NCBI GenBank assembly: GCA_965218295.1
Contig: CBDCKN010000017.1
Span: 32,001 to 96,000, forward strand
Origin: Longimicrobiales bacterium
GTDB lineage: Bacteria > Gemmatimonadota > Gemmatimonadetes > Longimicrobiales > Gaopeijiaceae
DNA length: 64,000 bases
Reading direction: 5' to 3'
Shown here: positions 1 through 64,000 of the stretch, piece by piece
Position numbering within the stretch: position 1 is the stretch's first letter
How the letters are laid out: each line of letters begins with the position of its first letter
The notes under the pieces: model-generated
Seen by the model: the letters and a program-made list of their open reading frames with translations, nothing else
Database searches by the model: none
Told to the model about the DNA's origin: nothing
Translations under genes and position numbers: made by a program

Positions 1-2141
1 CTGGTTTGCCTCAGCTCATCCTCGGCCTCGAGGAATGAGATCCGGGCGACTGCGAGGACTTCTTCGGCCTTTTCCTCGGCAGCCTCTGCGTTCTCGACCT
101 CTTGCCTCGCACCGGCCGCTTCGCCTACTGCCTCGTCCAGTGCCTGGCGGATTGACTCGACGCGAGCCCTTCGCTCGAGCACACCGGACGTGCCCGAGGG
201 TCTACCGACCTTGATGAAGCCTCGTGGATCGGTGACCATCCCTGCGATTGAGAGCTGTGCGCGCTCGGGAGCGGGGCCGACGGACTCCTGGGTCTCGACC
301 AGATCAACCTCGCCGAGTAGGGCTTCGATCCAGGGGGCTCCTTCTCCCTTGGCCTTGACGGCTTTCAGCAGAGAGCCCCCCGCCGGATCGGGAACTCGAT
401 CGAGCGGAAGCAAGACCAGGCCGCCTCCCTCGGCCCAATCGTCGGCGAACCAACGAACGATCCGGTCGGCGGAGGCGCCATCGCGCACCACGAGAGCCTG
501 TGCGAGGGGGCCCAGGTATGTCTCCACCACCGATGCCACCTCGCCCGGGGCTTCGATGAAGTCCGGGAGGGATCCCACGACGCCGGCGTCCTCGAGGGCG
601 AGGGCCGCCTTGGCGGCGGGATCGATTCCCTCTCGTCTGAGGCCGAGGGCCTCCAGAGCCGCGACTTCCACCTCCATGCCCTGGACCGTCCGAACCGCAT
701 CGAGCTCCCTACGCCTCGCTTCGTCGAAGGCCTTGCGCTGGCCGCCGAGAGCCTCCTGAGCCGCATCGAGGCGCTTCCGGACGTCCTGCACGGCCGCTTC
801 CAGTCCGTCGAGGCGGGTCGTGAAAAGATCGCCCTGCGACTCCAGGTCATTCAGAACGTTGGAGGCGTCACTCAGCTCCGCGGTAATGTGCTTGATGCGG
901 CGCTCGAGTTCGGCGGCCTGGCCCTGGGAAGCCTCGGCATCGCCCTCGAGCTGCGCGCCCCTCCGGACCAAATCCCGCTCCCGGTGCTCCTTCTCCTCTA
1001 CACGGTCGCGGGCTTCCTGGAGACGCGCCTTCACGACCGCGGACGCGTCCGCTTGACGACTCACCTCCGCCCTGACCCGCTCCAGCTCCCGTTCCTGCCC
1101 CTCGTGACTTCCCTGAAGCTCGGCCGATTCGCCCCTGACATCATCCAGGCGCTTCGACCAGGCCTCGCGGTCACCTCCGATCTGACTCAACCGTCGCATG
1201 GCGTAGCCTCCGCGCTCCTCCGCCACCGCGAGATCCCGCTCCCACTCGACGAGCTGAGCCTTCACCTGGGCGAGGGCCGCGGCAGCCTTTGCCCTGGAGC
1301 GCTCCGCCGTTACCTCCTTGAGCCGCAGCCTCTCGTAGGTCGCTTCCGCAGCACGGAGCTCGGCCACCATCCCCTGACCTGTCTTTCGATCGCCCTCCAG
1401 GGCCGCATCGAGCTCCTTCAGGCGCACCTCCAGATCGGCCAAGTTGTTGCGCACGACGGCGACCTCGACTGACAGCCGCCGCTCCCGGAGAGCCCCGTAC
1501 CGTTCTGCCTTCCCCTTCTGCCGAGCCAGAGAGCACACTTTGGTCTCGACCTCGGCGATGACGTCTTCCAAACGGGTGAGATCGTTCTCGGCGTGCTCCA
1601 GGCGACGGAGGGCGGCCTTTCGCCTGTCCTTGTACTTACCGATGCCCGAAGCCTCCTCGAAAAGCTGCCGCCTCTCCTCCGCCCGATCGGAGAGAATGGC
1701 GTCGATCATCCGGTTCTCGATCACCGAATAGGCGTTGGCGCCGAGCCCGGTGTCACGGAAGAGGTCGACCACGTCGCGCAGACGACAGGTCGAGCGGTTG
1801 AGCGAGTAATCGCTCCCCCCGTCTCGGTACACGGTACGGCCGATCTCGACCTCCTCGTACGCAACCGGGAGAACCCCGTCCTCGTTGCTCACCACCATGG
1901 TAACCGCGCCCCGGTTCACGGGGTGGCGATTCAGAGAGCCCTGGAAGATGGCCTCCTCCATCTTCCCTCCCCGGATGGCGGAGGGGCGTTGCTCTCCCAG
2001 TACCCAGCGAACGGCGTCGCTGATATTCGATTTTCCGCAGCCGTTGGGCCCGACGATGGCCGTGATGCCCTCGTGGAAGTCGATGACGGTGGCGTCAGCA
2101 AAAGACTTGAACCCATGTACGCGAAGTGATCGGAGTTTCAT
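1..2141 (-). CDS. smc: Chromosome segregation protein SMC (5' part; runs off the window edge)
   Basis: Manual translation from ATG at 2141 gives MKLRSLRVHGFKSFADATVIDFHEGITAIVGPNGCGKSNI (SMC Walker A), followed by coiled coil. The same frame still reads as coding at base 1. ATGA overlap with the upstream gene. Confidence 0.97.
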   Translation of the reverse strand, partial: MKLRSLRVHGFKSFADATVIDFHEGITAIVGPNGCGKSNISDAVRWVLGEQRPSAIRGGKMEEAIFQGSLNRHPVNRGAVTMVVSNEDGVLPVAYEEVEIGRTVYRDGGSDYSLNRSTCRLRDVVDLFRDTGLGANAYSVIENRMIDAILSDRAEERRQLFEEASGIGKYKDRRKAALRRLEHAENDLTRLEDVIAEVETKVCSLARQKGKAERYGALRERRLSVEVAVVRNNLADLEVRLKELDAALEGDRKTGQGMVAELRAAEATYERLRLKEVTAERSRAKAAAALAQVKAQLVEWERDLAVAEERGGYAMRRLSQIGGDREAWSKRLDDVRGESAELQGSHEGQERELERVRAEVSRQADASAVVKARLQEARDRVEEKEHRERDLVRRGAQLEGDAEASQGQAAELERRIKHITAELSDASNVLNDLESQGDLFTTRLDGLEAAVQDVRKRLDAAQEALGGQRKAFDEARRRELDAVRTVQGMEVEVAALEALGLRREGIDPAAKAALALEDAGVVGSLPDFIEAPGEVASVVETYLGPLAQALVVRDGASADRIVRWFADDWAEGGGLVLLPLDRVPDPAGGSLLKAVKAKGEGAPWIEALLGEVDLVETQESVGPAPERAQLSIAGMVTDPRGFIKVGRPSGTSGVLERRARVESIRQALDEAVGEAAGARQEVENAEAAEEKAEEVLAVARISFLEAEDELRQT

Positions 2142-4552
2142 TGGGGCAGTCGGCCCCTCCGTTCAGTCAGACGTACGTCACCCAGGTCGTTCGCACGAAG
2201 GAGTCGCCCCATCGCAGCGGCCTGGAACTCGTCCACAAAAGCTCCGCCATAGACGCGCAGCCCCGTGGTTCCATCAGGATAGCTCACCTCCAGTACGTGA
2301 GCCGGTATGGAGAGAGCGGCCAGCGACTGGACCCTACCGGCCGCGGCCGCCGCCTCGGCGTACTCGTCGAAGAAGAACGAGTATCTCGCCTCCTGAACCG
2401 TCCACATAGCCGGATTGAGGCGGTCCAGGACCTGAGCCAGAGGCTCCTTCAGGGCGTCTGCCTCCACTGCGCTGAAGGCGGGGCCTGCGAGCAGCGCGTA
2501 TTGGTCGGCCCCGGCCACGTCGATAACGGTCACGAAGAACAGAAGCTCGGGAAGCCGCCCCCGGAGCGCGTCCACCGTACTCGAGGCCGTTTCCATGCTG
2601 CGCCAGGCATCGACCATGAGCACATGGCTTATCACTGGCGTCTCGGGCGTCGGGCCGGGTAGCTCTACCGGGGGTGGCACGCCAGAGCGCACGCGCTCAG
2701 GCGGTGTGACCCCGGGGATGTTGATGAAGCCGAAATACGCAGCCGTGATACCTCCGCCCCCCACGATCAAGGCTGTGGCCATACCCACCAGCAGCTGCCG
2801 GACCCTGGCTCCCCGCCTTCGCCGCCGATCCAACTCCTCCAACCCCGACATCTTGCGAGGCGGGCCTTCCTCCAGGTCGACGGCAGTCTCGCCTGCCGTG
2901 TCTTCGGGGAGCGCATCAGTGCCGGCTCCCATTGCCTCTACGGCCGCATCCACGGCGATGGACTCGTCGGCGCCTACCGAGGGATCCCCGGGAGGCGCGT
3001 CACTGGTGGCCAGGGATGCCACAGGCTCGGGCGAACCCAGATCGGGATCGTCGAATGCCAAGTCTCCCGCGGCCCCGCTGAGATCTTCCGCTGGCACCAG
3101 CTCCTCGTCGTCGAGCAGGTCGTCCTCCGCGAGGGGGCTGGCTTCCACCTCGAGGTCGCCGTCTCCGAAGCCGAGGTCGTCTGAGTCCTCGGCCTCCCCT
3201 ACCTGCTCCGCACCCGGACCGGCCTCGAAGCCGGCCGCGGCACCCTCTTCGACAACGCCACTCTCCAAGTCGTCCGGAGCGTCTTCCAGCTCGAATCCGG
3301 CCCCTGTCTCGAAGCCCTCCATGTCCAGATGGGCATCCTCGGCGGCTGCCGCCTCGTCCATCTCGATCGTGGATCCCCTCACACCCTCGACGGCTGGCAT
3401 GCCCGGCTCTTCGACGGCCGCCTCATCGGCAATTGCCGGTCCCTCCACCTCCGTGACCTCTACCTCCGCGGCCTCCGCCTCCGGGGGGGCCACCTCTACC
3501 GGCTCGACCTCCAAGGGCTCCATCTCATCAGGGGCTCCGACGAGAGGAGCTCGAGCCTCTGGCTCGGCTTCGTCAGACGCGTCGTACTGCGATCCCGCCA
3601 CACCTTCGAGACTGAACCCGTCCGAATCATCAACTTCGTCCGCCGCATTACCGGTTGAGTCGGGGAGTCCCTCCATGGTGAAGAGTCCCGCGTCACCAGC
3701 CGGCTCTTCCGTGACGCCGGCCGGAACGACTTCGGCCCCGAGGGGAGTCTCGACCTCCGGCTCCGGCTCGGACTCTATCGTCGGCTCCACCTCGAGCTCG
3801 GGCTCCCGTTCGTCATCAATTTCAGAGATCATCTCCACCTCCGGCTCTGCTTCTGACTCTGCCTCGAGCGGCGCTACGAACTCAGGCTCAGGCTCCGACG
3901 TCATGTCGACTTCCGGCTCCATGACCGGCGGGGCGATCTCGTCGGCGCCGACCTCCCCAGCGGCCTCCGGACCGAGCACGGCAAGGATGCGATCCGACGC
4001 GGAGCCCAGGATCGACGACACGTCCTCCGCCGCCTCCGCGACAACGATGACTCCCGCCGCCTGGTCGAGGAGGGCCCGAGCTCCGGTCGTGGCCGCTGAC
4101 AAATGCAGCAGGAGCACCGCCCCCGCCTCCTGGAAGCCGCTGATCACGGTATCCCACTTGGGATGCGCTAAGACTTCCGCGGCGTCGTCCACGGGGGTCC
4201 CGGCCGGGGCAAAGAGGATCCCGCCCCCGACGGATCGGGCCACACGCTTCACCGACGCTCCGTAGAGCATGACGTCGGACACGCCCTCATCATTCGTGCC
4301 GTCTACCGACTCGTGGAGAACCGGGTCCTCGAGGGACGCGTCCGCGAGCAGGACGCTTCGGCCCTTGGCGGCCCAGCCCCGGGCGACGAGCAGGCTCACC
4401 TCCGCCCCCCAGCGTCGATCGATCTCAGGTGCCACCAGGAGAACGACGCAGCCCGTGGTGGAATCGAAGGAATCCAGTGCGGCGTCGATGTGCTCGGGCA
4501 GACCCTCGTTGGCCGGATCTATGGGCTGCCAGGCTGGATTATATGGGCTCAT
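2138..4552 (-). CDS. Membrane protein: degenerate MinD/BY-kinase-like N-domain, long acidic linker, one TM, C-terminal SPOR-like domains
   Basis: ORF 2138..4597, likely start MSPYNP at 4552. GRSVLLADASLEDPVLH motif, very E/D-rich middle, RRRR followed by a hydrophobic TM, RVYGGAF SPOR-like end. Confidence 0.75.
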   Translation of the reverse strand: MSPYNPAWQPIDPANEGLPEHIDAALDSFDSTTGCVVLLVAPEIDRRWGAEVSLLVARGWAAKGRSVLLADASLEDPVLHESVDGTNDEGVSDVMLYGASVKRVARSVGGGILFAPAGTPVDDAAEVLAHPKWDTVISGFQEAGAVLLLHLSAATTGARALLDQAAGVIVVAEAAEDVSSILGSASDRILAVLGPEAAGEVGADEIAPPVMEPEVDMTSEPEPEFVAPLEAESEAEPEVEMISEIDDEREPELEVEPTIESEPEPEVETPLGAEVVPAGVTEEPAGDAGLFTMEGLPDSTGNAADEVDDSDGFSLEGVAGSQYDASDEAEPEARAPLVGAPDEMEPLEVEPVEVAPPEAEAAEVEVTEVEGPAIADEAAVEEPGMPAVEGVRGSTIEMDEAAAAEDAHLDMEGFETGAGFELEDAPDDLESGVVEEGAAAGFEAGPGAEQVGEAEDSDDLGFGDGDLEVEASPLAEDDLLDDEELVPAEDLSGAAGDLAFDDPDLGSPEPVASLATSDAPPGDPSVGADESIAVDAAVEAMGAGTDALPEDTAGETAVDLEEGPPRKMSGLEELDRRRRRGARVRQLLVGMATALIVGGGGITAAYFGFINIPGVTPPERVRSGVPPPVELPGPTPETPVISHVLMVDAWRSMETASSTVDALRGRLPELLFFVTVIDVAGADQYALLAGPAFSAVEADALKEPLAQVLDRLNPAMWTVQEARYSFFFDEYAEAAAAAGRVQSLAALSIPAHVLEVSYPDGTTGLRVYGGAFVDEFQAAAMGRLLRANDLGDVRLTERRGRLPQ

Positions 4553-4699
4553 CCGTGCACCCTTCGCATGGTGAAGATTCCGCGCCGCGACGGGCACGAT
4601 GCACCAGAGGAACAGAGACCTCGCGATCCCCGTCTTGATGGCGGCAAAGGTAACCCACCCTCCAGAGGAGGTCCACTGGAATCGTAGGAGTATCGGCCC

Positions 4700-6025
4700 T
4701 CAACGCACATATCGACCTATCCGTCGCTCGAGCTCCGGTGCGCCCCCCGGCGAAGCATTCAACGCTGCCCCCATGACCTCGGCTTCCGCAGGGCTCTGAT
4801 AGGCTCCGGCATACACCCGGAACAGGGGCCTCTGCATGCCGCCGACCTCGAGGACATATGCGCCGATACCCGCGTTGCGGACCTCCGCCACCCGGACCTG
4901 CGCCGCCTCCGACGACTCGAACTCCCCGAAACCATATGCCAAAGGGGTCGGACGCACGATCCAACGAGCCGCGTTCTCGTCGGAAAGCGTCTCCGCCAGG
5001 GACGCCCGCAGGCGCTCGGCCCCCAGAGAGTCCTCGACGGGGCCGGCGAGGACCCGATGATAGACGCGGCCCGACACTCGCACCGGAGCGACGATGAAGA
5101 GCAGGTCTGGACGCCGTCGGGCCATCCTCTGGGCCTGCCGTCCGGCGGTCTCGCCCGCCTGGTAGGCAGCCAGTGCCAGCGAATACGCCTGGTGCGGCCC
5201 GGCCAGCGACGTCGATGGCGCCGAGGAAACGGGTGGCTGGGGAGCAGTAGCCTCCACTAACGGTGGTACGGGTTCCGAGGCTGTGAACATGACCTGCCAC
5301 AGGGCCAGGGCCCCCAGCCCCACGAGGGTACCGGCCAGGGCCGGCCGCCACAGGATGACCCTCGGCTCAGGACTGGGCTCTTCACCCATGGTCTCGGTCT
5401 CCTGCTGCACGTCTGCGACGGCGCTCGAATCAGCAGTGGAGCCGAAGTCATCCGCAGCGGGCTGCTGGGGTGCCTCCGGCGGCTCTGCCGCCTGCGCCCC
5501 CTTCGCACCCCGGTCCTCCACGAGGCCTGCCACATCGTCGAGAGCGAAGGACTGGGCCACCCACTCCGCCTCGGTGGGGTCGCCGGCCAAGAGCAGCGTC
5601 GCAGCGCTGCGGGCTACCAGAGCATCCACGCCCGGTAGTTCTGCGGGCACATAGAACAGGATCGTGGCCTGAGCGTCCCCCACCTCCTCCACGAAGGCGG
5701 CCCATTCATCACTCAGAGTGACTTCTGTGGGATCTTCGATCGGCGTCCCGACAGAAACGAACTGGAAGCCCGGCGTCCCCACCTGTTGTGCCACCGAAGG
5801 GATCGGTGCCTCTCGGAGGACGACACGGTGGCCCTGACCGGACCAAGCCCGGGCGAGGGCCACGGCAGCAGTGGGACTCCAGGATGACCGGATGACGTCC
5901 GGGGCGACGATGAGGGTGACGACGCCCCTCCCGGCGCCGGAGAGGAGTGCGCCGGGTGCCGCGATCACCGGTAGACGACCGGAGTCGGGGTCGAACGGGT
6001 ATAGTTGCGAGTGGCCCCGATCCAA
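4700..6025 (-). CDS. Paralogous SPOR-like domain membrane protein with degenerate P-loop-like N-domain
   Basis: Same architecture as the neighbour: ALARAWSGQGHRVVL, a TM segment, and YHRVLAGP / FRVYAGAY SPOR-like motifs. Confidence 0.72.
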   Translation of the reverse strand: MDRGHSQLYPFDPDSGRLPVIAAPGALLSGAGRGVVTLIVAPDVIRSSWSPTAAVALARAWSGQGHRVVLREAPIPSVAQQVGTPGFQFVSVGTPIEDPTEVTLSDEWAAFVEEVGDAQATILFYVPAELPGVDALVARSAATLLLAGDPTEAEWVAQSFALDDVAGLVEDRGAKGAQAAEPPEAPQQPAADDFGSTADSSAVADVQQETETMGEEPSPEPRVILWRPALAGTLVGLGALALWQVMFTASEPVPPLVEATAPQPPVSSAPSTSLAGPHQAYSLALAAYQAGETAGRQAQRMARRRPDLLFIVAPVRVSGRVYHRVLAGPVEDSLGAERLRASLAETLSDENAARWIVRPTPLAYGFGEFESSEAAQVRVAEVRNAGIGAYVLEVGGMQRPLFRVYAGAYQSPAEAEVMGAALNASPGGAPELERRIGRYVR

Positions 6026-6170
6026 CGGGCCCTACGCTCCTAGCGAGGGTTGGATTGCAGCCTCCGTCGATGCGTCCATGGGCAACTCGTTTCGGCTGCC
6101 ACCTCAAGCTACATGTCCACCCGGACGCTTGTAAACAGGCTTGACAGGGGGTGCGGTACGGCAGTCCTCG

Positions 6171-6539
6171 TCACTCGAACTCAAACATCGTAGCGTCCCC
6201 CCAAAGAACCTCGAGCTGGTAGAATTCCCGGGCCCCCGGGTGAAAGACATGCACCACGAACTCGATGTAATCGACGAGGACCCAGCGGCCCCCCTGCAGT
6301 CCCTCGACATGGGCCGGTCGGATACCCTCCTTCTTCAGTTCCCCGATGACGTGGTCGGCGATAGCTTTCACCTGGACGTGGGACTGCCCGGTGGCGAGCA
6401 GGAAGTAGTCCGTGGCGTTCGAGATGCCCCTCAGGTCGAGTGCAACCACGTCGGCTGCCTTGCGTTCGAGGGCGCACTCCGCTGCTCGCTGCACGTCTTG
6501 GCCAATCTCGGACACGTCGGTTCTCGACTGATCTCCCAT
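6171..6539 (-). CDS. rsfS: Ribosome silencing factor RsfS
   Basis: DYFLLATG, WVLVDY..FVVHVF..REFYQLEVLW motifs. Confidence 0.95.
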   Translation of the reverse strand: MGDQSRTDVSEIGQDVQRAAECALERKAADVVALDLRGISNATDYFLLATGQSHVQVKAIADHVIGELKKEGIRPAHVEGLQGGRWVLVDYIEFVVHVFHPGAREFYQLEVLWGDATMFEFE

Positions 6540-6555
6540 GCCGACCTCTAGAGGC

Positions 6556-7011
6556 TTACTCCTCGCCTCGCTCCATACGAACCTCCACGTCGACCTCGAC
6601 CTGACTGTGGAGGCGAACCGGCACCTTGAAGGTCCCCAGGAGCTTCAACGGTTCTTCGAGTATGACGGTGCGTCGGTCCACCTCGAAATCCAGCTCTCCA
6701 TGGTTCAACTGATCGGCGACGTCTGCGTTCGTTACGGAGCCGAACAGCTTGCCGTCATCCCCCGCCCTGACGTGAAATACGAGCGACGTTCCTTCGAGCT
6801 GGGATGCCCGACGACGCGCCTCCAGGTAGTCGTGCCTGGCGCTCTCCTCGGCCCGCGCATGCTCCTCTTCCAACCTCTTCAGGTTGGCGTCACTCGCCAC
6901 GTACGCGAGTCCTTGGGGAATCAGATAGTTCCGCGCGTAACCCGGCCTTACGTCGATGATGTCGCCCTCACCTCCGAGCGTCTCCACCGCCTTCCTCAGA
7001 ATGAGCTTCAT
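6556..7011 (-). CDS. rplI: 50S ribosomal protein L9
   Basis: MKLILRK...VRPGYARNYLIPQG, GKLFGSVT. Confidence 0.98.
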   Translation of the reverse strand: MKLILRKAVETLGGEGDIIDVRPGYARNYLIPQGLAYVASDANLKRLEEEHARAEESARHDYLEARRRASQLEGTSLVFHVRAGDDGKLFGSVTNADVADQLNHGELDFEVDRRTVILEEPLKLLGTFKVPVRLHSQVEVDVEVRMERGEE

Positions 7012-7024
7012 GGACCGTCTCCGT

Positions 7025-7966
7025 CTACGAGTCAGTGCCGCTGGCCGACGCCTCGGCCTTGGCGCGTAGGTCGAGCCAAGTATCGCCGACGCCGATGACC
7101 AGCGCCCCCATGATCAATACAGGCGCAAGGAACAACATGCCGAGCGCGACCGCCAAGAAACCGAACAGCGAGATACCACCGTTGAAGAACAGAACCACGG
7201 CGGCCCCTCGGATGGCATAGAGCCCGCCCATGAACACGACGGCGTTGGTCCCCGCCAACGTCCATGCCTCACCCAATCCGAGCACGATCAAGGTCAGCCC
7301 CACCAGTAACAGCCACACGAAGTGGTCGTTGAACCGGAAATCCTTGAGCGGCCCCAATCCCTGGTCACTCCCCGCAGCGAGTCTAACGTAGCCCCACCAG
7401 GCCACTCCGAGTCCCGCTAGTGACGACAGACCGAGAAGCGCCGGGAAGAGTCTTCCCTGCTGCGCCGCAGTCGCGAACACTGTGTTGACCATGGCAGTCG
7501 GGATGTCCCGTTCGGGGTTCAGGGCGGTCAGCAGGCTAATGGCCAGGCTGACACTCTTCATGATTCCGTCGGTAACGAGCCAGTCCACCATGGCCCAGGA
7601 GCCCGGTTGGAGCGCCAGAAGTGCCGCTACGAGGGCGAAGGTGCCCAGGACGGCCCCCAAGGCTCGCGGGAAGAACCGGCTGCCGGGCCAGCGCATCGTC
7701 AGGACCACGAACCATCCCGCCAAGACGACCGCCCACCCGCGCTCCAGATACCAGATACCGCCGCGTGCTGTAACCCCCAATGTGACCATCACGGCCAGAA
7801 TGGCGGCCATCACCGTCGGAAACCTGCGGGCACCCAAGACCAGCGCGAGGACCAGGAACGGTACCGCCACCAACACCCCTGCACTGACAACTGCCAGCGC
7901 GAGAGTGACGAGCAGGAGTGCGGCGGCGCGCAGCCATGTTCGCTCCGGCCGCGCCGTGGAATCCAA
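7025..7966 (-). CDS. DUF2232/YybS-family membrane protein
   Basis: Multi-TM protein ending IGVGDTWLDLR, in the usual position between rpsR and rplI. Confidence 0.8.
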   Translation of the reverse strand: MDSTARPERTWLRAAALLLVTLALAVVSAGVLVAVPFLVLALVLGARRFPTVMAAILAVMVTLGVTARGGIWYLERGWAVVLAGWFVVLTMRWPGSRFFPRALGAVLGTFALVAALLALQPGSWAMVDWLVTDGIMKSVSLAISLLTALNPERDIPTAMVNTVFATAAQQGRLFPALLGLSSLAGLGVAWWGYVRLAAGSDQGLGPLKDFRFNDHFVWLLLVGLTLIVLGLGEAWTLAGTNAVVFMGGLYAIRGAAVVLFFNGGISLFGFLAVALGMLFLAPVLIMGALVIGVGDTWLDLRAKAEASASGTDS

Positions 7967-7987
7967 GAGATCTCGCTCCGAAGAGGC

Positions 7988-8644
7988 CTAGACCTCGTGG
8001 TCCCGGACGTATGGGATCAACGCCAGATACCGGGCCCGCTTGATGGCACGTCCGAGCTGTCGCTGGAAGCGGGCCGTGACCTTCGTCGTACGCTTCGGCA
8101 AGATCTTGCCCTGCTCGGTCATGAACTGAGACAGCGTCGAAACGTCCTTGTAGTTGAGGAGCTCGATGACCGGCCCCTCCATACGACGCCGGCGTCCCCG
8201 GCCACCGCTGAACTCAGGGGGGCTGTGCCGCACCGGTGCGTCGTCATCGGTCTCGGACGCTTCGTCCTCGGGATCCGCATGGTCGTCATCGTCGTCATCA
8301 TCTTCTTTTTGAGTGCGGGGGGGGCGCTCTCCGAGGGTCGACCTCCCGGACGTAGGCTCCCCCTCGTTCACGACGACCAGGTACCGCATGAGGTCGGTGT
8401 CGAGTCTGAGCACCCGCTCGAACTCCGGAAGTCCGTCGGAGCCGGCGCGAACCTGCGCCACCACGTAATTGCCTGTCTTCTGCTTCTTCACGGGGTAGGC
8501 CATCTGACGCACCCCCCAGTGATCGACAGCCATGACTTCGCCGTCGCTTCCGATCACGAGGGGATGGAACTTCTCCAGCTTCTTATTGACCGCATCTTCA
8601 TCGAGGGTAGCGTCGAAGATGTAGACGATCTCGTATAGCCGCAT
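7988..8644 (-). CDS. rpsF-rpsR: Fused 30S ribosomal proteins S6 (N-term) and S18 (C-term)
   Basis: One ORF: MRLYEIVYIF...WGVRQMAYPVKK...MRYLVV (S6), acidic linker, RRRR...NYKDVSTLSQFMTEQGKILPKRTT...AIKRARYLALIPY (S18). Confidence 0.92.
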   Translation of the reverse strand: MRLYEIVYIFDATLDEDAVNKKLEKFHPLVIGSDGEVMAVDHWGVRQMAYPVKKQKTGNYVVAQVRAGSDGLPEFERVLRLDTDLMRYLVVVNEGEPTSGRSTLGERPPRTQKEDDDDDDDHADPEDEASETDDDAPVRHSPPEFSGGRGRRRRMEGPVIELLNYKDVSTLSQFMTEQGKILPKRTTKVTARFQRQLGRAIKRARYLALIPYVRDHEV

Positions 8645-8650
8645 GGTTGT

Positions 8651-8702
8651 TCTCCCACGGTCCGTATGTACACGGGCCCCGCCACGCGGGCGGAGCGGGA
8701 TG
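8651..8702 (-). promoter_or_regulatory. Candidate structured rpsF leader (possible S6:S18 autoregulatory element)
   Basis: Leader AUCCCG-CUCCGCC/GGCGGGG-CCGUG/UACGG-CGUGGGAG can fold so that the GGGAG SD is sequestered. A TATATT -10-like box lies at 8711-8716. Confidence 0.4.
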
Positions 8703-8813
8703 AGCCAGTTAATATATGCCATGCCCGTGCGTTTTGTACCCCCGCGCAGCCACCGGCATGAGGGTGGTAAGCTACCGGGGATAGAGTTCCAAGACCGCCC
8801 GCCGGGACCATTC

Positions 8814-10010
8814 CTAGGAGAGCTCCTCTTGTAGCGCGAGGATCAGGTCCGGGTAACGGGCGTAGGCCCAACGGGCTTCCTCTACGTCGAGCCGCTCGCG
8901 ATTGGTGTGAGCGAAGCGCTCCTCACCCGGAGCGAACCCCACAGTGGGGATGCCGAAAACGCCTCGACTCCATCCACCGTCGGTGGCGAACGTCCACGGA
9001 CGCACCCTGGCTGGCCCCTCGCCGTCGCGGCGCCCCACCGCGGAAGCCGCAGCTAGGACCAGGGGATCGAGTGGCTCCATGAGGAAGCCGGGAGTGAACA
9101 GGCTCCGCTCACACGTTACTCCCGTGTAGGTCGCCTGCCGTTCCCTGGCCATGGATGTGGTTACGCTGAACCCGTCCGGAAGCTTCCCGAGCCGACGATC
9201 CACGGCCTCCCGCACGCGCGAGGTCATGGCCTCGTCGTCAGTGCCAGGCAGAACCCTCCAGTCCAGGACGATGGTGACGCGGTCGGGAATCACGTTCCGG
9301 CTCTCCGGCAGGACGTCCACACCAGTCGCCACCAGGCTAGACGCACCTAGAACCGGATCCTCCGGCTGGTCACGTGCCAGCTCGTGGACGGCGGCGAGTA
9401 CTTCAGGGACGGGGTCCAGGGCGTTGTGGGCCCGGTCCGGGGCGGAGGCGTGGCCGGCGAGACCGTGCACCACCACCTCGACCTCTCCCCGCCCCCGGTG
9501 GCCGATGCAGACGTCTCCTTGCGTCGATTCCCCGATCACCACGGCGCCCGGCTCCACACTCCCGGACTCGAGGAGGTGCTTCATGCCCAGACCACCCCGC
9601 TCCTCGAAGACCGTGTGCGCCACGACCACGTCTCCCGCGGCACGCCCGGTCAAGGCGGCGGCAGCGTACGTCTGCAGGGCCAGTGGACCCTTGATATCCA
9701 TGGACCCGCGACCATGAAGGAAACCCGCCGAGATGTCTCCTCCGAATGGCGGGTGCTCCCACTCGGCATGATCGCCCTCGGCCACCACATCGGTGTGGCA
9801 GTTGAGGAGCACGGGCGGGGCGGCTCCCCGGCCCATCACGCGGCCGATGACGTTCCCCACCTCGTCGATACGAACGTCTTGCAGGCCCAGGGCCTCCATC
9901 TCGCTGCGAATCCGATCGGCCACTTCACCTTCTTGCCCCGAGGGCGAGGGGATACGGATCAGGTCCTGGGCGAACGCCAGGGCGTTCTCGAAGCTGGGAT
10001 CTTTTGTCAT
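8814..10010 (-). CDS. M20/M25/M40 family metallohydrolase (ArgE/DapE/YgeY-like)
   Basis: HTDVV, GRGSMDIKG, EE, TDGG and AHT motifs. Confidence 0.9.
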   Translation of the reverse strand: MTKDPSFENALAFAQDLIRIPSPSGQEGEVADRIRSEMEALGLQDVRIDEVGNVIGRVMGRGAAPPVLLNCHTDVVAEGDHAEWEHPPFGGDISAGFLHGRGSMDIKGPLALQTYAAAALTGRAAGDVVVAHTVFEERGGLGMKHLLESGSVEPGAVVIGESTQGDVCIGHRGRGEVEVVVHGLAGHASAPDRAHNALDPVPEVLAAVHELARDQPEDPVLGASSLVATGVDVLPESRNVIPDRVTIVLDWRVLPGTDDEAMTSRVREAVDRRLGKLPDGFSVTTSMARERQATYTGVTCERSLFTPGFLMEPLDPLVLAAASAVGRRDGEGPARVRPWTFATDGGWSRGVFGIPTVGFAPGEERFAHTNRERLDVEEARWAYARYPDLILALQEELS

Positions 10011-10031
10011 GGCTCGTGGGTCCGGGCGGCC

Positions 10032-12149
10032 CTACCCGAACAGGCGGGCAACCCAGCCAAGGAGACCGGAGATCCGGCCGCCCGCGTCGATCTCGTGCAC
10101 TCGCACGAACCACGGCGCGAGCACGAGTGACACGACGCTCATCAGCTTGATGAGAATGTTGAGAGACGGCCCCGAGGTGTCCTTGAACGGGTCTCCCACC
10201 GTGTCACCGACGATCGCGGCCTTGTGGGGCTCGGAGCCCTTGCCTCCGTGGGCGCCAGCCTCGATGAGCTTCTTGGCGTTGTCCCATGCGCCCCCGGCAT
10301 TTGCCATGAAGAGCGCCATGAGCACGCCGGTGACCGTGGCACCGGCCAGGAGTCCGCCCAGGGCTTCGACGCCCAGGAAGCGGCCCACCAGCACCGGAGA
10401 GACGATGGCCATCACGCCGGGGAGGATCATCTCGCGAAGCGCGGCATCGGTGGAGATCTCTACACACCGTGCCGAATCCGGCTTCTCGGTTCCCTTCATG
10501 ATGCCCGGCCTCTCCCGGAACTGCCGACGGACCTCCTCGACCATGCCCTGAGCGGCGCGCCCCACCGCAGTCATGGTGAGCGCAGCTATGAAGAACGGGA
10601 GCATGCCACCGAGGAACAGGCCGATGACGACGATGGGCTTCACGAGATCGATCCCCGTCTCCGCCAGCCCGACCTTCGAGCTGTACGCCGAGAACAGCGC
10701 CAGCGCCGTGAGCGCGGCGGAGCCGATGGCAAAGCCCTTGCCCTGGGCGGCGGTCGTGTTGCCGATGGCGTCCAGCGAGTCGGTGATCGCGCGAGTCTCC
10801 GGTCCCAAGCCGCTCATCTCGCTGATACCACCCGCGTTGTCGGCAATGGGCCCGTAGGCGTCCACGGACATGGTGACACCCACCGTGGCCAGCATGCCGA
10901 CAGCGGCAATGCCGATGCCGTAGAGACCGGCGGACGTGAACGATGCGTAGATGGCGATACAGATGAGCAGGATGGGGACGACCGTCGACTCCATGCCCAC
11001 GGCCAGCCCGGTTATGAGATTCGTGGCCGCGCCGGTCTTGCTGGCCTCGGCGATCTTCCTGACGGGCTTCGAGGACGTGTAGTACTCGGTAACAAGCCCG
11101 ATGGCTGTACCCACCAGAGTGCCCGCGACGATGGCGAACCAGGGCCCCAGGGCAGGATAGATCCGGCCACCCTCCACCATCTGGAGGTCCAGCGCGCGGA
11201 CGATGAAGAACATGGCCACGAGGAAGAGGCCAGCGGCGATGAAGGTGACGTTCCGAAGAGCTGCGGCCGGGTCCGTGCGCTCGAGGGCCTTCATCATGCC
11301 GACTCCGACCAGCGAGGCGATGAGACCCACCATGACCGTAAAGATTGGGAGCGCTATGGCGTTGCCGACGTTTCCGGCCAGAGACGCCGCAGTCGCCGCG
11401 ATGGCGATGGTGGCGATGACCGAGCCGACATAAGACTCGAAGATGTCCGCCCCCATGCCCGCCACGTCGCCGACGTTGTCGCCGACGTTGTCGGCGATGG
11501 TCGCTGGGTTCCGGGGGTCGTCCTCGGGAATCCCCGCCTCGACCTTCCCCACGAGATCCGCTCCGACGTCTGCAGCCTTTGTGTAGATCCCACCTCCGAC
11601 GCGGGCGAAGAGGGCAATGGAACTGGCGCCCATGGCAAATCCAGAGATGATTTCCGCAAACCTGGCGTGCTCGGCAGCACCGATGGCCGTGGCCCCGAAG
11701 AACCAATAGAGCGCCCCAATGCCCACCAGGCCGAGGGCCGCCACGCAGAGTCCCATCACCGCTCCACCGAAGAACGCGACCCGGAGCGCCTTGCCCTGCC
11801 CTTCCTGGTTGGCCGCGGCGGAGGTTCGTACGTTCGCCCGCGTCGCGGCGGTCATGCCGAAGAACCCGGCCATGACCGAGCAGAGCACCCCCACAAGATA
11901 GGCGAGGGCCGTCAGGCCTGAGACCGCCCATGCCAACAGGGCGGCCACAATCACGACGAAAACGCCCAGCATGTAGTATTCTCGGCGCAGGAAGGCCATG
12001 GCCCCCTGATAGATCTGGTCGGCCAGCTCATCCATCGCCTCGCTTCCCACCGACTGACCCTTCACGTAGCGATAGATGATCCCGGCCACCACCAGGCCCA
12101 CGAGGCCCAGCGCCCAGGACCAGCTGGTAATCGTCACGAATTGGCTCAT
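10032..12149 (-). CDS. hppA: Membrane-bound K+-dependent pyrophosphatase (probably Na+-translocating)
   Basis: [44 protein letters not shown] carries the Ala of K+-dependent enzymes. Confidence 0.95.
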
Positions 12150-12216
12150 CAGGCTCCTCGTGCTGTTGACAGCGTCTTTGACAGCATCAGCGTGAAACGC
12201 ACGGCCTCCGCGCGGA

Positions 12217-12780
12217 TCACCGGTTGCACTGGTTCATCGCCTCCTCGATACCATCCGTCATCCAGACCTCCACGGCCTTGCTGAGCTCTGGAAGAAGCGC
12301 CACCACCACGTCCTCGTCCGCACTCCCCATGGGTGACAGCACCCAGTCGGAGAGGTCCTCGCCATCCTGCGCCTGCCCGACTCCCACGCGTAACCGCCCG
12401 TACTCCTCGGTGCCGAGGGCACCGGATACCGACTTCAGGCCCTTGTGGCCACCGGACCCACCTCCGGGTCGGAAGCGCACACGGCCCAGGCCCAGCGCCG
12501 CGTCATCCGACACGACCAACAGGTCCTGGCCGACGTCGAATTCCCGAATCGTAGCGAGGGCGACGAGGGCCGCCCCGCTATTGTTCATGAATGTGGTTGG
12601 CTTCATGAGGCGGGCTGGAACGTCGCCCACCATACCGTCTACCTGCAGGCTTCGGCCTTTCTTCTCGAAGGTCCCGAAGCCCCAGTCGTAGGCGAGCCGG
12701 TCCACGACCCACCAGCCCACGTTGTGCCGGGTGTCGTCGTATTCGGGCCCGGGATTGCCGAGCCCGACGATCACCTTCAC
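12217..12780 (-). CDS. pth: Peptidyl-tRNA hydrolase
   Basis: GTG start [32 protein letters not shown]. Confidence 0.95.
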
Positions 12781-12803
12781 GACACGAGATCCGACGAGTG
12801 CGA

Positions 12804-13508
12804 TCAGCCCTCGGAGTCCTCGTCTCCACCCGCGGAAGCATCGGCATCGTCGGCGGGGGCTCCCTCTGCACCCTCTGCACCCTCTTCCCCTTCGACCTCG
12901 ACGCCCTCTTCCAGCTCCTCCTCCTCTTCCTCTTCGACGACCTCGACCTTGGGCACAGCCACGAGGCACAGTGTCCGGATGGGATCGGTCAGGAGCTCCA
13001 CATCCCCCTCGACCTGGATCTCCCTGGCGTGGATCAAGTCACCGATCTCCAGCCCGGAGACGTCGACCTCAATGATCTCGGGGATCTTGGACGGGACGCA
13101 CTTGACCCGGAGCTCATGGAGGATCACTTCCAGAACGCCGCCATCCTTCACGCCCTCTGGAGTCCCCATGTAGTTGACGGGAACGTCGACTTCGATAGCC
13201 ACACCTCTCTGGATGCGGTAGAAATCGACGTGGACGATGTCCGGCCGGAACGAGTGCATCTGGATCTCGCGCACCAGCGTTTCCAACTCCTCGGCCTCGT
13301 CCTCGATCTTCACGTTAACGATCGTGTTCTCCACGGAGATGGAGTGGAAAAGGTGACCGGTTTCCTGAGCATCGACCGTAAGCGCGATGGGATCCTGACC
13401 CTTGCCGTAGAGCACAGCCGGGATCTGACCCGCCGCCCGAATCCTCCGCGCCGCACCCTTACCGGTCTCGCTGCGCCGCTTCGCCGTAAGTCCCGACTTA
13501 ACACTCAT
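12804..13508 (-). CDS. rplY: 50S ribosomal protein L25/Ctc
   Basis: GKGAARRIRAAGQIPAVLYG, HVDFY, acidic tail. Confidence 0.96.
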   Translation of the reverse strand: MSVKSGLTAKRRSETGKGAARRIRAAGQIPAVLYGKGQDPIALTVDAQETGHLFHSISVENTIVNVKIEDEAEELETLVREIQMHSFRPDIVHVDFYRIQRGVAIEVDVPVNYMGTPEGVKDGGVLEVILHELRVKCVPSKIPEIIEVDVSGLEIGDLIHAREIQVEGDVELLTDPIRTLCLVAVPKVEVVEEEEEEELEEGVEVEGEEGAEGAEGAPADDADASAGGDEDSEG

Positions 13509-13558
13509 TTTCTCGTTCCTGGTCTCTTGTAGTTCCGCCGAGACATGGGGCCTCTCGG

Positions 13559-14524
13559 CTACGCCTCGACGGCCAGCTCGAACAGCTTGGTCACCGATTC
13601 GTTCTTGTGAACGCACTCGATGGCCTTCGCGAAAAGACTGGCCACCGAAAGTATCTTCAGGCCCTCGAAGCGCCGCTCCTCCGGAACGTGGATCGTGTTG
13701 GTCACCACGAACTCTTCGAGGGGGGCCGCAGCCAGCTTCTCCACCGCGTTCCCGGAGAGCAGGGCGTGGGTGGCGCCTGCGTAGACACTCTTCGCCCCTC
13801 GGTCGCACAGCGCCTGCACGGCGTTTGCCAGCGTCCCACTCGTATCGACCATGTCGTCCACGAGAAGGCATGTCCGGCCGTCGACCTCACCGACCACATT
13901 CAGGACCTCGGCTTCGTTCGCGGCGGGTCGCCTCTTGTCGATGATGGCGAAGGTCCCGTCGAGCCGCTTCGCGAATCCCCTGGCCATCTTCGCCGAACCC
14001 ACATCGGGCGCCACCACTACCAGATCCGGCAGTCTCTTCTCCCGGAAGTAGTGGGTCAGGACCGGCGCGGCGTACAGATGGTCCACCGGGATGTCGAAGA
14101 ACCCCTGGATCTGATGCTGATGGAAGTCCATCCCGATGAGTCGGTCCGCACCGGCCGCCACCATGAGATTCGCCACCAACTTCGCCCCGATGGCCACACG
14201 AGGTTGGTCCTTGCGGTCCTGCCGGCCGTACCCGAAGTACGGGACGACTGCCGTAACCTGAGCCGCCGACGCGCGTTTCGCGGCATCGATCAGCAAGAGC
14301 AGCTCCATGATACTGTCGGCCGGAGCCACGGTCGGCTGAATGATGTAAACGTCGCGTCCACGGGCATTCCGATCGATACGAACGAAGATCTCCCCGTCGG
14401 CGAAATCACGGATAGTGGCCGACTCGGCGTCCTCCCCGAGGATCTGTCCGATCTCCACTCCGAGCGGGCGGTTGGCCCGTCCTGTAAGCAGGAGGAGCGG
14501 TCCTCTGCGAAACGTGTCGTCCAT
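13559..14524 (-). CDS. prs: Ribose-phosphate pyrophosphokinase
   Basis: FADGEIFV, PYFGYGRQDRK, VVAPDVG, VDDMVDT. Confidence 0.97.
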   Translation of the reverse strand: MDDTFRRGPLLLLTGRANRPLGVEIGQILGEDAESATIRDFADGEIFVRIDRNARGRDVYIIQPTVAPADSIMELLLLIDAAKRASAAQVTAVVPYFGYGRQDRKDQPRVAIGAKLVANLMVAAGADRLIGMDFHQHQIQGFFDIPVDHLYAAPVLTHYFREKRLPDLVVVAPDVGSAKMARGFAKRLDGTFAIIDKRRPAANEAEVLNVVGEVDGRTCLLVDDMVDTSGTLANAVQALCDRGAKSVYAGATHALLSGNAVEKLAAAPLEEFVVTNTIHVPEERRFEGLKILSVASLFAKAIECVHKNESVTKLFELAVEA

Positions 14525-14566
14525 TGACCTCAGCTCGAATGTGGCGCTAGGCAGCAACAGCCAAAA

Positions 14567-14594
14567 AAGTTAGAGCTAAGGAGGGGGGCGTCAA
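14567..14594 (-). promoter_or_regulatory. Putative sigma70 promoter for prs-rplY-pth
   Basis: TTGACG-N16-TAACTT on the minus strand in an AT-richer patch. Confidence 0.4.
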
Positions 14595-14629
14595 CGCCAA
14601 ACCCCTTGTGGCTGGCTGCGTTCGGGCCT

Positions 14630-16480
14630 TCAAGGAGAGACGCCGACGGCCCTGGTTCGAACCAGCGGTTCGCGGCCTCGAATGGACACCTCGAGTCGAA
14701 AGAGATACTCCCCGGGCTCCAGGTCGGGCATGTCCACCTTCACAGAGCGGAACCAGGGTCCCGTCTCGACGGGACCGGGCTCTCTCCAACCGATCTGGAG
14801 AGGCTCGTCACGTCCTCCGCCGAAGCCCAGCCAGCGCCCCACCTTGCCGAAGAACCCCTCCCCTTCTTTGTAGAGGCTCAACACGAAGTCCACGTTCTCC
14901 TGCCGCCAGCCCAACCCGAAGATCTCCCAACCGACCGCTATCTCTTGCCCCGAGGACAGCTCGAGTGACGGTCGCATGAGCGGCAGGGCCAGGTCGAGCT
15001 GCTGCGGCAGTGAATCGGCGGAGTAGAGAATGATCAGGTCGGAGAGGGTGGCCAGATCCTCGGGGATCGTATCCGTCACGATCCCATGCCGCAGGCGTCC
15101 ACCCCGACCTGTCGTTGGCAACCAGGCCTCGAGGCTCAGAAGGTACCGACCCGCCGGCACGGAGAGTGCGAGCACGCTCTCGCTGTCGCCTCGATGCCGC
15201 GCTTCCCTGAATCGCCTCTCGGAATCGATCAGGAAGAGGCCTACCTGGTCGGGCTCGTCCAGGAGCCCCGGCTGCGCCCACGCAAACGGGCCATCCGGCT
15301 CGTCGGAGGGGACCTCGCTGGGAAACGACTGCGCGGCCGAAGAGTCTGATGGCTCGGGCATCCTCGTGGCGGCTGCCACCAGGATGGAGTCCCCCCGGTG
15401 AAAAACGGCTACCTGCCCGACCCCCGGCTCGAGATCGGGAGAGTACGCCGCGACGTGGGCGCTCCGGGGGTGCTCGGCCGGAATCCACGCACCGGGCTCG
15501 GTCTGCGACGGCCGCCCCAGCACGAACCCGGGTGGCACGAACTCCCGCGCATCCGGGTGGGAGTGTCCGATGGTGCTCCCGTCGGGACGGACGAAACCCA
15601 CGTTCGGTCGGCGTCTCTCCCAACCCTTCTCCCATCCGTAGCGAACCGTCAGTTCCTCGAGATCGCTTCCCCAGCGAAGTCTATGCGGGTTGCGGGCGCG
15701 ATCGCTCATCTGGGAGAACGTCCACCGAGCATAGTGCTCCGTCTCTCGATCGTTTCCCGGCATCAGGTACAGTGGATCGGCGAGATGCCAGAACGTGGCC
15801 CTCAGCGCCTCCCACTCCTCTTCGAAGGCGTCGTTCATCAGGTCTTGGGCCTTCCCGTCCAGGAGGATCTCGGGATCGCGCCACTTGCGCGCCTCCTCCG
15901 GATCCATGTCGGCGAGTCCGTGCCGGAAGGCCGCCATGGCCGGCCCGTAATCCCCCGCACCGTGAAGAGCGAACCCCGCGAGTACGTCGCACCACCAGTT
16001 CGGCTCGACGCCGCACGCTCCGGCCAACTGCGCAGCCTCTCTCCAGCGGCCCGCCTCGGCCAGGTAGAAGACCCGCTGCCCGAGTATCCACCTGTCACCC
16101 GTAATCTGCGCGGAAAGTTCGGAGAGCTCGGTCAGCAGTGCTTCCCGCAAATCCACCAGCTCCGGTGGATCCGGAATGGGTTTCCAGCTGTCGTCCCCGG
16201 AGTGCCACATGCAGAACCGCCCTACTCGGTTCTCGCAGGGGCGGCCGCTCTCGGCAAAAGCCCACGGCAGGAGGCGATGGCGTCGGCGCTCGAAGCGAGC
16301 TTGAGCGTCTCGGGCCTTTCCGAGCACGTCGGAGGAGTCGGGGCCCATGGGCCGGGGAGGCTCCTGTAGAACCCCCGGAGTCGAATCCCGCGCGGTGGTG
16401 GCGAGGGCTCTACTTTCCCCGGGTCCGAACCCCAATCCCATGGCCACGAAGAGTGCGGGTCCGATCAGGATCCGGGTCAT
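14630..16480 (-). CDS. Secreted hypothetical protein with Cys pairs and a C-terminal Ig-like segment
   Basis: Long ORF with signal-peptide-like MTRILIGPALFVAMGLG. No recognised catalytic motif. Confidence 0.7.
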   Translation of the reverse strand: MTRILIGPALFVAMGLGFGPGESRALATTARDSTPGVLQEPPRPMGPDSSDVLGKARDAQARFERRRHRLLPWAFAESGRPCENRVGRFCMWHSGDDSWKPIPDPPELVDLREALLTELSELSAQITGDRWILGQRVFYLAEAGRWREAAQLAGACGVEPNWWCDVLAGFALHGAGDYGPAMAAFRHGLADMDPEEARKWRDPEILLDGKAQDLMNDAFEEEWEALRATFWHLADPLYLMPGNDRETEHYARWTFSQMSDRARNPHRLRWGSDLEELTVRYGWEKGWERRRPNVGFVRPDGSTIGHSHPDAREFVPPGFVLGRPSQTEPGAWIPAEHPRSAHVAAYSPDLEPGVGQVAVFHRGDSILVAAATRMPEPSDSSAAQSFPSEVPSDEPDGPFAWAQPGLLDEPDQVGLFLIDSERRFREARHRGDSESVLALSVPAGRYLLSLEAWLPTTGRGGRLRHGIVTDTIPEDLATLSDLIILYSADSLPQQLDLALPLMRPSLELSSGQEIAVGWEIFGLGWRQENVDFVLSLYKEGEGFFGKVGRWLGFGGGRDEPLQIGWREPGPVETGPWFRSVKVDMPDLEPGEYLFRLEVSIRGREPLVRTRAVGVSP

Positions 16481-16689
16481 GATCCGCGTCCGTGCATCAT
16501 GCGCATTGCGGCAACGGCACCTCGAATAGCGGGAGCGGCCCGGATCGGGCCGACCTGTCCCCACCGGAGAACTCGACCTCCACAAAACGGCCTAACGTGG
16601 GCGGAGCGCCACACTTCCGGATACGGGTCGACCTCCTAGGGCACGACATCGGAGGAAAGGTTGTCCCGGCCCCTTGGATGGGCAAGAAC

Positions 16690-16722
16690 AACCCCCGGGA
16701 AAGCCGAACGATCACGGGGGTT
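16690..16722 (-). terminator. Hairpin downstream of tRNA-Gln
   Basis: AACCCCCG...CGGGGGTT inverted repeat followed by GTTCTTG on the minus strand. Confidence 0.45.
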
Positions 16723-16730
16723 CTGGAGAG

Positions 16731-16801
16731 TTGGCCCGGATGGATTCGAACCATCACCGCCGGTGCCAAAGACCGGTGTCCTGCCATTAGACGACGGGCC
16801 A
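16731..16801 (-). tRNA. tRNA-Gln (TTG); CCA not encoded
   Basis: TGGCCCGTCGTCTAATGGCAGGACACCGGTCTTTGGCACCGGCGGTGATGGTTCGAATCCATCCGGGCCAA folds as a cloverleaf with U1-A72, anticodon TTG and a GTTCGAATC T-loop. Confidence 0.97.
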
Positions 16802-16907
16802 TGAAGGAAAGTGCAGCTGTCCCTGCTGGACGGACCCTCGGGCACGAAGCAGGTGACACAATCCTACCCGAGGGCCGTCCTCGGTTCAACCCGTGACGCC
16901 CGAGGAT

Positions 16908-17795
16908 CTACGACGCGAAGGTGGGACTCGGCTGGGTCGCCAGCGTGTGTGTGACCACGAATCGGACGTCGCTCCAGGCGGCTGACAGCGACTCCCGCGC
17001 CGACTCCGCAGACGCCTTCTCGTCGAACAGTGCAAAGAGCGCCCCGCCGCTTCCCGCAAGCCGGGCCGTGAGGGCGCCCTGACAGTCCATCGCTTCCCTC
17101 AGCGCGCCCAGCCGTGGATGGCGAGCGAAGACCGAGGCCTCGAAATCGTTCACGGAAATCTCGGCGAGACCCTCGGATTGCTCGAACGCGACCGGGTCGT
17201 GAACAGACGGCGTGACCCCAGCCCGGGCGCCGAGCTCCCCATAGGCATCGGCTGTGGACACCTTCACGGATGATAGAGCCAACAGTACCGTGACGTCGTC
17301 GTGCCCGGGGATACTCAGGAGCCGCTCCCCGCGCCCCCGGGCCAGCGCTCTCCCGGCTCCGGACGCGAAGAAAGGAACGTCGGCGCCCAGGTCGACGCCC
17401 AGAAGGACCAGGTCCGACTGAGGCACCGGGCTGCCGAGGAGTACGTTCAGCGCCCGCAGCGTCGCCCCCGCATCCGACGATCCACCCCCCAGCCCGGCGC
17501 CTGCCGGGATGTTTTTCGTCAGGCGAATCCGAACACCCACATCTGCCGAGGCGGCCTCGAGGAATCTCCGCGCCGCCCGGTAGGCCAGGTTCTGCTCCTC
17601 CGGTCCAACGTCGGGCCCGACCACCTCCACCGACACACCGTCGCCCGCACGCTCCAGGCGTAGCTCGTCGCAGAAGTCGACGGCGGCGAAGAGCGTCTCA
17701 ATCTGATGATATCCGGAAGTCTCCTGAGCGAGGACCCGAAGGAAGAGGTTGATCTTGGCCGGGGCACGCACGTGCACAACGCCGTGATCAGGCAT
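16908..17795 (-). CDS. ispE: 4-diphosphocytidyl-2-C-methyl-D-erythritol kinase
   Basis: APAKINLFL, KNIPAGAGLGGGSSDA, GADVPFF. Confidence 0.95.
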   Translation of the reverse strand: MPDHGVVHVRAPAKINLFLRVLAQETSGYHQIETLFAAVDFCDELRLERAGDGVSVEVVGPDVGPEEQNLAYRAARRFLEAASADVGVRIRLTKNIPAGAGLGGGSSDAGATLRALNVLLGSPVPQSDLVLLGVDLGADVPFFASGAGRALARGRGERLLSIPGHDDVTVLLALSSVKVSTADAYGELGARAGVTPSVHDPVAFEQSEGLAEISVNDFEASVFARHPRLGALREAMDCQGALTARLAGSGGALFALFDEKASAESARESLSAAWSDVRFVVTHTLATQPSPTFAS

Positions 17796-18894
17796 GGTCG
17801 GAGGGCCCGTGTCCACCATCCCGATGCCCGCCCTCACCGACAACATTCGCTTCCCTAGTGGGGAGTACCTCGGCTTCCATTGCGTGCCGAAGGGCCGCAC
17901 TTCCGCGTACGTCCGACACGGAAAAGCCCATGCGCCACGCATAGTAGAAGCCGATGATCGTGACCGGGAAGAAGCCGCCCAGGTGATATCCGAAGGCGAA
18001 GGCCAGCGTGGCGGGTGCTGCCACGCCGTAGACACCATTCAAAGCCAGGTCGGCGCCGAGCTGGAAGGTGCCGAAGAAGCCGGGAGCCGCTGGGATAGCC
18101 ACCGCGAAGCCCACCACGGCCGTGGTAAAGACGGCTGCGTCGAACCCGAGATCGATCCCGAACGCCTTCATGCCGAGCCAAAAGGACCAACCGTGCCACA
18201 GCCAGAAACCGAAGCTCCACACGATGGCCTCGGTGAGCAGCCTCGGATGCCGTAGAACCTTGAGAGCATGAAGGAAGGACTCCAAGGCCCCCACCAGCCT
18301 CTGGCCCAAGGGACCGGGCAGCCGGCCGCACAACGTTTCGGCTAATCGAATGAGAGGCTCTGGAAAGATCAGGAGTGCGATGAGCCCCAGCAGGAAAACC
18401 GCCAGCATCACGAAAGTGGTCTTGAGAACCGCCCCGACGGCTCCGGCCAGGAGATCCTCCGCGCCGGGAAAAGACGGAAGAGCCATCGCCACGAGGAACA
18501 GGGTCACCAGGACGATGGAGTCCAGGAAGCGCTCCACCACTAGGCTCCCGAAGGCTCCCGAGACCGTTACCGGCTCGGCCCGGCTCAGTGCGAAGGGCCT
18601 GGCCAGCTCCCCGAGCCTCGCCGGAAAGACGTTGTTGACGGCGAAGCCGATACAGATGGCTGCGAATCGGGACCGGAGCCTCGTGTCGGGGCTCACCGGT
18701 TGGAGGAGCACGTTCCAGCGGAGCGCGCGGATGAAGTAACCGGCCGTTCCCACCAGAATCGAGGCCAGGAAATACCACGGATTGGCCCGGGAGATCTGTT
18801 CCACGATCTGCCCGGGATCCTCCCCACGCAGCACCCACCAGATGAAGAACGCGCTGACGCCGATTCCGACGACGGCCTTCCAGCTCAGCCTCAA
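17788..18894 (-). CDS. Lysylphosphatidylglycerol synthase TM-domain (UPF0104 flippase-like) protein
   Basis: [22 protein letters not shown] and PAAPGFFG motifs. Confidence 0.88.
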
Positions 18895-19634
18895 GTGCCG
18901 GTCACTCCACCCCTGGCGGCCCGGATGAGCTCACCCATCTCGCGGACTGCCCGTTCCATACCGACGAGAACCGCACGGGAGACGATGGAGTGTCCGATGT
19001 TCAGCTCCTCAATGGGTTCGATGGCGGCCACGGGCATGACGTTCTCATACGTGAGTCCGTGTCCTGCGTGAACCGCCAGGCCGATGCTCTCGGCGAGCCC
19101 GGCGGCATCTGCCAGGCGGGTGAGCTGAGCGTCGCCTTCCGCCTCCGACCACGTGTTGGCGTACTCACCTGTGTGCAGCTCGATGGCATCGACACCAAGG
19201 TCGGCGCAGATGCGGACGAGCTCCTCGTCGGGATCAATGAACAGAGAAGTGCGGATCCCGGCATCGGCGAGCCGCGCCAGAGCCGCACCGGTGGACGCAT
19301 GCACCCCGTCGTCCTGGAGCGCCAGCCCCCCCTCCGTCGTCACCTCCTCGCGCTTCTCGGGGACGAGCGTAGCCTGCATGGGCCGGAGCTCGCACGCGAT
19401 GTCGAGGACATCGGTGGCGGCAGCGAGCTCGAGATTGACCCCTGTGCGCACGGTCTCCATGAGAAGTCGGACGTCCCTCTCGTTGACGTGGCGCCGATCC
19501 TCACGCAGGTGCACCGTGATCCCATGGGCACCCGCCAGCTCGACGAACACGGCGGCACGAACCGGATCGGGTTCGTCAGTGCGACGGGCCTCTCGCACGG
19601 TCGCCACATGATCGATGTTGACGTAGAACCTCAT
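18891..19634 (-). CDS. pdxJ: Pyridoxine 5'-phosphate synthase
   Basis: [29 protein letters not shown]. Confidence 0.98.
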
Positions 19635-20500
19635 TGCTCGACCTCGAATAGCTTCCTGACCGATTGCATGGCTTCCTCATCGAGGTCCTGCGACGCCAGG
19701 AGCTCGAGCAGCTCGCGGCCGAGGACCTTGTATACCTCCCTCGATCGCGGGTCGAGACTCCTCAGGTGAAGGCTCAACGTCTCCACTTCCCCTCGGGTGA
19801 CGGGTCCGACCAGGGCCCGCTCCAGGCCCATCTCCTCGATGTTGTCGATCGTTCCGCGCGCCAACGCCAGCAGCGCGCCGACGGCCTCTTCCCCCGAGAC
19901 ACCGGCCGAGCCGAGAAGGCGAAATGCCGACGCGAGCACAGCAGCAAGATAATTCGATCCCAGCACGGCTGCTGCGTGCACCGTTGGACGGTGTCGGGTG
20001 GGTACCGAGAGCGACCTACAGCGCAAAGCACGCAGCAGCCGTTGGGCCACCTGCAGGGCCTGGGGCTCTCCTGCAATCGACACCGACGATCCCGGAAGTC
20101 GATCGGCTCCGGTCACCGGGTGGGCCACGGTCTGAAGCGGATAGAACGAGCCCACCTGGTACCCCACGGCATGGAGAGGGCTCAGGGCCTCGGTGCTCAG
20201 GGCGCCAGACATGTGGAACGCAGCGCAGCGATCGGGCGCCTCTCCCTGTGCGGCCAGAGCCCGAGCCAGCTCCGGGACGACGTCGTCGGGAACGGCGAGG
20301 AAGACCCCGGTCGTCCCCGAAGAGGGCCGCTCCAATCCATACACATAGCGGGCTACGCCCTGGTTGAAGAGCAGATGCGACGGCGGCTCCTGACGTCGTC
20401 CTTGGTACTCGAGGCTTTCCACGCCATCGGCCTGCCAGAGGGCGTGGCCGAGCGCAAGTCCGAGTCTTCCCGGGCCCATGATGACCAGACGGTCACTCAT
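19631..20500 (-). CDS. Rossmann-like + DUF2520 protein (PanG-like)
   Basis: [32 protein letters not shown]. Confidence 0.88.
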
Positions 20501-21798
20501 GCGCCTGGGTCGTGCTCCCGGACCAACTCCACGCCCTGAATCCGAAGAAGCCGACCCGACAGCGCCGGAGTGACCCTGATCTCGAGCTCGAGGCTCGTCC
20601 CGTTCTGGGACTGTTCCAGCACCTCACCCTCCCTGTAGAGAAGTGCCAGCGTCTCCCCATCGTGAGCCGGGACCCGTACGGACAGATGCTGGAGTCCGCT
20701 GCGTATCCGAGCCTTCAGGACCGACGTGAGTCCCTCCAGGGTCAGGGGATCGAGAGCGGACAGGAAAACCGCCGGTGTCGGCTCCAGGGCACGAATCCGC
20801 CTTCCGAGGGCATCCTCTTCGCTATGGGTCAGGCGATCGATCTTGTTGAAGGCCAACATCTGCGGCCGATCGGCAAGGTCGAGGGCGTCCAAGGCCTCCT
20901 CGACGACCCGCTTCTGTTCCTCCCAGTCCGGATGGGACGCATCGATGACGTGAACGATGAGATTCGCCTCCCGGGCCTCCTCCAGGGTCGAGCGGAAGGA
21001 AGCCACGAGATGGTGCGGAAGCTTTCTGATGAAGCCCACGGTGTCGGTGACGAGCACCTCGAACCCGTCGCCGAGAGGCACAGATCGGGTCGTGGAGTCC
21101 AGTGTGGCGAACAGCCGGTCCTCTACGAAGAGCTCCGACCCCGACAGCACACGAAGGAGCGAGGACTTGCCGGCATTGGTATAGCCCATGAGAGCCACCC
21201 GAAAGCTCCCGTCACGGGAACGGCGCTGGATCTCCCGCGCACGGGCGACCCCCTCCAGCTTCTTACGTAGATCGGCGATTCTCCGACCGATCAAGCGACG
21301 GTCGGACTCGAGCTGGGTTTCACCCGGCCCCCGGAGGCCCATGCCACCACGGATTCTCGAGAGGTGGGTCCACATCCGCTTGAGACGTGGCAGCAGATAC
21401 TGAAGCTGGGCCAGCTCGACCTGCATCCTGGCCTCGCTGGTGCGAGCCCGGGTCGCGAAGATATCGAGAATGAGCTCGGAGCGATCCATCACCCGGACGC
21501 CTACGCGGTCCTCAATGGCCTTGCCCTGGGCAGGCGTCAGCTCCTCGTCGAAGATTACGAGGTCGGCCGCCTCCGCCTTCACACGCTCCCGAAGCTCGTC
21601 GACCTTCCCCTGGCCGATGTAGAAACGGGGATGGGGGGCGTCGATCCACTGCCGCACGACATCCACTACTTCCCCCCCGGCCGTGTCGGTGAGGCGTGTG
21701 AGCTCCTCGAGGTGCTCCTGAGCAACCCGCTCGTCGAGGGTCTTGAGCAGAGCTCCCACCAAGACGGCCCGGTCGACGGGCGTCTGGTTATCTATCAA
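20497..21798 (-). CDS. hflX: GTPase HflX
   Basis: GYTNAGKSS, LFATLD, DTVGFI, NKID. Confidence 0.97.
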   Translation of the reverse strand: MIDNQTPVDRAVLVGALLKTLDERVAQEHLEELTRLTDTAGGEVVDVVRQWIDAPHPRFYIGQGKVDELRERVKAEAADLVIFDEELTPAQGKAIEDRVGVRVMDRSELILDIFATRARTSEARMQVELAQLQYLLPRLKRMWTHLSRIRGGMGLRGPGETQLESDRRLIGRRIADLRKKLEGVARAREIQRRSRDGSFRVALMGYTNAGKSSLLRVLSGSELFVEDRLFATLDSTTRSVPLGDGFEVLVTDTVGFIRKLPHHLVASFRSTLEEAREANLIVHVIDASHPDWEEQKRVVEEALDALDLADRPQMLAFNKIDRLTHSEEDALGRRIRALEPTPAVFLSALDPLTLEGLTSVLKARIRSGLQHLSVRVPAHDGETLALLYREGEVLEQSQNGTSLELEIRVTPALSGRLLRIQGVELVREHDPGA

Positions 21799-23198
21799 CT
21801 GGGTGGGGATGATGACTCCTGGATATCCGAATCTCGCCGGCGAGCCTCTTCCTTGCAGGCTTTCCAGCGGTCGAGCCGATCCTTGATACTCTCTTCGAAG
21901 CCCGCTGATCCCGGCTGGTAGAAGTTCTGTCCCGCCACCTCGCCGGGAAGGTACTCCTGCGGCGTTATCCCCTCCGGCTCATCGGGGTCGTACCGATACC
22001 CCGTGCCATACCCCAGTTCCTTCATGAGGTCCGTGGGAGCATTGCGTATGTGGAGCGGGACAGGCGCCGACGGCGTCTCCCGCGCGCTCCGCAGAGCAGC
22101 CTTCCACGCTACATAGATGCGATTCGACTTGGGGGCGGACGCCAGGTAGACGGCGGCTTCGGCGAGAGCCAGCTCCCCCTCGGGAGGACCCAGGAAGTGG
22201 AAAGCGTCCCTGGCGGCGATGGCCACTCCTAGGGCTCCGGGGTCGGCCAGGCCGACGTCCTCGCTGGCCATGCGAACGAGGCGGCGGGCGATGTAGAGAG
22301 GATCCTCTCCACCTTCGATCATGCGGGCGAGCCAATAGATGGCGCCGTCTGGATCTCCGCCCCGAACGGCCTTGTGGAGGGCCGAGATCAGGTTGTAGTG
22401 CTCCTCCCCCGACTTGTCGTACAGGGCAAACCGATGCTGTACGGCCTCCTCCGCCCTCGATAGGTCCACGGTGCCTCGGGCCCCTGCCAGCTTGGCGGCC
22501 GTCTCCAAGATGCCCAGTCCCCTCCGTGCGTCTCCGTCGGCAGCCCGAGCCATGGCCTCGAGGGCGTCTGAGTCCACTTCGAGCTCCAGGCGGCCCATGC
22601 CTCGCTTCTCGTCCTCCAGCGCCGAGCGAAGGATGTCCGCAACATCTTCGGGAGAGAGCGGTTTCAGGGTGAACACCGGGGCCCGGGAGAGGAGAGGTCG
22701 CACGACCTCGAAGCTCGGATTCTCGGTCGTGGCCCCGATCAGGACAACGGTGCCACTCTCCACGTGGGGAAGAAAAGCGTCCTGCTGCGCCTTGTTGAAT
22801 CGGTGAATCTCGTCGCAGAAGAGGATCGTGCTTCGGTTCGTGGCCCTCCTCCGCTCCTTCGCCTCCTTGATGACCTCCCGCACCCTCGCCACGCCCTCGG
22901 TGACGGCCGAGAAAGCCACGAACGCAGCGTCCGTCCTGTCGGCAACCAGTCGGGCCAGCGTCGTCTTTCCGCTGCCCGGAGGTCCCCAGAGGATCATGCT
23001 CCCGGGATCGCCCTGCTCGATCATGGAGCGCAGGGCCTTTCCGTGCCCGAGGACGTGTTCCTGACCTCGAAACTCCTCCAGCGTTCGGGGGCGCATGCGG
23101 GCCGCGAGGGGAGCGTCGGTGGAGGCCTCGGGAGCGGCACTTCGCGCCGCCGCATCCGCCGGCGGCTCGCTCGCGGGAAACAGACTGAGATCACTCAT
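21795..23198 (-). CDS. rarA: Replication-associated recombination protein A
   Basis: PLAARMRP, WGPPGSGKTT, DEIHRFNKAQQD, ATTENPSF. Confidence 0.97.
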   Translation of the reverse strand: MSDLSLFPASEPPADAAARSAAPEASTDAPLAARMRPRTLEEFRGQEHVLGHGKALRSMIEQGDPGSMILWGPPGSGKTTLARLVADRTDAAFVAFSAVTEGVARVREVIKEAKERRRATNRSTILFCDEIHRFNKAQQDAFLPHVESGTVVLIGATTENPSFEVVRPLLSRAPVFTLKPLSPEDVADILRSALEDEKRGMGRLELEVDSDALEAMARAADGDARRGLGILETAAKLAGARGTVDLSRAEEAVQHRFALYDKSGEEHYNLISALHKAVRGGDPDGAIYWLARMIEGGEDPLYIARRLVRMASEDVGLADPGALGVAIAARDAFHFLGPPEGELALAEAAVYLASAPKSNRIYVAWKAALRSARETPSAPVPLHIRNAPTDLMKELGYGTGYRYDPDEPEGITPQEYLPGEVAGQNFYQPGSAGFEESIKDRLDRWKACKEEARRRDSDIQESSSPPS

Positions 23199-24543
23199 GG
23201 CCTTCGTGATCCGCGTCAAACGGCTCCGACATTTCCAAAAGGAATCCGCCCTTCCGCACGAGCGCCTCGAGCTGGGCCCGGGTGTTCGTCTCCGGGTGCT
23301 CCAGCACGTGCTCCAGCAAAAGCTCGAGGATCTCCCGGAATCTGGGACCCGGGCTGAGCCCCAAGGCCTGGAGATGCTCTCCGTTCAAGGCCAGGTCCGA
23401 GACGGCGAGAGGCGGCTTCGCTCTCAGAACGGAGCGGATGGCCTCGATGCGCCCGACCGCGGTGTCTGCCGACGAGGGACCGGAAACGCCGACCGGATCG
23501 ACGCCCGCACGTGCCTCAGCTAACCAGATCCGTGCCAGGTCCGGGAAGAGCGCAGCGCCGGTCCGGTTGAGCCAGCGCCGGATATCGGCCGATTCGTCAG
23601 ACGGGATCCCCAAGGTCCTGTTGGCCACCAGGGTCGAGACTCGCCTGGTGTCCGCGTTGGAGAACCTGAGCCGGCCCATGAGCCGTTCTACCGTCCCGCG
23701 CACCCCCCGGACGTCACCCGAACGGTCGCAGGCTATTGGCGAGAGGAGGGTCGCCAGACGAACCAGCGGCCGCCCGCGTCGCGCGGCGTCACAGGCCATG
23801 AGGGCGCCGTCCAGGGAGGATGGACCCGAGGTGGCGGTCGCCTCGGCGAGCTCCGGATACAGCTTCGTCAGGGCCCCGGAACGAGCGTAGAGATGGAGAG
23901 CGATCGACGGGCTGTCGGCCTGGGACAGCACCTTCATGAGGTCTTCCTGGATCCGTTCGGCCGACAGCGCGTGCAGCTGCGGTACCGCATCGCAAAGCGC
24001 CTGCCAGGTCTCTTCCTCTATGGTGAAGCCGAACTGGCCCGAGAAGCGGAGAGCCCTCAGCACGCGGAGAAAGTCCTCGCCGAAGCGGTCTGCGGGAGCG
24101 CCCACTGTCCGGAGGACACGCGCCTCCATGTCGGCGAGCCCCTCGCCAGGATCCCGGAGCTCCCCCCGGAGCGGGTGCCACGCGATGGCGTTGAAGGTGA
24201 AGTCCCGCCGGGCCAGATCCTCTTCGATGTCGTCGGCGAACTCCACCACGGCCCGGCGCCCGAACGTCTCTACGTCCCGGCGGAAGGTCGTGACCTCGTA
24301 GAGTGTTCCTCCTCGGGCGAGAACGCCTACCGTGCCGTGCTCGACTCCGATGGGTACGGTCCGGGAGAAGGCGGCCATGATCTCTTCCGGCCTCGCCCTG
24401 GTCGCCATGTCCCAGTCCCCTGCGGGGTGCCCGAGGAGGATGTTGCGGATGGCGCCTCCCACCACCCAGGTCTCGAACCCGGCGTCCTCCAGCGTGGTGG
24501 TGATCCAGCGCACGGCCTCCGGAGCGGCGAGGGTGAAGTCCAC
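23191..24543 (-). CDS. cca: CCA tRNA nucleotidyltransferase
   Basis: VGGAIRN..GDWDMAT, EVTTFR, DLARRDFTFNA, EDFLRVLRALRF. Confidence 0.9.
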   Translation of the reverse strand: MDFTLAAPEAVRWITTTLEDAGFETWVVGGAIRNILLGHPAGDWDMATRARPEEIMAAFSRTVPIGVEHGTVGVLARGGTLYEVTTFRRDVETFGRRAVVEFADDIEEDLARRDFTFNAIAWHPLRGELRDPGEGLADMEARVLRTVGAPADRFGEDFLRVLRALRFSGQFGFTIEEETWQALCDAVPQLHALSAERIQEDLMKVLSQADSPSIALHLYARSGALTKLYPELAEATATSGPSSLDGALMACDAARRGRPLVRLATLLSPIACDRSGDVRGVRGTVERLMGRLRFSNADTRRVSTLVANRTLGIPSDESADIRRWLNRTGAALFPDLARIWLAEARAGVDPVGVSGPSSADTAVGRIEAIRSVLRAKPPLAVSDLALNGEHLQALGLSPGPRFREILELLLEHVLEHPETNTRAQLEALVRKGGFLLEMSEPFDADHEGHE

Positions 24544-25313
24544 TACCCCACCAGCACCGCTCCCCCGTTGACGTTGAGAATCTCGCCGGTGATGTGGCGC
24601 GCCAGGGGTGAGCAGAGGAAGACGATGGGTCCGGCGATGTCGTCGGCGGTGGCGATCCTGCCCAGAGGGATTGTGGCCTCGATCCGGGGACTATCGTCGG
24701 CCTCCACGACCGGCTGGATCATCTCCGTGTCGATCCAGCCGGGGGCCACGGCGTTGACCGTTACACCCTTGGGGGCCAATTCGACACAGAGCCCCTTGAC
24801 AAGTGAGATGACGCCTCCCTTCGACGCAGCGTAGTCTCCGTGGTAGGCCTCGCCCCGCTGGCCCGCCGTGGAGCTCACCAGAACCATCGCTCCACCCGGT
24901 CGGAGACGTCGGGCCGCTTCTCGCGACGTATAGAAGATCGAGTCCAGGTTGCACGACAGCGTCTTGCGCCACTGGCTCTCGTCCATGTCCGCCAGCGCGA
25001 CATCCTCCGGGGGCCATATCCCGGCATTCCCTATGAAGAAGTCGAGACCGTCGAATTCCCGGTCTGCCCGCTCGAAGAGCCGGCCCGCGTCTTCCGATCG
25101 CGAGAGGTCCCCTGCCTCCGCCCACGCCTTCACCCCCAGGCCACGCAGCTCCTCCACCACCTCTGCGGCGTCCTGCTCACGGGTACGGTAGCCGATGCCG
25201 ACGTCGACGCCGGCCTCGGCCAGGAGTCGGGCCGTGGCGCGCCCCACACCCCGGGAGCCACCGGTTACGACTGCGGTCCGCCCCTTCAGATCGATGAGTG
25301 ACACGTGGTTCAC
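24543..25313 (-). CDS. SDR family oxidoreductase (FabG-like)
   Basis: TGGSRGVG, NAG, YAASK, VAPGWIDT. Confidence 0.92.
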   Translation of the reverse strand: MNHVSLIDLKGRTAVVTGGSRGVGRATARLLAEAGVDVGIGYRTREQDAAEVVEELRGLGVKAWAEAGDLSRSEDAGRLFERADREFDGLDFFIGNAGIWPPEDVALADMDESQWRKTLSCNLDSIFYTSREAARRLRPGGAMVLVSSTAGQRGEAYHGDYAASKGGVISLVKGLCVELAPKGVTVNAVAPGWIDTEMIQPVVEADDSPRIEATIPLGRIATADDIAGPIVFLCSPLARHITGEILNVNGGAVLVG

Positions 25314-25504
25314 CTAGTGTGGTGTCACAGAAGTTCGCGAGCCACCGAGAGTGCCGAGGCGCCGGATCCGGGGTACCCGCGCCGCTAGGCGTGGGTCGGG
25401 CGCGACGACGAGGAATAGCAACGCTATTTCAAGGAGGAGGAACGCCGCAGGGCCGGATGCATCGGTGCTCGAATGGCCGAGACACTTCTGTAACACCACA
25501 CTGG
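25314..25504. mobile_element. Structured palindromic element, family A copy 1 (MITE/REP-like)
   Basis: Terminal IR CTAGTGTGGTGTCACAGAAGT / ACTTCTGTAACACCACACTGG (19/21). Internal blocks shared with 59798..59983. Confidence 0.8.
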
Positions 25505-25540
25505 AAGCAAGCACGAGTGAAAGCCCGACTCCCGGCCGGA

Positions 25541-25807
25541 TCACCGGGATCCCTTAGTGGAGTGGACGAGGAGGAGGTCGCCCTCCCGGCCCAGCGCCTC
25601 CACCTGCCGCGCGAAGACATCCTCGAAGCCGAAGTCGTTCGCCGCAGCCGTCAGAACGGAGCTGTCAGTGGTGAACGCCAGCGCCCGCAGCGCCATGGAG
25701 GACACTATCTCGATGTCACCGGCCAGGTCGCGCGCGCACGTTGCCGCGAGCTCCGCCAGCTCGAGCAGTTCTCCCGATCCCTGCGCTTTGTCCGACAAGG
25801 GGCTCAC
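25541..25807 (-). pseudogene. gmhA: gmhA (sedoheptulose-7-phosphate isomerase) remnant
   Basis: [43 protein letters not shown] is GmhA-like. The GNGGS-containing segment is missing and the ORF stops before SGNS. Confidence 0.85.
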
Positions 25808-26622
25808 CCTTTGAATATGCTCTTGAAGCGATTCCAGAACCGACTCTGAATCACCAACGGCGGGACGGGTAGGGGCGCCTCACCCAGGAACACCCGCCAC
25901 GGGTTGCTCACCGTGAGAAGCCGAAGCTGCTCACCGCCACCACGCTCCCGGAAGAAGGCCTCGGATTCTCTAAGGTAGATGCCGAGATGGCGCCGGGCAT
26001 GGAAGTCGCTCGCAAGGTAGTCCACCCAACCCCGTGCGAGAAGCTTGCACGCCACGTCCCTGGCCTCTCTCCCGTAGCGGCCGGCGAAGGATCCGTGATT
26101 CACCTGCAAGTAGGCTCCGGACCTCCGCCAGGCGCCAGCGAGCTCGACTTCGTGCTCGATTCCCTGGTATCGCTCCGGGTGCGCAAGGATCGGTCGGTAC
26201 CCGTCAGCGCAGATCCGCTGGATGACGTGCTCGGTGCGAGGAGGAATCTGGAGTCGCAGCCATTCCACCAGAACGAAGGGCGTTCCAGCCAGCCGGAGCC
26301 GGGGATCCGAGAGGTCCGGATCCGGGACGTCGAGCATGATCTCGTATCCGCGCTGGAACTCAAGCTCGGGGAAGCGATCCGCCACCGCGCGAGACACCTC
26401 CTCCCATGCATCGTCGAGCTGTCCCAGCCGTTCGTCGAGCTTCGCGGGGTCGTGTGTGATGCTCGCGTTCAGGTGAGGAGTGGTGAGGATCCGGCCGATT
26501 CCGGCACTTGCCATCCGCTCCACCGCCTCCAAAGCCTCGTCCAGGGTGCGCGCACCATCGTCCACACCGGGCACGAGATGACTGTGGAGATCAGCCGCCG
26601 TCCCCGACTCACGGAACGTCAT
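25804..26622 (-). CDS. CpsB/CapC-family PHP tyrosine-protein phosphatase
   Basis: [30 protein letters not shown]. Confidence 0.92.
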
Positions 26623-26623
26623 G

Positions 26624-26943
26624 TCAGCGGCCCGTGGGTGGGGCGGGGCGGGCAGCGTCCGGATGGAGTCGGTCGAGAAGGTCGACGAGCGCGGCCTCCG
26701 TATCCTCCTCACCGGCTGCAGCCTCGCACGCGTAGGTGAGGAGAGCGTCGGCGGCCAGCAGGTGGAACGCTCCCTCCCGGTTTCGCCCCAGCCGTTTGAG
26801 CGCCTCGTCCACGTGGTGCGCTGCAGCGTCGCCCAGCGCCTCGCTGACCGAACTGCCCTGGAAAGGTCCAGGCTCGAGCCAGCGGCGCAGCTCCTCCGGT
26901 GCCGGAGGCTCCCGATCGGCCACCCATCCCTTCAGATCGTCCA

Positions 26944-26944
<1 letters not shown>
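26624..26944 (-). CDS. Small hypothetical protein
   Basis: MDDLKGWVADREPPAPEELRRWL...AFHLLAADALLTYACE; start overlaps the alaS stop. Confidence 0.7.
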
Positions 26945-29613
<2,669 letters not shown>

Positions 29614-29722
29614 GATGACGATTTGTAGGCGTCCATGGGCGCCAATTATAACGACTTGACGAGCCTGACCCAACAACGTCCGGGGCCCGGAAACGGGGCT
29701 TCGAGGAGCCCGCAGATCAACG

Positions 29723-29750
29723 AAAAAGCCCGGTCGCTCGACCGGGCTTC
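29723..29750 (-). terminator. Intrinsic terminator after recA
   Basis: AAGCCCGGTCG-AG-CGACCGGGCTT inverted repeat running into a T-tract on the minus strand. Confidence 0.8.
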
Positions 29751-29781
29751 AGGAGACTCTCGGGGAGTGCTCTCCAGGTCG

Positions 29782-30870
29782 TCAGCCTTCGCCGTTCGCC
29801 GTAGCCTCCTTGAGTGGCTCGGCTTCCTGGGCATCGCCCCCCACTCCCAACGCTTCGCGAACACGGGCGTCCACCTCCTCGAGCACGTCGGGATTCTCCG
29901 TGAGGAACTCCCTGGTGTTCTCCTTCCCCTGACCCAGTCGCAGGTCCCCGTACGAATACCAGGACCCCGACTTCTCGAGGATTCCCTCTTCGACGCCAAT
30001 GTCGATGAGAAGACTCTCGTGGCTGATGCCGACGTCGTAGAGAATGTCGAATTCGGCTTGTCTGAAGGGGGGGGCGCACTTGTTCTTCACCACCTTCACG
30101 CGCGTCCGGTTGCCCACGATGTCCGTGCCGTCCTTGATGGCGCCGATGCGCCGGATGTCCAGACGAAGGGACGAGTAGAACTTGAGGGCACGGCCTCCCG
30201 ACGTCGTCTCCGGGTTCCCGAACATCACACCGATCTTCTCCCGGATCTGGTTCGTGAAGATCACGGCGGTCTGGGATCGAGCGACCGCACCGGTCAGCTT
30301 GCGCAATGCCTGGCTCATGAGTCGAGCCTGGAGCCCCACGTGGGAGTCGCCCATCTCCCCTTCGATCTCGGCCCGCGGGACGAGGGCCGCCACCGAGTCC
30401 ACCACGACTACGTCGACGGCACTGCTGCGAATCAGGACCTCGGTAATCTCGAGCGCCTGCTCGCCCGTGTCGGGCTGGGATACGAGCAGGTTGTCCACGT
30501 CCACTCCGAGCTTCTTGGAGTACGTCACGTCCAGAGCGTGCTCGGCGTCCACGAAGGCGGCGATCCCACCGGCCGCCTGCGCGTTGGCGATGACGTGCAG
30601 ACAGAGGGTCGTCTTACCGCTCGATTCGGGGCCGTAGATCTCGGTGATCCGTCCTCTCGGGATACCGCCGATCCCGATGGCGGCATCCAGATTGATGGCG
30701 CCGGTGCCGATGACGTTGATCTCGACCCTCATCCCGTCATCCCCCATCCACATGATGGAGCCCTTCCCGTAGGAACGCTCGATCTGGGTGATGGCCGTGG
30801 AGAGGGCCTTCTTCTTCTTGTCGCTCAACTTCTGGTCGCTCAACTCATGCGTGACTTCTGCGGTCGACAT
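29782..30870 (-). CDS. recA: Recombinase RecA
   Basis: [31 protein letters not shown]. Confidence 0.99.
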
Positions 30871-30905
30871 TCCATCCTCGCGGAAAAGCGGTGGGGTCGG
30901 AGGCT

Positions 30906-30934
30906 ATTCTACAACACCCGAAGAGAAAGCGAAA
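30906..30934 (-). promoter_or_regulatory. recA promoter with candidate SOS-box direct repeat
   Basis: TAGAAT -10 at 30906-30911. TTCG-N7-TTCG at 30919-30933 overlaps the -35 and spacer. Confidence 0.4.
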
Positions 30935-31124
30935 GTCCTTTGACGCCCGGGAGGCGATCTGTGCAAAGTAAAGCAAGCCTGCGGGCCCAGGAATGTCGCT
31001 CCGCGACGTTCGCGCGTCGGCCCGTTAGGTGTCAGCTTGGGAACCGCACCACGCGCCGGCGGGTTGATGCACCGAACCGATCAGTTCTGGAGCGAAGCCG
31101 GTCGGACGGCCTCACGGGTAACGC

Positions 31125-32537
31125 ATGACCGTACAGGAACACGATCTCATCGCAGTGGGTGGCGGAACCGCCGGCCTCGTCTCCGCTGCAGGGGCCGCCT
31201 ATCTGGGTGTTCGCCCCGCCCTCGTCGAGCGGGCCGCCCTGGGGGGAGACTGCCTGTGGACCGGATGCGTGCCGTCCAAGGCCCTCCTGGCGTCGGCAAG
31301 GCTGGCCCACGCCATGCGCAACGCCGAGTCCCTGGGGCTCAAAGGGGCCACCCCAACCCAGGTGTTCTACAGCGTCATGGAGCGCATGCGCCGGGCTAGG
31401 GCCAGGGTCGCTCACCACGACGACCCCGAGCGCTTTCGCAAGATGGGAGTCCACGTCTACTTCGGCACCGCCCGGTTCATCGGAGCCGACACCCTGGACG
31501 TAGAGGGCGTGGGCGCCCTCAAGTCGAAGCACATCATCGTGGCGACAGGTGCGCGACCGGCGATCCCCCCGATCCCGGGTCTCGAGGAGGCAGGCTACCA
31601 GACGCACGAGACGATCTTCGATCTCGAGCGCTATCCCCAGAGAGTGGGAATCCTCGGAGGCGGACCCATCGGGCTCGAGTTCTCGCAGGTGTTCAGCCGT
31701 TTGGGTTCCGAGGTCGTCGTGCTCGAGATGCTCGATCGCATCCTTCCGAGCGAGGACCCCGACGTAGCCGAGGCCCTACTCGGGATCCTGAGACGTGAAG
31801 GCATAGACATAGAGCTCGGCTCGCGCGTCGTCGCCGTTCAGGTCGAGGGCGTTAGCAAGGTGATCCTCACGGAGGACGGGCGCCGCTTCCCCGTCGACGA
31901 GATCCTGGTGGCCACCGGAAGGCAGCCCATTACCCAAGGACTCGATCTGGAACGTGCAGGGATCGAGCAGGACGGCGCGGCGGTTCGCGTCGACTCCACG
32001 CTACGAACCACGAACCGCGGAGTCTGGGCCGCCGGTGACGTCACCGGAGGACTCCAATTTACCCATGTGGCCGACTACATGGCGAAGAAGGCTCTCCGGA
32101 ACGCGCTCCTCCCCTTGAGCTCCCATGTCGACTACAGTCGGGTCCCGTGGGTCACCTACACGGATCCCGAGGTCGCCCACGTGGGACTCAGCGCCGACGA
32201 TGCTTCCGCCCGGGGAGCCAAGACGTACACGTACGAGTTCGACGACCTGGACCGGGCGATCACGGACGCCCAGACACTCGGCTTCGTGAAGATCTCGGCG
32301 GACTCTAAAGGCCGCATCCTGGGCGCGACCATCCTGGGTCACGGTGCGGGCGAGCTTCTCCAGCCCATCGTTCTGGCCATGACCCACGGACTGCCACTCT
32401 CGAAGATCGCGGACACGATCTTCCCGTATCCCACGATGGCGGAGGGGGTCAAGCAAGCCGCCAACGTCTATCAGCGAACGCGCCTCGAGGGTCCTGCCGG
32501 ACGTGTCTTGAAGAAGGTGGTCTCATGGCTGGCGTGA
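31125..32537 (+). CDS. Pyridine nucleotide-disulfide oxidoreductase (Lpd/MerA-like)
   Basis: GGGTAG, GGDCLWTGCVPSK redox disulfide, GGGPIG, YPT. No C-terminal CC of MerA. Confidence 0.9.
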   Translation: MTVQEHDLIAVGGGTAGLVSAAGAAYLGVRPALVERAALGGDCLWTGCVPSKALLASARLAHAMRNAESLGLKGATPTQVFYSVMERMRRARARVAHHDDPERFRKMGVHVYFGTARFIGADTLDVEGVGALKSKHIIVATGARPAIPPIPGLEEAGYQTHETIFDLERYPQRVGILGGGPIGLEFSQVFSRLGSEVVVLEMLDRILPSEDPDVAEALLGILRREGIDIELGSRVVAVQVEGVSKVILTEDGRRFPVDEILVATGRQPITQGLDLERAGIEQDGAAVRVDSTLRTTNRGVWAAGDVTGGLQFTHVADYMAKKALRNALLPLSSHVDYSRVPWVTYTDPEVAHVGLSADDASARGAKTYTYEFDDLDRAITDAQTLGFVKISADSKGRILGATILGHGAGELLQPIVLAMTHGLPLSKIADTIFPYPTMAEGVKQAANVYQRTRLEGPAGRVLKKVVSWLA

Positions 32538-34027
32538 GCGGCCACGCCAACAGGGGAGGGCGCGCCTATGTGAAGCTTGCGCTCTTCGCTCTCGTCATCC
32601 TCAGCGGATTCCTGCTGGCCCGCTTCACCCCTCTTGGCGCCCTCCTCACCCAGGAAGGGATTGGCCGGGCCATCGGAGAGCTGCGGGGCTCGGTGTGGGC
32701 ACCCGTTCTCTTCATCTCGCTATACGCCGGGGCCACCGCCATGGCGATCCCCGGTACGATTTTGACGTTGGCGGGGGGCGCCCTTTTCGGGTTCTTCTGG
32801 GGGACGGTGTTAAACACCATCGCCGCGAACATCGGGGCCAGCATGGCCTTCTTCGTGGCGCGCTTCCTGGGTCGTGAGGGTGTGGAGAGACTCGGCGGGC
32901 GACGGCTCGAGAAGCTGGACGAGGCCACCAGGGAGCACGGGTTCCAGGGCCTCTTTCTGCTGCGCCTGGTTCCCCTGGTGCCCTTCAACGCCCTAAACTT
33001 CGGGTCCGGGCTCACCGCCCTTCGCTGGCGCACGTACGCCCTGGCCACCGTCATCGGAATCTTCCCCGGTACGGTCGTGTACACAATGTTTGCGGACGCC
33101 CTGCTCCAGGGCTCGCAGGAGGCCTCGCGCGAGGCCCTGATCCGAGTTCTGATATCGGGTGCTCTGTTGGTATTCCTCAGCTTCCTGCCGAAGATCATGA
33201 AACGACTCAACATCAAGATCCCGGGCCTCTCGCCACTCCTCCTCGCCCTGATCCTGATCCCGAACGGTCTGCCGGGCCAGAAGAGCGGCGCTCTACCGGA
33301 CCACTCCGCATTTGACATGGTCCTCGAGCACGCGGTGAAGAAGTCACTGGTCGACTACGCCGCACTCAAGGCCAACCGTCACGGCCTGGACGCCTATCTC
33401 CAGGCGATGGCCGAAACGGACCCAGAAGTCCTGGCCGCGGCCTCCCATTCGTCCCGCCTGGCTTTCTGGATCAACGCCTACAACGCCTGCATGCTCCGGC
33501 AGGTCGTCGATCACTATCCGATACAGAAGAACACACGCCTTCTGGACCGCGCCACGAACGCGATCCTGAGCCGGCCCGAGAACTCAGTGTGGCAGATCCC
33601 CGACGTGTTCAAGCGCGAGCACTGCACGATCGCCGGCGAGGTTCGCTCCCAGGACCAGATCGAGCACGAGATCATCCGGCCCATGGGCGACCCCAGGATT
33701 CACTTCGCCGTGAACTGTGCAGCCATGAGCTGCCCGCCGCTCCAGACCTGGGCGCATACGGCCGATGAGCTCGACGAGCAGCTCGACCGGATCGTACGCG
33801 CCTTTATGGGCAATCCGGTCAACTTCGAGCTCGAGACCGGAGAGCGTTCCGTGCTCCGGCTGAACAAGGTTCTCGACTGGTACGGCGACGACTTCGGGGG
33901 GACCGAAGGTCTCCGCGAGTTCTTCGCGTCCTACCTCGAAGGGGACGAAGGCGGCACCAGGCTCAGTCCCGACACCAGGATCGAGTTCTTCGAGTACGAT
34001 TGGACTCTGAACGACGTCCCTCGCTGA
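32534..34027 (+). CDS. TVP38/TMEM64 (DedA-like) + DUF547 fusion
   Basis: LRLVPLVPFNALNF (TVP38), then VDYAALK, LAFWINAYNA, DPRIHFAVNCAAMSCPPL, YDWTLN (DUF547). Start is GTG 32534 or ATG 32525. Confidence 0.88.
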   Translation: MSGHANRGGRAYVKLALFALVILSGFLLARFTPLGALLTQEGIGRAIGELRGSVWAPVLFISLYAGATAMAIPGTILTLAGGALFGFFWGTVLNTIAANIGASMAFFVARFLGREGVERLGGRRLEKLDEATREHGFQGLFLLRLVPLVPFNALNFGSGLTALRWRTYALATVIGIFPGTVVYTMFADALLQGSQEASREALIRVLISGALLVFLSFLPKIMKRLNIKIPGLSPLLLALILIPNGLPGQKSGALPDHSAFDMVLEHAVKKSLVDYAALKANRHGLDAYLQAMAETDPEVLAAASHSSRLAFWINAYNACMLRQVVDHYPIQKNTRLLDRATNAILSRPENSVWQIPDVFKREHCTIAGEVRSQDQIEHEIIRPMGDPRIHFAVNCAAMSCPPLQTWAHTADELDEQLDRIVRAFMGNPVNFELETGERSVLRLNKVLDWYGDDFGGTEGLREFFASYLEGDEGGTRLSPDTRIEFFEYDWTLNDVPR

Positions 34028-34037
34028 CGAGGCACCG

Positions 34038-35333
34038 GTGCGGAGCGCAGGACCCCCCTCTCCAGACTGCCTGGGAGTGGTGGTCCCCACCCTCAACGAG
34101 GCCGAGTACCTCCCTTCCCTCCTGGCCGACCTGTCGGAGATGACTATCCCGTCTATGGTGGTCGTAGCCGACGGTGGATCGACGGACGCCACCCGTGAGC
34201 TGGCACGGGCCGGCGGCGCCACGGTGATCGTGGCCAGAAGAGGAAGGGCGCATCAGATGAACGCCGGAGCCCGCGTCCTCCGGACCCCCTGGATCCTGTT
34301 CCTCCATGCCGACTCGCGGCTCCCCCCCGAGGCCCGGGATTGTCTGGCCCAGCGATTGGCCAACGACTCCGACACGAGGCCCGGGTACTTTCGCTTCTCC
34401 CTCGACGGGAGGGGCTGGTTCTGGCGATTCATCGAGCTCGGGCAGTCCCTGAGGGAACGCATCACTCGCCTGGCCTACGGTGATCAGGGCCTGCTGGTGC
34501 ACCGGATCGACCTGGAGGCCGTCGGGGGCTTTCCGCCGATCCCTATCATGGAGGATGTGGCGATCCTGCGTGCGCTCCGCGCCAGGGGAGCCGTGCAACG
34601 CCTTCCGGCCGCTCTTCCCACCAGCCCCCGCCGCTTCGAGGAGGAGGGTCGATGGCGCGCCTGGCTCCGCAACATCAGGGTGTTGAGCATGACCCTCGCA
34701 GGAGCGGCCCCCGAGAGGTTCACCCCTTTCTATCCCGCGCGGAGGGCCACGGCGCCCGCCAACCGGCTGGCCCTCGTCTTCGTTAAGGCCCCGAGACCTG
34801 GGAAGGTCAAGACGCGGCTGGCGGTAGGGATCGGCGCGCAGGCCGCCGCCGACCTGTACGCCACCATGGCTTCGGACGCCGTGGAGCGTCTCCGGTCTCC
34901 GGCGTACGATCTGCTGGTGTGCTACGACCCGCCCACCGCGGCCGAAGAGGTCCAGGCTTGGCTGGGGGACGACACCACACTCACGCCTCAGGCAGAGGGA
35001 GATCTGGGGCATCGCATGTGGTGTGCACTGCGTGACGGCCTGGAGGTGGCGAGCCAGGCGTGCGTCGTGGGAACCGACGTGCCCGACCTGGATGCCGGCC
35101 TGGTGGAAGAATCGTTCGACGCGCTGTCGCAGGCCGACGTAGTGATCGGGCCCGCCGCCGACGGAGGGTACTACCTCGTGGCTCTCCAGCGTCCCATCCC
35201 GGAGTTGTTCGATGACATCCCGTGGAGCACCCCCGAGGTGCTTGACCGCACCCTGGAGGCGGCCCGCGGCCTGGGACTCAGGGTGTGTACGCTGAAGACC
35301 CTGAGGGACGTGGACACGGCCGCCGACCTTTAG
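34038..35333 (+). CDS. Fused TIGR04283-like GT2 and TIGR04282-like (DUF2064) glycosyltransferases
   Basis: VPTLNE, DGGSTD, GRAHQMNAGA, LFLHADS, YGDQG, MEDV, then KAPRPGKVKTRL, GDLGHRM, GTDVP, GPAADGGYYL, DVDT. Confidence 0.9.
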   Translation: MRSAGPPSPDCLGVVVPTLNEAEYLPSLLADLSEMTIPSMVVVADGGSTDATRELARAGGATVIVARRGRAHQMNAGARVLRTPWILFLHADSRLPPEARDCLAQRLANDSDTRPGYFRFSLDGRGWFWRFIELGQSLRERITRLAYGDQGLLVHRIDLEAVGGFPPIPIMEDVAILRALRARGAVQRLPAALPTSPRRFEEEGRWRAWLRNIRVLSMTLAGAAPERFTPFYPARRATAPANRLALVFVKAPRPGKVKTRLAVGIGAQAAADLYATMASDAVERLRSPAYDLLVCYDPPTAAEEVQAWLGDDTTLTPQAEGDLGHRMWCALRDGLEVASQACVVGTDVPDLDAGLVEESFDALSQADVVIGPAADGGYYLVALQRPIPELFDDIPWSTPEVLDRTLEAARGLGLRVCTLKTLRDVDTAADL

Positions 35334-35355
35334 GGCCACCGCAGTTGCGGTTGCC

Positions 35356-36735
35356 TCAACCCGCGTAGGCTTGCCACACGCCGGGCCGCACGGGCACGTA
35401 GACGATCTCCCACGGCTCGCGCACGTTCCGCATCACGAAAAGGGGTACGCCCATGTACTCCGAGACCTGTCGGATGGCGTCGCAGCTGAGCCGCACCGGG
35501 CCCGGCGAAGGGTCGAAGTTACGCCCGTCGAAGAGGATCGACGCCTCTGCCTGGAACCAGGACCGGGCCTCGGCGTAGGTGCCGGCGAAGTCCACGGCGG
35601 GCCTCAGCTCCTCCAGTGGAACCCGCGAAGGACCCACCAGGGTTGCGCCGCCCTTGGTGATGAGCACGTCCACCGACTCGCCGGTCGCCAGACAGATCGT
35701 GGTGGGCGTGCCCGTGGGAAGCGGCGCTCTCACCACCACCGTATCCGGTGGCGGCGCAGGTAGGACGACGATCTCTCCCACGGGACGGTCACGAAGAGTG
35801 GCCTTGCAGAGGCGGGCACCGCAGAGGGCCACCGACATCTTCAGGCCGAATTTCGAGCTTCGGTAGACCGACGCATCCGTGGAGTAGTTCACGCCCAGGA
35901 CGTGCGCTCCGACGACCACGCCGTCCAGATCCAGCTGGCCTCCCAGATTCCAGTCGAACCCGTTGTACTCGCTCATGAGGGTGAAGATCTTGCTGTGGCC
36001 CACTTGGAGGTGCCACGCGGCACCGGCGAACCAGCCCTCGCTGTCCGAGAACTCGTGCCAGTCCAGGCCGTCTCCCTCTTTGAAGAGTCCGTTGCCCCAC
36101 CCGGCGCTCAACGTGAAGTCGTGCCTCGGGAGGAATCCCGAGGCGAATCCCGGAAGATCCGCACCAGCCACGGCGTAGAAGGAGAACTCGGTGCCGATGC
36201 TCGACGTGCCGATCCGGTCGCGCATTCGACGATCGGCCCTACCCAGGCGAGTCGGAGCGTACTCGACCCCGTCGCCGAAGTCGGGGCTGTTCAGGTAGCG
36301 ACCACCGACCGCCAGGCCCAGTCCGTGAACCTGGGGATTGAGGAGCGAAAGGCGTCCAAAGGCGCCCCAAAGGGCGCCACCTCCCTCCGTTCCCTCCAGA
36401 GATTGGACCGTGGCCCCCACCTCGAGAAGGTCGAACAGTCCTAGAGCAAGCGCCAGATCTCCGTTCCAGCCACCCTCGAAGGGCTCAGTGCCCGTGATCC
36501 CACCCTCTCCGTCGGTAGAGAAGTCGACGTCGTTGCTGGTCCAAAACCCTGAATAGGTGCCCGTGAGCGCCATATGGGGGAGGACGCTGGCCACCGGGAT
36601 GTCCAGCAATCCGGAGCCGTGCCGCAAGGTGCCGGAGATTTTCGTGGACTGTCCTGACGCCGCGAAGGCGATGGTCAGGACAAATACGATCGTGTGAAGC
36701 ACGACCGCGCGGGTCCTCTTGAGCGTGGTCTTCAT
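35356..36735 (-). CDS. Exported beta-rich (probable outer-membrane) hypothetical protein with Pro-rich linker
   Basis: Signal peptide, GLLDIPVASVLP start reminiscent of YjbH-type barrels, APPPDT linker, separate C-terminal domain. Confidence 0.65.
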   Translation of the reverse strand: MKTTLKRTRAVVLHTIVFVLTIAFAASGQSTKISGTLRHGSGLLDIPVASVLPHMALTGTYSGFWTSNDVDFSTDGEGGITGTEPFEGGWNGDLALALGLFDLLEVGATVQSLEGTEGGGALWGAFGRLSLLNPQVHGLGLAVGGRYLNSPDFGDGVEYAPTRLGRADRRMRDRIGTSSIGTEFSFYAVAGADLPGFASGFLPRHDFTLSAGWGNGLFKEGDGLDWHEFSDSEGWFAGAAWHLQVGHSKIFTLMSEYNGFDWNLGGQLDLDGVVVGAHVLGVNYSTDASVYRSSKFGLKMSVALCGARLCKATLRDRPVGEIVVLPAPPPDTVVVRAPLPTGTPTTICLATGESVDVLITKGGATLVGPSRVPLEELRPAVDFAGTYAEARSWFQAEASILFDGRNFDPSPGPVRLSCDAIRQVSEYMGVPLFVMRNVREPWEIVYVPVRPGVWQAYAG

Positions 36736-36810
36736 GACGGCGGCCTCCCTTCTTTCGTCCAGCCTCCCGACTCGTTATAGGGCGTCCGAACGAGCCCCAC
36801 CCTACTCACC

Positions 36811-37092
36811 TTGCCAGATGTGTGCCAGAACTCCGTCTCCGGCGCGCCGCACCCGCTGAGTGGGAGCCCTCGAGATCATGTCCCCGAGGAGACGGTCCTC
36901 GCGGACCGCCTGCACGACGTCGTGTTTAACCTCATCAAAGTCGATCACGGTTGGTGGGGTGCCCAATTCATGGAACAGTACGTTCTGGGACGAGTGAGCT
37001 GGAAATCCCTGATCCGCTACGTCATCCCGCCGGTTCTTGCCTTTCTGGCCTGGGTGGCATTCCGCGACATGGTGATTACCCTCGCGGGGTGA
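36811..37092 (+). other. Short ORF or gene remnant with C-terminal TM segment
   Basis: Weak TTG start; ends WKSLIRYVIPPVLAFLAWVAF; abuts a repeat remnant. Confidence 0.3.
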
Positions 37093-37170
37093 GGTCTGTC
37101 AGCCACGTAGAACACAGCATTACGGAGCGGAGCGAAGACCGCTCAAGACGGCCGCGGCGGACTCCTCATG

Positions 37171-37210
37171 GGTGTTCCGTTGCCGAGACACTCTGGAAAC
37201 GGGACACTAT
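37171..37210. repeat. Internally deleted family A element
   Basis: GTGTTCCGTTGCCGA is identical to 59801-59815 and is joined directly to the right end GACACT...GGGACACTA. Confidence 0.75.
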
Positions 37211-37449
37211 CCCTTGCCGAGTCGCTCCTCAACACGACGGAGGCGATGGGCCATGGCTATGAGCCAGCCGAAGACGAGGACCCACGCAATGGCGTAAGCG
37301 ATGAAGACGTGCCAGTACGGCCGGCCCAGGGTCTGTCGGCCCAGGGCGCCGGCCTCCTGGGCCAGAAGCGTCAGTGGGCTCGCATACACCGCCAGAAGCA
37401 GCATCCCGACCACGGTGACGAGCCGGGTGTATCGCTTGAGGTCGTTCAT
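37207..37449 (-). CDS. ccmD: CcmD-like small membrane protein with N-terminal extension
   Basis: MNDLKRY...YWHVFIAYAIAWVLVFGWLIAMAHRLRRVEERL; ATGA-coupled to ccmC. Confidence 0.7.
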   Translation of the reverse strand: MNDLKRYTRLVTVVGMLLLAVYASPLTLLAQEAGALGRQTLGRPYWHVFIAYAIAWVLVFGWLIAMAHRLRRVEERLGKG

Positions 37450-38159
37450 GAGACTTCCGCTCCGTGGGCAAGCGCCGGGGTCACCTCTCGTAGGGCCAGC
37501 TCGCGCTCCAAGCGCTCCACTGCATAACGCGCCAGGAAAAGTGAGAAGAAGAGGAGGGTGAAGGCCAGGAGGCCGACCATGAGCGTTAAAAGCATGGCGG
37601 AGTCGAGGTTCGGACCGTCGGGCCTCAAGACGACGGCCTCGGGATGGAGCGAACGCAGCCAGCTCACGCTGATGTGGATGAAGGGGATGTCCAGTACGCC
37701 GATGATGCCGACCACGGCCGCCAGACGCTTCCCCTGCTCCGGGTTGGGTGTGCTCTTCCGCACCAGAAAGTACCCGAGATAGATGAACCACAGCAGGAGC
37801 GCCAGCGTAAGTCTGGGCTCCCAGGTCCACCAGGCGCCCCAGGCGACCCTGCCCCAGAGAGGACCGGTCAGAAGGCCAATGGTGGCGAACAGCATCCCTC
37901 CCTCGGCCGCGGCCACGGCGGCCATGTCCAGCCGCTCGTCTCCGAGCCATAAGTACACGGCGCTACATAGGGCGACCATCCCGAACGCAAGAAAGGTGAT
38001 CCACCACGCAGGCACGTGGACGTAGAAGATCCGCTGGATGATGCCCATGCTTGACTCGGTGGGCACCCAGAAAAACACCATCCAGTGCAAGACCACCACC
38101 GCCGCGATCCCGAGGGTGCCGAGACCGACGACTCCCCACCGGACTCGTTTGAGGTTCAT
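37446..38159 (-). CDS. ccmC: Heme exporter CcmC
   Basis: RIFYVHVP, WGRVAWGAWWTWEPRL, LHP. Confidence 0.95.
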   Translation of the reverse strand: MNLKRVRWGVVGLGTLGIAAVVVLHWMVFFWVPTESSMGIIQRIFYVHVPAWWITFLAFGMVALCSAVYLWLGDERLDMAAVAAAEGGMLFATIGLLTGPLWGRVAWGAWWTWEPRLTLALLLWFIYLGYFLVRKSTPNPEQGKRLAAVVGIIGVLDIPFIHISVSWLRSLHPEAVVLRPDGPNLDSAMLLTLMVGLLAFTLLFFSLFLARYAVERLERELALREVTPALAHGAEVS

Positions 38160-38169
38160 TGGGCCCCCC

Positions 38170-38850
38170 TCATTCTTCGATCACGAAACGAAACAACCAT
38201 GCTCCCGCGATCAAGAACACGAGAGAGAACGCAGCCAACATCCGTATGTTTCCGCTCACCTCGGCGATGGGCCGCCCCGCGAACAAGCGACCCGTGGCCG
38301 TCGTCCCGTAGATGACCACCGGCACAACCAGAGGAAAGACGAGAACGGGAAGCAAGCTCTCTCCCATGGTGCTCCTCGTCGCCATGGCGCTGAAGAGTGT
38401 GGTGAGCGCCACGAAGCCCAAAACCCCCAAGCCGACAACCCCGGCCAGGACCATGGGGTTCCCGGTGAACGTCAGGTTGAAGAAGGCGCCGAAGACGATG
38501 AACACGAGCCCGACGATGATCGCGAGCAGGATGAAGTTCGCCAGGACCTTGCCCAGATAGAGAGCGTCCAGCGGAATGGGGCTCTGGAGGAGCCCCGCCA
38601 GGGCACCGTCTTCCTCCTCCAGCTGGAAGGTCCGCCCCAGGCCTAACATTCCCCCGAAGAGGATGGTCATCCATATCAGTCCGGCCGCGATGGCTTGAGG
38701 CCGGACCTGAGACGTATCGATGGCATAGTTGAAGAGGACGCCTACGAGCACGGCGAAAGCGCCCATGGCCGCCAGCCGCTCGTGGGTCCGCATCTCGATC
38801 ATCACGTCCTTGCGGGCGATGGTCCAGACGATGCGAAGGTAGTCAATCAT
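38170..38850 (-). CDS. ccmB: Heme exporter CcmB
   Basis: EEEDGAL, LYLGKV, LLPVLVFPLVVP. Confidence 0.93.
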   Translation of the reverse strand: MIDYLRIVWTIARKDVMIEMRTHERLAAMGAFAVLVGVLFNYAIDTSQVRPQAIAAGLIWMTILFGGMLGLGRTFQLEEEDGALAGLLQSPIPLDALYLGKVLANFILLAIIVGLVFIVFGAFFNLTFTGNPMVLAGVVGLGVLGFVALTTLFSAMATRSTMGESLLPVLVFPLVVPVVIYGTTATGRLFAGRPIAEVSGNIRMLAAFSLVFLIAGAWLFRFVIEE

Positions 38851-39578
38851 TCCGCAGCCTCGACGGTGGCCCGATAGAACCCTTCGAAGCCGTCGGCGTC
38901 CCAGCTGCCCCGATCCTCGACCGCCACAAACCGGCCGCGGAACTGGATGGCCACCCGGTCCGCGATCTCGAGACCCTGTCCGAGATTGTGGGTGACCAGG
39001 ACGACGGTGCGTCGTCCATCCTTCAGCGAGGCGAGCTGATCACGTAGGACCGCAGCAGCGTGGGCGTCGAGTCCCGTGTACGGCTCGTCCAGGAGGACGA
39101 CCTCCGGGTCGTGCAGGAGCGCCCGCACCAACGCGACTCGCTGCTTGAAGCCCCGGGAGAGATCTCGAACAGGCGTCGACGCGCACTCGGTCAGCCCGGC
39201 CCGGGCGAGTCGCTCCGGAATACGGTCGTGAAGGTCCTTCAGGCCGAAGAGGCGTCCGAAGAAGCGTAGGTTCTCCTCGGTCGAGAGCCGACCGTAGAGC
39301 AGGCTCTGATGAGAAACCACGCCCACCCGGCTACGCCACTCGCGCTCGCCGATGTCTGCGGGCTCACCCGCCACCCGCACGCGACCTCCCGTCGGCCTCA
39401 GCGTACCGGCTAGCATGCGGAGCAGGGTGGTTTTTCCGGCTCCATTGGGGCCGAAGACCGAAAGAAGCTCACCGGGGGCGAGCCGGAAGCTGACTCCGTC
39501 GACGGCCCGAAGGCCCCCGAAGGTGCGGACGAGTCCCTCGGCCTCCAGGCCGAAGCTCGAGGCACCTAGTGTTCCCAC
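38847..39578 (-). CDS. ccmA: Heme ABC exporter ATPase CcmA
   Basis: GPNGAGKTT, LSRG, LLDEP; located in the ccm operon; probable GTG start at 39578. Confidence 0.9.
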   Translation of the reverse strand: MGTLGASSFGLEAEGLVRTFGGLRAVDGVSFRLAPGELLSVFGPNGAGKTTLLRMLAGTLRPTGGRVRVAGEPADIGEREWRSRVGVVSHQSLLYGRLSTEENLRFFGRLFGLKDLHDRIPERLARAGLTECASTPVRDLSRGFKQRVALVRALLHDPEVVLLDEPYTGLDAHAAAVLRDQLASLKDGRRTVVLVTHNLGQGLEIADRVAIQFRGRFVAVEDRGSWDADGFEGFYRATVEAAE

Positions 39579-39579
39579 A

Positions 39580-40023
39580 CTAGCCCGCGGTGGGGGTCTT
39601 GGGAGCCGCGGCCGCCAGGGGGCGACCACAACCGGCACAGAACCGGCTCCCTTCCACGTTCACGTGTCCGCACTCAGGGCACGTGCGCCCCTCGGCGAGA
39701 CCGCGGCGTGCTCGGGAGATCTCCTCCTCCAGCGCGTCCGCCTCGGAAAGAGCCGGATCGGCCTTCCCCTCCTCCATGGCCGCCAGGGCCTCTCGGGACA
39801 TTTCCGCCTTGAGCGCCCGGTAGTCGTCTTCATCGAGCTTCCCCGACCGGTAGTCGTACTCCGCGTCACGGAGGCCCTTCAGGGCGACGCGCTTTCTGGC
39901 TTCGATCTCGGTGGGCTCCTCGTACGACCGTTGGAGCGACGCCCACTCGCCTCGCAGGATGGGGATCAGCAGGAAAAGGATGACGCCGACGGTGAGCAGC
40001 GTCGCTCCGACGATGAGACCCAC
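39580..40023 (-). CDS. CcmI-like N-terminus plus zinc-ribbon protein
   Basis: N-terminal TM, LRDAEYDYRSGKLDEDDY, CPECG...FCAGCG. Confidence 0.75.
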   Translation of the reverse strand: MGLIVGATLLTVGVILFLLIPILRGEWASLQRSYEEPTEIEARKRVALKGLRDAEYDYRSGKLDEDDYRALKAEMSREALAAMEEGKADPALSEADALEEEISRARRGLAEGRTCPECGHVNVEGSRFCAGCGRPLAAAAPKTPTAG

Positions 40024-40024
40024 A

Positions 40025-42073
40025 CTACGCCCCGACTGGGACAGCCGGCGCTCGCTTCTCCGAAGAGCGCCGCGGCGCAGGACTCACGGAGCCTCTGGAG
40101 GGCCACATGGCGATGAGGCTGCCCAGGGTGAGGATCAGTCCTCCATACCAGATCCAACCCACCAGGATGTTGACCTGCACTTCGAACGTCGCCCTCTGGG
40201 CCGCGGCGTCGTTCTCGAACGCCCCACCCAGATCCTCCACCCGCTCAAGGATCACGTAGAGATCCTCGAGGAAGGTCGACCGGATGCCCACCTCGGTCAC
40301 CGGAGCTTGCCAGGTGACGTAGAGGCGCTTTTCCGTCGTGAGGGATCCCACGGGCACACCGTTCTTCTCGACCGTCATGAGTGCCACGGCCTGGCGGAGC
40401 ATGTTCTGGCCCCGAGGCGACGAGAGTCCTTGATAGGTCAGCGTGTACTCGTGACCGAAGGCGGACTCGATGGTCACCGACTCACCGGGATCGAGTGTCT
40501 GCGTGACCTCCCGGTCGAAGGCCGCGCCGGCGAAGGCCGTGAAGATCAACACCACTCCCACATGCACGATATACCCACCCCAGCGGCGCCGATTCCGGAG
40601 GACCAGATGGACGAAGGCCGGTAGCAGGCCCTCCCCCTCGATGTAGGCCCGGGCCCGCGTGCCCTTCACGAACTCCACGACGATGATCGTCAACACGAAG
40701 GCAGACACGCCGAAGGTGACGAGGGCCATCCACTGCCTCGCACCCCGCAGGTAGAAGCCGGCGACCACCACGATTCCGACCACCACGGGCCAGACGAAGT
40801 TCTTCGTGAGGTTGCGGCGCGATGCCTTCCGCCAGGCGATGACCGGGCCGATGCCCATCAGGGCCAGCAGCGCTATCCCTATGGGCAGGTTCACACGGTT
40901 GAAGAACGGCGGACCCACGGTGATCGCCTGTCCCGTCAGGCCCTCGGAGATCAGGGGAAGGAGGGTGCCCCACATGATGGCGAAGGCGATCCCGAGGAAT
41001 ACCAGGTTGTTGAAGAGAAACGCCGCTTCCCGGGAGAGGAACGACTGGATCTGGTTTTCGCTCTTCAGGTCCGGATAACGCCACGCGATCAACAGGACAC
41101 AGACCCCGGTCACCACCCCGAGGAAGATCAGGAAGATGAAGGCGATGGTTGTGTTCTCGGCGAACGTGTGCACCGACTCGATGAGCCCCGAGCGGGTCAG
41201 GAACGTAGCGAAGATCGTGAGGAGGAACGTGAGGCTCACGAGGCCCATGTTCCACACCTTCAGCATCCCTCGATTTTCTTGAATCTGTATGGAGTGTAGG
41301 AAGGCGGTGGCGGTGAGCAATGGAAGCAGTGACGCGTTCTCCACCGGGTCCCAGAACCAGAATCCTCCCCACCCCAGCTCCTCGTATGCCCAGCGCATGC
41401 CGAAGATGACGCCGTTCGCGAGGAAGAACCACGACAGCAGGATCCAACGCCGTGTGATGACGATCCACCGGGTGTCGAGCTTGCCATTCAGAAGTGCGGC
41501 GATGGCGAACGCGAACGGCACTGTGAACGCCGTGAATCCCAGGTAGAGAGTGGGTGGATGGATGGTCATCCAATAGTTCTGCAGCTGGGGATTCAGCCCC
41601 CGTCCGTCCGCAGGTGTGAACGCCAGCCGCTCGAACGGATTCACGTCGGCGAACAACAGGACCACCAGGAAGAAGCTCGATACGGAGAGGAGGACCCCCA
41701 CCACGTACGGCATGAACTCCCGGTTCTTGTGGCGGTTCGTGAGGACGGCGATGGAGGAGAAGAGCGAGAGGAGAACGGCCCAGAATACCAGTGATCCCCT
41801 CTGACCCGCCCACAGTCCCGACACCTTGAAGAAGGTGTCGAGCTCGCGGTTGGAGTAGTTGGCAACGTACCAGTACTCGAAGCTGTCGCTCAGGAACGCG
41901 GTAATGATCCCGGCCGAGACCAGCACCAGGAGGAAGAAGACCCCGTAGACGCTACGCTCTGCGATGAGGATCAGGTCGCCGCGCTGTTTTCGCCCGCCTA
42001 CGAACCCGAGGACCGCTCCCCAGATTGCGACCGGAAGGGCGAACCAGAGAGCGAGCTCCCCGAGGATCGTCAC
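40025..42073 (-). CDS. ccmF: Cytochrome c heme lyase CcmF
   Basis: GLNPQLQ, IHPPTLY, WAYEELGWGGFWFWDPVENAS, TRSG..SVH. Confidence 0.97.
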   Translation of the reverse strand: MTILGELALWFALPVAIWGAVLGFVGGRKQRGDLILIAERSVYGVFFLLVLVSAGIITAFLSDSFEYWYVANYSNRELDTFFKVSGLWAGQRGSLVFWAVLLSLFSSIAVLTNRHKNREFMPYVVGVLLSVSSFFLVVLLFADVNPFERLAFTPADGRGLNPQLQNYWMTIHPPTLYLGFTAFTVPFAFAIAALLNGKLDTRWIVITRRWILLSWFFLANGVIFGMRWAYEELGWGGFWFWDPVENASLLPLLTATAFLHSIQIQENRGMLKVWNMGLVSLTFLLTIFATFLTRSGLIESVHTFAENTTIAFIFLIFLGVVTGVCVLLIAWRYPDLKSENQIQSFLSREAAFLFNNLVFLGIAFAIMWGTLLPLISEGLTGQAITVGPPFFNRVNLPIGIALLALMGIGPVIAWRKASRRNLTKNFVWPVVVGIVVVAGFYLRGARQWMALVTFGVSAFVLTIIVVEFVKGTRARAYIEGEGLLPAFVHLVLRNRRRWGGYIVHVGVVLIFTAFAGAAFDREVTQTLDPGESVTIESAFGHEYTLTYQGLSSPRGQNMLRQAVALMTVEKNGVPVGSLTTEKRLYVTWQAPVTEVGIRSTFLEDLYVILERVEDLGGAFENDAAAQRATFEVQVNILVGWIWYGGLILTLGSLIAMWPSRGSVSPAPRRSSEKRAPAVPVGA

Positions 42074-42498
42074 CCGGTGAGTTCCTCGGGTGTCGCCTCG
42101 TAACGGCTACCGCACTTGGTCAGAACCAGGGTGGCTTCGAAAACACCATCCTCCCGGAAACGCCCCTCCACGACCGCGTCGACCTGCTCGTGATCGTTGA
42201 AAGTATCGGGCAGCATGTCCGCGTACTCGACGGGGAAGCTGACCGTCTCGTCTTGAAGGTCGACGACCCGGAAGCGATGCGGGCTCCCCTCTCGGGCCCG
42301 CTCCCAGGAGCCTGGTACGATGCGGCCACTCACCTTGACACCCACCTGGTGGAAGGTGGGGTCGTCTTTCACCCGAGCCAGAAGCTCCATGGGTGTGAGG
42401 TAGTACAACATCGTCTGGCTCACACCCGTCCAGATGAGATAGGTGACGACCATGGCCACGCCCGCTAAACCCACGAAGAATCTGCTGTTGTTTTTCAC
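42070..42498 (-). CDS. ccmE: Heme chaperone CcmE, CXXXY variant
   Basis: YYLTP, LPDTF, VVEG, KCGSRY. Confidence 0.93.
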   Translation of the reverse strand: MKNNSRFFVGLAGVAMVVTYLIWTGVSQTMLYYLTPMELLARVKDDPTFHQVGVKVSGRIVPGSWERAREGSPHRFRVVDLQDETVSFPVEYADMLPDTFNDHEQVDAVVEGRFREDGVFEATLVLTKCGSRYEATPEELTG

Positions 42499-42547
42499 CT
42501 CAGGCCCCTCTGAGTGGGGTCGGCGGACCACCTCTACGGCTCCGCCA

Positions 42548-42575
42548 AATATAGGGCCCTCGCAAGGGCCGGCAA
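42548..42575 (-). promoter_or_regulatory. Putative sigma70 promoter of the ccm operon with a palindrome in the spacer
   Basis: TTGCCG-N16-TATATT. GGCCCT-TGCG-AGGGCC spans the spacer. Confidence 0.4.
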
Positions 42576-42752
42576 AGCTCCTACAACCCCAAAAACCCGC
42601 ACTTTCGGGGCCCGTCCTACACCCATATAGACTACCCCCTACACGGAGGTTCCCTCCCCCCCGGGGGGTTCTCTACAAGCTTCCCCGGCGCGGGAGGCCC
42701 CGCGGGGCCCCACTCGATGGCGCAAGCCCGGCCACGCAGGGTCCAGGCGGTG

Positions 42753-43259
42753 TCAGCCGGGGGCTCTCCGGCCCTTCGCCGCCTGTGCGAGAGCCCAGTC
42801 GGCAGCTTCATCGGGATCGGTCGGGTGGTGCAGGCCCAGCCCTTGGGCCGGCGGCGCTCCCAGGATCGCCACGGGAATCCCCATCTTCTGCGCCAGGGCG
42901 ATCTCGGAGAGCGTTCCCCAGGAGCCACCCACCGCGACCACCGCCTCCGCCGCACGGACGACCAAGGCGTTCCGGGCCTCCCCCATCCCCGTGGCCAGCG
43001 GCAAGGCGATCCAGGGGTTCGCCCGGGAGTCGTCGCGGCCGGGAAGGAGGCCCACCGTGGTTCCTCCCCCCTCCACACAGCCCCGGGCTGCCGCTTCCAT
43101 GACGCCGCCGAGGCCACCGCAGATGACCACGGCGCCGGCCTCCGCCAGTCGGGCCCCGAGCTTCCGGGCCCGCTCGAGGTCCGCGTCGTCGGCGTTCCCG
43201 GCCCCGATGATGGCGATCCGCAGTGGCCGTTCAGCCGCCGCTCGTCCCTGGGACGTCAC
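42753..43259 (-). CDS. LOG-family protein (TIGR00725-like)
   Basis: CGGLGGVMEAAARG, TGMGEARN, GGSWGTLSEI. Confidence 0.9.
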   Translation of the reverse strand: MTSQGRAAAERPLRIAIIGAGNADDADLERARKLGARLAEAGAVVICGGLGGVMEAAARGCVEGGGTTVGLLPGRDDSRANPWIALPLATGMGEARNALVVRAAEAVVAVGGSWGTLSEIALAQKMGIPVAILGAPPAQGLGLHHPTDPDEAADWALAQAAKGRRAPG

Positions 43260-44764
43260 AAAGCGCCGCCGGAAACGTTAGCCCACGTCTTGACCGCCCG
43301 AACCGCCCGAGCCCAACCGTCGAGTAGATCGTCTCGCTCGGAGTCCCGCATTGTAGGATCGAACCGCTCGCCCTCGCCCTGGGAAGCCAGAAACTCGTCG
43401 GCGGTGGACCAGACCCCCGTGGCCAGCCCGGCAAGGCCAGCCGCCCCGAGGGCGGTGGTCTCGACCATGGCCGGTCTCCGCACCGGGACGCCCAGGACAC
43501 CCGCCTGGAAGTCCATGAGCCAGTCGTTGTTGGCGGCCCCACCGTCTACGCGGAGCTCCGTCATCCGGACGGAACAGTCGGCCTCCATGGCACCGATCAC
43601 CTCTCGGGTTCCGTACGCCATGGCCTCCAACGCCGCCCGCACGAGGTGCTTCTTGGAGGTTCCCCGGGTGAGCCCGAACACGGCTCCTCGGGCTTCCGGC
43701 ACCCAGTGGGGCGCGCCGAGGCCCACGAAAGCCGGTACGAAGTATACGCCGTCGTTGCCCTCGAGGTCGGACGCCATTCGCTCCGACTCGGCCGCGTGCT
43801 CGAGAACCCCCAGTCCGTCCCGGAGCCATTGCACCGCGGCTCCCGCTATGAACACCGACCCTTCCAGTGCGAATGCGAGACCGCCACGGGCGTCGCAGGC
43901 TGCGGTGGTCAGCAGCCCATGGGAGGACGGAACGATGTCCGTTCCGGTGTGCATGAGCAGAAAGGCCCCCGTGCCGTATGTGTTCTTGGCCAGCCCCGCC
44001 GACCAGCACCCCTGCCCGAAGAGCGCCGCCTGTTGGTCCCCAACGACGCCGGCAAGGGGCGCCTCGATCTCCAGGGCCTCCCCACGACTCACTCCGAAGT
44101 CACCACTGCTCAATCGTACTTCCGGGAGCAGGGACTCCGGCACCCCCAGGAGATCGAGAAGCCACGGGTCCCAAGACGCCTGGGACAGGTTGTAGAGGAG
44201 CGTTCGGGAAGCGTTGGTAGGGTCCGTGGCATGCACGTCGCCCTGGGTCAGACGAGTTATCAGCCACGTGTCGACGGTGCCCGCCGCCAGATCGCCCGCT
44301 TCCGCTCGGGCCAGCAGCTCGGGCCGCTCACGGAGGAGCCACATGAGCTTGGTTCCCGAGAAGTAGGGATCCAGGACCAGACCGGTGCGGCTCCTCACCT
44401 CCTCCTCGTGGCCCCCTTCCTTGAGCTCGGCGCACAAGCCCGCGGTTCGCCGATCCTGCCACACAATGGCCCGGTAGACCGGCTCCAGGGTCTTCCGGTC
44501 CCACAGGACGACTGTCTCCCGCTGATTCGTGATTCCGATCCCCCGAACGTCCGCTTCGGTGGCCGACTCGAGGGCCTCCCGTGCCACGCCTCGCGTGACA
44601 TCCCAGATCTCTCCGGCGTCGTGCTCCACCCAGCCGGGCCGGGGAAAGTGCTGGGTGAACTCGGAGTAGGCCCGCCCGAGCACGCGGCCGTCTTGGGCGA
44701 TGACAAGACAGGTCGAGCCGGTCGTCCCCTGGTCGATGGCGAGGATGGAAGCGGTCTTGCTCAT
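43256..44764 (-). CDS. glpK: Glycerol kinase
   Basis: AIDQGTTG, GITNQRET, VWQDRRT, GDQQAALFG, KNTYGTG. Confidence 0.97.
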   Translation of the reverse strand: MSKTASILAIDQGTTGSTCLVIAQDGRVLGRAYSEFTQHFPRPGWVEHDAGEIWDVTRGVAREALESATEADVRGIGITNQRETVVLWDRKTLEPVYRAIVWQDRRTAGLCAELKEGGHEEEVRSRTGLVLDPYFSGTKLMWLLRERPELLARAEAGDLAAGTVDTWLITRLTQGDVHATDPTNASRTLLYNLSQASWDPWLLDLLGVPESLLPEVRLSSGDFGVSRGEALEIEAPLAGVVGDQQAALFGQGCWSAGLAKNTYGTGAFLLMHTGTDIVPSSHGLLTTAACDARGGLAFALEGSVFIAGAAVQWLRDGLGVLEHAAESERMASDLEGNDGVYFVPAFVGLGAPHWVPEARGAVFGLTRGTSKKHLVRAALEAMAYGTREVIGAMEADCSVRMTELRVDGGAANNDWLMDFQAGVLGVPVRRPAMVETTALGAAGLAGLATGVWSTADEFLASQGEGERFDPTMRDSERDDLLDGWARAVRAVKTWANVSGGAL

Positions 44765-45369
44765 GAGTCCGCCATGTGGAGAGACCCGAACCGGTACTCC
44801 CAGCCGCACTCCTCCAGGAGGTTCATGAGGAGGGAGATCGGCAGGCCGACGACGGTAAAGTAGTCGCCCCGGATTTCGCTCACCAGCGCCGCTCCCAGTC
44901 CTTGGATGCCGTACGCTCCGGCCTTGTCGAGAGGCTCTCCGGTCTCGACATAGAGACGGGCGACCTCGGTTCGGAAGGAGCGAAGCGAGACCTCCGTAGT
45001 GGCCACGCCGCTGTGCACTTCTCCCGACGGGAGGGCCAGGGCCAGGCCACTGGCCACGATGTGGGAGCGCCCGGCGAGGCGGAGGAGCATATCTTCGGCA
45101 TCCTCCGGACCGGTGGGCTTTCCCAGGATCTCGTCGTCCAGCACGACGACGGTGTCTCCGCCCAGGACAGCCGCATTGGGTCGCACACGGGTCACCGCCA
45201 GGGCCTTCTCACGCGCCAGGCGCTCCACGTGCTCCTCGGGTGTCTCACCCGGCAGCACCTCCTCCAGAAGGTGCGCGGGCTCGACGGTGAAGGTCAGGCC
45301 GAGCATGCCAAGGTACTCCTTACGCCGGGGTGACGCCGACGCCAGGACCAAAGGAGGAGGACCGCTCAT
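44761..45369 (-). CDS. maf: Maf/YhdE nucleotide pyrophosphatase
   Basis: LASASPRR, DTVV, LGKP, DKAGAYGIQG. Confidence 0.96.
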   Translation of the reverse strand: MSGPPPLVLASASPRRKEYLGMLGLTFTVEPAHLLEEVLPGETPEEHVERLAREKALAVTRVRPNAAVLGGDTVVVLDDEILGKPTGPEDAEDMLLRLAGRSHIVASGLALALPSGEVHSGVATTEVSLRSFRTEVARLYVETGEPLDKAGAYGIQGLGAALVSEIRGDYFTVVGLPISLLMNLLEECGWEYRFGSLHMADS

Positions 45370-45394
45370 CTCTCGAGACCGCTCATCTCTCGAG
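45361..45394. repeat. Perfect 17-bp tandem duplication at the dtd/maf junction
   Basis: ACCGCTCATCTCTCGAG x2 (45361-45377, 45378-45394). Confidence 0.95.
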
Positions 45395-45823
45395 AACGAG
45401 CGTGACTGGCCCGTCGTTCACGAGGGACACGTCCATCATGGCGCCGAACTCACCCGTCGCCACGCGTCCGGGCAGCCGGGCTTCCAGGATCTCGACGAAT
45501 CTCTCGTAGAGCGGAATCGCGATCTCCGGCGGCGCCGCATGGACGAAGCTAGGGCGACGTCCCTTCCTGGTGTCACCGTAGAGGGTGAACTGGCTCACCA
45601 CCAGAAGGGAGCCACCCACGTCCTCCAGGTCTCGGTTCATCTTGCCATCCGCGTCGTTGAACACCCGGAGGCCCACGACCTTGTCGGCCATCCATTCCGC
45701 TTCGTCCGTCGAGTCGCCCCCGGTGAATCCAACGAGGAGGAGATGCCCGATACCGATCTCACCGACGGCCCGACCGTCGACCATCACCCGGGCTTGGCTC
45801 ACGCGCTGCAACACAACTCTCAT
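45383..45823 (-). CDS. dtd: D-aminoacyl-tRNA deacylase
   Basis: MRVVLQRV, SQFTL, GRRPSF, NDGPVT. Confidence 0.97.
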   Translation of the reverse strand: MRVVLQRVSQARVMVDGRAVGEIGIGHLLLVGFTGGDSTDEAEWMADKVVGLRVFNDADGKMNRDLEDVGGSLLVVSQFTLYGDTRKGRRPSFVHAAPPEIAIPLYERFVEILEARLPGRVATGEFGAMMDVSLVNDGPVTLVLER

Positions 45824-45877
45824 GGGGGCATTACCCCTGCACGGAGCGAAGGCCGTCACATACAGGGCCCGGGCGGC

Positions 45878-47716
45878 TCACTCCACCGTGACCGACTTCG
45901 CGAGGTTCCGCGGCTGATCGACGTCGCAGTCGCGTTGGATAGCCGCGTGATAGGCCAGAAGCTGGAGGGGGATGGTGGTGAGCACGGGCAAAAGGGACGG
46001 GACGGTCTGCGGGACCTGGATGAGGTGATCCACCTTGCCGATCAGCTCCGGGGCCTCGTCGCTCACAACCGCGATGATGCGGCCGTTCCGCGTGCTCACC
46101 TCTTCGATGTTCGAGACCACCTTGTCGTACACCGCGTCCCTGGGAGCCAGGATGACCACCGGCATGTTCTCGTCGATGAGGGCGATGGGCCCGTGCTTCA
46201 TCTCCGCCGCCGGATAGCCCTCGGCGTGGATGTAGCTCACCTCCTTGAGCTTGAGCGCCCCCTCCAGGGCCACCGGGAATTGGTACCCCCGTCCCAGGTA
46301 GAGGAAGTTCTGGGCATGGGCATCGTCTGCCGCCAGCCCCCTGATCATGGGCTCCAGCTCCAGAGTTTCGGCCACCTGCTCAGGCAACCGCTGAAGGGCG
46401 GCCACCATCTCCCGACCCTGTACGTTGGAGAGGCTCCGCCGGCGACCCAGGTAGAGTGTGAACAGCGCCAGGGCCACGATCTGGCTGGTGAACGCCTTGG
46501 TGGAGGCGACGCCGATCTCCGGGCCGGCGTGAAGGTAGATGCCGAAGTCGGTCTCACGGGCGATGGTAGAGCCGACCACGTTCACGATCCCCATGGTGGG
46601 CGCGCCCCTGCCCCGCGCCTCCCTGAGCGCGGCCAGCGTGTCGGCGGTCTCGCCGGACTGGCTGATGGCCAGGACGAGCGTCCCGGGCTCGATGACCGGG
46701 CTCCGGTATCGGAACTCGGAAGCGTACTCCACCTCCACCGGGACCCCGGCCAGCTCCTCCAGCATGTACTCGCCGATGAGGGCCGCATGCCAGCTCGTTC
46801 CGCAAGCCGTGATCACGATGCGTTTGACCCGAGAGATCTCCTCGTCCGTGAGCGTGATCCCGCCCAACCGCGCGGCTCCCTCCTCTTCGAGGAGGCGGCC
46901 CCGCATGACGTCGCGCAGGCTGGTGGGCTGCTCGCAGATCTCCTTCAGCATGAAGTGGTCGTACTCGCCCTTTTCGGCGGCTTCCAGATCCCATTCGACG
47001 CGGTGGATGGAGCGTCGGACCTCACCGAGCTCAAGGTGGAAGACGCGGTATCCGTCGCTCGTGAGCACGGCACAGTCACCGTCGTCCAGATAGACGACAT
47101 CCTTGGTGTGTTGGATCACCGCCGACGCGTCGGAGCCCGCCAGGTTCTCGCCATTCTTGCCGATGCCCACGAGAAGGGGACTCCCGTTCCGCGCGACCAC
47201 GATCTTCCCCGGATCCCGACTGCTGATGACCGCGATTCCGTAGGCCCCCTCGACCTGATGGAGGGCGGCCACAACGGCGTCCTCCAGGGTCGGGTTCTCA
47301 CGAAACGCCTCATCGATGAGATGCACCACGGCCTCGGTGTCGGTTTCGGTCTCGAACTTGTACCCCAGGTCGGTGAGCTTCCGGCGCAGGAGGTCCGCGT
47401 TCTCGACGATCCCGTTATGGACCATGGCGATGTCGCCGGCATGGCTCCAGTGGGGATGGGCGTTTTGTCGGTTGGGGGCGCCGTGGGTGGCCCAACGGGT
47501 GTGGGCGATGCCACAGGTTCCCGGCGGCATCTCGACCTCCAGGATACGCTCGAGCTCCCTGAGCTTCCCGGCCCGCTTCACCGCGCGCAGGCACCCGTCG
47601 GCTCCCAGGATCGCCAGGCCCGCCGAATCGTACCCGCGATACTCGAGGCGGCGCAGACCCTCCAAGAGGATCGGCCCCGCTTCCTTGGAGCCCACGTATC
47701 CGACGATTCCGCACAT
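45878..47716 (-). CDS. glmS: Glutamine--fructose-6-phosphate transaminase
   Basis: MCGIVG, HTRWATHG, SQSGET, PRNLAKSVTVE. Confidence 0.99.
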   Translation of the reverse strand: MCGIVGYVGSKEAGPILLEGLRRLEYRGYDSAGLAILGADGCLRAVKRAGKLRELERILEVEMPPGTCGIAHTRWATHGAPNRQNAHPHWSHAGDIAMVHNGIVENADLLRRKLTDLGYKFETETDTEAVVHLIDEAFRENPTLEDAVVAALHQVEGAYGIAVISSRDPGKIVVARNGSPLLVGIGKNGENLAGSDASAVIQHTKDVVYLDDGDCAVLTSDGYRVFHLELGEVRRSIHRVEWDLEAAEKGEYDHFMLKEICEQPTSLRDVMRGRLLEEEGAARLGGITLTDEEISRVKRIVITACGTSWHAALIGEYMLEELAGVPVEVEYASEFRYRSPVIEPGTLVLAISQSGETADTLAALREARGRGAPTMGIVNVVGSTIARETDFGIYLHAGPEIGVASTKAFTSQIVALALFTLYLGRRRSLSNVQGREMVAALQRLPEQVAETLELEPMIRGLAADDAHAQNFLYLGRGYQFPVALEGALKLKEVSYIHAEGYPAAEMKHGPIALIDENMPVVILAPRDAVYDKVVSNIEEVSTRNGRIIAVVSDEAPELIGKVDHLIQVPQTVPSLLPVLTTIPLQLLAYHAAIQRDCDVDQPRNLAKSVTVE

Positions 47717-47728
47717 GTCCGGCTTCCT

Positions 47729-47763
47729 TAGCAGCCTGTTGGAGATATGGAACGGACCACTAG
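47729..47763. repeat. Degenerate composite repeat remnant between glmM and glmS
   Basis: TAGCAGCCTGTTGGAG (family B-like left end) plus TGGAACGGACCACTAG (family A-like right end) overlapping the glmM stop. Confidence 0.45.
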
Positions 47764-49145
47764 ATCACTCCTTCGAGAACCCGTGCCGCACGCTCGATCA
47801 GCTCCTCCGCGTTACTGCGGTCCGGCGCCTCCGCTATGAGTCGCACCACCAGCTCGGTCCCCGACGGCCGGACGTGCAGCCATGATCGGCGTCCGGACCA
47901 GCTCAGCCGAAGGCCGTCGGATCGGTCGGCCCCGTCACCGTCCAGATCCTCCTCCAGCGCACCATACGCGTCGGCAAGAGACTCCCGGGGGAAGCTGACC
48001 TTCCTCTTGACGATGGCGTACGTGGGCCACCGGCCGGCAGCTTCCGAGAGTGAGGAGCCTTCGTCTACCAGATGTTGCAAGATAAGTGCCGCGGCCACGG
48101 CCGCATCCCGGGTGTGGTGAAGCTCGGGGAGAATGACGCCCCCGTTGCCTTCCCCCCCTACGACGGCTCCCTCGGCCTGCATGCGGCGAACCACGTTGAT
48201 CTCGCCCACGGGAGCCCGAACGACGGTGCTCTGGTGGGCGCCCGCCACGTCGTCCACGGCCTGGCTGGTGGAGAGGTTCGTGACCACGGTTCCGGGTGTT
48301 CGGCGCAGGACGACGGCTGCGGCAAGGGCCAGGGTCAGATCTTCACCCAGCGCCTCTCCCCTCTCGTTCACGAGTGAGAGCCGGTCCACATCCGGATCTA
48401 CGGCCAAGCCGAGATCCGCCCCCTCACTTCGAACGAGGTCTCCCAGATCCTCGAGGTTTTCCGCCGTCGGCTCCGGATCTCTCGGAAAATGGCCATCCAT
48501 CTCGGCGTTGATCGCCACGACCCGACAGCCGAGAGCCTCGAGAAGAGGGGGCATGACCGTCGCTCCCGCGCCGCGGACGCAGTCGAGCGCCACCGTGAGG
48601 TTCCGGCTGCGGATGGCGTCCCCGTCGAGCTGCGGCAGGGCCAAGACAGCTCGGAGATGACGCTCGGAAGCGCCGCCGTCTTCACGCAGCGCACCGAGCT
48701 CGTCCCATTTTGCCCTGGGGATCTCCTCCCCCAGAGCGAAGTCGAGGAAGGCCTCCATGGTCTCCGCGTCGAGGAAGGTGCCCCCTGGGGCCGCGAACTT
48801 CAGTGCGTTCCACTCGGCGGGGTTGTGGCTGGCCGTGACCTCGATGCCTCCGGCGGCTTCCCCCCTTCCGACCTCCAGCATGAGCGTCGGCGTTGCCACG
48901 ATGCCGAGGTCCACCACGTCACAACCCACCGAGACCAGGCCCGAAGCCGCCGCACTGGCCAGCATGCCTCCGGACGTCCGAGTGTCACGCCCGATGAGGA
49001 CCGCGCCCTCGTCACCCGACCTGTCAAGGAATGCTCCAAACGCGGCGGCAAGGGCGCAGACGAGGTCCGGCGTCAACGGATCGCCGACCCGCCCGCGAAA
49101 CCCGGAGACGCTCACCACCAGCCCATCTGGAATCGTCAGGGGCAT
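47760..49145 (-). CDS. glmM: Phosphoglucosamine mutase / phosphohexomutase
   Basis: TASHNP, DPDVDR, GEGNGG, RPSGTE; adjacent to glmS. Confidence 0.88.
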   Translation of the reverse strand: MPLTIPDGLVVSVSGFRGRVGDPLTPDLVCALAAAFGAFLDRSGDEGAVLIGRDTRTSGGMLASAAASGLVSVGCDVVDLGIVATPTLMLEVGRGEAAGGIEVTASHNPAEWNALKFAAPGGTFLDAETMEAFLDFALGEEIPRAKWDELGALREDGGASERHLRAVLALPQLDGDAIRSRNLTVALDCVRGAGATVMPPLLEALGCRVVAINAEMDGHFPRDPEPTAENLEDLGDLVRSEGADLGLAVDPDVDRLSLVNERGEALGEDLTLALAAAVVLRRTPGTVVTNLSTSQAVDDVAGAHQSTVVRAPVGEINVVRRMQAEGAVVGGEGNGGVILPELHHTRDAAVAAALILQHLVDEGSSLSEAAGRWPTYAIVKRKVSFPRESLADAYGALEEDLDGDGADRSDGLRLSWSGRRSWLHVRPSGTELVVRLIAEAPDRSNAEELIERAARVLEGVI

Positions 49146-49356
49146 GAGCCACCTAGCGTAGATACCGAAGACGTAGAGCCCGCTCCTAGACTATCGAGAT
49201 TTCCATGAGGACCGTCAACGATGGGTGGTGGCACAGCCTACAGGGGGTCGGGTACATTCCGGCCATTCTCGGGTGCCCCTCGCCGCCGGCTCCATTGCGG
49301 CCTCGGATGGGGCGCCCGACATCGGCTCATCTGAGATCACCGATCGCGAGGAGTGA

Positions 49357-50517
49357 ATGACGAGGACATCGTGGGACGGAGCCCGATTCGGGACGCTCGC
49401 CGTCCATGCCGGACAGGAGCCTGAGCCCGAAACCGGAGCCATCATGCCTCCGATCTTTCAGACCTCGACGTACGTCCAGCCCGACGTCGCCAAGCCCAAG
49501 AAGGGGTACGACTACGCCAGGGTCAAGAACCCCACCCGAGAGGCCCTCGAAGGAAACGTGGCCGCTCTGGAGGGGGGGAAGCACGGAATAGCGTTCGCCA
49601 GCGGACTCGCCGCCATCGAGGCCGTGGTCAAGCGCCTCTCGGCCGGGGATCACATCGTCAGCGAGGAGAACACATGCGGGGGAGTGACGCGCATGTTCAC
49701 CCGCGTCCTTGAGAAGCTGGGTCTGGAGTTCTCCTTCGTCGACACCCGTGACCCCAACCGCATCTGCGGGGCCATGCAGCCGAACACCCGGCTCGTGCAC
49801 GTGGAGACGCCCACCAACCCCCTCATGTGCATCTGCGACATCCAGGCCGCAGCCGACATCGCCCATGACGGCGGCGCCCTCCTCATGGTGGACAATACCT
49901 TCGCATCGCCCTTCAACCAGCGTCCCCTCGAGCTGGGTGCCGATGTCACGGTTCACTCGTCCACGAAGTATCTGAACGGCCACTCGGACATCATCGGTGG
50001 AATCCTGGTGGTGAACGACGACGAGCTCGCGGAGGAGATCCACTTCGTAAGGAAATCGTCGGGCGCCGTCCCCGGGCCCATGGATGCCTGGCTCTGCCTC
50101 AGGGGCACGAAGACGCTCCACGTCCGAATGGCACGGCACAACGAGAACGGGTTAGCGGTGGCGCGCTACCTCGTGGAACACCCCGCGGTGAGCCGTGTCG
50201 TCTATCCGGGTCTGGACTCCCATCCACAGCACGAGCTCGCGAGCCGGCAGATGTCGGGCTTCACGGGGATGGTGACCCTGGACCTGGGCGATCCCGATCG
50301 AGCCAGGGCCGTAGCCACTCGAACTCGAGTGTTCCAGCTCGCCGAAAGCCTCGGGGGCGTGGAATCCCTTGTGAGCATCCCGGCGCTGCAGACTCACGCC
50401 TCGGTGCCGAGGGATCTCCGGGAAGCCATGGGAGTCACGGAAGGGCTGGTACGGCTCTCGGTGGGCATCGAAGATCTGGAGGATCTGCTGGAAGATCTGG
50501 ATCAGGCCCTGGCCTGA
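49357..50517 (+). CDS. Cystathionine gamma-synthase/lyase family PLP enzyme
   Basis: PIFQTSTY, ETPTNP, VDNTF, HSSTKYLNGHSD, AESLGGVESL. Confidence 0.93.
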   Translation: MTRTSWDGARFGTLAVHAGQEPEPETGAIMPPIFQTSTYVQPDVAKPKKGYDYARVKNPTREALEGNVAALEGGKHGIAFASGLAAIEAVVKRLSAGDHIVSEENTCGGVTRMFTRVLEKLGLEFSFVDTRDPNRICGAMQPNTRLVHVETPTNPLMCICDIQAAADIAHDGGALLMVDNTFASPFNQRPLELGADVTVHSSTKYLNGHSDIIGGILVVNDDELAEEIHFVRKSSGAVPGPMDAWLCLRGTKTLHVRMARHNENGLAVARYLVEHPAVSRVVYPGLDSHPQHELASRQMSGFTGMVTLDLGDPDRARAVATRTRVFQLAESLGGVESLVSIPALQTHASVPRDLREAMGVTEGLVRLSVGIEDLEDLLEDLDQALA

Positions 50518-50602
50518 AACTTCTCCCGGGGGAGCCGCGTACAGCCGATAAGAGTGCGGCGGCCCCAGCGGTAGCCGCCAGGACACAAGGAGATAGACAG
50601 CC

Positions 50603-51622
50603 ATGGCTGATGAGAACGACCAAAACAACGGGAACGGCGAGAACGGCAGCGACGAGCAGGACTCACGTGCGCGGCGCATCCTGACCGACATCGCGCCCCG
50701 AGCCTGGGAGCACCCGGCGGACCGGGCGGCCTTGGCGGCCCTCCGGAAAATCCCCGTCTTCGACGACATACTCCGGAAGCTCTTCGGGTTCTTCGGGGAG
50801 AAGCCTATTCGCCTGGCGTTCCTGGCGAACTCGGTACGGATCTCCGACCGGCAGTTCCCGAGAGTCAAGAGCCTGTACGAGGACGTTCTCCAGACCCTGG
50901 ACGCCCCCGAGGAGTATCCCCTCTTCGTCTCCCAGACGCCCATCGTGAACGCCGGCGCGTATGGGATGGACGAGCCTTTCATCATCCTGAATTCCGGGAC
51001 CGTCAAGCTCCTGGACGACGAGCAGCTGTCGTACGTCATGGGCCACGAGCTGGGCCACATCATGAGCGACCACGTCCTCTACCGGACGATGACGGTGCTC
51101 CTGATCCAGCTCGCCGGGATGGGCTTCCCCATCGTCGGTCTGGCCGCACGGGCCATCCTAGTGGCACTCCTGGAGTGGTCGCGGAAGAGCGAGCTCTCCA
51201 GTGACCGGGCCGGTCTCCTGTCCGTACAGGACCCCCAGCGGGTGATGAATACTATGCTCAAAATGGCGGGCGGTGGTGATGATGACGAGATGAATCTCGA
51301 CGAGTTCATCATCCAGGCCGAGGAGTACCGGGAGTCGGGGGACGTGGCCGACCAGGTGTTCAAGGTGCTGAACCTGATGGGCCAGAGCCATCCCTTCTAC
51401 GTGCTGCGCGTCGCCGAGATTCGCTCGTGGATCGAAGAAGGCGAGTACGACCGCATCCTCCGGGGCGAGTACCAGCATCGCGGTGAGCCGGACCCGGCCT
51501 ACAACGAGGATCTCCAGGATGCCGCCCAGGCGTATGCACAGGGCGCCAAAGATCTCTTCGGCCAGATGGCGGGGGCCGCCAAACGCATGGCCGACGACAT
51601 CATGGGAGCGGCCAAGCGGTAA
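50603..51622 (+). CDS. M48 family metallopeptidase
   Basis: WEHPADRAAL, HELGH, ELSSDRAG, SHP. Confidence 0.92.
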   Translation: MADENDQNNGNGENGSDEQDSRARRILTDIAPRAWEHPADRAALAALRKIPVFDDILRKLFGFFGEKPIRLAFLANSVRISDRQFPRVKSLYEDVLQTLDAPEEYPLFVSQTPIVNAGAYGMDEPFIILNSGTVKLLDDEQLSYVMGHELGHIMSDHVLYRTMTVLLIQLAGMGFPIVGLAARAILVALLEWSRKSELSSDRAGLLSVQDPQRVMNTMLKMAGGGDDDEMNLDEFIIQAEEYRESGDVADQVFKVLNLMGQSHPFYVLRVAEIRSWIEEGEYDRILRGEYQHRGEPDPAYNEDLQDAAQAYAQGAKDLFGQMAGAAKRMADDIMGAAKR

Positions 51623-51640
51623 CGGATCACCTAGCCTCCC

Positions 51641-52933
51641 ATGCGCATCCTCATCGTTGGAAACGGGGGTCGGGAGCACACCCTGGCCTGGAAGCTCCGC
51701 CGGGACGCACCCGGCGCGACCCTTTTCGTCACACAGCCAAACGGGGGCATGGCCGGCTCGGTCGAGACCCTAGAGATCACCGCCGGAGACGTGGAGGCCC
51801 TGGCGGGCTGGGCGCAGGCTCAGCGGATCGACCTGACTGTCATCGGACCGGAGGCACCGTTGGCCGCCGGCCTCGCGGACCGCCTCCATCGCAATGGCGT
51901 GCCCGTGTTCGGGCCGACCAAGGCCGCCGCGCGCATCGAGTCGAGCAAGGCATACGCCAAGGAGCTCATGGAGCGGGCCGGCGTCCCCACGGCGGGCTTC
52001 GCTGCGTTCAGTGACCCGGGAGAGGCCGCGGACTACGTGAAGGAAGGCGGTGCCCGCGTGGTCGTGAAGGCCTCCGGCTTGGCCGCGGGAAAGGGTGCCG
52101 TCGTCTGCGAGACCGTCGACGACGCCCTCGAGACCCTCGAGCGTATAATGACGGACCGGGTCTTCGGCGAGGCGGGCCGGGAGGTGGTCGTCGAGGAGTT
52201 CATGTACGGGGAGGAGCTCTCGGTTTTCGCCCTGGCCGACGGTCGGGACGCCCTGCTGATGCTTCCGTCCCAAGACCACAAGCGGGTCGGCGAGGGGGAC
52301 ACGGGACCCAACACGGGGGGCATGGGTGCGTACGCCCCGGTGTCCCTGTCGACCCCCGAGCTCCTGTCCGACATCCTGGACCGCATCATCCGGCCGACCC
52401 TGGCAGCCCTGGCGGAAGACGACTCTGAGTTCCGGGGACTGCTCTACGCCGGCCTCATGCTCACCGAAGAGGGCCCCCGCGTCGTGGAGTTCAACTGCCG
52501 CTTCGGAGACCCCGAGACACAGGTGGTGCTGCCGCTCCTCGAGTCCTCGCTCCTGGATCCCATGTTGGAGGTGGCCCGGGGAGAACGGCTGGGTGGTGCC
52601 GCCTTGGAGTGGAGTGGTGGGGCGGCCCTCACCACGGTCGTGGCCTCGGAGGGATATCCCGGCGACTACGGGAAGGGCCGATCCATCGAGATACCGGACC
52701 GACTGAATTCGGATCCCGACGTCCTTCTCTTCCACGCGGGCACCAGGCTAGGCTCGGACGGCCTCGAGACCTCCGGGGGACGGGTGATCGCCGCCACCGG
52801 CCTAGGCTCAACCCTCAGCCAGGCCGCCGCCAAGAGCCGGAAAGCGGCCGCGGCCATCGAGTTCGAGGGGAAGCAGTTCCGCACGGACATCGGGTGGAGG
52901 GAGTTCGCCCGATCCGAGCGAGAACGACCCTAG
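51641..52933 (+). CDS. purD: Phosphoribosylamine--glycine ligase
   Basis: GNGGREH, GLAAGKG, QDHKR..GPNTGGMG, EFNCRFGDPE. Confidence 0.98.
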   Translation: MRILIVGNGGREHTLAWKLRRDAPGATLFVTQPNGGMAGSVETLEITAGDVEALAGWAQAQRIDLTVIGPEAPLAAGLADRLHRNGVPVFGPTKAAARIESSKAYAKELMERAGVPTAGFAAFSDPGEAADYVKEGGARVVVKASGLAAGKGAVVCETVDDALETLERIMTDRVFGEAGREVVVEEFMYGEELSVFALADGRDALLMLPSQDHKRVGEGDTGPNTGGMGAYAPVSLSTPELLSDILDRIIRPTLAALAEDDSEFRGLLYAGLMLTEEGPRVVEFNCRFGDPETQVVLPLLESSLLDPMLEVARGERLGGAALEWSGGAALTTVVASEGYPGDYGKGRSIEIPDRLNSDPDVLLFHAGTRLGSDGLETSGGRVIAATGLGSTLSQAAAKSRKAAAAIEFEGKQFRTDIGWREFARSERERP

Positions 52934-52952
52934 GCTCCCGGACGTCCATCCC

Positions 52953-53786
52953 ATGCCGGAACTCCCAGAGGTCGAGACCATCGTCCGCGGCCTCCGGCCG
53001 AACCTGGTGGACCGCTCGGTCCGTCGCGTCCGCGTCCTGCAGCCCGATGTCCTGCGCCAGCCTCCACGGAGCTTTTCTGCCGGACTGAGAGGAAGGATCG
53101 TGAAGTCCGTCTCGCGCCGCGGGAAGAACATCGTGGTCGGGCTCACGGGAGACGCCGTTCTCGTCGTGAACCTGGGCATGACAGGCCGCCTTCTCCTTGC
53201 CGGTCCCACCGCCCAGGCGACACATCCGGCGGTTCGCTTCACACTGGACGAGGGACCGGCCCTCGTCTTCGACGACGCACGCCGCTTCGGAGCCTTGGAG
53301 GTGCTTACGGCCGTCGACTGGCACCGCCGATCTGGAAGCCTTGGGCCCGAGCCCCTTTCGGCCACCTATACTGCAGCGCGGCTCCACGCCGACCTCTCGC
53401 GATCGTCTTCACCAGTCCGATCGTGGCTGTTGGACCAGCGTCGAGTAGCGGGGGTAGGGAATATCTACGCCAACGAGGCTTTACACCTGGCCGGTATTCA
53501 TCCGCGCCGTCCCGCCAGGTCCGTGAGCGAGACCGAGGCCCGAGCCCTCCATCGCGCCATACGGAGGGTCCTACGCCAAGCAATTCGGAATCGCGGTACC
53601 ACGCTACGGGACTATAGAGACGCCTCGGGCGCGCCCGGCGAGAACGCCGTGGCGCTGCGGGTCTACGCCCGGGCCGGTGAGCCGTGCCTTCGCTGCTCCA
53701 CAGGGATTTGTCGATTGGTCTTCGGGAATCGCTCAGCCTTTTTCTGCCCGCGCTGTCAGCCGGAGACGGCGGGGCGCCGCGCGTGA
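52953..53786 (+). CDS. mutM: Formamidopyrimidine-DNA glycosylase
   Basis: MPELPEVE, RRGK, GVGNIYANE, C-terminal zinc finger. Confidence 0.98.
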   Translation: MPELPEVETIVRGLRPNLVDRSVRRVRVLQPDVLRQPPRSFSAGLRGRIVKSVSRRGKNIVVGLTGDAVLVVNLGMTGRLLLAGPTAQATHPAVRFTLDEGPALVFDDARRFGALEVLTAVDWHRRSGSLGPEPLSATYTAARLHADLSRSSSPVRSWLLDQRRVAGVGNIYANEALHLAGIHPRRPARSVSETEARALHRAIRRVLRQAIRNRGTTLRDYRDASGAPGENAVALRVYARAGEPCLRCSTGICRLVFGNRSAFFCPRCQPETAGRRA

Positions 53787-54193
53787 GACGGTCCTGGTGG
53801 CGCAACGCACCGTCGAGCCGGAGCTCGGCCCTGGGCTGCGCTCTCCACGGCCGGCCCATGTCCCTCTGGTGGATCCCAGCGCTCGTCTCCATGCTGGCGG
53901 GAGGTTTCGCTTCACCTGGGGCCCGGACGAGGCCAACGCTCAGACGGCGACCGGGGTCAACCTCCCCGTCGTCGAGCACGAGCTCGCCAACGGCATGCGC
54001 TTCCTGGTGCTGCCCCGCCGGGGGGCTCCCACCACCTCCTTCGTCGTGCAGTACCGCGTGGGGGGCGTGAACGAGGTCCCCGGCACGACCGGCATGGTCC
54101 ATCTCCTGGAGCATCTCCTCTTCAAGGCACCAGCACACCGGGCACCCACGACGTGGAGGCGGAGCGAGGGCGTCTCGGGTGACGGCGACGCCT
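53783..54193 (+). pseudogene. M16 (pitrilysin-family) peptidase, frameshifted and truncated
   Basis: EHELANGMRFLVLPR...VGGVNE...HLLEHLLFK. Frame breaks after the signal-like segment and at FKG/TST, and the gene ends at a palindromic element. Confidence 0.85.
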
Positions 54194-54469
54194 CTAGAGG
54201 CCTGTTGAAGGAGTACAGCGGGTCGCGTTAGGAGCGCCGAGGGTCCAGCGCGTAGGCGGCGCGACGACGCGATGCTGTAGTATCGGGGAGGAGCGCCAAC
54301 ACCCGCGATGGGCCCTCGCCGCCCTAACCCGAAGGGCACAGGAGGGTTGCGGTCTCATAGGTCGTCTCTCCTCCTCGCCGTAGCCCTGCTACGACTCGTC
54401 GTCGTTCCTACTCTGAGCCTCGCAAGACCCCTGTGCGCGACCCACTGTACTCCTTCAACAGGCCTCGAG
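54194..54469. mobile_element. Structured palindromic element, family B (MITE/BIME-like)
   Basis: 31-bp terminal IR GAGGCCTGTTGAAGGAGTACAGCGGGTCGCG (54197-54227 / 54436-54466, 30/31), CTAG at the left end, two internal hairpin arms. Confidence 0.85.
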
Positions 54470-54476
54470 AGAGGGA

Positions 54477-55205
54477 TCAGAGACGGACGCCGACGTGGAT
54501 GGCGGCGATCCCGCCGGTCAGGAACCTCCACTCCACATCCCCGAACCCGGACTCGCGGAGTAGGGCGGCGAGCTCATCGGGCCCAGGAAACTCCTTCACG
54601 GACTCGGGGAGATACGTGTAGGCCCATGGGTGACCCGAGACCACACGCCCCACCATCGGTAGAATCCTGTAAAAGTAGAAGTGGTACAGGCGACGCAGGA
54701 GCGGGTTCGGTGGGTCGGTGAACTCCAAGATCACGAGGCGGGCGCCCGGGCGCAGGACCCGGGCCAGATCACCGAACCCGACCCGCAGGTCCGAGAGGTT
54801 TCGGACACCGAAGCCGACGGTCCCACCGTCGAAGGAGGCATCCGGGAAGGGCAGTCGGAGCGAGTCGCCGCACACGGGCTGCACCGAGTCACGGAGCTTG
54901 CCACGACCCTCCACAAGCATGGGGAACGCGAAGTCGGTCGCGACGACGGCCCCACGGAAGCCCGGCTGACGGGCCAGCTCGAGGCTCAGATCGAAAGTCC
55001 CGGCGCAGGCATCCAGGAACCGTCCGTCCGAGTGATCCCTCCAACCGAGGAGTTCTACGGCCTGCCGCCTCCAACGTCGATCGATGTTGAGGCTGAGGAC
55101 ATGGTTCAGGAGATCGTAGCGCGGTGCGATCTCGGAGAAGAGAGTCCGGACCTGGTCGGCTCTGCCCGCGCCGCGAGACGGCCTGGCTTCGGGGATTGTC
55201 GCCAT
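54477..55205 (-). CDS. ubiE: Ubiquinone/menaquinone biosynthesis C-methyltransferase (UbiE/MenG)
   Basis: IAPRYDLLNHVLS, DACAGT, FGVRN, YTYLPESV. Confidence 0.93.
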   Translation of the reverse strand: MATIPEARPSRGAGRADQVRTLFSEIAPRYDLLNHVLSLNIDRRWRRQAVELLGWRDHSDGRFLDACAGTFDLSLELARQPGFRGAVVATDFAFPMLVEGRGKLRDSVQPVCGDSLRLPFPDASFDGGTVGFGVRNLSDLRVGFGDLARVLRPGARLVILEFTDPPNPLLRRLYHFYFYRILPMVGRVVSGHPWAYTYLPESVKEFPGPDELAALLRESGFGDVEWRFLTGGIAAIHVGVRL

Positions 55206-55262
55206 CTAATCGGCGTTTTTGTTAGTTTTTTTGACCCATACGAGTGGTCAGCCGCGTACCCG

Positions 55263-55290
55263 GGAAACATCCGAAGTTTCCCAACCGTAA
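55263..55290 (+). promoter_or_regulatory. ECF-type promoter upstream of the sigma gene
   Basis: GGAAAC-N17-CGTAA. Confidence 0.65.
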
Positions 55291-55355
55291 CACGGCTGCG
55301 AACTCACGGGGCGCTGTCGCCTCACCGGACCCACTGCTTTTCGGAGCCTCATTAC

Positions 55356-55946
55356 TTGGATTTCCCGGCCCAGACCGACAAAGATCTAGCGGCCCTGGCG
55401 GCCGACGGACGGGAGGAGGCCTACGGCGAGCTGCTCAAGCGCTACGAACGGCCGATCTTCGCCCTAATCTATCGGATGGTCCGTGACCGATCTCTGGCCG
55501 AGGATCTGGCCCAGGAGGCGTTCATCCGGGCGTTCAACGCCATCTCCTCATACGATCCGCGCTACAAGTTCAGCAGCTGGATCTTCAAGATCGCCAACAA
55601 CCACACCATCGATCATCTGCGAAAGCGGAAGCTCGATACCGTCTCCATCCACGGCTCTCCACACGCCCGCACGGCGCGCGAGGAGGAGCAGACCAGCCTC
55701 GTTGTGGAGGCCACCGACGAGAACCCGCACGAATACGTGGAGCATCGCGAGCTCGGCCACCAGATCGAGCAGGCCATCGGGGAGCTCCGGCCGGAATATC
55801 GGACCGCCATCCTGCTCCGGCACGTGGAGGGGTACGCTTACGACGAAATTGCCGAAATCATGGAGCTACCGCTGGGTACCGTAAAGACGTACTTACACCG
55901 CGCCCGCAGCGAGCTGAAGGTCCTCCTCGCACACCTCGCCTCATGA
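55356..55946 (+). CDS. ECF RNA polymerase sigma factor (SigW-like)
   Basis: AEDLAQEAF, FSSWIFKIANNHTIDHLRK, YDEIAEIMELPLGTVKTYLHRAR; probable TTG start. Confidence 0.93.
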   Translation: MDFPAQTDKDLAALAADGREEAYGELLKRYERPIFALIYRMVRDRSLAEDLAQEAFIRAFNAISSYDPRYKFSSWIFKIANNHTIDHLRKRKLDTVSIHGSPHARTAREEEQTSLVVEATDENPHEYVEHRELGHQIEQAIGELRPEYRTAILLRHVEGYAYDEIAEIMELPLGTVKTYLHRARSELKVLLAHLAS

Positions 55947-55957
55947 GGGCTTTTTCA

Positions 55958-55985
55958 TGAAACTTTCGGGAAGTGCCCCCCGTAG
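55958..55985 (+). promoter_or_regulatory. Second ECF-type promoter, upstream of the anti-sigma gene
   Basis: TGAAAC-N17-CGTAG. Confidence 0.65.
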
Positions 55986-56017
55986 GATCGATTAGGAAAA
56001 CGACAGGAGTCGATGAA

Positions 56018-56992
56018 GTGGCAAAGAAGGACGTAGACATGCATCTGACCGCCGAGCGGGTTCAGGCGTTTCTGGACGGCGCTCTCCCGGAAGGGGAGAG
56101 GGTCCAGGTCGAGGAGCATGCTACGTTCTGTGCGCGCTGTCAGGCCGAGCTGGACGCCTGGCAGTTTCTATATTCCGAGTTGAGCGAGCTGCCGGAGCTG
56201 GAGCCCTCTGAAGGCTTTGCGCGCCGTGTGTTGGCCGAGCTGGACGTCTCGCCCGTACCGAACCTGGATGTATTGACGGGACCCGAGGCCTCGGAGGCCC
56301 GCAAGTTCGGGTGGCTGCGTCGTCGAACGGCGAGGCTGGCGGAGCACCTCACCCCCGAGCGCCTGCAAGACTACGTGGAAGGCATCCTTCCCCGGCCGCA
56401 GATGACCAGGGTCGAGGCCCATCTCGACGGATGTGGCGCCTGCAGCAGCGAGGCGGCCGCCTGGAGAGAGTTGGTCCAAGGGATCAAGACCCTGCCCGAG
56501 CTGGCTCCGTCCGCAGGGTTCGCGCGGCGGGTCATGGCGCAAGTCCGTATCGGGCGCCTGGTCCGTGAGCCAGTGGTCGTCTCGACCCACAGCCGCGCCC
56601 TGGCATGGGCCGGACGCCTGCTCCCACGTACCCAGAAGGCCTGGGCGGTCATCTCCGGTGTGGCGGTCACGCCGGCCACCGTCGTGGCCCTCCTGGTCTA
56701 CGCCGTCTTCTCGAACCCAGCAGTCACACCCGCATACCTGGCGTCCTTCCTCTGGTGGAAGGTCAGCGGTGGAGTCTCCACCATCGCCGGTGTCCTGGCG
56801 GATACCCTGTTTGAAAGCGCCATCATTTTCCAAGCCTATTCAGCCCTGGAGGCCTTAGCAGGTGCGCCTGCGCTGGCGGCCATGGTCGCCGTGTCTCTCG
56901 CCGCGGCGACGAGCCTGTCTGGATGGGTCTTGTATCGGAACCTAGTCCCCACCCAGACGGTGGATGGTCAGTATGCCAGAGCATCGATTTAG
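56018..56992 (+). CDS. Anti-sigma factor with two zf-HC2 (ZAS) domains and C-terminal TM helices
   Basis: HLT.ERVQ...HATFCARC and HLT.ERLQ...HLDGCGAC. AGGAG SD precedes GTG 56018. Confidence 0.88.
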   Translation: MAKKDVDMHLTAERVQAFLDGALPEGERVQVEEHATFCARCQAELDAWQFLYSELSELPELEPSEGFARRVLAELDVSPVPNLDVLTGPEASEARKFGWLRRRTARLAEHLTPERLQDYVEGILPRPQMTRVEAHLDGCGACSSEAAAWRELVQGIKTLPELAPSAGFARRVMAQVRIGRLVREPVVVSTHSRALAWAGRLLPRTQKAWAVISGVAVTPATVVALLVYAVFSNPAVTPAYLASFLWWKVSGGVSTIAGVLADTLFESAIIFQAYSALEALAGAPALAAMVAVSLAAATSLSGWVLYRNLVPTQTVDGQYARASI

Positions 56993-58655
56993 CCTCAGCC
57001 GGTCTCTCGTGCCGGTCCTTCTCCTCGCGTTCCTGCCCGTCGCGGTGACGGGACAGGTGCGTGAGGTCGTGTCCAACCAGCTCGCCATCTCGCAGCGCGA
57101 GGCGGGCCTGGTCCTCGACTTCGTCGACGACGGCGTGCTGGAGATCTCGCTGCGCGACGGGGTGATCATGGTGGACGACGAGGTCGTGGGAAGCTTCGAC
57201 CGGGGCGACGCCCTGGACACGGCTTGGCGACTGCTCCTCGGCGAGATCGTCAACCTCTCGGACGGGCCCCTGGGCCAGGCTCTGCAGGAATGGGCTCCGC
57301 CTTCGTCCCTCTCGGGAGATGCCATGGAGGCGGCCCGGCTCCTGGACGAGTCCCTGGAGCAGGCGTTGCGTCCGCTGGAGTCGAGTGTGCAGGCCGACCC
57401 GGAAGCGGAGATCGATCTCAACATTTCGGCGGACCTGGGACTCGGTCTCCGGGCGCTCCTCAGCCGCACGGAGATCCTGGGTGAGCTCGGACGGGCCCTC
57501 GAGGCCATCGATGTGCTGACCTCCGCCATCTACATCGGAGAAGATGTGGTGGTCGCCGAGGACGAGACCATCGAGGGGACCATCGTCGTCGTAGACGGCG
57601 ATCTCACGGTGGACGGCACCATCGAGGATGACGTCGTCATCGTCGAGGGCTCCATCACGGTCAACGACGGAGGGGATGTCCACGGCGACATCCGGCTGGT
57701 GGATTCGCGCTACTTCGGGGTCGACGAGTCGTCCCTCGGGGGACGGGTGATCCGCGTCGACTCCGACGACGCAGACAGCGGGTCGTCGGTGGACTTGGAG
57801 GATCTCGAGGACCGGATCCGAGACGAGATACGGAGCGAGCTCCGTAGCGAGTTCCGGAATAGCGGGAGGGGCTTCTCACCCTTCCGCGCCGTGGGACGGG
57901 GGATCGCCGCCGTCATGGGCGATCTGATCTCCTTCCTCATCGTCTCCCTCATCGCCCTGAGCGTGATCTACTTCGCCAAGGACAACCTCGAGGTGGTGGC
58001 GGACACCGCCCGGCGGAACCCCATGCGTGCAGGGCTGGTGGGGATAGCTGGTGCCTTCCTGGTCCTTCCGACCTGGCTGCTGGGCTGTGTGGCTCTGGTA
58101 GTCTCGATCGTGGGCATCATCGCCCTGCCCTTCTGGCTGATCCTCTTCCCCGTCGCGGTGGCTCTGGGGGCCGGGCTGGGGTACCTGGCCGTGGCCAGAA
58201 ACATCGGTGAGTGGGTGGCCGCCAAGGACATAAACGGTCTGGAGTGGCTGCAGCCCACCAACACCTTCTATGCGGTGGTCACCGGCGTGGGCGCGATTCT
58301 GGCCTTCTCCGTGGCCGCCAACGTGCTGGACGTCGTGCCGTTCTTCGGCTTCTTCAGCGGGCTGCTGGCCGCCCTGGGATCCATGCTCGCCATTGCGGCA
58401 TTGTTCGTCGGATTCGGTGCCGTGCTGCTGACACGAGGTGGTCGCCAGGCCGAGTTCTACGACGGTGGTGACCCTTTCGACGACGAGCCGGCCTGGGAGC
58501 AAGACGGGTTCTCTGACGATGTGATCGAGGCCGAAGAGGTCGACGAAGAGCCCGAGGCCGAGGTGGACAGTGAGGACCTGGCAGAGGCCACGGCCGACGT
58601 GGCCGATGAAGACTCAGACGAGGTGGGGGAGAACCGGGATGCGGACGATGAATAG
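56973..58655 (+). CDS. Membrane protein with bactofilin-like beta-repeat region, multi-TM domain and acidic tail
   Basis: Signal peptide, repeats TIEGTIVVVDGDLTVDGTIEDDVVIVEG, several TM segments. Confidence 0.75.
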   Translation: MPEHRFSLSRSLVPVLLLAFLPVAVTGQVREVVSNQLAISQREAGLVLDFVDDGVLEISLRDGVIMVDDEVVGSFDRGDALDTAWRLLLGEIVNLSDGPLGQALQEWAPPSSLSGDAMEAARLLDESLEQALRPLESSVQADPEAEIDLNISADLGLGLRALLSRTEILGELGRALEAIDVLTSAIYIGEDVVVAEDETIEGTIVVVDGDLTVDGTIEDDVVIVEGSITVNDGGDVHGDIRLVDSRYFGVDESSLGGRVIRVDSDDADSGSSVDLEDLEDRIRDEIRSELRSEFRNSGRGFSPFRAVGRGIAAVMGDLISFLIVSLIALSVIYFAKDNLEVVADTARRNPMRAGLVGIAGAFLVLPTWLLGCVALVVSIVGIIALPFWLILFPVAVALGAGLGYLAVARNIGEWVAAKDINGLEWLQPTNTFYAVVTGVGAILAFSVAANVLDVVPFFGFFSGLLAALGSMLAIAALFVGFGAVLLTRGGRQAEFYDGGDPFDDEPAWEQDGFSDDVIEAEEVDEEPEAEVDSEDLAEATADVADEDSDEVGENRDADDE

Positions 58656-59493
58656 ACAAGTGACGAGACTTGCGCTGGCCTTGCTGCTGATCGGCGTCGG
58701 TGCAGAGCGTGCGCACGGCCAGGACTGGCGCACCGTGACCATGTCACGACAGATCGAGGACGGGCAGCCGGTGGCCGTGGAGGTGCGGTACGGAGCCGGC
58801 CAACTCAGCGTTGGTCCGGCCGAGACCGGCATCCTCTACCGGATGCAGCTCCGATACGATGAAAAGGTCTTCGAGCCGGTGGCCGAGCGTCGTGGCTCTA
58901 CCCTCCGCCTCGGCACCGAGAGCATCGGACGGAGCTTCAGGATCGGTAGGAACCGAACGGGTGGCGAGATGGAGCTCGAGCTGGCTCGGGACATTGCCAT
59001 GGACCTGAGCATGGATTTCGGAGCCGTGAAGGCGAACATCGATCTGGGCGGTCTGCGTCTCACGGGACTGGACATCGAGACCGGCGCCTCTCAGACACAA
59101 CTGGTCGTGTCGGAGCCCAATCCGGAGATCATGGACGAGGCGAGCCTCGAGGTGGGAGCCGCCGAGTTTACGGCCCGTCAGCTGGGGAACCTGAACGCCA
59201 GCCGCCTCGAGGTCGACGCGGGCCTCGGTGACATCGATCTCGACTTCACCGGCGAGTGGCAGAGAGACGCACGAGTCTCCGTAGACATGGGACTCGGCGC
59301 CCTGACTCTGCGTTTCCCGAAAGGACTCGGGGTGAGGCTCGTGAAAGACACCTTCCTGACGTCCCTGGATTCGGAGGGGCTCGTCAAGCGCGGCGATGCG
59401 TATTATTCGTTGGACTACGACGAGGCGGACTACCAGGTCACAGCGGATGTCGACGCCGCCTTCGGTAGCATCCGTGTCCTCTGGGTGCGCTGA
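58648..59493 (+). CDS. Exported beta-repeat envelope protein (toast-rack/LiaG/LiaF-like)
   Basis: Signal peptide and repeated (V/L)xxGAG/GxG units; overlaps the upstream stop. Confidence 0.7.
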   Translation: MNRQVTRLALALLLIGVGAERAHGQDWRTVTMSRQIEDGQPVAVEVRYGAGQLSVGPAETGILYRMQLRYDEKVFEPVAERRGSTLRLGTESIGRSFRIGRNRTGGEMELELARDIAMDLSMDFGAVKANIDLGGLRLTGLDIETGASQTQLVVSEPNPEIMDEASLEVGAAEFTARQLGNLNASRLEVDAGLGDIDLDFTGEWQRDARVSVDMGLGALTLRFPKGLGVRLVKDTFLTSLDSEGLVKRGDAYYSLDYDEADYQVTADVDAAFGSIRVLWVR

Positions 59494-59508
59494 ATAGGAG
59501 ATAGAGAG

Positions 59509-59742
59509 ATGATCGGTACACTGCTGACCTTCTTCGCCGTCGGACTGGTCACCCAGGTCGTCGCCGGGATCACGCTGTCGATCTTGGGGACGGTCCTGTC
59601 GCTGGGGCTCGGCCTCGCCGCCTTCCTGCTCTTCAAGGTGGCGCCCATCCTTCTAGTCGGGTGGGTGGTGCTCAAGATCATCGACAAGCGGAAGGGTGGC
59701 AGCCTGTCGGCCGCCGACCGTCGCTGGCTGGAAGGCGAATAA
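59509..59742 (+). CDS. Small membrane protein (LiaI-like size and hydropathy)
   Basis: AGGAG SD; 77 aa, hydrophobic; last gene of the ECF operon. Confidence 0.75.
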   Translation: MIGTLLTFFAVGLVTQVVAGITLSILGTVLSLGLGLAAFLLFKVAPILLVGWVVLKIIDKRKGGSLSAADRRWLEGE

Positions 59743-59797
59743 GGAGCCTGTCGGAGTAATGGGGCGAGCCGCGTTAGGAGCGCCACGGGACCAGATC

Positions 59798-59983
59798 CTA
59801 GTGTTCCGTTGCCGAAGTTCGCGAGCCACCAAGAGGGTCGGGGCGCCGTGGGATCAAGGCGGGACGACGCGGCGTAGCGCAAGCGGGCACCGCGCGAAGC
59901 GTGGTCGCAAGGAGTCCCAACGCCGAGCCCACGGATGCACCGTGCCCTCGACTGGCCGAGACACTTTGGTTAGGGGACACTAA
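59798..59983. mobile_element. Structured palindromic element, family A copy 2
   Basis: CTAGTGTTCCGTTGCCGAAGT / ACTTTGGTTAGGGGACACTAA. Shares AAGTTCGCGAGCCACC and TGGCCGAGACACTT with 25314..25504. Confidence 0.8.
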
Positions 59984-61092
59984 GCTCGCACCGTCTCCCC
60001 CAGCGCCTCCAGCACGACTTCGGCGATCCCCCTGAGGGCCTGCCCTGCAGCCGAATCGGGAGCTGAAACCACCGTCGGGATGCCCTCGTCCCCGGCCGCC
60101 CGGACCATGGGGTCCAGGGGGACCCGGCCCAGGACGGGTAGATTCATCTCTTCGGCCAGGCGCTCGCCCCCCCCGCTCCCGAAGACGTCGATCTCCTCTC
60201 CACAGTGGGGGCATACGAGTCCAACCATGTTCTCGACGATCCCCAGAATTCGCGTGTTCACGCGCTCGAACATCTTTATGCCCCTTCGGACGTCACCGGT
60301 GGACACGTCCTGTGGCGTGCTCACCATCACCACACCGGCGATGTCGATGGTCTGGACCAGCGAGAGCTGAGCGTCACCGGTTCCCGGCGGCATGTCCACG
60401 ACCATCACGTCCAAAGCCCCCCAGCTGACCTGCTCGAGGAACTGCTTGAGTATCCCGGAGACGAGGGGGCCCCGCATGATGGCTGGTTGTTCCTTCTCCA
60501 GCAGGAATCCGAGGCTCATGAGGCGCACACCGTGGGCCTCCAGAGGCTCGATCATCTCCTGACCCTTGCCTCCGGTCACCGGCGGACGGCGGTCCTCACC
60601 GAACATGAGGGGGATGTTGGGCCCGTAGATATCCGCGTCCAGAAGTCCGACGGACCGTCCCGAGGCGGCCATGGCCGCCGCCAGGTTCGTGGCCACCATG
60701 GACTTGCCCACGCCACCCTTGCCCGAGCTCACCGCGATGACGTGGGACACCTCGGAGAGGATCCCGGGCTTGGGCGTCGGCGCGGGTACCGACCCCGGCT
60801 GGAGGCCGCCAGAAGGTGGTCCTCCTCTTGGGGCCTGACCCGTGGTCTGAGGCAGTTGGACGTTGATCTTCACGCTACCGACGCTCTTCACAGCCTCCAC
60901 CGCCCCCCTTGCCTCGCGAACAAGGTCCCCGGGATCGTCACCTTGGAGGACGAAGGAAAAGCGCACGTCGCCACCGTCGGCCACCTCCACAGACTGGACG
61001 TGTCCACTCTCAATGATGTCACGGCCGGTCGTGGGATGGCGTACGCCGGCCAAGGCCTGGAGCACGGTCTTCCGGAGGTTGTCGTCGCCCAT
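59980..61092 (-). CDS. mrp: Mrp/ApbC (NBP35) Fe-S cluster carrier ATPase
   Basis: SSGKGGVGKS, DADIYGP, DMPPGTGD, VENM..CPHC. Confidence 0.95.
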   Translation of the reverse strand: MGDDNLRKTVLQALAGVRHPTTGRDIIESGHVQSVEVADGGDVRFSFVLQGDDPGDLVREARGAVEAVKSVGSVKINVQLPQTTGQAPRGGPPSGGLQPGSVPAPTPKPGILSEVSHVIAVSSGKGGVGKSMVATNLAAAMAASGRSVGLLDADIYGPNIPLMFGEDRRPPVTGGKGQEMIEPLEAHGVRLMSLGFLLEKEQPAIMRGPLVSGILKQFLEQVSWGALDVMVVDMPPGTGDAQLSLVQTIDIAGVVMVSTPQDVSTGDVRRGIKMFERVNTRILGIVENMVGLVCPHCGEEIDVFGSGGGERLAEEMNLPVLGRVPLDPMVRAAGDEGIPTVVSAPDSAAGQALRGIAEVVLEALGETVRA

Positions 61093-61151
61093 TTCCGCTC
61101 CCGAACGGTACACAGGGCATGCTCACTCATCGCCATGAGCCTCATGACCCC

Positions 61152-61186
61152 AAAAAAAGGGGCGCCCCCGGGGTCTCCGGGACGCC
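61152..61186 (-). terminator. GC hairpin plus T7 tract between nifU and mrp
   Basis: GGCGTCCCGG-AGAC-CCCGGGGGCGCC-CC-TTTTTTT on the minus strand. Confidence 0.55.
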
Positions 61187-61230
61187 GGCACGGGGTCTTG
61201 GCCAAGGCAGGCCCTGCCCGTTTCTTCGTT

Positions 61231-61467
61231 TTAGACTGCCTGGACCTCGGTCACACCCGGGACGCTGCCCTTGAGGCGACGCTCGATCCCCTCTTTCAGG
61301 GTCATCAGGGAGATGGGACAGGCCTCGCAGGCCCCCAACAGACGCAACTCCACAACACCATCCACCTCGTCGAAGCCCAGGAACTCCAGATCCCCGCCAT
61401 CCGCCCACAGTGCCGGACGGATCGACTCCAGGACTTCCTCGATTCTTGCTTCCGCCGTCTTCGGCAT
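61231..61467 (-). CDS. NifU/NfuA C-terminal-like Fe-S scaffold protein
   Basis: IRPALWADGGD, LLGACEACPIS..TLKEGIE. Confidence 0.92.
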   Translation of the reverse strand: MPKTAEARIEEVLESIRPALWADGGDLEFLGFDEVDGVVELRLLGACEACPISLMTLKEGIERRLKGSVPGVTEVQAV

Positions 61468-61505
61468 GCGATTGCGTCCCGTGCCACGCTGCCTCGAACC
61501 GAGAA

Positions 61506-61535
61506 AATCTACGAATATTTTATTGCATGAGTCAA
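61506..61535 (-). promoter_or_regulatory. Putative sigma70 promoter for nifU-mrp
   Basis: TTGACT-N18-TAGATT in an AT-rich intergenic region. Confidence 0.45.
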
Positions 61536-61659
61536 CATGACCGTTGTTATATTCCGTGAAGGTTCCGTTAAAGGGTCGAAAACGGAGATTCGTAAACATA
61601 TGTTTCCGTCGTCTGCCGGGTCCAGAGGCAGACCGCGGGGATAACTGCTGAGAGGCTGC

Positions 61660-64000
61660 ATGCACGAAGACACGACGTCCCTTGCCCCCTTCGAGTCTGA
61701 GCTGTCGGGTGCCTCGCCCCACATCTCGGACTACTGGCACGTCATCACCCGTCGCCTGTGGCTCGTGCTCCTCATTTTCGGAGTGACGACCGCTTCGGCC
61801 ATCTGGGCGGTATCCAAGCAGCGGACAATCTACGAGACGAGAGCCACCCTCCAGATCAACGATCCGCTCGAGGTGACCCGACAGCTTACGGTCCCCAGGG
61901 GGGTGTCGCGAATGAGCATCTTCGTGGATCCCATCGAGTCGGAGATTCAGGTGCTGGCCTCGGCCCAGGTGGCCCGCAGCGTGGTGCACCACGTGGGTAT
62001 GCGGCTGCGTCCCGAGAATCCGAATCTCGTACGCTCCGATCTCTTCGTGGACGCCTGGATCGACCCGGAGGCGCCCGACGGTGTCCTTGATCTCGTCTAC
62101 GACGTGGACGGCACCGAGGCGCAGATCTTCGACGGTACCGGGTACTTCGTCGCGGCCGGCCCCGTGGGCACGGAGCTCGACGGCGGTTGGCTTAGGCTGA
62201 GGACGCAGCTTCCACCCGGAGAAGCTCGCCGGTACCGCCTGGTGATCCATCCGGCATCGGGAGTCCAAGGTGAGGTTCAGGGACGAGTCGCGGCGGCAAC
62301 CCTGGAATCGACGAACATCATCCAGGTGAGCTACCGGAGTCCCGATCCCATCCTGGCACCGAAGATCTTGAACGGGGCCACGGTCGCACTACAGAGCTTC
62401 GGAGAGGCTCGAGTCCGGCAGCAGGCTGAGCGCGATCTGGCGTTCATCGAGCAGCGTCTCGACAGCGCCCTGTCTCAGCTCCAGAGCTCGTCCCGGGCGA
62501 TTCGGCGCTTCAAGGAGAGCGCCTCGTTCACCACCCTGACCATCCAGGAGCAGCAGCTCCTGAATCGCTACCAGCGCACCGACGACCGAATGCAGGAGCG
62601 GTCGCCCAGCTGGACGCCCTCCACGGGATCACGGTGAGCTTGGAGACGACCGGCCTCGGGGGCGTGGACCTCGTAGCCTTCATGGCGGTGCTGCCCGCCG
62701 GAGTGAATCCGCAGATCCGCGGCCTCGCCGACGAAGTACAGGACCGCAAGAACCTGGTCCAGACGCTTCTGACCGAGGAGCGGAAGACTGAGGATCATCC
62801 ACAGGTGAGGGCGGTGCGGGCCCAGCTCCAGGCAAAGGAGGCCGAACTCAGAACCGCAGTCGATGAGAACCTGGGCGTCCTCGACACCCAAATAGCGGAC
62901 CAGCAGGCCCAGCTCAACCAGATTCGGGCCGACCAGGCGAACTTCCCCGAGCTCGAGAACCGGCTCGAGGAGCTGAACATCCAGCTCGGACTCGACCAGG
63001 AGACCGTGCGCTTTCTCAAGTCCCAGCAGTACCAGGGGGAGATCACCGCCGCGGGTGCGTCGGCCTATGTCGCCGTCGTCGACTCGGCCGACAGCGTGAG
63101 CCCGGTGACGACTGGCGGACGGACCAATCTTCTCCTCGGCGCGCTCCTGGGGCTGATCCTCGGGGTTGGGGCGGCGTTCTTCCTCGAGTATCTCGACCGT
63201 ACGGTCCGCACCAGCGCAGACGTCGAGACACTCCTCAGTATTCCGGTCCTCGGCATCATACCGCGGCTCCGGAAGCTCAGGCCCGAGTCGGAAGAGGACG
63301 ACGGCCACGGCGCCCTTCCCCTCATGGTGGCACTGGATCCTCTCGATCCGGCCGCCGAGGCGTACCGCAACCTGCGCATGAACCTGATGTTCATGAGCAC
63401 CGACGACGAGCCCATCCGGACCCTGCTCTTCTCGAGCCCAGGCCCCAACGAAGGCAAGTCCACAACTGCGATCAACTTCGCCGTCATGCTGGCGCAACAG
63501 GGGCAGCGTGTGCTGCTCATCGACGCGGACCTGCGTCGCCCCGCTCTGCACCGGGCCATGGACGTGCTCCGGGAGCCGGGGCTAACCAACCTGATGGTGG
63601 GAGACGCGGAGTTGCGCGAGGCTGTTCGGCCCAACGTCCTCCCGAACCTGGATCTACTACCCAGCGGGCCTTTCCCGCCCAACCCATCCGAACTCCTCAA
63701 CTCCAAGACCATGCAGCGTCTTCTGGAGGAGTTCGAAGGGAAGTACAGCCACGTCATCCTGGATACGCCACCCATCCTCGCCGTCACCGACTCGGCGGTT
63801 CTGGGCGTCCACACCGATGGTGTCGTTCTCGTGCTGCGGTCTGGAGAGACTGAGCAACGGGCAGCCGAGCGGGCCGTGGATCAGCTCCGAAGGGTCGGCG
63901 TGAGGGTCTTCGGGGCGGTGCTGAACGAGGTGTCCTCCGCCACCGTGGAGGAGAGCTACTATATGCAGTATTACTACAGCTACCATCCACGCCAGGATGG
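61660..64000 (+). pseudogene. wzc: Wzc-type polysaccharide co-polymerase/tyrosine autokinase with a frameshift near 62600 (3' end off-window)
   Basis: The Wzz-like N-terminus (DYWHVITRRLWLV) stops at 62637. The -1 frame from ~62601 continues through TM2, EAYRNLRMNL, SPGPNEGKST, IDADLRRP, DTPP and the Tyr cluster SYYMQYYYSY. Confidence 0.85.

Follow-up and report, generated by a model that had tools for sequence, protein, structure and literature searches.

The window, that is, the whole stretch of 64,000 nucleotides analysed here (positions 32001-96000 of contig C17 of the source genome, G000), contains at 54197-54466 a 270-bp element of repeat family B. Element B is almost certainly a gene-less MITE: it is short, carries no transposase gene, ends in inverted repeats and belongs to a multicopy family (40 B copies in four genomes). 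The reading that we favour, with some reserve, is that it is moved in trans by an IS1182-like transposase, while its interior is a portable hairpin module that aids spread or persistence. The core of this module is very probably folded and under selection. The transposition layer is ordinary; the pan-bacterial interior module with fixed geometry is apparently undescribed.

Architecture of element B and its insertion site

The left terminal inverted repeat (54197-54227, + strand), an IS1182-like end, faces the right one (54436-54466, − strand). These arms are 31 nt long with one mismatch, and they belong to the best inverted repeat of the 64-kb window (arms 54192-54227 and 54436-54471, 36 nt, 94% complementary), in keeping with the terminal repeat that the first-pass annotation had drawn around both arms. 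From left to right, the interior is formed by arm 1 (54228-54327), a long hairpin predicted on the + strand, a central 3-bp mini hairpin with a GAA loop (54328-54336, 9 nt, no strand), and arm 2 (54337-54435), another long hairpin, with its ladder on the − strand. The centre of symmetry is the mini hairpin, 137 and 136 nt from the element ends. Each arm harbours a core whose anchor begins 59 nt from the 5' end on its side of the element, the left end for core 1 and the right end for core 2. Core 1 (54254-54301, + strand) comprises an anchor, two tandem G·A steps and an apical stem, a third G·A step being swapped for Watson-Crick pairs at unchanged length. Core 2 (54363-54409, − strand) comprises an anchor, three tandem G·A steps and an apical stem. 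All strings and positions quoted at first pass were found in place, with core 1 at 54261-54294 (+), core 2 at 54368-54404 (−) and the mini hairpin between the arms. The claim that one core motif occurs twice in opposite orientations stands as to the orientations; the two cores are distinct subtypes and not identical copies.

Folding predicts, for the purine strand of each core, tandem G·A steps between single C-G rungs, with a short apical stem on top, while the opposite strand presents pyrimidine mismatches at the ladder positions. In DNA, sheared G·A pairs are stable, and so are three-base GNA loops. The DNA fold of the whole element has a z of −8.6, and none of 200 shuffles was equally stable. 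No Pfam match was found in the ORFs overlapping element B, and the single Rfam match over the window at gathering threshold is a tRNA gene (16731-16801, − strand). A further Rfam search of eight core loci, with E up to 1, returned no match to the element; in one of these loci a c-di-GMP-I riboswitch (L092:1788-1880) adjoins the core element.

Element B lies between a TA (54195-54196, + strand) and a GA (54467-54468, + strand). Its site is empty in both of two congeners (G058 and G102), which are ~95% identical there, for a net insertion of 272 bp: they have one GA where the window reads TA-element-GA, so that the left TA is missing from the empty site and the right GA equals its dinucleotide. 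A related strain (run X5) reads TA at the right flank, so that the TA and GA events may have occurred in either order. The 27 rows of B copies in G058 and G102 gave eight clean empty sites in G000, all with a +2 bp geometry and three of the eight at TA; in the remaining rows the orthologue is missing, remnants are found or the gap sizes differ. Nine B sites, element B included, thus have this geometry. Family A (40 loci) gave seven clean empty sites of the same +2 bp geometry, six of them at TA; it displays a TA target duplication together with ends that match IS630. The flanks of B copies are TA/TA in 12 of 40 cases over four genomes and in 0 of 11 in G009, those of IS1182-like elements in 27 of 27 (two false pairings set aside). 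The odd B flanks possibly mark survivors locked by a changed flank, excision scars or a carried dinucleotide. An in-frame coding role was rejected, since neither of the net insertions (163 and 272 bp) is a multiple of three.

To the left of element B (window about 53880-54166) lies a gene with an HxxEH motif, which we take to be a likely M16-type peptidase. It is long in G058 and G102; in the window ~2.67 kb is missing 28 bp from the element, and a 1-nt gap is found at 54125.

Transposon ends and the repeat population

Judged from sequence similarity, the ends quite probably belong to two unrelated DDE families, IS630 for family A and IS1182-like for family B. The ends of family A match IS630 elements of G058, G102 and other phyla. 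Of 251 genomes of the order, 25 carry IS1182-like elements. B ends share 12-16 of 20 positions with the ends of these elements, as against 9-11 of 20 with those of IS630. One B subfamily reaches 15-16 of 20, the window copy 12-13 of 20, and the transposase of the IS that best matches the window end scores 183 bits, below the IS1182 cut-off of 270 bits. Searches of G000 and G058 revealed no IS with B-type ends, and since no exact partner turned up there, the match is a likeness and not a proof. A search of G000 (90.7% complete) with PF01609, PF13358, PF01797, PF13751 and PF05598 gave zero matches; its congeners do carry such transposase families. The IS1182-like IS of the same order (L441-L470) and the IS630 elements (L394, L399, L493) resemble the MITEs in their terminal 20 bp and TA flanks; the MITEs differ in having no transposase gene, an unrelated interior and flanks that are often unduplicated.

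Of the first-pass view that the A and B termini are unrelated, the part to be amended is that a MITE end and the IS end of the other family have 9-11 of 20 positions in common. The idea of one common trans-acting mobilising protein is not supported, as the ends match IS630 (A) and IS1182-like elements (B); a shared host factor may bind the core. The IS630 and IS1182-like ends found here have the same spacing of conserved positions (1-3, 10-11 and 17-19), and this common spacing may ease end exchange. One IS1182 element has multiplied in G058 to some 45 copies, and the 15 listed are flanked by CTAG at each end. For an end type from Myxococcota (L034, G101; about 45 copies), none of the IS compared here is a match; L407, considered as an IS remnant with this end type, is a broken MITE beside a weak match. 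A derivation of the MITEs by deletion of an IS is disfavoured, as their interior is unrelated to that of these IS and no core was found in the 78 IS loci scanned (46 further IS loci lay outside the scan). Long spans between ends were also rejected as autonomous elements, since they contain host genes and no transposases.

Family A is represented in the window by a MITE at 25315-25503 (+ strand) with IS630-type ends, a single core and one extra 24-nt module. Its core (25398-25444, + strand) is of the canonical subtype seen across phyla and was located as described at first pass (25402-25440). At 59741-59982 (+ strand), the left end of a B-type element is interrupted by an inserted family A element (59799-59982). 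To note, window positions 37090-37210 contain a degenerate family A remnant that bears another purine-mismatch hairpin.

The related repeats of G000 amount to about 151 loci of two end families; internal deletions are frequent, and small hairpin modules are present in some. Numerous copies from which an internal deletion has removed the core are still multicopy, which implies that the core is not required. Among B elements of 210-495 bp (L279-L290, L309-L321), size varies through a few self-contained hairpin modules, some of them common to family A. The MITEs may themselves serve as IS targets. This is suggested by a 1.8-kb B copy (L001, C3:343834-345627), which is a B element split inside core 2 by an IS, and by IS copies that adjoin A elements in L378, L388, L484 and L007. 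The IS inside L001 is flanked by an 8-bp duplication and has a 423-aa open frame; it is presumably IS256-like.

Interiors and ends appear in new combinations. In one Thermodesulfobacteriota genome (L029, L055), nearly the same interior is found with B-type and with A-type ends, and hybrid ends are present in G000. Hybrid elements joining the ends or bodies of different subfamilies were observed at C4:12116, C12:116746, C17:1769-2022 and C17:16223-16365 of G000. The ends may instead have changed by stepwise drift and not by exchange, which is possible because the two ends align with few changes. The closest second copy to element B (C13:354076, 96.6% identical) has four differences at its end, each mirrored in the opposite arm. 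Deviations of the terminal repeats are mirrored in both arms in 11 of 12 cases in G009 and in 25 of 36 in one subfamily; in a third subfamily the signal is weak (2 of 13). Template switching between inverted arms is described as a route to mirrored arms (PMC5941160, PMC8604942).

The core across bacteria and its conservation

A strict core pattern was found in 20 of 101 genomes of the family, and its reversed control in none; with the predicted fold of element B, this exceeds what chance would give. In GTDB, searched across phyla as suggested at first pass, the strict pattern occurs at no fewer than 116 loci. Among the 80 titles of matches listed, about 12 phylum-level labels (MAG labels as deposited) are represented: Myxococcota, Planctomycetota, Spirochaetota, Desulfobacterota, Binatia, Pseudomonadota, Nitrospirota, Patescibacteria, Gemmatimonadota, Acidobacteriota, Krumholzibacteriota, Omnitrophota and Bdellovibrionota. 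The looser pattern proposed at first pass is noisy alone: it matches 38 times in the genome, and its controls match 16 times (order swapped) and 7 times (words reversed). Once filtered for hairpins, 9 of its 18 matches fall within the repeats. Plasmids and phages gave no match, and viral contigs no core pattern.

Most core loci are single hairpins of 158-165 bp. Clear ends are seen in 59 of 109 distinct copies; the core lies 59-63 nt from the left end in 58 of these, despite 42 different 14-nt end words among the 59. Six gammaproteobacterial variants (L023, L043, L061, L063, L084, L091) are 239-248 bp long and keep the core at its usual distance, but their ends lack TA and their second arm is unrelated.

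Six loci among the at least 116 are elements of 269-449 bp with a second, reversed core: L018, L024, L086 (Planctomycetota), L085 (Omnitrophota), L027 (Patescibacteria) and L110. The second cores of L018 and L024 were also found by the anchor scan described below, the other four by eye. Five of these six two-core loci of other records have a central mini hairpin, and the ends of two-core elements elsewhere differ from those of family B. A search of metagenomes for two-core elements proved too permissive, one of its 120 loci being real. First-arm and second-arm cores form separate subtypes in Gemmatimonadota, Planctomycetota and Omnitrophota, and the core 2 subtype of element B is also present in L018, L085 and L110. 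As first proposed, the hairpin is offered on either strand: family B and records from other phyla carry one per strand.

Of the core instances, 70 stem from a pattern with a fixed ladder, and the counts concern related sequences and not independent events. Outside the pattern, only 7 + 4 flanking positions, which it left free, are conserved (0.86-0.98), while the arms and ends are near background, their commonest base mostly at 0.3-0.6. The stem beneath the core is paired at 0.63, as compared to 0.31 with shuffled partners (maximum 0.34 in 500 shuffles). Mismatches on the ladder strand are more often A·G than C·T (456 vs 90), and more often G·T than A·C (355 vs 208), in 92 of 109 elements. A scan with the anchor only, which gave 10 matches in 462 kb of G000 vs 2 in a shuffle, returned 22 core types. 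Among these, the middle tandem G·A is preserved in 22 and 21, and the rungs are C-G 17, G-C 3 and T-A 1 at one position and C-G 17 and G-C 4 at the other. Rungs flip in compensating pairs, and Watson-Crick pairs of equal length can stand in for an outer step. The proposal that the purine-rich internal-loop hairpin is the functional unit is supported in so far as these compensatory rungs and the covarying stem indicate a folded unit under selection; that it is common to different end types, even within one genome, is supported as well.

Possible roles of the core and relation to known systems

In the favoured mechanism, an IS1182-like DDE transposase would read the outer 20 bp and move element B in trans, as the similarity of the ends suggests. 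The interior would consist of two copies of the portable hairpin module, whose predicted fold is confined to the purine-rich strand, and would be a module that acquires new ends and not an IS deletion product. While the element is folded, template switching would copy a new end to the opposite arm and so account for the variants mirrored in both. The ladder may serve a host factor as binding site or as structural signal at about 59 nt from the end; in a two-core element, it would be presented whichever strand is exposed. The module would help the element spread or persist while its DNA is single-stranded; to such a single-stranded-DNA role we give slightly less than an even chance. The ladder lies on the C-rich strand in 75 of 112 cases in G000 (p = 4e-4) and, by hand counts, in 35 of 59, 20 of 32 and 33 of 59 elsewhere, the bias being weaker in eight other genomes. 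A replication-strand (replichore) bias was rejected as not robust across genomes, the sampled GC skew being weak in G058.

The core may alternatively act as RNA, insertions being tolerable through transcript stability, termination or an RNA-binding protein, with the two-core form working in either orientation. The excess of G·T over A·C and the tandem G·A steps suit RNA as well as DNA, RNA folding returns the same arms as DNA folding, and full-length A copies lie between convergent genes more often than between divergent ones (14 vs 2). Motifs of single-stranded DNA and of RNA are hard to separate computationally, according to PMC5737381. Against this stand the absence of a gene-sense bias of the ladder strand among tandem neighbours in family A (39 vs 33, p = 0.56), the lack of an Rfam match and the constant distance to the transposon end, for which an RNA role gives no clear reason. 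Loops of the three-base GNA type, moreover, favour DNA. On balance, an RNA role is unlikely.

Still less probable is a functionless core hitchhiking on successful MITEs that spread across phyla. Core-less derivatives are common and MITE families amplify clonally, as this explanation would have it, but the positions next to the core are kept at 0.86-0.98 against arms and ends whose divergence approaches background, rung changes compensate one another at preserved ladder length, and two subtypes are maintained separately in three phyla.

Least of all do the data favour a REP-like core that is the substrate of one HUH (Y1/RAYT) enzyme moving all end types, a very improbable reading: it would suit a strand-specific hairpin in both orientations, the unfaithful TA duplication and the lack of a recurring neighbour gene or of a cognate IS in G000, but PF01797 (Y1/RAYT) was found in none of six genomes (controls positive in 6 of 14; completeness, where stated, 91-99%), the ends match DDE elements, and A sites are TA in six of seven with a +2 bp geometry. 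The first-pass analogy with REP/BIME is not supported by these results, and no recurrent neighbour protein was found around 126 core loci. As regards integron attC sites, the copies of the element are dispersed and lack a recurring neighbour gene. REP, BIME and REPIN elements with RAYT are alike in their strand-specific hairpins and inverted pairs; the elements described here differ by IS-type ends, a far longer unit and no Y1 transposase found in the six genomes.

The central hairpin of the Rickettsia palindromic elements (RPE) is presumably similar to the mini hairpin of element B. RPE, likened here by description, are palindromic MITE-like repeats of about 150 bp (PMC10969869). In its behaviour, element B works like a TA-targeting MITE, as far as such elements are described in PMC3184786, PMC10969869 and PMC11602168. 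ERIC (MITEEc1) and Correia elements are alike in having no genes, terminal inverted repeats, TA ends, internal deletions and added modules, and TA-targeting MITEs may fold, as is predicted for element B, into a whole-element stem-loop (PMC3184786). ERIC/MITEEc1 is classed under IS630 in PMC11602168, in which MITE clusters at 95% identity are mostly confined to a genus. In contrast to ERIC and Correia, one interior module here spans the ends of two transposase families and about 12 phyla. The bcr1 repeat of Bacillus cereus, about 155 bp long, has a cruciform-like fold preserved by compensatory changes (PMC3184786). It differs by its 5-bp direct repeats and its restriction to one group, being set apart by description and not by sequence comparison. 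In the literature searched, the core is undescribed; single families may be catalogued in ISfinder, in subscription papers or in the supplements of PMC11602168 and PMC5737381.

A bolder proposal, which we hold to be unlikely, is that the MITEs move as single strands in folded form: by folding back, the two ends would pair to give one duplex transposon end, the ladder would recruit a conserved host factor at a fixed distance, and a one-ended insertion would be finished by replication. If true, one pan-bacterial core would hijack any TA-targeting DDE transposase and swap ends freely, and the homogenised arms and the unfaithful flanks of B copies would be accounted for.

The interiors of bacterial MITEs are usually seen as leftovers of IS or as unspecific stem-loops. 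One interior of fixed geometry across about a dozen phyla and unrelated transposase families points to selection on the interior itself. A defined 47-nt target is now available for experiments, and an old question becomes testable, namely why bacterial MITEs fold back over their full length and how their two arms co-evolve.
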